DNA of 24,132 nucleotides from a virus (taxonomy: Duplodnaviria > Caudoviricetes): positions 1 through 24,132 of IMG/VR virus record IMGVR_UViG_3300027533_000088. One strand, 5' to 3'. The translations under genes and the position numbers were made by a program. Positions 1 through 24,132 of the stretch are shown here, piece after piece (the stretch's first letter is position 1; each line of letters starts with the position of its first letter). Below the pieces are notes generated by a model. The model was not told the DNA's origin. It saw nothing but the letters and a program-made list of their open reading frames with translations, and searched no databases.

Positions 1-23
1 GGTCTTTATTCCGCCATCCAAAA

Positions 24-1838
24 GTGGCCAAAACCTTAGCAAAAACGCATGGCCGCCCGCGACTCGCCGACGCGGAGAAGTTGCGGCGCGGCACGGCGCG
101 GAAATGTCGCCTCACGAAATCCCCCGCGACCCGATCACGATCCCCGGCGCACGCCACGAAATCCCGGACGGCACCGACGAACTTTCCGGCGATGGCCGAT
201 GCGTATACCGGTGGGGTGCTCGACGGGACGATCATCGCGTGCAAGTGGACGCAGCTCGCGTGCCGGCGGTTCGTGCGCATGCGGCAGTCGGGCACGTGCA
301 CCTGGGCGCCCGCGGAGGTGCAGCGGGTGTGCACGTTCGTCGAACGGTTGCCGCATGTGGAGGGCCGCTGGGCGACGCCGACGATCACGCTGGCGCCGTG
401 GCAAGTGTTCATCCTGGCCGCGGTCTATGGGTTCCGGCGGGACGACGGGACACGGCTGGTGACGACGGTGTTTTTTCAAGTCGCGCGCAAGAGTGCGAAA
501 TCGACCCTTGTCGCGGCGTGTGCCCTATACCACTTGGTCGAGGAGCGCGAGCCGGGCGGGCAAGTCGTGTGCGGCGCCAACACCGGATCGCAAGCGCGGA
601 TTGTGTTCTCGATTATGCAGCGCATGATCCGGCGCGCGGGGTGGCTACGGCAGCGCGGGCTGCAAGTGTTCGCGAATGCCATCACCTACGATCCGACGCA
701 GGGCAACGCCAAACCCATCAACGCCAAGTCGTCGACGCAAGACGGGCTGAACCCGTCATTCATCTCGCTCGACGAATCGCACGCGCAAGATTTCACCTTG
801 CATGACGTGCTGAAGTCGGCGCAGGGATCGCGGGTGTCGCCGATGTTGATGGCGCCGACGACCGCGGGGTACTCGCTCACGTCGGTCGGGTATGCGTTGC
901 GGGCGACGGCGCAGAAGGTGCTCGAGGGCGTGATCGAGGCCGATCACCTGTTCTGCGTGCTGTACGAGTTGGACGAGGGCGACGACTGGAAAGACGACGC
1001 GGTGTGGGTGAAAAGCGCGCCCATGATTGGCGTGACGCCGACACTGGACTATGTGCGCCGGTATCGCGACGATGCGATCGCGACGCCGGGCATGCAAGGC
1101 GAGTTCGAGGTGAAGATCGCGAACCGCTGGCTGCATTCGGCGACGACCTGGCTGCCGATCGCGCAGTGGCAGCGGTGCGCGGACCCGACGCTGACGCTCG
1201 AGGCGTTCGAGCATGAGCCCTGCTGGATTGGCGTCGACCTCGCCGAACGCGACGACATTGCGGCCGTGGCGCTGGTGTTCAAGCGGGATGGGCTGGTCTA
1301 TGTGTTCGTGCGCGGGTATCTGCCGGCGCTGGTCGTGCGCGAGCGGGCCCAGGCGGTGCCGGCGTATCGGCAATGGGTCGCGGATGGTGAGTTGATCGTC
1401 ACGGACGGCAATATGACCGATTACCCAACCATCGAGGCCGACCTGCGCGCGGACTGCCTGCGGTTCGACGTGAAGGACATCGTGATCGAGCGGTTCGGGG
1501 CGCTGAACCTGGCGGCGAACCTGACGACGAGCGGCCTGCCGGCGTACATCGAAAACAAAAACGCCAAGGTCTTTACGGCGCCCGCGAAAGACTTCGAGAT
1601 CCGCGTCAAGAACCAGCAGATCCGGCACACGGGGAAAAGCTTTCTCACCTGGCAAGTCTCGAACTGTTGCGCGGAGCGGCGCCGCGACGGGTCGCTGCTG
1701 CCGACGAAAGAGGCGCATCACAGCCCGAACAAAATCGACGCGGTCGACGCCATTCTCCTGGCGCTGTCGCGGCTACTGGTGACGAGCACGGCGCCGGCCC
1801 CGCACTACGGGATTTTCGTTTATGGAGGCGCGCCATGA
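24..1838 (+). CDS. terL: Terminase large subunit (HK97-like) with basic N-terminal extension
   Basis: LAPWQ adenine-binding motif, Walker A-like VARKSAKST, Walker B FISLDE, TTAG motif, nuclease motifs GVDLA..DD and KIDAVDA. GTG start; the true start is uncertain. Confidence 0.95.
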   Translation: MAKTLAKTHGRPRLADAEKLRRGTARKCRLTKSPATRSRSPAHATKSRTAPTNFPAMADAYTGGVLDGTIIACKWTQLACRRFVRMRQSGTCTWAPAEVQRVCTFVERLPHVEGRWATPTITLAPWQVFILAAVYGFRRDDGTRLVTTVFFQVARKSAKSTLVAACALYHLVEEREPGGQVVCGANTGSQARIVFSIMQRMIRRAGWLRQRGLQVFANAITYDPTQGNAKPINAKSSTQDGLNPSFISLDESHAQDFTLHDVLKSAQGSRVSPMLMAPTTAGYSLTSVGYALRATAQKVLEGVIEADHLFCVLYELDEGDDWKDDAVWVKSAPMIGVTPTLDYVRRYRDDAIATPGMQGEFEVKIANRWLHSATTWLPIAQWQRCADPTLTLEAFEHEPCWIGVDLAERDDIAAVALVFKRDGLVYVFVRGYLPALVVRERAQAVPAYRQWVADGELIVTDGNMTDYPTIEADLRADCLRFDVKDIVIERFGALNLAANLTTSGLPAYIENKNAKVFTAPAKDFEIRVKNQQIRHTGKSFLTWQVSNCCAERRRDGSLLPTKEAHHSPNKIDAVDAILLALSRLLVTSTAPAPHYGIFVYGGAP

Positions 1839-2014
1839 AACGCCGCCCGTCGGTCGAGACGCTGTCGGTCTCTGTCACCGTGCGCCTCCCCGTGAAGCAT
1901 TACGACGCCTTGTATCAGCAGGCCGTCGCGGCCCGGTGTTCGATGGCCGAACATCTCCGGCGGCTGTTGACCCGCCGGCCGCCGAATGATTCCAAAGCTT
2001 TGCGCCCGGACTGA
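1835..2014 (+). CDS. Small ribbon-helix-helix-like DNA-binding protein
   Basis: ATGA overlap with the terL stop; VSVTVRLP beta-strand pattern followed by two helices (HYDALYQQA, SMAEHLRRLL). Confidence 0.65.
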   Translation: MKRRPSVETLSVSVTVRLPVKHYDALYQQAVAARCSMAEHLRRLLTRRPPNDSKALRPD

Positions 2015-2036
2015 GCGCCCCTAGACTGCCGGGCCA

Positions 2037-3920
2037 ATGCTCACCCGGGCCTGGGCGACCCTCGACATCAAGGCGTACGACCTCGACACGCGCGAGATCG
2101 AAGGCATCGCGACGACGCCGAAAGCCGACCGGCGCGGCGACGTGATCGAGTCGGCCGGCGCGGAGTTTTCCGTGCCAATGCCGTTGCTCTGGCAGCATGA
2201 CCCGAACACGCCCGTCGGCGAAGTCTATGAGGCGCGGGTCGAGCCCGCTGGTATTCGCATCAAGGCGCGGTTTACCAAGGTCGACGAACCCGGCCGGCTG
2301 CGCGACACGCTCGACCATGCCTGGCAATCGGTCAAGGCGAAGCTGGTGCGCGGCCTCTCGATCGGGTTCAAGCCGCTCGAGATGGTGCCGCTCAAGAAAA
2401 GCGACCCCTACGGCCCGATGCACGTCACGCGGTGGTTGTGGGCGGAACTCTCGGCCGTGACGATTCCGATGAACGTCGAAGCTACGATCCTGAACATCAA
2501 ATCGGCCGCGCTCGGCCATCCCTTGCCCGGCGTTTCGGGCGCACGTCCTGAACCGAGACCCATGCAGACCTATACCGAACAAATCACCGCGCTTGAGACC
2601 AGTCGTGCGGCCTCGCTGGCGACGATGTCCGACCTGATGACGAACGCCGCCGCGACCGGCGTCACGCTCGACCCCGGCCAGTCGGAGACCTACGACGCGC
2701 AGGCGTTGCGGGTGAAGTCGATCGACGCCGACTTGGCGCGCGTGCGCGAGTTGGAAAGTTTCAACGTGCAGCGGGCGATCCCGGTGCCGGCGGCGCCGTC
2801 GCCGCGCCCGGCCGTCGTCCAGGTGCGCGCCAACGTGCCGAAGGGCACGGCGTTCGTGCGCGCGGCCTGCGCCAAGCTGATGTGCAACGGGAATATCTAC
2901 GAGGCGATCCAGTACGCGCAGCGGTGGAACGATTCGACGCCGGAAGTGGCGCTGTATCTGAAAGCCGCGGTCGCGCCCGGGACCACGACCGATGCGACGT
3001 GGGCGGCGCCGCTGGTGAATCAGAATATCGCCGCCGATTTCCTCGAGCTGCTGCGCCCGGCGACCATCGTGGGCCGGATTCCCGGCTTGCGCGACGTGCC
3101 GTTCAATACGAAAGTGCCCTCGCAGACGGCTGGTGGTACGTATTCCTGGGTTGGAGAGCAAAAGCCGAAACCGGTCAGCAAGTTAAGTTTCTCCAGCGAG
3201 ACCGTCGGGGTCAACAAGGTCGCCGGGATCATCGTGCTCACCGAGGAACTCGTCCGCCTCAGTAATCCGAAGGCGGAGGATCTCGTACGGCGCGACATGA
3301 TCGCGGGCATCGCGCAGTTCATCGATCAGCAGTTCATCGATCCAGCGGTGGCCGCGGTCGCGACCGTGAACCCGGCCAGCATCACGAACGGGGCGCCGAC
3401 GGCGGCGGCGACCGCGAACCCGATCGCCGACATCATGGGGCTCGTGAATCATTTCGCCACCAACAACATCGCGGTCGACGGGCTCACGTTCATCCTGTCG
3501 CCCGCGAATGCGTTGGCCTTGTCGTTCCGCACAAATCTCGACGGCTCGCCGGAGTTCCCCGGCGTCGGGATCGGCGGCGGCAGCTATCGCGGGATGACGT
3601 TCATCACCAGCAATGCGGCCTCGACCAACGTGGTGGCGCTGCAGCCGGCGCTGGTGTTGTTCGCGGACGAAGGCGGCGTGACGATCGACGCGTCGCGCGA
3701 GGCCTCGCTGCAGATGGACTCCGCGCCGATGTCGCCGGCCGATGCGACCACGGTGCTCGTGTCGCTCTGGCAGAACAACTGCGTCGGCCTGCGCGCGGAG
3801 CGGTTCATCAGTTGGAAGCGCGTCGGGACGAACTCGGTCAAGTACCTGACCGCGGCGAATTGGCCGGCGCCGACCGGCGGCCTCCTGGCCGCGGATGCCC
3901 CGACCCGCAGCAAGGGCTGA
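2037..3920 (+). CDS. Prohead protease fused to HK97-fold major capsid protein
   Basis: N-terminal protease motifs LLWQHD, GLSIGF, WAELSAVTIP; coiled-coil delta-like region from about nt 2562; capsid motifs WVGE.KPKP, KVAGIIVLTEEL, SLWQNN..GLRAER. Confidence 0.93.
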   Translation: MLTRAWATLDIKAYDLDTREIEGIATTPKADRRGDVIESAGAEFSVPMPLLWQHDPNTPVGEVYEARVEPAGIRIKARFTKVDEPGRLRDTLDHAWQSVKAKLVRGLSIGFKPLEMVPLKKSDPYGPMHVTRWLWAELSAVTIPMNVEATILNIKSAALGHPLPGVSGARPEPRPMQTYTEQITALETSRAASLATMSDLMTNAAATGVTLDPGQSETYDAQALRVKSIDADLARVRELESFNVQRAIPVPAAPSPRPAVVQVRANVPKGTAFVRAACAKLMCNGNIYEAIQYAQRWNDSTPEVALYLKAAVAPGTTTDATWAAPLVNQNIAADFLELLRPATIVGRIPGLRDVPFNTKVPSQTAGGTYSWVGEQKPKPVSKLSFSSETVGVNKVAGIIVLTEELVRLSNPKAEDLVRRDMIAGIAQFIDQQFIDPAVAAVATVNPASITNGAPTAAATANPIADIMGLVNHFATNNIAVDGLTFILSPANALALSFRTNLDGSPEFPGVGIGGGSYRGMTFITSNAASTNVVALQPALVLFADEGGVTIDASREASLQMDSAPMSPADATTVLVSLWQNNCVGLRAERFISWKRVGTNSVKYLTAANWPAPTGGLLAADAPTRSKG

Positions 3921-3924
3921 CGCG

Positions 3925-5307
3925 ATGCGGCTGTTCGGCCTCGAGATCACCCGGGCGCGGTCGGTGACCGTGCCCGGGGCCCCGGTGCCCGGGACGGGCG
4001 GCTGGTTGTCCGTCGTCCGCGAACCGTTCACGGGCGCCTGGCAGCAGAACATGGAAACCAGCGCCCCGTCGGTGCTGGCGTATTCCGCCGTCTATGCGTG
4101 CACGACACTGATCGCCCAGGACATCGGCAAGATGCGCTTGCGCCTCGTCGAGCAGGACGCCGCGGGGATCTGGTCGGAGATCGACAGCGCGGCCTTTTCC
4201 CCCGTGCTCGCGAAGCCGAACCGTTACCAGACGATCAATAAATTTCTCGAACAGTGGATGGTCTCGAAGCTCACCTGGGGCAACACGTACGTGCTGAAAG
4301 AGCGCGATGCCCGCGGCGTGGTGGTCGCGCTCTATGTGCTCGACCCGCAGAAAGTCAAGCCGCTCGTCACGCCCGACGGCGCCGTCTACTACGAACTCAC
4401 GACCAATCCGCTCGCCGGGCTCGAGGGTACCGTCACGGTCCCGGCGGCGGAAATCATTCACGATTTGATGGTGCCCTTGTTTCATCCGCTGGTGGGGGTC
4501 ACGCCGATCTATGCGTGCGGGCTGGTGGCGCTGCAGGGCTTGAAGATCACCGAAAACTCCACGAACTTTTTCGCGAACGGCTCGAGCCCGGGCGGCGTGT
4601 TGCTGGTGCCGGGCCAGATCAACAAGCCGCAGGCGGACGAAGTCGCGGCCGAGTGGGCCGCAAAATATACCGGGATGAATGCGGGCAAGGTGGCGGTGCT
4701 GCCGAACGGCATCACGTACGAGGCGCTGAGTGTCAACGCGACGGATGCGCAGTTGATCGAACAATTGAAATGGACCGTGGAGCAGGTCTGTAGCTGTTTC
4801 CACGTTCCGGCCGCGCTGATCGATTCGAGCCACCAGCCGCCGTACGCGAACTCTGACCCGCTGATTCAGATGTACTACTCGCAGTGCTTGCAATGCCTGA
4901 TCGTGGCGCTCGAGCTGGCGCTGGATCATGGGCTCGGTCTGGTCGACGTGCCGGGCAAGACCTACGGCACCGAGTTCGACATCAACGATTTGCTCTGGAT
5001 GGACACCGCGACCAAGACGAAAGCGGCGACCGATGCGATCATCGGCGGGCTGCTCTCGCCGAACGAATCGCGGGCGACCTACTTTGGCGTCGGCCCGGTC
5101 GAGGGCGGCGACACGCCATACCTTCAACAGCAGCAATTCTCGCTAGCGGCGCTCGCCGCCCGGGACGCCAACGACCCCTTCGCCAAGCCGCCCAGCGCCC
5201 CGCCAGCGGCGTCGGCGACGCCGGAGGAGGACGACATCGACCTGGCGTCGTTCGCGGCCCTGCTGACCGCCAAGGCGGCCCAGGAGGGGTGGCTACACGA
5301 TGCCTAA
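3925..5307 (+). CDS. Portal protein (HK97 family)
   Basis: AVYACTTLIAQDIGKM, KPNRYQT, WGNTY, FFANGSSPGGVL, DAQLIEQ, LSPNESR, GPVEGGD motifs; ATG 4 nt after the capsid stop. Confidence 0.95.
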   Translation: MRLFGLEITRARSVTVPGAPVPGTGGWLSVVREPFTGAWQQNMETSAPSVLAYSAVYACTTLIAQDIGKMRLRLVEQDAAGIWSEIDSAAFSPVLAKPNRYQTINKFLEQWMVSKLTWGNTYVLKERDARGVVVALYVLDPQKVKPLVTPDGAVYYELTTNPLAGLEGTVTVPAAEIIHDLMVPLFHPLVGVTPIYACGLVALQGLKITENSTNFFANGSSPGGVLLVPGQINKPQADEVAAEWAAKYTGMNAGKVAVLPNGITYEALSVNATDAQLIEQLKWTVEQVCSCFHVPAALIDSSHQPPYANSDPLIQMYYSQCLQCLIVALELALDHGLGLVDVPGKTYGTEFDINDLLWMDTATKTKAATDAIIGGLLSPNESRATYFGVGPVEGGDTPYLQQQQFSLAALAARDANDPFAKPPSAPPAASATPEEDDIDLASFAALLTAKAAQEGWLHDA

Positions 5308-5812
5308 GCTCGAAGACTTCGCGGAGGTCGTGCGCCTGACGATCAAGGCGGCGCTGGCACCGGCCGAGGGGCGGATCGCGTCGCTGGACCGGGCGCTGAC
5401 CGAGGCGCGGGCGGATCTGTCCCTGGTCCGCGAGCGCCTCGCCATCGCCGAGGCGCGCGACCCGATGCCCGGCCCGGCCGGTCCCGCCGGGAAAGACGGC
5501 GAGGCGTTCACGGCGGGCGACCTCGAGTGTGTGCAGGCGCCGGACGACCCGCGGCTGGTGACGCTGCAATTCCGCAAGGGCGACGTGATCACGCCGGCCG
5601 GGCAGCTCCAGTTCCGGGTGCCGGTGTTTTGCGGGGTGCACCAGGCGGGCGCCTCGTACGAACCCGGCGACCTGGTCACGCTGCAGGGCTCGATCTGGCA
5701 CTGTAACGCCGCGACCCGCGAACGGCCTGGCACCGGGGCCGCGGCATGGACGCTGGCGGTTAAGTGTGGGCGTGACGGGAAGGATGCGTCGCTGCTGGTG
5801 GGGCCGCGCTGA
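5300..5812 (+). CDS. Head-associated protein with short collagen-like GPAGPAGKDG segment
   Basis: Coiled-coil N-terminus, Gly-X-Y repeat, YEPGDLVT..GSIWHC and WTLAVKCGRDGKD motifs; overlaps the portal end. Confidence 0.7.
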   Translation: MPKLEDFAEVVRLTIKAALAPAEGRIASLDRALTEARADLSLVRERLAIAEARDPMPGPAGPAGKDGEAFTAGDLECVQAPDDPRLVTLQFRKGDVITPAGQLQFRVPVFCGVHQAGASYEPGDLVTLQGSIWHCNAATRERPGTGAAAWTLAVKCGRDGKDASLLVGPR

Positions 5813-6159
5813 TGGCGACGCTGGTCACGCTCCAACAGGTCAAGGATTTCCTCCGGCTGGGCACGGCGGCCGGGCATCCCGACGATGCCGCGCTGCAGAT
5901 GGCGGCCGACGCCGCCGAGTACGTGATTCTCGAATACCTGAGCCCGACGGTCGCGGATGCGGCGATCGTGGCGGCGTGGGATGAGACTACGGCGCCGGCC
6001 ATCGTGCCGCAGATGGTGCTGTACCAAACCGGCGAGTACTGGCGCTTCCGGGGCGACGACCTCGAAGGCGGTGGGCCGCGCCGCGACCTCGAGCGTGGGG
6101 ATTTGCATCCGCTCGTCGTGGGTGCCTTGCGGCGCCTGCGGACCCCGGTGATCGCATGA
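5812..6159 (+). CDS. Head-tail connector (HK97 gp6-like)
   Basis: LVTLQQVKDFLRL...DDAAL N-terminus, size and position. Confidence 0.85.
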   Translation: MATLVTLQQVKDFLRLGTAAGHPDDAALQMAADAAEYVILEYLSPTVADAAIVAAWDETTAPAIVPQMVLYQTGEYWRFRGDDLEGGGPRRDLERGDLHPLVVGALRRLRTPVIA

Positions 6160-6509
6160 TCCCGACTGGCTCACGGACCAAAGTCGTCACGCTCGAGAAC
6201 CCCGCCGGCCCGGTGTCCGACGGCGCAGGCGGGTTCACGCTGACCTGGGCGCCGCTCGATCCGGCGTGGGCGTGGGTGGCGCTCGACGCGCTCGCCAGTG
6301 CCGACATGGAACGGCAGACCGCTGACACGATCACGGCCGGCGGCACGCACGCCGTCACGCTGCCGTATCACCCGGGGATCACGGTCAAGACCCGGCTCAC
6401 CTACACCGACCCCGACCGCGGGGCGCGGGTGTTCCAGGTGGTCGGGCTGCGCGACCCGAACGAGGCGCGCCGGGAACTGGTGCTGGTGGTCGCGGAGGCG
6501 TTGCCGTGA
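6156..6509 (+). CDS. Head closure / head-tail joining protein
   Basis: DGAGG..W, THAVTLPYHPGITVKTRL, RVFQVVGLRDP motifs; position. Confidence 0.85.
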   Translation: MIPTGSRTKVVTLENPAGPVSDGAGGFTLTWAPLDPAWAWVALDALASADMERQTADTITAGGTHAVTLPYHPGITVKTRLTYTDPDRGARVFQVVGLRDPNEARRELVLVVAEALP

Positions 6510-6928
6510 TCAAGTTCACGCTCGGCGGCGTGGCCGTGACGCAGTCGAAGTTCAAGCAGTTACCGTCGTTCCTGGCCGCGCAGACGCAGGCGGCCCTGCT
6601 GGCGCTCGGGACCACGGTCGCGGCCGACATTGCCGGGGCGTATGCGGCGCTCGGCGGCAGCGGGCAGCTCGCCGCCGGCATGGTGGTCCGGTCGACGCCC
6701 ACCAAAACCAAAGCGCGCGTCGTCATCGCGAATCGGGTGCGTTGGTCAGCGGGCTATGAGTTCGGCACGAAGCGCCGGCAGACCAAGAAGCGCGCGAACC
6801 GTGGCGCGATCCCGCACAGCCCGACGGGGCGGATCTTCGTCCCGCGCGTCATGAAAGCCCGCGAGACGATCATCCCAAGAGTGGCCGCCATCATGCGCGC
6901 GGAAGGGCTCACGGTGACCGGTGGCTGA
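6506..6928 (+). CDS. Tail completion protein (HK97 gp10-like)
   Basis: SGQL, YEFGT, FVP motifs; basic protein; position. Confidence 0.75.
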   Translation: MIKFTLGGVAVTQSKFKQLPSFLAAQTQAALLALGTTVAADIAGAYAALGGSGQLAAGMVVRSTPTKTKARVVIANRVRWSAGYEFGTKRRQTKKRANRGAIPHSPTGRIFVPRVMKARETIIPRVAAIMRAEGLTVTGG

Positions 6929-7361
6929 TTCCAGCGCGGTCGATACGGCGGTGATCACGCACCTGGCCGGCGATGCGACCCTCGCGAGCCTGCTGCCGGG
7001 CGGCGTGCATTTCGGCCTGGCGCCGCAGGGCAAGACCGCGTTTGCGCTGGTGACGCTCGACGAGAGTGCGGATGTGTCCGTGTTCAGTGAGACCCCGGCG
7101 CAGCGCCGCGCGATCGAAGTCGTAACGTATGCGGTGCAGGCGGTGGTCTTGACGAGTGCGATGGCGCCGGCCACCGATGCGGCGGCGCGGATTGATGCGC
7201 TGCTCGAGGATCAGCCGCTCACCGTGCCGGGCTATGGGTGGCTGTCCACGGTGCGCGTCGAGCGCATCCGCGATCCCGGCGAACTCGATCCCTCTGACAA
7301 GTCGATCCGATGGCAGCATCACGGCGGGCGCTATCGGGTGCAAGTCGCGCCGAGTGTCTAA
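6921..7361 (+). CDS. Tail terminator-like protein
   Basis: AVITHLAGDATLASLL.GGVH N-terminus; lies immediately before the tail tube gene. Confidence 0.75.
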   Translation: MADSSAVDTAVITHLAGDATLASLLPGGVHFGLAPQGKTAFALVTLDESADVSVFSETPAQRRAIEVVTYAVQAVVLTSAMAPATDAAARIDALLEDQPLTVPGYGWLSTVRVERIRDPGELDPSDKSIRWQHHGGRYRVQVAPSV

Positions 7362-7376
7362 GGAAGGACACACATC

Positions 7377-7841
7377 ATGATTCGTGCAGGACGTGACGGA
7401 TTGGTGAAATGGGATCCCACGGGGGGCGCGACCGGGACCGCCCTGGTCTCGATCAAGTCGTGGACCCTCAGTCTCGCGACGGAAAAAATCAACGTGACGT
7501 GTTTCCAAGACACGAACCGCGTCTACATTCCCGGGATGCGCGACATCAGCGGCACGCTGACGGGCTTCTGGAACAGTGACGATATGTCGCTGATCGAAGC
7601 CACGGCGCTGACCTCGCCGGGCACGCTCGACTTGATTCCTCACAGCAACGACCCCAGCGCGGCGACCCCGCACAAGTTCAGCGGCCTGGCCTACATGGAC
7701 GCCGAACTCGATACCGACGTGGAAGGGGCGCCGGCCCTGTCGGGCACGTTCATGGCGGCCGGGCCGTGGACGCTGCCGGCGGCGGCGATGGCCCGGCTCG
7801 AGACGCTCCAGGCCGACCGCGACCGCGAGCGCGCCGCGTAA
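7377..7841 (+). CDS. Major tail (tube) protein
   Basis: IKSWTLS..TEKINVTCFQDTNRVYIPGMRDISGTLTGFW pattern; AAGGAAGGA ribosome site upstream. Confidence 0.85.
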   Translation: MIRAGRDGLVKWDPTGGATGTALVSIKSWTLSLATEKINVTCFQDTNRVYIPGMRDISGTLTGFWNSDDMSLIEATALTSPGTLDLIPHSNDPSAATPHKFSGLAYMDAELDTDVEGAPALSGTFMAAGPWTLPAAAMARLETLQADRDRERAA

Positions 7842-7850
7842 CGGGCACCC

Positions 7851-8150
7851 GTGCCGGGGCTGTTCAACTCCGTCACGTTTGGCGGGCAGCGCGGCGCGAT
7901 TGTCTGGGGCGCAGGCGAGGCGGCGGTACTCGGTCGCTGGTCGGTGAGCCGGGATGAGCATTTCCATTGGACGCTGTCGGCTCGCGTGACGCGGGTCGAT
8001 AGCCTCCGGATTCGGCAGCTCCCGCTGATCTTCCAGGCGCCGCGTCTCGCCAAGCCCGCCGGGCTCTGGTGCTTTCCCTTGCTCCCGAAAACGCTGCAGG
8101 TCAATGGCGAGTCGCTGACTGCGAGTCTCGGCCCGCCGGAAGGTCGTTGA
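7851..8150 (+). CDS. Hypothetical tail protein, possibly tail-tube fold
   Basis: Fills the gap between tail tube and chaperone genes; beta-rich; N-terminus weakly resembles the tube protein. Confidence 0.6.
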   Translation: MPGLFNSVTFGGQRGAIVWGAGEAAVLGRWSVSRDEHFHWTLSARVTRVDSLRIRQLPLIFQAPRLAKPAGLWCFPLLPKTLQVNGESLTASLGPPEGR

Positions 8151-8151
8151 A

Positions 8152-8574
8152 ATGTCGGACATCGTCGTCCCGCGCGAACTCACGTTGCCGCTGACGAACG
8201 GGCGCAGCCTGACCGTCTGGGCCGAACTCAACCACGGCCAGTACATCGCGATGTTGAGCAGGATGTACACCGAGTCGAAGGGCGGCGAACTCAAGCGCGA
8301 CGTGCTCAAGACGACGGACGCCACGGTGATCGCCTATCTGATCGACTGGACGCTGACCGACCCATCGGGCGCGCGGATTCCCGTGCGCGGCTTGCCGCCC
8401 GACGACGTGCAGGATGCGCTGAACAACTTGCGCCAGGCCACGGCGCGCGAGGTCAAGCAGGCGATCGAAGCGCATCATGCGACCGTCGAGGCCGCGGGCG
8501 AGGCGCTAAAAAAAACGGACTCTACCGACGCCTCGTCAGAAACACCCTTGCCGTCTGCCAGCGCAGCGGCCTGA
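8152..8574 (+). CDS. Tail assembly chaperone (lambda G-like)
   Basis: AYLIDWTLTD..G..IP motif; precedes the tape measure gene; contains a slippery A-run. Confidence 0.85.
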   Translation: MSDIVVPRELTLPLTNGRSLTVWAELNHGQYIAMLSRMYTESKGGELKRDVLKTTDATVIAYLIDWTLTDPSGARIPVRGLPPDDVQDALNNLRQATAREVKQAIEAHHATVEAAGEALKKTDSTDASSETPLPSASAAA

Positions 8575-8645
8575 GCTGGGACACCGTGCAGACCTTGCCC
8601 GAAGCCACCTACGCCATCCTGGCCGACGACGTGTCGAGGACATGA
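8508..8645 (+). other. Programmed -1 frameshift site (A8C) and G-T extension frame
   Basis: CTAAAAAAAACGG at 8506-8518; the -1 frame is open as NGLYRRLVRNTLAVCQRSGLSWDTVQTLPEATYAILADDVSRT to TGA 8643-8645, just before the tape measure start. Confidence 0.85.
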
Positions 8646-8649
8646 AGCC

Positions 8650-10146
8650 ATGGCCCTGACTGGTGCGCTCCAAGCGGACTTTGATCCCTTCGTCAAGGAG
8701 GCGCAGAAAGCCAGCGCCGCGCTCGCCGTCATGGAGGGCGAAGCGAAAAAGACCGGCGACACGCTAGCGAAGACCGGGGCCACGATGGACGGGTTCGGGA
8801 GTACGGCCGGCAAGTCTGGCACCAGCCTGTCGCAAGTGACGACCGGGCTGCGCAGTGTCGACGGCTCGCTCAATGCCCTGGGGATGTCCATCGCCAAACC
8901 GATCGCGATGATCGAGGAGTTAGGCGTGGTCTCGAAGGCCAGCTTCGCCAGTTTAGGCCTGCTGGGCACCGCGGGCGCGGTCCTGGCCACCGGGCTGGCC
9001 GCGTTTGAGGCGGGGAAGTGGGTCGCGCAGTGGTCGGGCCTCAACGACATGATCGACATCACGGTCAAGTGGTTGGATCTGACCGGCGAAGCCGCGGAAA
9101 AGGCCGCGTATAAGCAGGAGATTCTCGCGAAAGCAAATCTCACCTCCGACCATGTCATCACCGATCTCACCGAGGCGATGGATCACAACTACAACCAGGT
9201 GAAAAAGCACACCGCCGAAGTGCAGACCGCGATTCATCGCCAGGCGGAATGGGAACGAGAAATCCGCAAGCATCGTGCCGAACTGCCGGCGATGCTGGCC
9301 GCGCTGGAAAATCACACCGCCACCATTGAACAACTGCATAAGCAGTACGGGATTGGCACGGAGGCGCTCACCTTCTACGTCGCAAAAACGAAAGACCAGA
9401 CCGCGGCGCATGACGAGGCGGCCAAGAAAGCGGAAGCGGCGGCGGCGGCGCAGCAGAAATTAAAAGACTCGCTGTTCGGCGGCGACAGCATCACGAAAGC
9501 GAACGAGATGATCGCCGCGCTCGGTGGCGTCGGCAACCTGTCGCGGATGACGACGGAGGAACAGACCAAGCTGAACGCCGCGGTCGGCGAGGCCGTCGAG
9601 ACCTATAAGCGGTGGGGCCAGACCGCGCCCACGACGTTAAACGAAATCTATGCGGCGACGGTGCGGCTGCCGCCGGTTGTCGACGGGCTGGGCGCCGAGT
9701 GGGCAAACGTCGGGACCAAGTTCACGATCAGCGCGGAGCCCATCCTGGCCGGCATTGCCAAGATGAAAGCCGAGACTGAGGCGTACGAAGCGGAAACGCA
9801 GTCGATGGCGCAGGCGTGGCAACAGGTGCCGCCGCCCGTCAAGGAATCGACCGCGTCGGTCGAGCGCCTGTCCGTGGCGATGTCGAGCGCCGTGCATCAG
9901 ACGGATTCGTTGTTCGAGAAGCTGCAGGCGGGCAAAGCACTGTTCGAGTCCTACCAGGCGGCCGGCGTCGCGACCGGGTCACAGATCGGCCTCGACCCGT
10001 ACAACTTCCGCAATCAGCAAAAGACGCTGCTGCCGACGATGTCCAGCACCGGCAACACGCTGAACGTCAACGTCAACAGCACCGAGGCCGGCGACATTGC
10101 CGGGAAGCTGGTCGACGAAATGCGGCGCAACGGGGTCCGGTTCTGA
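8650..10146 (+). CDS. Tape measure protein (short, 498 aa)
   Basis: Ala-rich helical composition, MALTGALQADFDPF start, NVNVN near the C-terminus, position after the chaperone. Confidence 0.88.
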   Translation: MALTGALQADFDPFVKEAQKASAALAVMEGEAKKTGDTLAKTGATMDGFGSTAGKSGTSLSQVTTGLRSVDGSLNALGMSIAKPIAMIEELGVVSKASFASLGLLGTAGAVLATGLAAFEAGKWVAQWSGLNDMIDITVKWLDLTGEAAEKAAYKQEILAKANLTSDHVITDLTEAMDHNYNQVKKHTAEVQTAIHRQAEWEREIRKHRAELPAMLAALENHTATIEQLHKQYGIGTEALTFYVAKTKDQTAAHDEAAKKAEAAAAAQQKLKDSLFGGDSITKANEMIAALGGVGNLSRMTTEEQTKLNAAVGEAVETYKRWGQTAPTTLNEIYAATVRLPPVVDGLGAEWANVGTKFTISAEPILAGIAKMKAETEAYEAETQSMAQAWQQVPPPVKESTASVERLSVAMSSAVHQTDSLFEKLQAGKALFESYQAAGVATGSQIGLDPYNFRNQQKTLLPTMSSTGNTLNVNVNSTEAGDIAGKLVDEMRRNGVRF

Positions 10147-12557
10147 TGCCGTCGCACGCCCATATTCCCGGCTGCGCGCGGCTGAACGTCGGCCGGCTGA
10201 ATGCCTTCCGGCTGAACTACGCCGAACCGATCACGTTCGTCGGCATCGGCGGGATCGACCGATCGCGGAATGTGCGCATCGAAGGCGCCGCGGTGCAGCA
10301 TGTCTTGAACGATGCGCCCGACACGGCGGGTGTGCGGGTGCACGGGTTCGCGCCACGCGCGGGCGAGGTGTTCAACCTGTATACCGGCGACCAGACCCCC
10401 GATCGGCAACTGTTCGGCGGGCGTATCCTGGAAAACACGGTCCTGTATGAGTCGATCAAGCAGAACGTCGCGTATGACGTGCAGGCGATCGATCACACCT
10501 GGCTCTTGAATCGGCGCCGCGTGTTGGCGCGGTACGTCAATGCGTACCCCAGCCAGATCGTGACGAGCATCCTGCAGGGGTTCGCGCCGGGGGTGACCGG
10601 GAATCACATCGCGTTCATCTCGACGATCATCGACGCGATCACGTTTACGAACGAAACCGTCGCGGCGTGCATTACGGCCGTCTGTGAACGGGTCGGGGCG
10701 TACTGGTATCTGGACTATCAGAACGACCTCCACCTGTACCTCACGGAAGCGCCCGACGCCAATCCGATCACCGACGCCAATCCGCGCGGGGCGAGTGCGA
10801 TCACACTCACCGAGGATCTGTCGCAAGTCGTGACGCGGGTGATTGCGCGCGGGGCCGGGGCCGGGGCCGCGGTCGACCTGGCGGCCGGCGCGACGGAGCT
10901 GCCGATCGATCTCGGCGATCAGGCGAATTTCTACCAGACCGGCGGGGGCGTCGCGGAAGTCGCGGCGCAGCGGCTGACGTATACCGGCGTGCGCGGGCTC
11001 GGCGCGGTCGGGGCGCTCGTCGGCAGCGGCAATGCCCCGAGTACTGCGCCCGTCGTGACGCAGGCGGGCGGCGGCGGCTCGTCACTGATCGCGGGCGGCG
11101 TTTACCAGTACGCCGTCACGTTCGTGACCGCGAGCGGCGAAACACTGCCAGGGCCGCTCGGCAGCGGGGCGCCGTCGGGCGCCGCCGTGCCGAACCCGGT
11201 CCAGGCGTACGCGCAGGATGGGTCATACGGTCCGTCTGGCGGCGACATCAATCAGCCGGTGGTCGGGGGCTCGTATCAGTTCCGGTATGTCTTGCCCTAC
11301 GACGGCGGGAGCTATGGCGTGGGCGCCGCCTCCGCGGCGGTGATCTATCACGGGAAATATTGGCAGCACCATTTCGGCTATACCGCGATGACCCCCGACG
11401 GGATCGTCTATTTCCCTGAGTTGCAGCCGGGGTACCCGAACTTCACCCCGCCCACGGGGCGCTACCGGCAGATCTGGATCTATCGCACCGTCAACGGCGG
11501 CTCGACGTTCTACGGCTGCGGGCATTACGACATGCCGACGCAAGCGGGATCGGCCCCGTCCGCGGCGCCGGGCGGCGTCGGGTGGTGGACGAACCCGATC
11601 CTGTGGAGTGATGCGGACACCATCGGCGGCGCGGGCGGCGGCGCCCTGCCGGCGGTCGGTCCGCCGTTCACGGCGCTCTATCTCAGTCAACTCCCGAAAT
11701 CCACGCTGCCCGCCGTCACGTCGCGCAAGCTCTATCGCACGGCCACGAACGGCGCGCAGCTCAAGTTGCTGGCGACGCTCAACACGACCGACACGGCGTA
11801 TGTCGACATCAAGGCGGATGCGACGCTCGGCGCGAACGCGCCCACGACCGACGCGTCGGCCATCCCCAGCGATACCGCGCAGCAGGTGCCCGCCGGGTCG
11901 ACGAGCCTCCCCGTGTCCGCGACCGGGCCGTTCGAGACCGACGGCGCCGCGGGCTGGGCGCGCGTGGGGAACATCGTGATCCGCTACACCGGCATCGGCA
12001 CGGGCACCTTGATCGGCCTGCCCGCGACCGGCCCCGGCGCACTCTCCGCGACCGTCCGTTATGGCTCGCAAGTCTTGGTGCAGCCCCGGCTGGTCGGCGT
12101 GGCCGGGCTGCTCTATGACCTCCGCAAAGGGGAATCGGTGGCGCTGCGGGTCGAAGTGGACGACCCCGCGGCGCAGGATGCCTTCGCCGCCCGGCTCGGG
12201 TCCGGCCAGCGCGCGGATGGCGTGGTGGAGGAAGTGTTCAGCGATTCGCGCATGACGATCGCGGAGTTGCTCGACTACGCTGCGGCGCTGCTCGCCGATC
12301 GCAAAGACCCGCGGCTGACGCTGCGCTTCGTCACCCGCGATCCGTCGGTGCAGGTCGGCCGGTTGATCGGCATCGACATCGCGACGCCGCCCATCAGTGG
12401 GAATTATCGCATCCAGCGGATCGCCTTCGACGAGATTGCGATCACGGGCGGGCTGTCGCGGACGGAGCCGCGGCGCACGGTCGAGGCCTCGAATAAGCTC
12501 TACACCTTTGCGGACCTGCTGCGCCGCCTGCGCGGCCGGGAAGGGGGCGCGTCCTAA
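10146..12557 (+). CDS. Tail tip / hub protein with inserted beta-rich adhesion-like domains (803 aa)
   Basis: TGATG overlap with the tape measure stop; hub-like motifs (LFGGRI, YWYLDYQNDLHLY, DLSQVVTRVIARG, VGRLIGID..YRIQRI); Gly/Thr/Pro-rich centre. The upstream part of the track ORF (9816-10145) overlaps the tape measure and is not used. Confidence 0.8.
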   Translation: MPSHAHIPGCARLNVGRLNAFRLNYAEPITFVGIGGIDRSRNVRIEGAAVQHVLNDAPDTAGVRVHGFAPRAGEVFNLYTGDQTPDRQLFGGRILENTVLYESIKQNVAYDVQAIDHTWLLNRRRVLARYVNAYPSQIVTSILQGFAPGVTGNHIAFISTIIDAITFTNETVAACITAVCERVGAYWYLDYQNDLHLYLTEAPDANPITDANPRGASAITLTEDLSQVVTRVIARGAGAGAAVDLAAGATELPIDLGDQANFYQTGGGVAEVAAQRLTYTGVRGLGAVGALVGSGNAPSTAPVVTQAGGGGSSLIAGGVYQYAVTFVTASGETLPGPLGSGAPSGAAVPNPVQAYAQDGSYGPSGGDINQPVVGGSYQFRYVLPYDGGSYGVGAASAAVIYHGKYWQHHFGYTAMTPDGIVYFPELQPGYPNFTPPTGRYRQIWIYRTVNGGSTFYGCGHYDMPTQAGSAPSAAPGGVGWWTNPILWSDADTIGGAGGGALPAVGPPFTALYLSQLPKSTLPAVTSRKLYRTATNGAQLKLLATLNTTDTAYVDIKADATLGANAPTTDASAIPSDTAQQVPAGSTSLPVSATGPFETDGAAGWARVGNIVIRYTGIGTGTLIGLPATGPGALSATVRYGSQVLVQPRLVGVAGLLYDLRKGESVALRVEVDDPAAQDAFAARLGSGQRADGVVEEVFSDSRMTIAELLDYAAALLADRKDPRLTLRFVTRDPSVQVGRLIGIDIATPPISGNYRIQRIAFDEIAITGGLSRTEPRRTVEASNKLYTFADLLRRLRGREGGAS

Positions 12558-13051
12558 TGGCCTTGAATCGTGCGTGGTACAACGCGCTGGTTGATGATGA
12601 CGGGTCCAACACGGTCGGCACCGTGTGGGGGAAAGACGATATCAAGAATCTGCTGGATTCGGTCGACCTCGAGATCGCGCGGCTCGACTCCAAGAAAACA
12701 ACCTGGACGCCGACGATCACGACCGACGGCGGATCGAACGTGGTGCAGGCCGGCACGACCTCCGTGCAAGCCGAGTACGCCATCAACGGCGACCAGCTCT
12801 TTTGGCATCTCGCCGTCGTCGGCATGGTGATCCCGGTGGCGACGGGCTACCTGCGCGTCGCGGCGCCGCCAGGCTATCCGACGGGGTACTACAACACGCC
12901 CGTCGTGCGGCTCTATACGGCGGCGGGGTATGAAGTCGGCTACATGAACAACGACCCGTCCGCGGTGATGTTCGTGCATCGCATGAACGCGGCCTGGGCG
13001 GCGGGCAGCGGGCAGCACGTGTTCGGGCAGGGGTTCTATTTCATTCGGTGA
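12557..13051 (+). CDS. Putative tail fibre / receptor-binding protein
   Basis: TAATG overlap; LVDDDGSNTVGTVW N-terminus, short coil, then WTPTIT..GFYF beta-rich head typical of small receptor-binding proteins. Confidence 0.65.
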   Translation: MALNRAWYNALVDDDGSNTVGTVWGKDDIKNLLDSVDLEIARLDSKKTTWTPTITTDGGSNVVQAGTTSVQAEYAINGDQLFWHLAVVGMVIPVATGYLRVAAPPGYPTGYYNTPVVRLYTAAGYEVGYMNNDPSAVMFVHRMNAAWAAGSGQHVFGQGFYFIR

Positions 13052-13063
13052 AGGGGGCAGCGT

Positions 13064-13336
13064 ATGGCGATGGTACAAGCCGGGCGGCAGTTCACGGCCG
13101 ACGATCTCAAGCGCACGGCGGGGAACCTCGCCAGCGTGATTACCGACACGGTGCAGAACGGCAGCGACTTTCGCGTGCAGCTCGAGTCGTGGCCCGATGC
13201 GGACCTGGTCGCGCTCGGACTGAGCCAGGAGGAGATCAACGCGATCAAAGGGTTCTTCGTCGGCGATCTGCCGGCGATCGCGGCGCAACTGCAGGCGTCG
13301 ACGTGGATCAAGCAATTGCTCGGGCTCGGGGTCTGA
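13064..13336 (+). CDS. Small helical hypothetical protein, end of structural operon
   Basis: AAGGGGG ribosome site; codon style matches the structural genes. Confidence 0.7.
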   Translation: MAMVQAGRQFTADDLKRTAGNLASVITDTVQNGSDFRVQLESWPDADLVALGLSQEEINAIKGFFVGDLPAIAAQLQASTWIKQLLGLGV

Positions 13337-13360
13337 TCGCAGGCGTAGAATCTCTCTGCA

Positions 13361-13939
13361 ATGCAGAAGCTCTGTAAGCGCTGTCAGAGATGGAAGGCGT
13401 TCACGGACTACCACTGCAATCGCGCCGCACGCGATGGCCGACGCGATGTCTGTAAAGCGTGTGCCATTGCGAAGACACGCGCATGGCAGCGTGAGAATCC
13501 TGAGCAGCGGCAGCAGTGGGAAGACACCCATCGCGAGACACGGCTCGCCCGGAAACGGCAGCAGTACCATCAGGATGCGCCGGCTCAACGCCAGCGAACG
13601 CGGCAGTGGCGGGCGTTGAATCCCGACACCTTCAAACAGGCCGTGCGTCGCTGGGCCGTGGCCCATCGAGACCGATGCGCGGCGTATATCCGTGAGCGCC
13701 GTCGCATGGAAGCCCAAGCGATGCTCGGCTGCCACAAGCGCGACTTGCGACCGATTTACGATCAGGCCGTCGCCTTAACCCGGCAGACCGGCATCCGGCA
13801 CAACGTGGATCACATCGTGCCGTTGAGACATCCGCTGGTCTGTGGGTTGCACGTTCCGGCGAATTTGCAAGTGCTCACGGCAGAGCAGAATCGTTTGAAA
13901 CACAACAGCTTCACGCCGTTGATGACCTGTAATTTTTAG
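13361..13939 (+). CDS. HNH endonuclease with N-terminal Zn-ribbon
   Basis: CKRC...CKAC N-terminus; HNVDHIVPL..VCGLHVPANLQVL..N..K.N HNH motif. Confidence 0.88.
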   Translation: MQKLCKRCQRWKAFTDYHCNRAARDGRRDVCKACAIAKTRAWQRENPEQRQQWEDTHRETRLARKRQQYHQDAPAQRQRTRQWRALNPDTFKQAVRRWAVAHRDRCAAYIRERRRMEAQAMLGCHKRDLRPIYDQAVALTRQTGIRHNVDHIVPLRHPLVCGLHVPANLQVLTAEQNRLKHNSFTPLMTCNF

Positions 13940-13965
13940 TTTTCATAGCCGCCGTTATCAGACCC
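13938..13965 (-). other. dif-like XerC/XerD recombination site
   Basis: Minus strand reads GGGTCTGATAA-CGGCGG-CTATGAAAACT, an 11-6-11 layout. Left arm ends in ATAA like E. coli dif; right arm matches B. subtilis dif TTATGTAAACT at 9/11. Confidence 0.55.
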
Positions 13966-14001
13966 TCTACCGTTTATTCGCCCCGACTGGAGGCTCGCTA
14001 G

Positions 14002-14199
14002 ATGGCTACCGTGTGTCCGAGAGACGGGAAGTCCTGTATCGACGACCTGTGCCGAGGCTCTGGAGTGTGCGGCATCACTGGTCGGGACATGTGGGATGAA
14101 TGTCCGACATGTCACGGCGTCTACTCGACTGAATTTGGCGTCGATTGCGCGTGTGAGCCGTGCGACGAGTACGACGACGACCCGCAGGACTGGGCATGA
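14002..14199 (+). CDS. Small Cys-rich hypothetical protein
   Basis: GGAGG ribosome site; several Cys including CPTC; acidic tail. Confidence 0.7.
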   Translation: MATVCPRDGKSCIDDLCRGSGVCGITGRDMWDECPTCHGVYSTEFGVDCACEPCDEYDDDPQDWA

Positions 14200-14360
14200 C
14201 GACGGTCGAGTGGGTAGTCGTGGCCGTCGTGCCATTCATCTGCGGACTTCTCGGCACCCTGTTGCTTGGATGGCTCGGTCGGCGGCAACAGGCTGCGAAC
14301 TACATGGCCGAGTGCCTGCTTGGTGAGCACAAGCCACAGTCGGCGCCACAGTGGCGCTGA
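14196..14360 (+). CDS. Small single-TM membrane protein
   Basis: ATGA overlap; WVVVAVVPFICGLLGTLLLGWLG hydrophobic run followed by RR. Confidence 0.65.
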   Translation: MTTVEWVVVAVVPFICGLLGTLLLGWLGRRQQAANYMAECLLGEHKPQSAPQWR

Positions 14361-14574
14361 ACATGTCGCACTCACATTCGCGGGCCGATGCCGCGAACGC
14401 CATGCAGGGGCCGCTACTCGGATGAAGGTTCTGCCGATGCCCACAGCGGCACAGCACGTCGCGCGGCCTGCCGCCCTTTTTCCCGTTGGCGCGGGCGGCC
14501 TCCGTCTTGGCCTCGCTGCGGACCTTGCCGCCCTTCCGGCCAAGGGCGACGGCGGCGGGGTTTTTACGGGTCAT
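14236..14574 (-). CDS. Small basic KGG-motif protein with Cys-rich segment
   Basis: ATGA overlap with the upstream gene; KNPAAVALGRKGG...SEAKTEAARANGKKGGRP; tail overlaps the convergent gene by 125 nt. Confidence 0.7.
   Translation of the reverse strand: MTRKNPAAVALGRKGGKVRSEAKTEAARANGKKGGRPRDVLCRCGHRQNLHPSSGPCMAFAASARECECDMFSATVAPTVACAHQAGTRPCSSQPVAADRAIQATGCREVRR
14333..14355 (+). repeat. R0: GCCACAGT x2 with 12-bp period, including palindrome GCCACAGTGGC
   Basis: GCCACAGT at 14333-14340 and 14345-14352; palindrome resembles GCCACGGTGGC in R2/R3. Confidence 0.55.
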
Positions 14575-14801
14575 GAGAACACCTTCATGCTGCCGATGAT
14601 GCCCAGTAGCCGCTTGCACTCGTCGCACTCGCATGGCTTCACGAGTGCCAGCTTGGCCCGTGCGGCACTCTTGGTGTCCTCGACAATCCCATGTGTGCCA
14701 GGGTCGTCGCCGTTCTGGAATCCTGGCCGCAGGAAGATCCAGAAACCATCACTGTCCCGATACTCGTTCTGCACGATGTCTGCCCGCTTGAGTCGTGGCA
14801 T
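14571..14801 (-). CDS. Hypothetical protein (CECDEC motif)
   Basis: GAGGTG ribosome site and a consensus promoter immediately upstream. Confidence 0.75.
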   Translation of the reverse strand: MPRLKRADIVQNEYRDSDGFWIFLRPGFQNGDDPGTHGIVEDTKSAARAKLALVKPCECDECKRLLGIIGSMKVFS

Positions 14802-14820
14802 GTCTTCACCTCAGGACACT

Positions 14821-14849
14821 ATTATAACCGAAGCGGTTAGGTTTGTCAA
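14821..14849 (-). promoter_or_regulatory. Consensus sigma70 promoter with palindromic operator
   Basis: Minus strand TTGACA (14849-14844), 17 bp spacer, TATAAT (14826-14821); palindrome TAACCG-AAG-CGGTTA at 14825-14839. Confidence 0.85.
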
Positions 14850-14861
14850 GTGGGCCAGTTC

Positions 14862-14908
14862 GAGGCTGACGGCTCCCAGTCCGGCGACCAGTGCCACGTT
14901 GGCGGGGC
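14862..14908 (+). repeat. Cassette-boundary repeat R1
   Basis: GAGGCTGACGGCTCCCAGTCCGGCGACCAGTGCCACGTTGGCGGGGC; 45/47 identical to R3. Confidence 0.95.
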
Positions 14909-14913
14909 TTTGA

Positions 14914-14928
14914 CCGCCGTTATCAGAC
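14914..14928 (+). repeat. Second copy of CCGCCGTTATCAGAC (dif-like spacer plus XerC-like arm)
   Basis: Exact 15-bp direct repeat of 13949-13963. Confidence 0.8.
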
Positions 14929-14950
14929 TCAGACGGGCGAGGATTTAACG

Positions 14951-15415
14951 ATGGATAGACGCGATCCGTGGGAAGAATTAGCTGACAGATTCTTTGTTGC
15001 GGGGCAGATGGACGCACAAGGGGCCGCTGCCGAGAGGCGAAAGACACCAGGCGAGTCCTCCGCTGATCCCCGAGCGTCACGAGAGGCGCTGGCGAAGAAG
15101 CTGGAGGAAATTGCAGGATGCATTGACGCTGATTGGCCTGTTGGCTCTGTCAGCGCAGCCACGCTGCGTGAAGCCGCTGGACTTCTGCGTCCGAGTCCGA
15201 GCCATTCATCGGAGGTCGCTCGTCTTGACAAACTACGGAAGACCTTTGAGCAGTTGCAGCGGTCAGCGGCTGCCGAACGTCGGCGGGATCGGTTTGATGC
15301 CGAGGAGTCACTGCGGAACAAGGCCAACGCGACAGCAGAGGAGTTCATCGCGAAAGCCGCTGCGCTCCTGTCTCTCCCTGTCCCCACAAAACAAGAGCAG
15401 GAAGATCTGCCGTGA
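14951..15415 (+). CDS. Hypothetical helical protein (cassette 1)
   Basis: GAGGA ribosome site; stop TGA is the first triplet of repeat R2. Confidence 0.7.
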   Translation: MDRRDPWEELADRFFVAGQMDAQGAAAERRKTPGESSADPRASREALAKKLEEIAGCIDADWPVGSVSAATLREAAGLLRPSPSHSSEVARLDKLRKTFEQLQRSAAAERRRDRFDAEESLRNKANATAEEFIAKAAALLSLPVPTKQEQEDLP

Positions 15416-15449
15416 CGGCTACCAGTCCGGCGACCAGTGCCACGGTGGC
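15413..15449 (+). repeat. Cassette-boundary repeat R2
   Basis: TGACGGCTACCAGTCCGGCGACCAGTGCCACGGTGGC, 37/37 identical to 15676-15712. Confidence 0.95.
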
Positions 15450-15462
15450 TGGGCTGGTGTGA

Positions 15463-15672
15463 ATGTCTGGAAGTTTAAAGCCGGGGCTCTGCTGCCCTCT
15501 CTGCGGCCGGTCGGTGCTCCTCGTGTATCACGAGTGGAGCGAGGCGGTGTTGTTTGAGTATCACCACCACGAGGACGCGGAGCGCGATCGACGCGGGGAA
15601 GCGCCGCAACCGTGCGTCGTCGTCTTGCCGTACGACGAAGGCCAGGCGCGTTATCGGGAGGAGTCCGCGTGA
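15463..15672 (+). CDS. Small hypothetical protein with CPLC motif (cassette 2)
   Basis: Exactly fills the R2-R3 interval; stop overlaps the start of R3. Confidence 0.7.
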   Translation: MSGSLKPGLCCPLCGRSVLLVYHEWSEAVLFEYHHHEDAERDRRGEAPQPCVVVLPYDEGQARYREESA

Positions 15673-15717
15673 GGCTGACGGCTACCAGTCCGGCGACCAG
15701 TGCCACGGTGGCGGGGC
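15671..15717 (+). repeat. Cassette-boundary repeat R3
   Basis: GAGGCTGACGGCTACCAGTCCGGCGACCAGTGCCACGGTGGCGGGGC. Confidence 0.95.
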
Positions 15718-15718
15718 A

Positions 15719-15949
15719 ATGACCATGCGCGAAAGCGAACAGGACCGACTAACGCGGCGCGGGTTCGACGGGCTATATCACCCTGACCCGGCGATGCAGT
15801 GCGGGTGCTTTCTCCACGACCTACGCCCGTGCGGGCAAGTCGGCACCGGGTGCCGTGGGGGGCACGCTGACGCAGAGGGCACTGGGGTCTATAAGCCATC
15901 GGCGGCTACCAGTCAGGCTACCAGTGGCCGTTTTATTGGGCTTTTTTAA
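15719..15949 (+). CDS. Small Cys-containing hypothetical protein (cassette 3)
   Basis: ATG 1 nt after R3; GFDGLY...CGC..DL.PC motif; reads through R4. Confidence 0.65.
   Translation: MTMRESEQDRLTRRGFDGLYHPDPAMQCGCFLHDLRPCGQVGTGCRGGHADAEGTGVYKPSAATSQATSGRFIGLF
15903..15929 (+). repeat. Partial repeat R4 (GGCTACCAGT x2, 12-bp period)
   Basis: CGGCTACCAGTCAGGCTACCAGTGGCC. Confidence 0.8.
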
Positions 15950-15962
15950 CGATCCGTTGGGC

Positions 15963-16208
15963 TCATAATCCAACGAGCGTGATCGGATCCTCTTCCTCCT
16001 CCTCCTCTTCCTGCCCGCTGAGTTGTCGTGCGATCGACAGCAGGAGCCGCTGCTGCGCGGGTTCCAGCTTCTCGAAGACGCGCAACAGCCTCAACAACTC
16101 CAATCGACTCGGCCCAGACGCATCGCTTGCCGATACGTTGCCAGCCGGGGTGCCAGCCGATCGCCTTTTTCGTCGTATCGGTTTATCGGTCAATCTGGCG
16201 CCTTTCAT
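15963..16208 (-). CDS. Small hypothetical protein, repressor C-terminal-like helix pair, poly-Glu tail
   Basis: LLRVFEKLEPAQQRLLLSIARQL resembles the neighbouring 16303-16500 product; start uncertain. Confidence 0.5.
   Translation of the reverse strand: MKGARLTDKPIRRKRRSAGTPAGNVSASDASGPSRLELLRLLRVFEKLEPAQQRLLLSIARQLSGQEEEEEEEDPITLVGL
16139..16159 (+). repeat. Putative integrase arm-type sites (left pair) TGCCAGCCG x2
   Basis: TGCCAGCCG at 16139-16147 and 16151-16159. Confidence 0.75.
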
Positions 16209-16259
16209 GGAGGACCGATAGAACGTCTATCGGTTGGCCGATATTTGCTAACGATTTGA

Positions 16260-16289
16260 GTGGAGGCGGCGGGATTCGCACCCGCAGCC
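16260..16289 (-). other. attP core: fragment of the tmRNA (ssrA) 3' end
   Basis: Minus strand GGCTGCGGGTGCGAATCCCGCCGCCTCCAC gives a T-arm plus acceptor strand closely matching typical ssrA 3' ends (GCGGGTTCGATTCCCGCCGCCTCCACCA); lies between arm-site pairs downstream of the integrase. Confidence 0.8.
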
Positions 16290-16302
16290 CGTGGGCATTT
16301 TC

Positions 16303-16500
16303 CTAAGATTTGGTGGGGGTGCCAGCCGCGTTGCCAGCCGGTTCCACCGACTCGCCATTTTCGGACATGGGCGGGAGTCCCTCGATCTCCGCGATCCGGC
16401 GCGCCACGATCCAGAGGAGGCGTTGGTCTGCAGGGGCCAGCCGGTCATAGATGCGCGCGAGCCACTGCGCATCGTCGGAGAGCAGCCTGTCATTGTTCAC
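16303..16500 (-). CDS. Small hypothetical protein, paralogue of 15963-16208
   Basis: GTGA overlap with the upstream gene; WLARIYDRLAPADQRLLWIVARRI. Confidence 0.6.
   Translation of the reverse strand: MNNDRLLSDDAQWLARIYDRLAPADQRLLWIVARRIAEIEGLPPMSENGESVEPAGNAAGTPTKS
16320..16340 (+). repeat. Putative integrase arm-type sites (right pair) TGCCAGCCG x2
   Basis: TGCCAGCCG at 16320-16328 and 16332-16340. Confidence 0.75.
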
Positions 16501-16712
16501 GGGAGGCGCCCCATAATCGCGAACCCCTGCCAGAACACCCCAAGCACCAGGACAATAACCATCCCCAGCATCCACTTGACCAGCAAGAGATCGCCGCGGA
16601 GGTCGGCGAGGGCTTTGTCATAGCCGGCGACCTCTTCGGCCGCACGCTGCGCCTTTTCCGCATTCCCCGGATCGAGCAGGGCATCATGGAGCGCCCCCAG
16701 TCGTAAACTCAT
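16497..16712 (-). CDS. Small coiled-coil protein with C-terminal TM helix
   Basis: ATGA overlap with the integrase stop; LADLRGDLLLVKWMLG followed by a hydrophobic helix. Confidence 0.75.
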   Translation of the reverse strand: MSLRLGALHDALLDPGNAEKAQRAAEEVAGYDKALADLRGDLLLVKWMLGMVIVLVLGVFWQGFAIMGRLP

Positions 16713-17761
16713 GCTTCCCTCTTGATGAGGCGCGGCGTCCAGCCGTGCCGGTGATCCATCTGTTCACTCATCCGCTGTAGCCTGGTGCCCAGGACCGGCA
16801 CGTAGTTCTTCCTGGTGGTCTCGATCCGTTTGTGGCCGGCGCCGACCTGAATATCGGCGAGGTCGACACCGCGCTCCGAGGCCGCCGTCCAGGCGGAGTG
16901 CCGCACGTTGTAGGGCTTGACCGTCTTCGGCCAACCGGCATCGTGCAGCCGCCGGGCGAAGTGGCCATCCTCGCTAAACTCGCCCCACGCCTCCGCGGCA
17001 ATGAACTCCTCCCAGGCAATCAGCATCTCGTCATTGAGATACAGCCCTGGCGAGTCGCCGTCTTTGGCGGCGCGGTCATACCAGATGCGCCGGTCGAGGT
17101 TGAGATCGGCGGGCTGGGTGCGCCCGACTTCGGCGGGGCGCTTGCCGCAGGCCGCCATGACCATCAGCCGGGCGCGGTCTTTGAGCGCATGCTGGCCGCC
17201 GGGTCGGCCCCGGCCGGTGCGGGTGCCGGTCTGCCACTGCTGGGCTCGCTTGAGCAGCTCCGCGCATACGTGGTTGACGATGTCGACCGGGACGAGCTGC
17301 TTGGCCGGCTTCGGGGGCTTCAGCCACTTGAGCCCATCGCACGGCGTGGGCGCATCTTCACCGTCGAGAATTTTGTAGAACTGCCGCAAGGCGCTCACCC
17401 GATTGTTGACGGTGCGCGCGGCGGCGCCCGATTCCAGCCACTGCCCGCGGGCGGTGCGGATGTGCGATTTCTCGACGGCTTCCCGGCTGAGCGTTCCGAT
17501 GAAGGGCACCCACGCTCGGAGATTCGCGCAGTAGTCGGACCACGACGCCAGCTCTTTGCGCTGTGGGAGCACGCGCTCGATGTCCGCAGCCATCGTGCCG
17601 GGCGTGGCCCCGCGCTTCGCCCAGGCGGGAAACCGTTTCCGCAGCTCGGCGGCTTTGCGTTCCTTCCATTGGGCAATGACGCGCTTCGGCGTCGAGGGCG
17701 CGAAGCGGTGCTCACGCTGGCGCCCGGCGACCGTGACGGTCGCGCGAATCATCTCGGCCAT
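16709..17761 (-). CDS. int: Tyrosine recombinase / phage integrase
   Basis: SAM-like ARTVNNRVSALRQFY; catalytic R (CGKRPAE), K (AAKDG), YNVRH, AGH...TT...Y; N-terminal arm-binding-like extension. Confidence 0.92.
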   Translation of the reverse strand: MAEMIRATVTVAGRQREHRFAPSTPKRVIAQWKERKAAELRKRFPAWAKRGATPGTMAADIERVLPQRKELASWSDYCANLRAWVPFIGTLSREAVEKSHIRTARGQWLESGAAARTVNNRVSALRQFYKILDGEDAPTPCDGLKWLKPPKPAKQLVPVDIVNHVCAELLKRAQQWQTGTRTGRGRPGGQHALKDRARLMVMAACGKRPAEVGRTQPADLNLDRRIWYDRAAKDGDSPGLYLNDEMLIAWEEFIAAEAWGEFSEDGHFARRLHDAGWPKTVKPYNVRHSAWTAASERGVDLADIQVGAGHKRIETTRKNYVPVLGTRLQRMSEQMDHRHGWTPRLIKREA

Positions 17762-17773
17762 ACGGGTGCCTTT

Positions 17774-18175
17774 CTATGCGTGGCGGCGTTTCTTGGGGTG
17801 TTCGAGCGCGGCCGGCAGGAACGATTCCACGGGGGCTTGTCGCACCTTCAGCAGCGCCGTCAGTTCGTCGAACTTGTGGAACAGTTCGGCATCCACCGTG
17901 CGATCGCGCGCCTGCTGGGCCGAGATGAAGAGGTGATAGTCGGCCTCTTCACAGCACAGCGCCCACAGTGGCACTTCGAGCGCCTGGGCGATCATCACGA
18001 GTGTATCGAGCCGCGGGCAGATGTCTTTGCTCGCGTTGACGGCATCACTGAGCGTGTTCGGCCGGAGGTGAATCCCCTGTTTGCGGGCGGCGGCAATCAA
18101 CGCGGACTGGGATCGATATCCCCGGGCCGTCATTAAGCGCGTAATCGCGCGGGCCCAGACCGGATGCTGTCTCAT
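17774..18175 (-). CDS. CI-like XRE HTH repressor
   Basis: SQSAL...PNTLSD...PRLDTLVMIAQALEVP HTH pattern; divergent from the Cro-like gene; start placed at MRQHP (uncertain). Confidence 0.8.
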   Translation of the reverse strand: MRQHPVWARAITRLMTARGYRSQSALIAAARKQGIHLRPNTLSDAVNASKDICPRLDTLVMIAQALEVPLWALCCEEADYHLFISAQQARDRTVDAELFHKFDELTALLKVRQAPVESFLPAALEHPKKRRHA

Positions 18176-18296
18176 CTGTGGGGATAGCCTAGCATATCGC
18201 CCATCCGATAAGCCAGTAGGAATACCGCCACGGTGTGCCGTGCGGCGCTTCTGTAACGGCCATCCGATAGTGCCACCCATACAACCGCCGCTCTGC

Positions 18297-18326
18297 TTGA
18301 CAAGCCTATCGGTTTACCGTTAGAGT
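18297..18326 (+). promoter_or_regulatory. Early rightward (lytic) promoter
   Basis: TTGACA 18297-18302, 18 bp spacer, TAGAGT 18321-18326, upstream of the Cro-like gene; spacer carries TATCGG. Confidence 0.65.
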
Positions 18327-18342
18327 CTCGCGCGGTTCCGAT

Positions 18343-18669
18343 ATGCCCCACACTACCCGACTCGAACACGAACGGCGCGCGGCCGGGCTGAGCCAGGCCG
18401 ATCTGGCGTTTACGGCGCGGATTGCGCAGGCGACCGTGTCAAAAATTGAACAGCTCCGGCTCCGAGCGCCGAGTCACAACCTACTGGAACGGCTCGCCCG
18501 CGCGCTCCGGCACCACGGGCGCCTGGCCGTGACCGCGGCCGACTTGGACCCCAGTACCCCCATCGTGATTCGCGCCCGGCCTCGGCGCCGACGCGTCAAG
18601 GTGGCTCCGGCCGATGCCAAGCCAAAAGGAATAGATACCCCATCCGCGCCAGTGACGCAAGGGCAATGA
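18343..18669 (+). CDS. Cro-like XRE HTH protein
   Basis: RRAAGLSQADLA..ARIAQATVSKIE...PS...LERLARAL. Confidence 0.88.
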   Translation: MPHTTRLEHERRAAGLSQADLAFTARIAQATVSKIEQLRLRAPSHNLLERLARALRHHGRLAVTAADLDPSTPIVIRARPRRRRVKVAPADAKPKGIDTPSAPVTQGQ

Positions 18670-18809
18670 CCATCGCCGTCGCCGTCGCCGTGGTGCTGGG
18701 GCTCGGGGTGGCCGTGGCCTGGGCGCTCGCCCGGTTCGCGCGCGAGCTGGCCCGGTATGAGGAGTGGGACGAGCCGATCGTGCGACAGAAACGGAAGGGA
18801 TGGAGATGA
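18666..18809 (+). CDS. Small single-TM protein (47 aa, not in the ORF track)
   Basis: ATGA overlaps at both ends; MTIAVAVAVVLGLGVAVAWALARF. Confidence 0.7.
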   Translation: MTIAVAVAVVLGLGVAVAWALARFARELARYEEWDEPIVRQKRKGWR

Positions 18810-19597
18810 ACAACACCGCCCTGGCGTCTGTGCCACCGCCGACGATCACGTCTGAACAGCTCGCGCTCATCAAGCAGACCATCGCCAAGGACGCGACCCC
18901 GGTCGAACTCGATCTGTTTCTCTACGACAACGCGCGGCGTGGGCTGCATCCCCTGGACAAGCTGCTGCACTTCTCGAAGCGCGGCGGCAAGTACACGCCG
19001 ATCACGTCGATCGACTTCATGCGCTCGCGGGCCGCCATGACGACGGACTACGCCGGCCAGGACGACGTGGTGTTCTCTGGCGCTGCCGGCCATCTCGACT
19101 TCACCGCGACCGTGACGATCTATCGCTTCGTCCACGAACAGCGGTGCGCCTTCACGGCCACGGCGCGCTGGTCCGAGTACAAGCCAGACCAAGACTTTAT
19201 GTGGCGCAAGATGCCGCACACCATGCTCGGCAAGTGTGCCGAAGCCCTGGCGCTGCGCAAGGGCTTCCCGCAGGAGTTGTCGGGGCTCTACGAGGCGGCC
19301 GAACTCGACCAGGCCGAACGGCAGACGGTCGACCACAACACCGGGGAGATCGTCGAGGCCGCCCCGACGACCGGCGTGACCGACCTGCGGGCGCCTCGCC
19401 TGATCACCGAGGCGCAGCGCAAGCGGCTCTTTGCCATCGCGAAGAAAGCTGGGTGGTCGAAAGACGCGATGAAGCAGGCGCTCACGGATCGCTGCCAGGT
19501 GGAGTCGACCCAGGCGATCCCGGTGACGCACTACGACGACATCTGCGCGATGTTCAGCGAAGCGCCGGTCGCCGATCCAAACGAGACCCCGTTCTGA
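18806..19597 (+). CDS. bet: Bet/RecT-family single-strand annealing protein
   Basis: LIKQTIAKDAT..EL.LF...GLHP..K.; TSIDFMR; WRKMPHTMLGKCAEALALRKGFPQELSGLY. Confidence 0.9.
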   Translation: MNNTALASVPPPTITSEQLALIKQTIAKDATPVELDLFLYDNARRGLHPLDKLLHFSKRGGKYTPITSIDFMRSRAAMTTDYAGQDDVVFSGAAGHLDFTATVTIYRFVHEQRCAFTATARWSEYKPDQDFMWRKMPHTMLGKCAEALALRKGFPQELSGLYEAAELDQAERQTVDHNTGEIVEAAPTTGVTDLRAPRLITEAQRKRLFAIAKKAGWSKDAMKQALTDRCQVESTQAIPVTHYDDICAMFSEAPVADPNETPF

Positions 19598-19600
19598 GCC

Positions 19601-19975
19601 ATGAACCGCTGCCTCTTTTGCGGTCGGGAGGACACGGGGCCGAACCATCGCTGGTCGTGCGATGGGCGTCAGGGGCGAGTCGAGGCACTCTACGGGTCAC
19701 AAGGTGATGTGCCCTTCGAGACGCACTCGGCGACCAGTGCGGCGGCTGCGGCGACCTTGCACGACTCGGAGCTGGGCCGGCTCGAGGCCAGGGTGTTGGC
19801 CGTCGTGGCGAAGTGCCCGCGGAGCTGCGATGCGATCGAGGTGGCAACGGGGCTCTCGCATCAGACCGTCAGCGCCCGACTGCGCGGCCTGGTGCTGCGC
19901 GAGCAGATCGAGGACAGCGGGCAGAAGGCTCGAACACGTTCAGGACGACGGGCTGTGGTGTGGAGGGTCAAGTGA
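19601..19975 (+). CDS. Winged-helix DNA-binding protein with N-terminal CxxC
   Basis: CDAIEVATGLSHQTVSARLRGL...DSG...TRSGRRAVVW. Confidence 0.8.
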   Translation: MNRCLFCGREDTGPNHRWSCDGRQGRVEALYGSQGDVPFETHSATSAAAAATLHDSELGRLEARVLAVVAKCPRSCDAIEVATGLSHQTVSARLRGLVLREQIEDSGQKARTRSGRRAVVWRVK

Positions 19976-20406
19976 GAGCGATCGCCGTTAAACAGAAATC
20001 GCAGATTGCCCGACCCCTGTCGGAGCTAGTGCCGCTGATTCAGGAAGAGATCGCGGCCGGCAATGACGCGGGCAAAGGACATTATTACAAGGCCGGCAAA
20101 CTACTAATCGAAGTCCGCGATTCTGGGCAGGTCGCTGACTTCAAGTGGAACAAATGGCTAAAGGAGAATTTCGCGCTCAGTCAACCAACCGCCTACAGAT
20201 ACATGACGTTCGCGGATCGGGTCGATGAAGATCCAAGTCTCTTATCAACGTCGAGAAGTATGTTTGAGATCCTCGAGCCTGAAGAACACCAGAAACGGAA
20301 GGTTCGCCGCGCAGCGAAACAGGAGGCAAAACTGCAGCGAGACATCGAACTAGATCTGCAGATCGAACGATCCCAGTGGACTCCATGGACCAATGACGAC
20401 GTGTAG
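19972..20406 (+). CDS. DUF3102-like protein
   Basis: GTGA overlap; AGKLLIEVR...WNKWLKENF.LSQPTAYRYM. Confidence 0.7.
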   Translation: MRAIAVKQKSQIARPLSELVPLIQEEIAAGNDAGKGHYYKAGKLLIEVRDSGQVADFKWNKWLKENFALSQPTAYRYMTFADRVDEDPSLLSTSRSMFEILEPEEHQKRKVRRAAKQEAKLQRDIELDLQIERSQWTPWTNDDV

Positions 20407-20809
20407 CCGGAGACCCTTAGACGTGCTTGTCGATGAAAAATTGTTAGACCATCCGAAGCTGATTCGAGCAGGTCAGTTAATCGGGCGTAACGGCGTTAGT
20501 AGGGCGTTACATATCTATTTGGCTGGGCTCGTCCATGCGCGAAAGTACCTCACGAACGGATTTGTTGGCACGCCCGTGGTGACCTCGTGGCGGCTCTGTG
20601 AGAAGCCCGTGGCGGTCGCGACCGCGCTATGTCACGAATCCGTCAGCCTGTGGCATCAGGAGCCCGGCGGGTACCGCATCCACGACTATCTCCGCTACAA
20701 CGACACGGCCGATGAAGTGAAACATAAGCAAGAACTTACGCGGCAACGGGTGGCGAAGTGGCGGGCCTTACATCCACGTCAGCCGCGAGGGGCCAATGGT
20801 GGGTTGTGA
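20393..20809 (+). CDS. Replication initiator-like protein (N-terminal domain)
   Basis: VDE...DHPK...LTNGFV...LW....GGYRIHDYLRYN...R.R..KWR pattern resembles phage RepA-like initiators. Confidence 0.7.
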   Translation: MTTCSRRPLDVLVDEKLLDHPKLIRAGQLIGRNGVSRALHIYLAGLVHARKYLTNGFVGTPVVTSWRLCEKPVAVATALCHESVSLWHQEPGGYRIHDYLRYNDTADEVKHKQELTRQRVAKWRALHPRQPRGANGGL

Positions 20810-20890
20810 TGTAACGCGTAACGCAGTTGGTTACGCGTACCTCGCGTACGCGCGGTGTATAACCAGTACCATTCCCACCGTACGTACGTT
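20809..20890. repeat. Putative replication origin: GTAACGC/GTTACGC/CGTACG short repeats
   Basis: GTAACGCGTAACGC, GTTACGCGTACC, CGCGTACGCG, CGTACGTACG clustered directly after the rep-like gene. Confidence 0.5.
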
Positions 20891-21004
20891 GCAAGGGCGT
20901 AGGAACTAGCTCCAAGTAGTGAAGATCTTTCGTGATCCAAACAACAAGCATAGACAACGGCCACGCTGCGCGCGGCCGATGTCTACACGCTGTGGAAAAC
21001 GGAA

Positions 21005-21355
21005 ATGCGAAGAGAGCCATGCAGCCTTCACACGCTCTGCGTGATCGCCCGACGGGTGCTCACGGAAGACCCGGCAATGGACGACAGCGAATGGCGCGAG
21101 CGCCTCAAATGCGCCTTGCTCGCGCAAGGCTGGACGTACCCGAAATACCCGGAGCTGCTCGGCGAGGCCATGAAGCGCGTCGAGGCAGACTTCGATCGCG
21201 CGGTGCCCGTGATGGCTTCGGTCAAGGCCGCGCCAGGTCGACCCGCGGCCAAGTGGAAACTGCTGGCCGCGACGCCTCGCGTTGATGGCCAGTTTACAGC
21301 GCTGACGGATGTGATTGCGGCGCTCAAGCAACGGCGACGGAGGCGTGTCGCATGA
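21005..21355 (+). CDS. Hypothetical protein (replication region)
   Basis: Globular-looking composition; stop coupled by ATGA to the next gene. Confidence 0.6.
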   Translation: MRREPCSLHTLCVIARRVLTEDPAMDDSEWRERLKCALLAQGWTYPKYPELLGEAMKRVEADFDRAVPVMASVKAAPGRPAAKWKLLAATPRVDGQFTALTDVIAALKQRRRRRVA

Positions 21356-21540
21356 CGGCGCTCGAGAAGCTCACCCTGAGCCGATTGGAAGATCGCGTCA
21401 ATCTGCTCGAGGCGCAAGTGGACAACCTCGCGGGCCGCGTCGACTTGTTGGAACAGGTCGGCTGGGCGACCGCCGATGCGTGCGGGTCGATGCTGGTGCG
21501 GATCGAGGATTTGGAGCGGCGCAAGGACGTAGGCGCATGA
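21352..21540 (+). CDS. Small coiled-coil protein
   Basis: Heptad pattern LEDRVNLLEAQVDNLAGRVDLLE; ATGA overlaps on both sides. Confidence 0.7.
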   Translation: MTALEKLTLSRLEDRVNLLEAQVDNLAGRVDLLEQVGWATADACGSMLVRIEDLERRKDVGA

Positions 21541-21890
21541 CTGTTCACAATCCGTACGCTCGGCGGCAACAGCGCGGCCGGGTCTTCTACGGCCATGTCG
21601 ATGTTGCCGTCCGTGCGTTGGGGCGATCGTTGCCGCATAACGCAGTGGTGCATCACGTCAACGGCAACACGCGGGATAACCGCAACGTGAATCTCGTGGT
21701 GCTGCAGAACAGTTCCGAACACACCGCCCTGCACTATCGGCAACGGGTACTGCGGGCGGGTGGCGATCCGTTCAATCAGCATCTCTGCGTAAAGTGTGGC
21801 GCCGTGAAAGCTCCCGAGGCGTTCTACCGCCAGAAGGATCGGCGGATCGGGCGCAAAAGTATCTGCATCGAGTGTTGGCGGATTCGGTAG
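21537..21890 (+). CDS. HNH endonuclease with C-terminal Zn-ribbon
   Basis: LGRSL...VVHHVNGNTRDNRNVNL...EH..LH; C-terminal CVKC...CIEC. Confidence 0.85.
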   Translation: MTVHNPYARRQQRGRVFYGHVDVAVRALGRSLPHNAVVHHVNGNTRDNRNVNLVVLQNSSEHTALHYRQRVLRAGGDPFNQHLCVKCGAVKAPEAFYRQKDRRIGRKSICIECWRIR

Positions 21891-21906
21891 GTCACACGAA
21901 AGGCGC

Positions 21907-22179
21907 ATGATGTCGCAGAAATGGGAATCGCTCTCGGTCATCCGCTCCAGCCCGCCGGCCTACGGCACCTGTAACAAGCCGACGTGCCGGGCGGCGATCG
22001 AATGGGTGACCACCACGGGCAAGGGCGCCAAGATTCCGATCGACCTCCCAATTTCCATCGAGCGCGTCTACGAGCGCCAGGATGGGACGTTCGTCACGGT
22101 GATTGACCAGCGGGCCGTACACTGGACGACCTGCGCGGAATCCGTGGAGCGCGTCAACGCCGCGCGGGCGAAGCGATGA
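21907..22179 (+). CDS. Hypothetical putative Zn-binding protein
   Basis: C....C.AAIEW..T..G..IPID...HWTTC. Confidence 0.7.
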   Translation: MMSQKWESLSVIRSSPPAYGTCNKPTCRAAIEWVTTTGKGAKIPIDLPISIERVYERQDGTFVTVIDQRAVHWTTCAESVERVNAARAKR

Positions 22180-22394
22180 CGGAGTGGTTCCTGGTCTGGT
22201 CGATTGAGCACGACGCGTGGTGGCGGCCGGCGCATTATGGCTACACGCGCGACATCCGAAACGCGGGGCGCTATCCGCGGGACGAAGCGCGCGAGATCCT
22301 GAAGAACGCCAACGTCGTGAGTTGTGAAGAGTGCATGATCCCGGTCGAGTGTTTGGCGTGCCCGGTGAGTCACACGTGCCCGCTGGAGGAGTGA
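22176..22394 (+). CDS. Hypothetical protein
   Basis: ATGA overlap; WSIEHDAWWRP...GYT.....AGRY...EA. Confidence 0.7.
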   Translation: MTEWFLVWSIEHDAWWRPAHYGYTRDIRNAGRYPRDEAREILKNANVVSCEECMIPVECLACPVSHTCPLEE

Positions 22395-23134
22395 TGGCCT
22401 ACGACGACCTGACCCGGTGCCCGCAGACCGAGGAAGAATTTCACGAGTATTTCTACACGCTGATCGGCCGTAACTACATGGCGCCGGCCACTGATTGGGA
22501 GGCCGTCATGGAGGCCGCCTATCCGTGGAACGGGCACATGCTGGTCATTCCGCCAGGCGTTGGCCCCGGTGAGCGGCAATATCCCGATGCGCCGTTTTTC
22601 GGGCTCACGCAGCAATACAGCGGCGGGCCGAAAGGGCGCATCTTCCTGCCGACCGACAGCCCCGACGAACTCGGCTACTACACCCGGTGTATGCAATACC
22701 TCGACGATGCGGTCGGCACCTACGAGAAAAGCAAAAAGCAAGTCGGCGCGCAGAGCACGGGCCTGGTCTGGTCGTGGTACTGGGTGGCCGGCGCCGAATA
22801 CTCGCCCGTGACCGGCCCCGATAGCACCGCCCCACCCGATAGCAGCGAGCTGGCCGCCCGGGTGGCCGCGCTCGAAGAGGCGTATGGGGCGATGGCCGAT
22901 GACCTGCTGGAGATGCAGACCCTCCTGGCCGGCGGGCTCCATGCGCACGGGCCGATCAACCTGCCCATCGTGCTCGAGTCGCTCACGTCCCTACGCTGCA
23001 AGGGTGACATCGACGTGGCTGTGAAACCAGGCCAGGCGATGCCACCGAACATGGAGAGTGCCGACCCGCCCGATGCGGCGACGATTGCGATTCTGCGGCG
23101 ACTAATCGGAGATGGTGATGAGGCCGAGTCATGA
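22394..23134 (+). CDS. Unknown protein in endolysin position
   Basis: GGAGGAG ribosome site, TGATG overlap; aromatic/acidic globular N-domain, Pro linker, coiled coil; coupled to the holin-like gene. Confidence 0.7.
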   Translation: MAYDDLTRCPQTEEEFHEYFYTLIGRNYMAPATDWEAVMEAAYPWNGHMLVIPPGVGPGERQYPDAPFFGLTQQYSGGPKGRIFLPTDSPDELGYYTRCMQYLDDAVGTYEKSKKQVGAQSTGLVWSWYWVAGAEYSPVTGPDSTAPPDSSELAARVAALEEAYGAMADDLLEMQTLLAGGLHAHGPINLPIVLESLTSLRCKGDIDVAVKPGQAMPPNMESADPPDAATIAILRRLIGDGDEAES

Positions 23135-23292
23135 TCCCGTTTCTTGTCTCGCTGCTGCTGGTGGTGCTGATCTGGTACATCGTGCGCACGATGCTGCAGT
23201 CCCATCCACCCCCCGTGCAGCGCATCGTCGACCTCGTCGCCGTGGTGTTCGTGGTGCTGCTGGCGCTGAAGTACTTCGGGCTGCTGGTGTGA
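23131..23292 (+). CDS. Two-TM holin-like membrane protein (53 aa, not in the ORF track)
   Basis: MIPFLVSLLLVVLIWYIV-RTMLQSHPPPVQR-IVDLVAVVFVVLLALKYFGLLV; ATGA overlap. Confidence 0.65.
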   Translation: MIPFLVSLLLVVLIWYIVRTMLQSHPPPVQRIVDLVAVVFVVLLALKYFGLLV

Positions 23293-23396
23293 GGTGCCAC
23301 TGGTGCGGCCTGGTGTTGCGCCTACCGGCGAAACACCGGGCGACGTGCGTGCTGCAGTGTGGCGAGGAGATACGCCCGCTGCTGGAGTTGTGCTGA
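23289..23396 (+). CDS. Possible 35-aa Cys-rich peptide
   Basis: GTGA overlap upstream and TGATG overlap downstream; CHWC..C..C. Confidence 0.4.
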   Translation: MRCHWCGLVLRLPAKHRATCVLQCGEEIRPLLELC

Positions 23397-23749
23397 TGCC
23401 GATGGCGCCCGCCTATCCGTGTCGCCAGCCTGGGTGTGCGGAGCGGGTGCCGTGTCCTATCCATGCCCGCACACAGGCGCTCGATAAGGAACATCGGCGC
23501 ACGAATCGGGACGTGCGTCGGTGGTACTACCTGGCCAAGTGGGTGCACCCGCACTACGGCTTACGGTCCCAGGTGCTCGCCGACAATCCGTGGTGCGTGC
23601 AGTGTCAACAGCGAGGGCTGTTAGTGCAGGCCAGCGACATCGACCACGTCACGCCACACGATGGCGACTGGGATCGCTTCTGGGATCGGGGAAATCTGCA
23701 GGGGTTATGTCGGGGGTGCCACACCCGTAAGACACGGGCGGGGGCATAG
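23396..23749 (+). CDS. Packaging-associated HNH endonuclease (HK97 gp74-like)
   Basis: PCRQPGC...CPIH; PWCVQC; DIDHVTPHDGD..RFWD..NLQGLCRGCHTRKT; precedes terL on circularisation. Confidence 0.9.
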   Translation: MPMAPAYPCRQPGCAERVPCPIHARTQALDKEHRRTNRDVRRWYYLAKWVHPHYGLRSQVLADNPWCVQCQQRGLLVQASDIDHVTPHDGDWDRFWDRGNLQGLCRGCHTRKTRAGA

Positions 23750-23769
23750 TCGGCGAATAGGGGGGGGGG

Positions 23770-24096
23770 ATGCCGCCCACCTGGCGGGCCAAGCTATCGC
23801 AGCGGCAGGGGGCACGGGCGGCGCTCAATCGCCCGCGCCTGGTGGTCGATGAAGTCGCAGCCGTTCGTCCGAAACCGGACGATCCATTCGTGGACTATCC
23901 GCCGTTGCCTGGCGTCACGCGTCCGACGTGGTGGCACGTCTACCGGATCGAGTCGCCGCGCGATGTATTGATCGCCGAGTGTCGCACCGAGACCGCGGGA
24001 ATTTTCGTGATGGCGCGCGAACGCTGGCGCACGCGGATGATGAAATGGAAACACGAATCGTTCGAGTCGTTTCGTCCGCTGAAGCCGGGGGCTTGA
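23770..24096 (+). CDS. Hypothetical protein in the terS position
   Basis: 108-aa ORF after a 10-G run; no recognisable family. Confidence 0.45.
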   Translation: MPPTWRAKLSQRQGARAALNRPRLVVDEVAAVRPKPDDPFVDYPPLPGVTRPTWWHVYRIESPRDVLIAECRTETAGIFVMARERWRTRMMKWKHESFESFRPLKPGA

Positions 24097-24132
24097 CGAT
24101 GTTGCGGCACGATCGATGCCCAAACCCTCTTC

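Follow-up and report, generated by a model that had tools for sequence, protein, structure and literature searches.

Organisation of the array

The window, by which we mean the whole stretch of 24,132 nucleotides, is a complete virus record that encodes a terminase, a protease-capsid protein, a portal protein, tail proteins, a tyrosine integrase, an HTH regulator, Bet and an HNH protein. The phage is temperate, with a genome of 24 kb. Most of the stretch was found in runs from sediment and groundwater metagenomes, the closest capsids from culture stood at about 41%, and scans of genome contigs for a host locus gave no match. Small genes and two kinds of short repeat, R and D, lie between the HNH gene and the predicted attP (related loci carry the prefix L, sequencing runs the prefix X):

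13949..13982, plus strand: repeat D, copy 1 (15-base core and leader), opening the array after the HNH gene
14002..14360, plus strand: two small cargo ORFs (65 and 54 aa) of the first interval, no family
14236..14849, minus strand: insert in the first interval, with a perfect sigma-70 promoter (14849-14821) and two small ORFs
14867..14909, plus strand: R1, predicted copy of a left attP arm without core; 40/43 to the L070 arm, 37/43 to the arm of array-free L087
14914..14928, plus strand: repeat D, copy 2, joined to R1
14951..15415, plus strand: cargo ORF 1, 154 aa; its stop codon forms the first three bases of R2
15413..15455, plus strand: R2, predicted arm copy without core; 39/43 to the L070 arm
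15463..15672, plus strand: cargo ORF 2, 69 aa, no family
15676..15718, plus strand: R3, predicted arm copy without core; 39/43 to the L070 arm
15719..15949, plus strand: cargo ORF 3, 74-76 aa, crossing R4; also the last cassette of L044 (83% aa)
15900..15968, plus strand: R4, predicted whole left arm, left core half and 7-base overlap (15962-15968), then foreign DNA
16139..16339, no strand: predicted attP of the window, with arm pairs at 16139-16158 and 16320-16339 and a tmRNA 3'-end core at about 16258-16290 (minus strand)
16709..17761, minus strand: tyrosine integrase, tmRNA type; 28% identical to the integrase beside an intact tRNA-Met attP (the L009 enzyme)
18764..19597, plus strand: Bet/RecT single-strand annealing protein (Pfam RecT 6.7e-19; TIGR01913 74 bits, cut-off 77)

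The coordinates of R1-R4 in the original prediction, their spacings of 546, 263 and 224 bases and the identities of R1 with R3 (45/47) and R2 with R3 (37/37) were reproduced, as were the stops of cassettes 1 and 2 (15413-15415 and 15670-15672) and the starts at 15463 and 15719 claimed to lie at the repeat edges. A 23-mer from the repeat matched four places in the window and none in 100 shuffles. The repeats are neither an assembly artefact nor unique to this contig, two possibilities that had been raised: L001, an independent assembly, shows 3564 bases at 100% identity; runs X3, X4 and X5, which may be the source of the window, have contigs that tile the array with 0 other letters and break at the repeats; and run X6, not marked as a possible source, gave pieces with 0 differences to the array.

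Other parts of the description had to be revised. R4 had been taken for a partial copy and is instead a complete arm allele reaching 15968, 69/76 identical to the L044 attP; ORF 3 runs through it to a stop at 15947-15949. One ORF per interval, as proposed, holds for cassettes 1-3 in the window, but the intervals of relatives contain one to several genes. The GCCAC-N-GTGGC palindrome described in the repeats is not kept in relatives, where 11 extra alleles occur across its 11 positions. R1 is made up of two 10-base units at a 12-base period, an 11-base spacer and a GGGGC motif. The second repeat, D (15 bases, CCGCCGTTATCAGAC), had been overlooked; as it occurs at 13949 as well as at 14914, the array starts at 13949, about 900 bases to the left of R1.

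The cargo of the window gave no match in PHROGs, Pfam, PADLOC and NCBIfam (5 ORFs) or in the Atlas (1 ORF); ORF 1, with no family and no usable Atlas match, shares its 5' part with L077. No sigma-70 promoter or terminator was called at R1-R3 or D, and a weak terminator-like match was obtained at R4 only. An Rfam scan at the repeats for CRISPR or structured RNA gave no match up to E 5, and comparison of the repeat with annotated phages and plasmids no significant match (best E 2 and 0.1).

Part of the reverse-strand insert is also found within the L019/L064 array. The spacer of its promoter unit (14849-14236, minus strand) has a 13-base palindrome, AACCG-AAG-CGGTT, and one of the two genes behind the promoter encodes a basic protein with KGG and GGRPR motifs. 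Promoter, palindrome and gene recur in the L019/L064 array (L019, about 110-440), and the unit is possibly a small autoregulated module moving as cargo.

Relation of the repeats to tRNA-Met attachment sites

In sister phages the same 43 bases occur a single time, at a distance of 55 bases upstream of a tRNA-Met(CAU) core, and a corresponding pair adjoins the integrase on the opposite side. At the five intact sites (L044, L070, L071, L087 and L088) pairs of the unit GGCTACCAGT and its variants stand at -55/-43 and at +174/+184-187 of the core. This core is the 3' half of a tRNA whose anticodon is CAU (Rfam tRNA 27.9 bits, just below gathering), and the end of the integrase gene comes after it. 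In L064 and L082 the left pair and the core are present and then the contig ends. L087 serves as a control: its one arm directly follows a structural gene, and both D and cargo are missing. L088, also a control, has one arm and no repeats of it, accompanied by a D variant and a short stretch of accessory sequence. On an arm-site matrix whose left-arm part is itself related by descent to the repeats, the eight units of R1-R4 rank first among 48,232 positions, with scores of 13.5-20.2. R1-R4 are very probably copies of the sequence predicted, in sister phages, to form the left attP arm of an integrase that targets tRNA-Met. D was also considered as an arm site of this integrase and rejected (score -2.3, equalled by 325 of the 48,232 positions).

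The modelled L009 integrase has three N-terminal strands (10-36) and a helix (42-58) ahead of the core domains, and the whole model matched the fold of Tn1549 Int best, as well as those of Xer and lambda Int. An N-terminal arm-binding domain is accordingly predicted from the model for L009-type integrases, and we infer that the tRNA-Met integrase binds the terminal arm. L106 has a tRNA-Met site with another arm pair and no array. Extra inverted arm-type pairs or triplets were seen past the right arm, near the integrase 3' end, in L088 (oriented 4553-4576) and L106 (6179-6212). L061 has an arm-like pair (1997-2022) about 720 bases beyond its overlap junction, possibly the right arm of an attP with inserted DNA.

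The attachment site of the window's own integrase is different. Its predicted arm pairs, TGCCAGCC, are kept in L002 and L032, its tmRNA core was recognised by Rfam at E 2.5e-5 with a score under gathering, and its arm sites score from -3.0 to -8.5 on the matrix of the repeat arms. Among 13 loci with integrases of the window's family, many have their own pairs with a 12-13-base period near tRNA-like cores; L034 and L037 lack both. The same repeats adjoin at least three unrelated integrases, the third of them in L053.

Past R4, likeness to tRNA ends with the 7-base anticodon loop (15962-15968); a tRNA match was obtained in L009. Six of the 13 distinct arm-overlap junctions pass into foreign DNA at the edge of the overlap: four of these fit a core half-site at 5-6/8 (background 5% and 0.8%) and two at 2/8. 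Contigs of X4 and X7 show the same kind of break at the arm-overlap. R4 may be a vestigial attR-like junction left by integrase recombination at secondary sites, a process by which the array would have moved onto other integration modules. Beyond the junction the window has a low-complexity TCC run (15982-16018), which corresponds to a Glu run in a minus-strand ORF (16208-15963). A tRNA-Ala-like 3' fragment adjoins a different att site in L032 (7720-7775), L113, L114, L115, L117, L118, L119, L124, L126 and L105; with these fragments, the phage family stacks dead attachment pieces and often swaps integration modules.

Cargo diversity and junctions in related arrays

Pattern scans yielded 24 and 14 viral loci and 28 metagenome loci. 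Chance matches were removed (16/24 and 7/14 viral loci carry no array), and the metagenome sample is biased to one D variant, which the scan required. With chance matches (2/23 clusters) and duplicates set aside, 21 contig groups remain in which the elements are present, on one strand throughout; L069/L081 and L081/L085 partly overlap and L076 has a single D. D was located at 45 sites (25 contigs), and the sequences that flank it downstream are of 37 distinct kinds. Intervals measure 49-1972 bases (median 271, n=65, 23 representative contigs), and 75 ORFs picked as cargo, some of them spurious, fell into 57 families, 48 of which are singletons. Named functions among 50 proteins scanned are DNA methyltransferases, two PAPS reductases, ASCH/DUF3850, DUF7694 and DUF3846. 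Cassettes that arrays have in common stand beside different neighbours, so the main expectation of the original prediction, conserved repeats with variable gene content and neighbours, is borne out across relatives. Repeated arms occur in only three of 30 tail-related loci, a single arm in three and none in 24 (four with less than 600 bases downstream), which indicates a trait of a lineage rather than of the family. Local repeat clusters of another kind, unrelated to the arm, lie 3' of tail genes in L121, L129 and L124.

Homologues of cargo genes are located outside arrays and belong to sister-phage operons that lie at a distance from att sites: a PAPS reductase in L070, a C5 methyltransferase in L087 and G016, and a DUF7694 gene in L088. 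Near donors with an informative end are available for two cargo genes only. Cassette 1 of L064 is 83% identical to a non-array gene of G016, and the match spans ATG to TGA plus CG; the C5 methyltransferase matches the G016 copy up to TGACG, while the L087 copy ends in TAACG. At both G016 joins the five bases in common, TGACG, are the start of the arm. Within a D12-type methyltransferase gene of L009 (5385-5545), a sequence of about 45 bases stands in three tandem copies.

Points of exchange between arrays vary: L062/L071 switch at the 5' edge of the arm, L061/L085 behind arm position 21 and L044/L075 where D begins, and three pairs (window/L064, L081/L085 and L059/L075) switch within the D leader. 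This spread favours homologous, Bet-type shuffling. Internal arms form an allele group of their own and are not simply terminal arms left over: they start with TGA in 33/40 cases against 3/14 terminal ones and have G at position 15 in 30/40 against 1/14 (the L063 copy, at a contig end, may be terminal). TTTT fills the gap behind GGGGC in 12/12 terminal but 1/42 internal arms, and a GGCG variant common in internal copies is found in none of the 25 units of intact sites. Extra alleles number three at the 16 arm-unit positions against 11 at the 11 spacer positions, a difference due partly to search bias.

In 16 of 24 distinct internal arms without D, TGA stands exactly five bases 3' of GGGGC, after a variable 4-base gap, and this register holds also where the following gene has its own ribosome site. 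Together with the excess of TGA starts, it makes the junctions sharper than loose recombination predicts, which speaks against such recombination as the main route; start-stop overlaps and ribosome-site spacing account for part of the sharpness. The TGA frame is the longest open upstream frame in 22/34 internal arms (p 2e-4), and starts often follow GGCGG by 6-11 bases. D copies are all direct; some first copies read ATAA-6-TTAT and inner ones otherwise. The D leader varies among copies, and its main form enters an ATG directly in many arrays.

Assembled contigs gave no clear case of circles of 263, 546 or 224 bases or of repeat-to-repeat deletions, both of which had been foreseen. A contig of X8 skips cassette 2 (263 bases, depth 3.4), while the same run has cassette 2 at depth 3.7, ending before the repeats; a graph artefact at the 37-base repeat is as likely as a deletion, and the other joints are cross-matches between repeats. 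Truncated arms with the same break after GGCGA into AGGA occur in L053 (oriented 7120), L066 (oriented 1701) and a loose end of X4 (at window position 15433). Two further origins of the arms were rejected: a small insertion element with target duplication, as the four bases before the two TGAs differ (compared by eye), and derivation of inner arms from overlap junctions by loss of 21 bases, the sequence so predicted not being seen.

Known systems and possible origins of the array

Like an integron, the array consists of gene-sized units in one orientation with a stop codon at the site edge, but it has no attC hairpin and no IntI, and its exchange points are spread. The repeats are not attC-like, as had been stated from the outset (z-scores of -2.65 to +1.7 over 12 folds, with no common structure), and an attC-like fold of arm plus D was not significant. 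The ends of attC sites carry an AAC/GTT pair, which is absent from the repeats. The view that the integrase is not an IntI also stands: against a TIGR02249 cut-off of 265 bits, the window's enzyme scores 21.2 and that of L009 29.2. The sites of pdif modules are XerC/D sites that match the host dif and alternate in orientation.

A closer likeness is to the PeSL cassettes of the T4-like phages RB49 and phi1 and the linker model of modular evolution. In the accessible text of PMC2839356 these cassettes form a hypervariable region where small orphan genes alternate with short, conserved repeats, for which the authors propose exchange by homologous recombination on less than 50 bases and draw a parallel with integrons. 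Variable orphan genes would be exchanged at a repeat by homologous recombination in both cases; a PeSL is, in that account, a promoter plus stem-loop terminator of large lytic phages, whereas the repeat here is a putative attP arm in a 24-kb temperate phage. Arm-type sites of lambda-type integrases offer the other comparison. The available part of PMC3203893 describes those of L5, Giles and Cluster K phages as integrase-specific pairs of 10-11-base direct repeats flanking a tRNA or tmRNA core, and here too paired direct repeats flank a tRNA core beside a tyrosine integrase, but one arm has been multiplied without core between genes, also beside integrases with other arms. Accretion arrays, as far as the accessible portions of PMC5704250 and 10.1101/2020.12.28.424599 describe them, likewise have cargo units parted by attachment-site remains near a tRNA site; they lie in host chromosomes and keep the core or a partial tRNA, whereas the present array is in a phage and its inner copies have no core. 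The SAS/ESAS repeats of Cluster K mycobacteriophages also stand just upstream of the starts of small non-essential genes, but are, from the same partial source (PMC3203893), genome-wide and tied to gene families, while the repeats here occupy one slot, are apparently derived from attP and have varying cargo. The array probably works by linker-mediated modular shuffling of the PeSL kind, being neither a PeSL nor an integron.

In our preferred model, which we consider probable, the core-less arm copies are linkers at which a Bet-type recombinase swaps accessory genes, as the main mechanism. Bet acting on short homologies, one of the two drivers originally suggested, remains the likeliest shuffler, the window having a Bet homologue and the exchange points being spread. 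The window's Bet/RecT is the likely enzyme; among array carriers, Bet was confirmed in the window and L002. For Red-beta, 23-27 identical bases suffice according to the available text of PMC3945230, and identical repeat runs reach 37 bases in the window and 70 in L002. Insertions would be tolerated in the slot that separates attP from the last conserved gene, and operon genes of co-infecting phages may first have been joined to the arm end through 3-5 bases in common, such as TGACG at a stop codon. Joins that preserve genes would survive, the arm giving the gene before it a stop and probably the gene behind it a ribosome-binding-like GGCGG. With a number of arm and D copies in place, homologous recombination could add, drop and reassort units, and the cognate tRNA-Met integrase would likely have grafted the array onto other integration modules via secondary sites, as at R4. 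For this model the sequence identity to the predicted arm, its fixed place in intact sites, the variable cargo, the exchange points and the stop-codon joins are counted as observations.

The sharp junctions bring in a different possibility, capture directed by the tRNA-Met integrase, which would act on arm copies and join gene-sized pieces to arm edges, for example by cutting at GGG-CT of GGGGC and tolerating a mismatched 4-5-base overlap. The cleavage context on the left side of the true core does recur in GGG-CT, 21 bases upstream of it. The fixed TGA register behind a variable gap, the distribution of TTTT between terminal and internal arms, the ATG-to-stop precision in one donor pair and the secondary-site joins at the true overlap all agree with capture, as does the match of the modelled integrase to Tn1549 Int. 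Tn1549 Int tolerates mismatched overlaps, and a variable gap between fixed blocks recalls such recombinases. Joins without a core-like right half-site, spread exchange points, truncated arms and remnants of earlier genes, the lack of the GGCG variant at intact sites and the persistence of arrays next to non-cognate integrases are at odds with it, and we regard capture as unlikely, though worth keeping in mind. The same low expectation applies to its fullest form, in which a lambda-type tRNA-Met integrase would join single ORFs, start to stop, from co-infecting phages and so constitute an analogue of integrons derived from attP. A role for the window's own integrase in recombining the repeats, the other driver originally suggested, is highly improbable. 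It lies close to them and its arm octamer shares 6/8 bases with the repeat unit, but the repeats fit the arm sites of a different, tRNA-Met integrase and are unchanged whichever integrase follows; because its tmRNA core and arm sites are others, it is probably not the driver.

Two explanations dispense with shuffling as the main process. Site-specific accretion, by tandem integration with decayed elements at a host tRNA-Met, excision at outer sites and trimming of inner sites to the arm, has precedents in ICE/CIME tandems and tycheposons (accessible parts of PMC5704250 and 10.1101/2020.12.28.424599), and this phage family does stack dead att pieces such as the tRNA-Ala fragments. It would leave a core or tRNA fragment at inner sites, but the overlap is found only after the last left-arm copy of each array, and cargo homologues sit in sister-phage operons; we hold this origin to be improbable. 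Slimmer still is the chance that the repeats persist chiefly as signals for expression (stop codon, ribosome site, D promoter or leader, roadblock bound by integrase), in the manner of start-associated sequences, with shuffling as a side effect. All copies being on one strand at gene borders, the spacing of starts behind GGCGG, the loss of the terminal T-run in internal copies and the D leader entering ATG would fit. Against these stand the lack of called promoters and terminators and of a consistent hairpin, and the variation of the D leader, and the formation of the junctions would be left unexplained.

In the literature searched, which covered few subscription papers, no account came up of an attP arm multiplied without its core among the accessory genes of phages. 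For the view that phages evolve in modules by way of linkers, concrete cases are few, and the origin of the linker is rarely known. Under the linker model it can be read here as a fragment of attP, and relatives with and without arrays are available together with donor genes and points of exchange, so that linker recombination can be set against random joining plus selection on a 43-base element. The array also shows how methyltransferases and other genes of likely anti-defence function can pass between phages. Were the integrase to make the joins, this would be a new activity for lambda-type integrases.

The HNH gene of the window (13361-13939) is 94% identical in L019/L064, a phage with another gene order, where it lies 3' of annealing-protein and exonuclease-like genes; in both phages the first D directly follows HNH.
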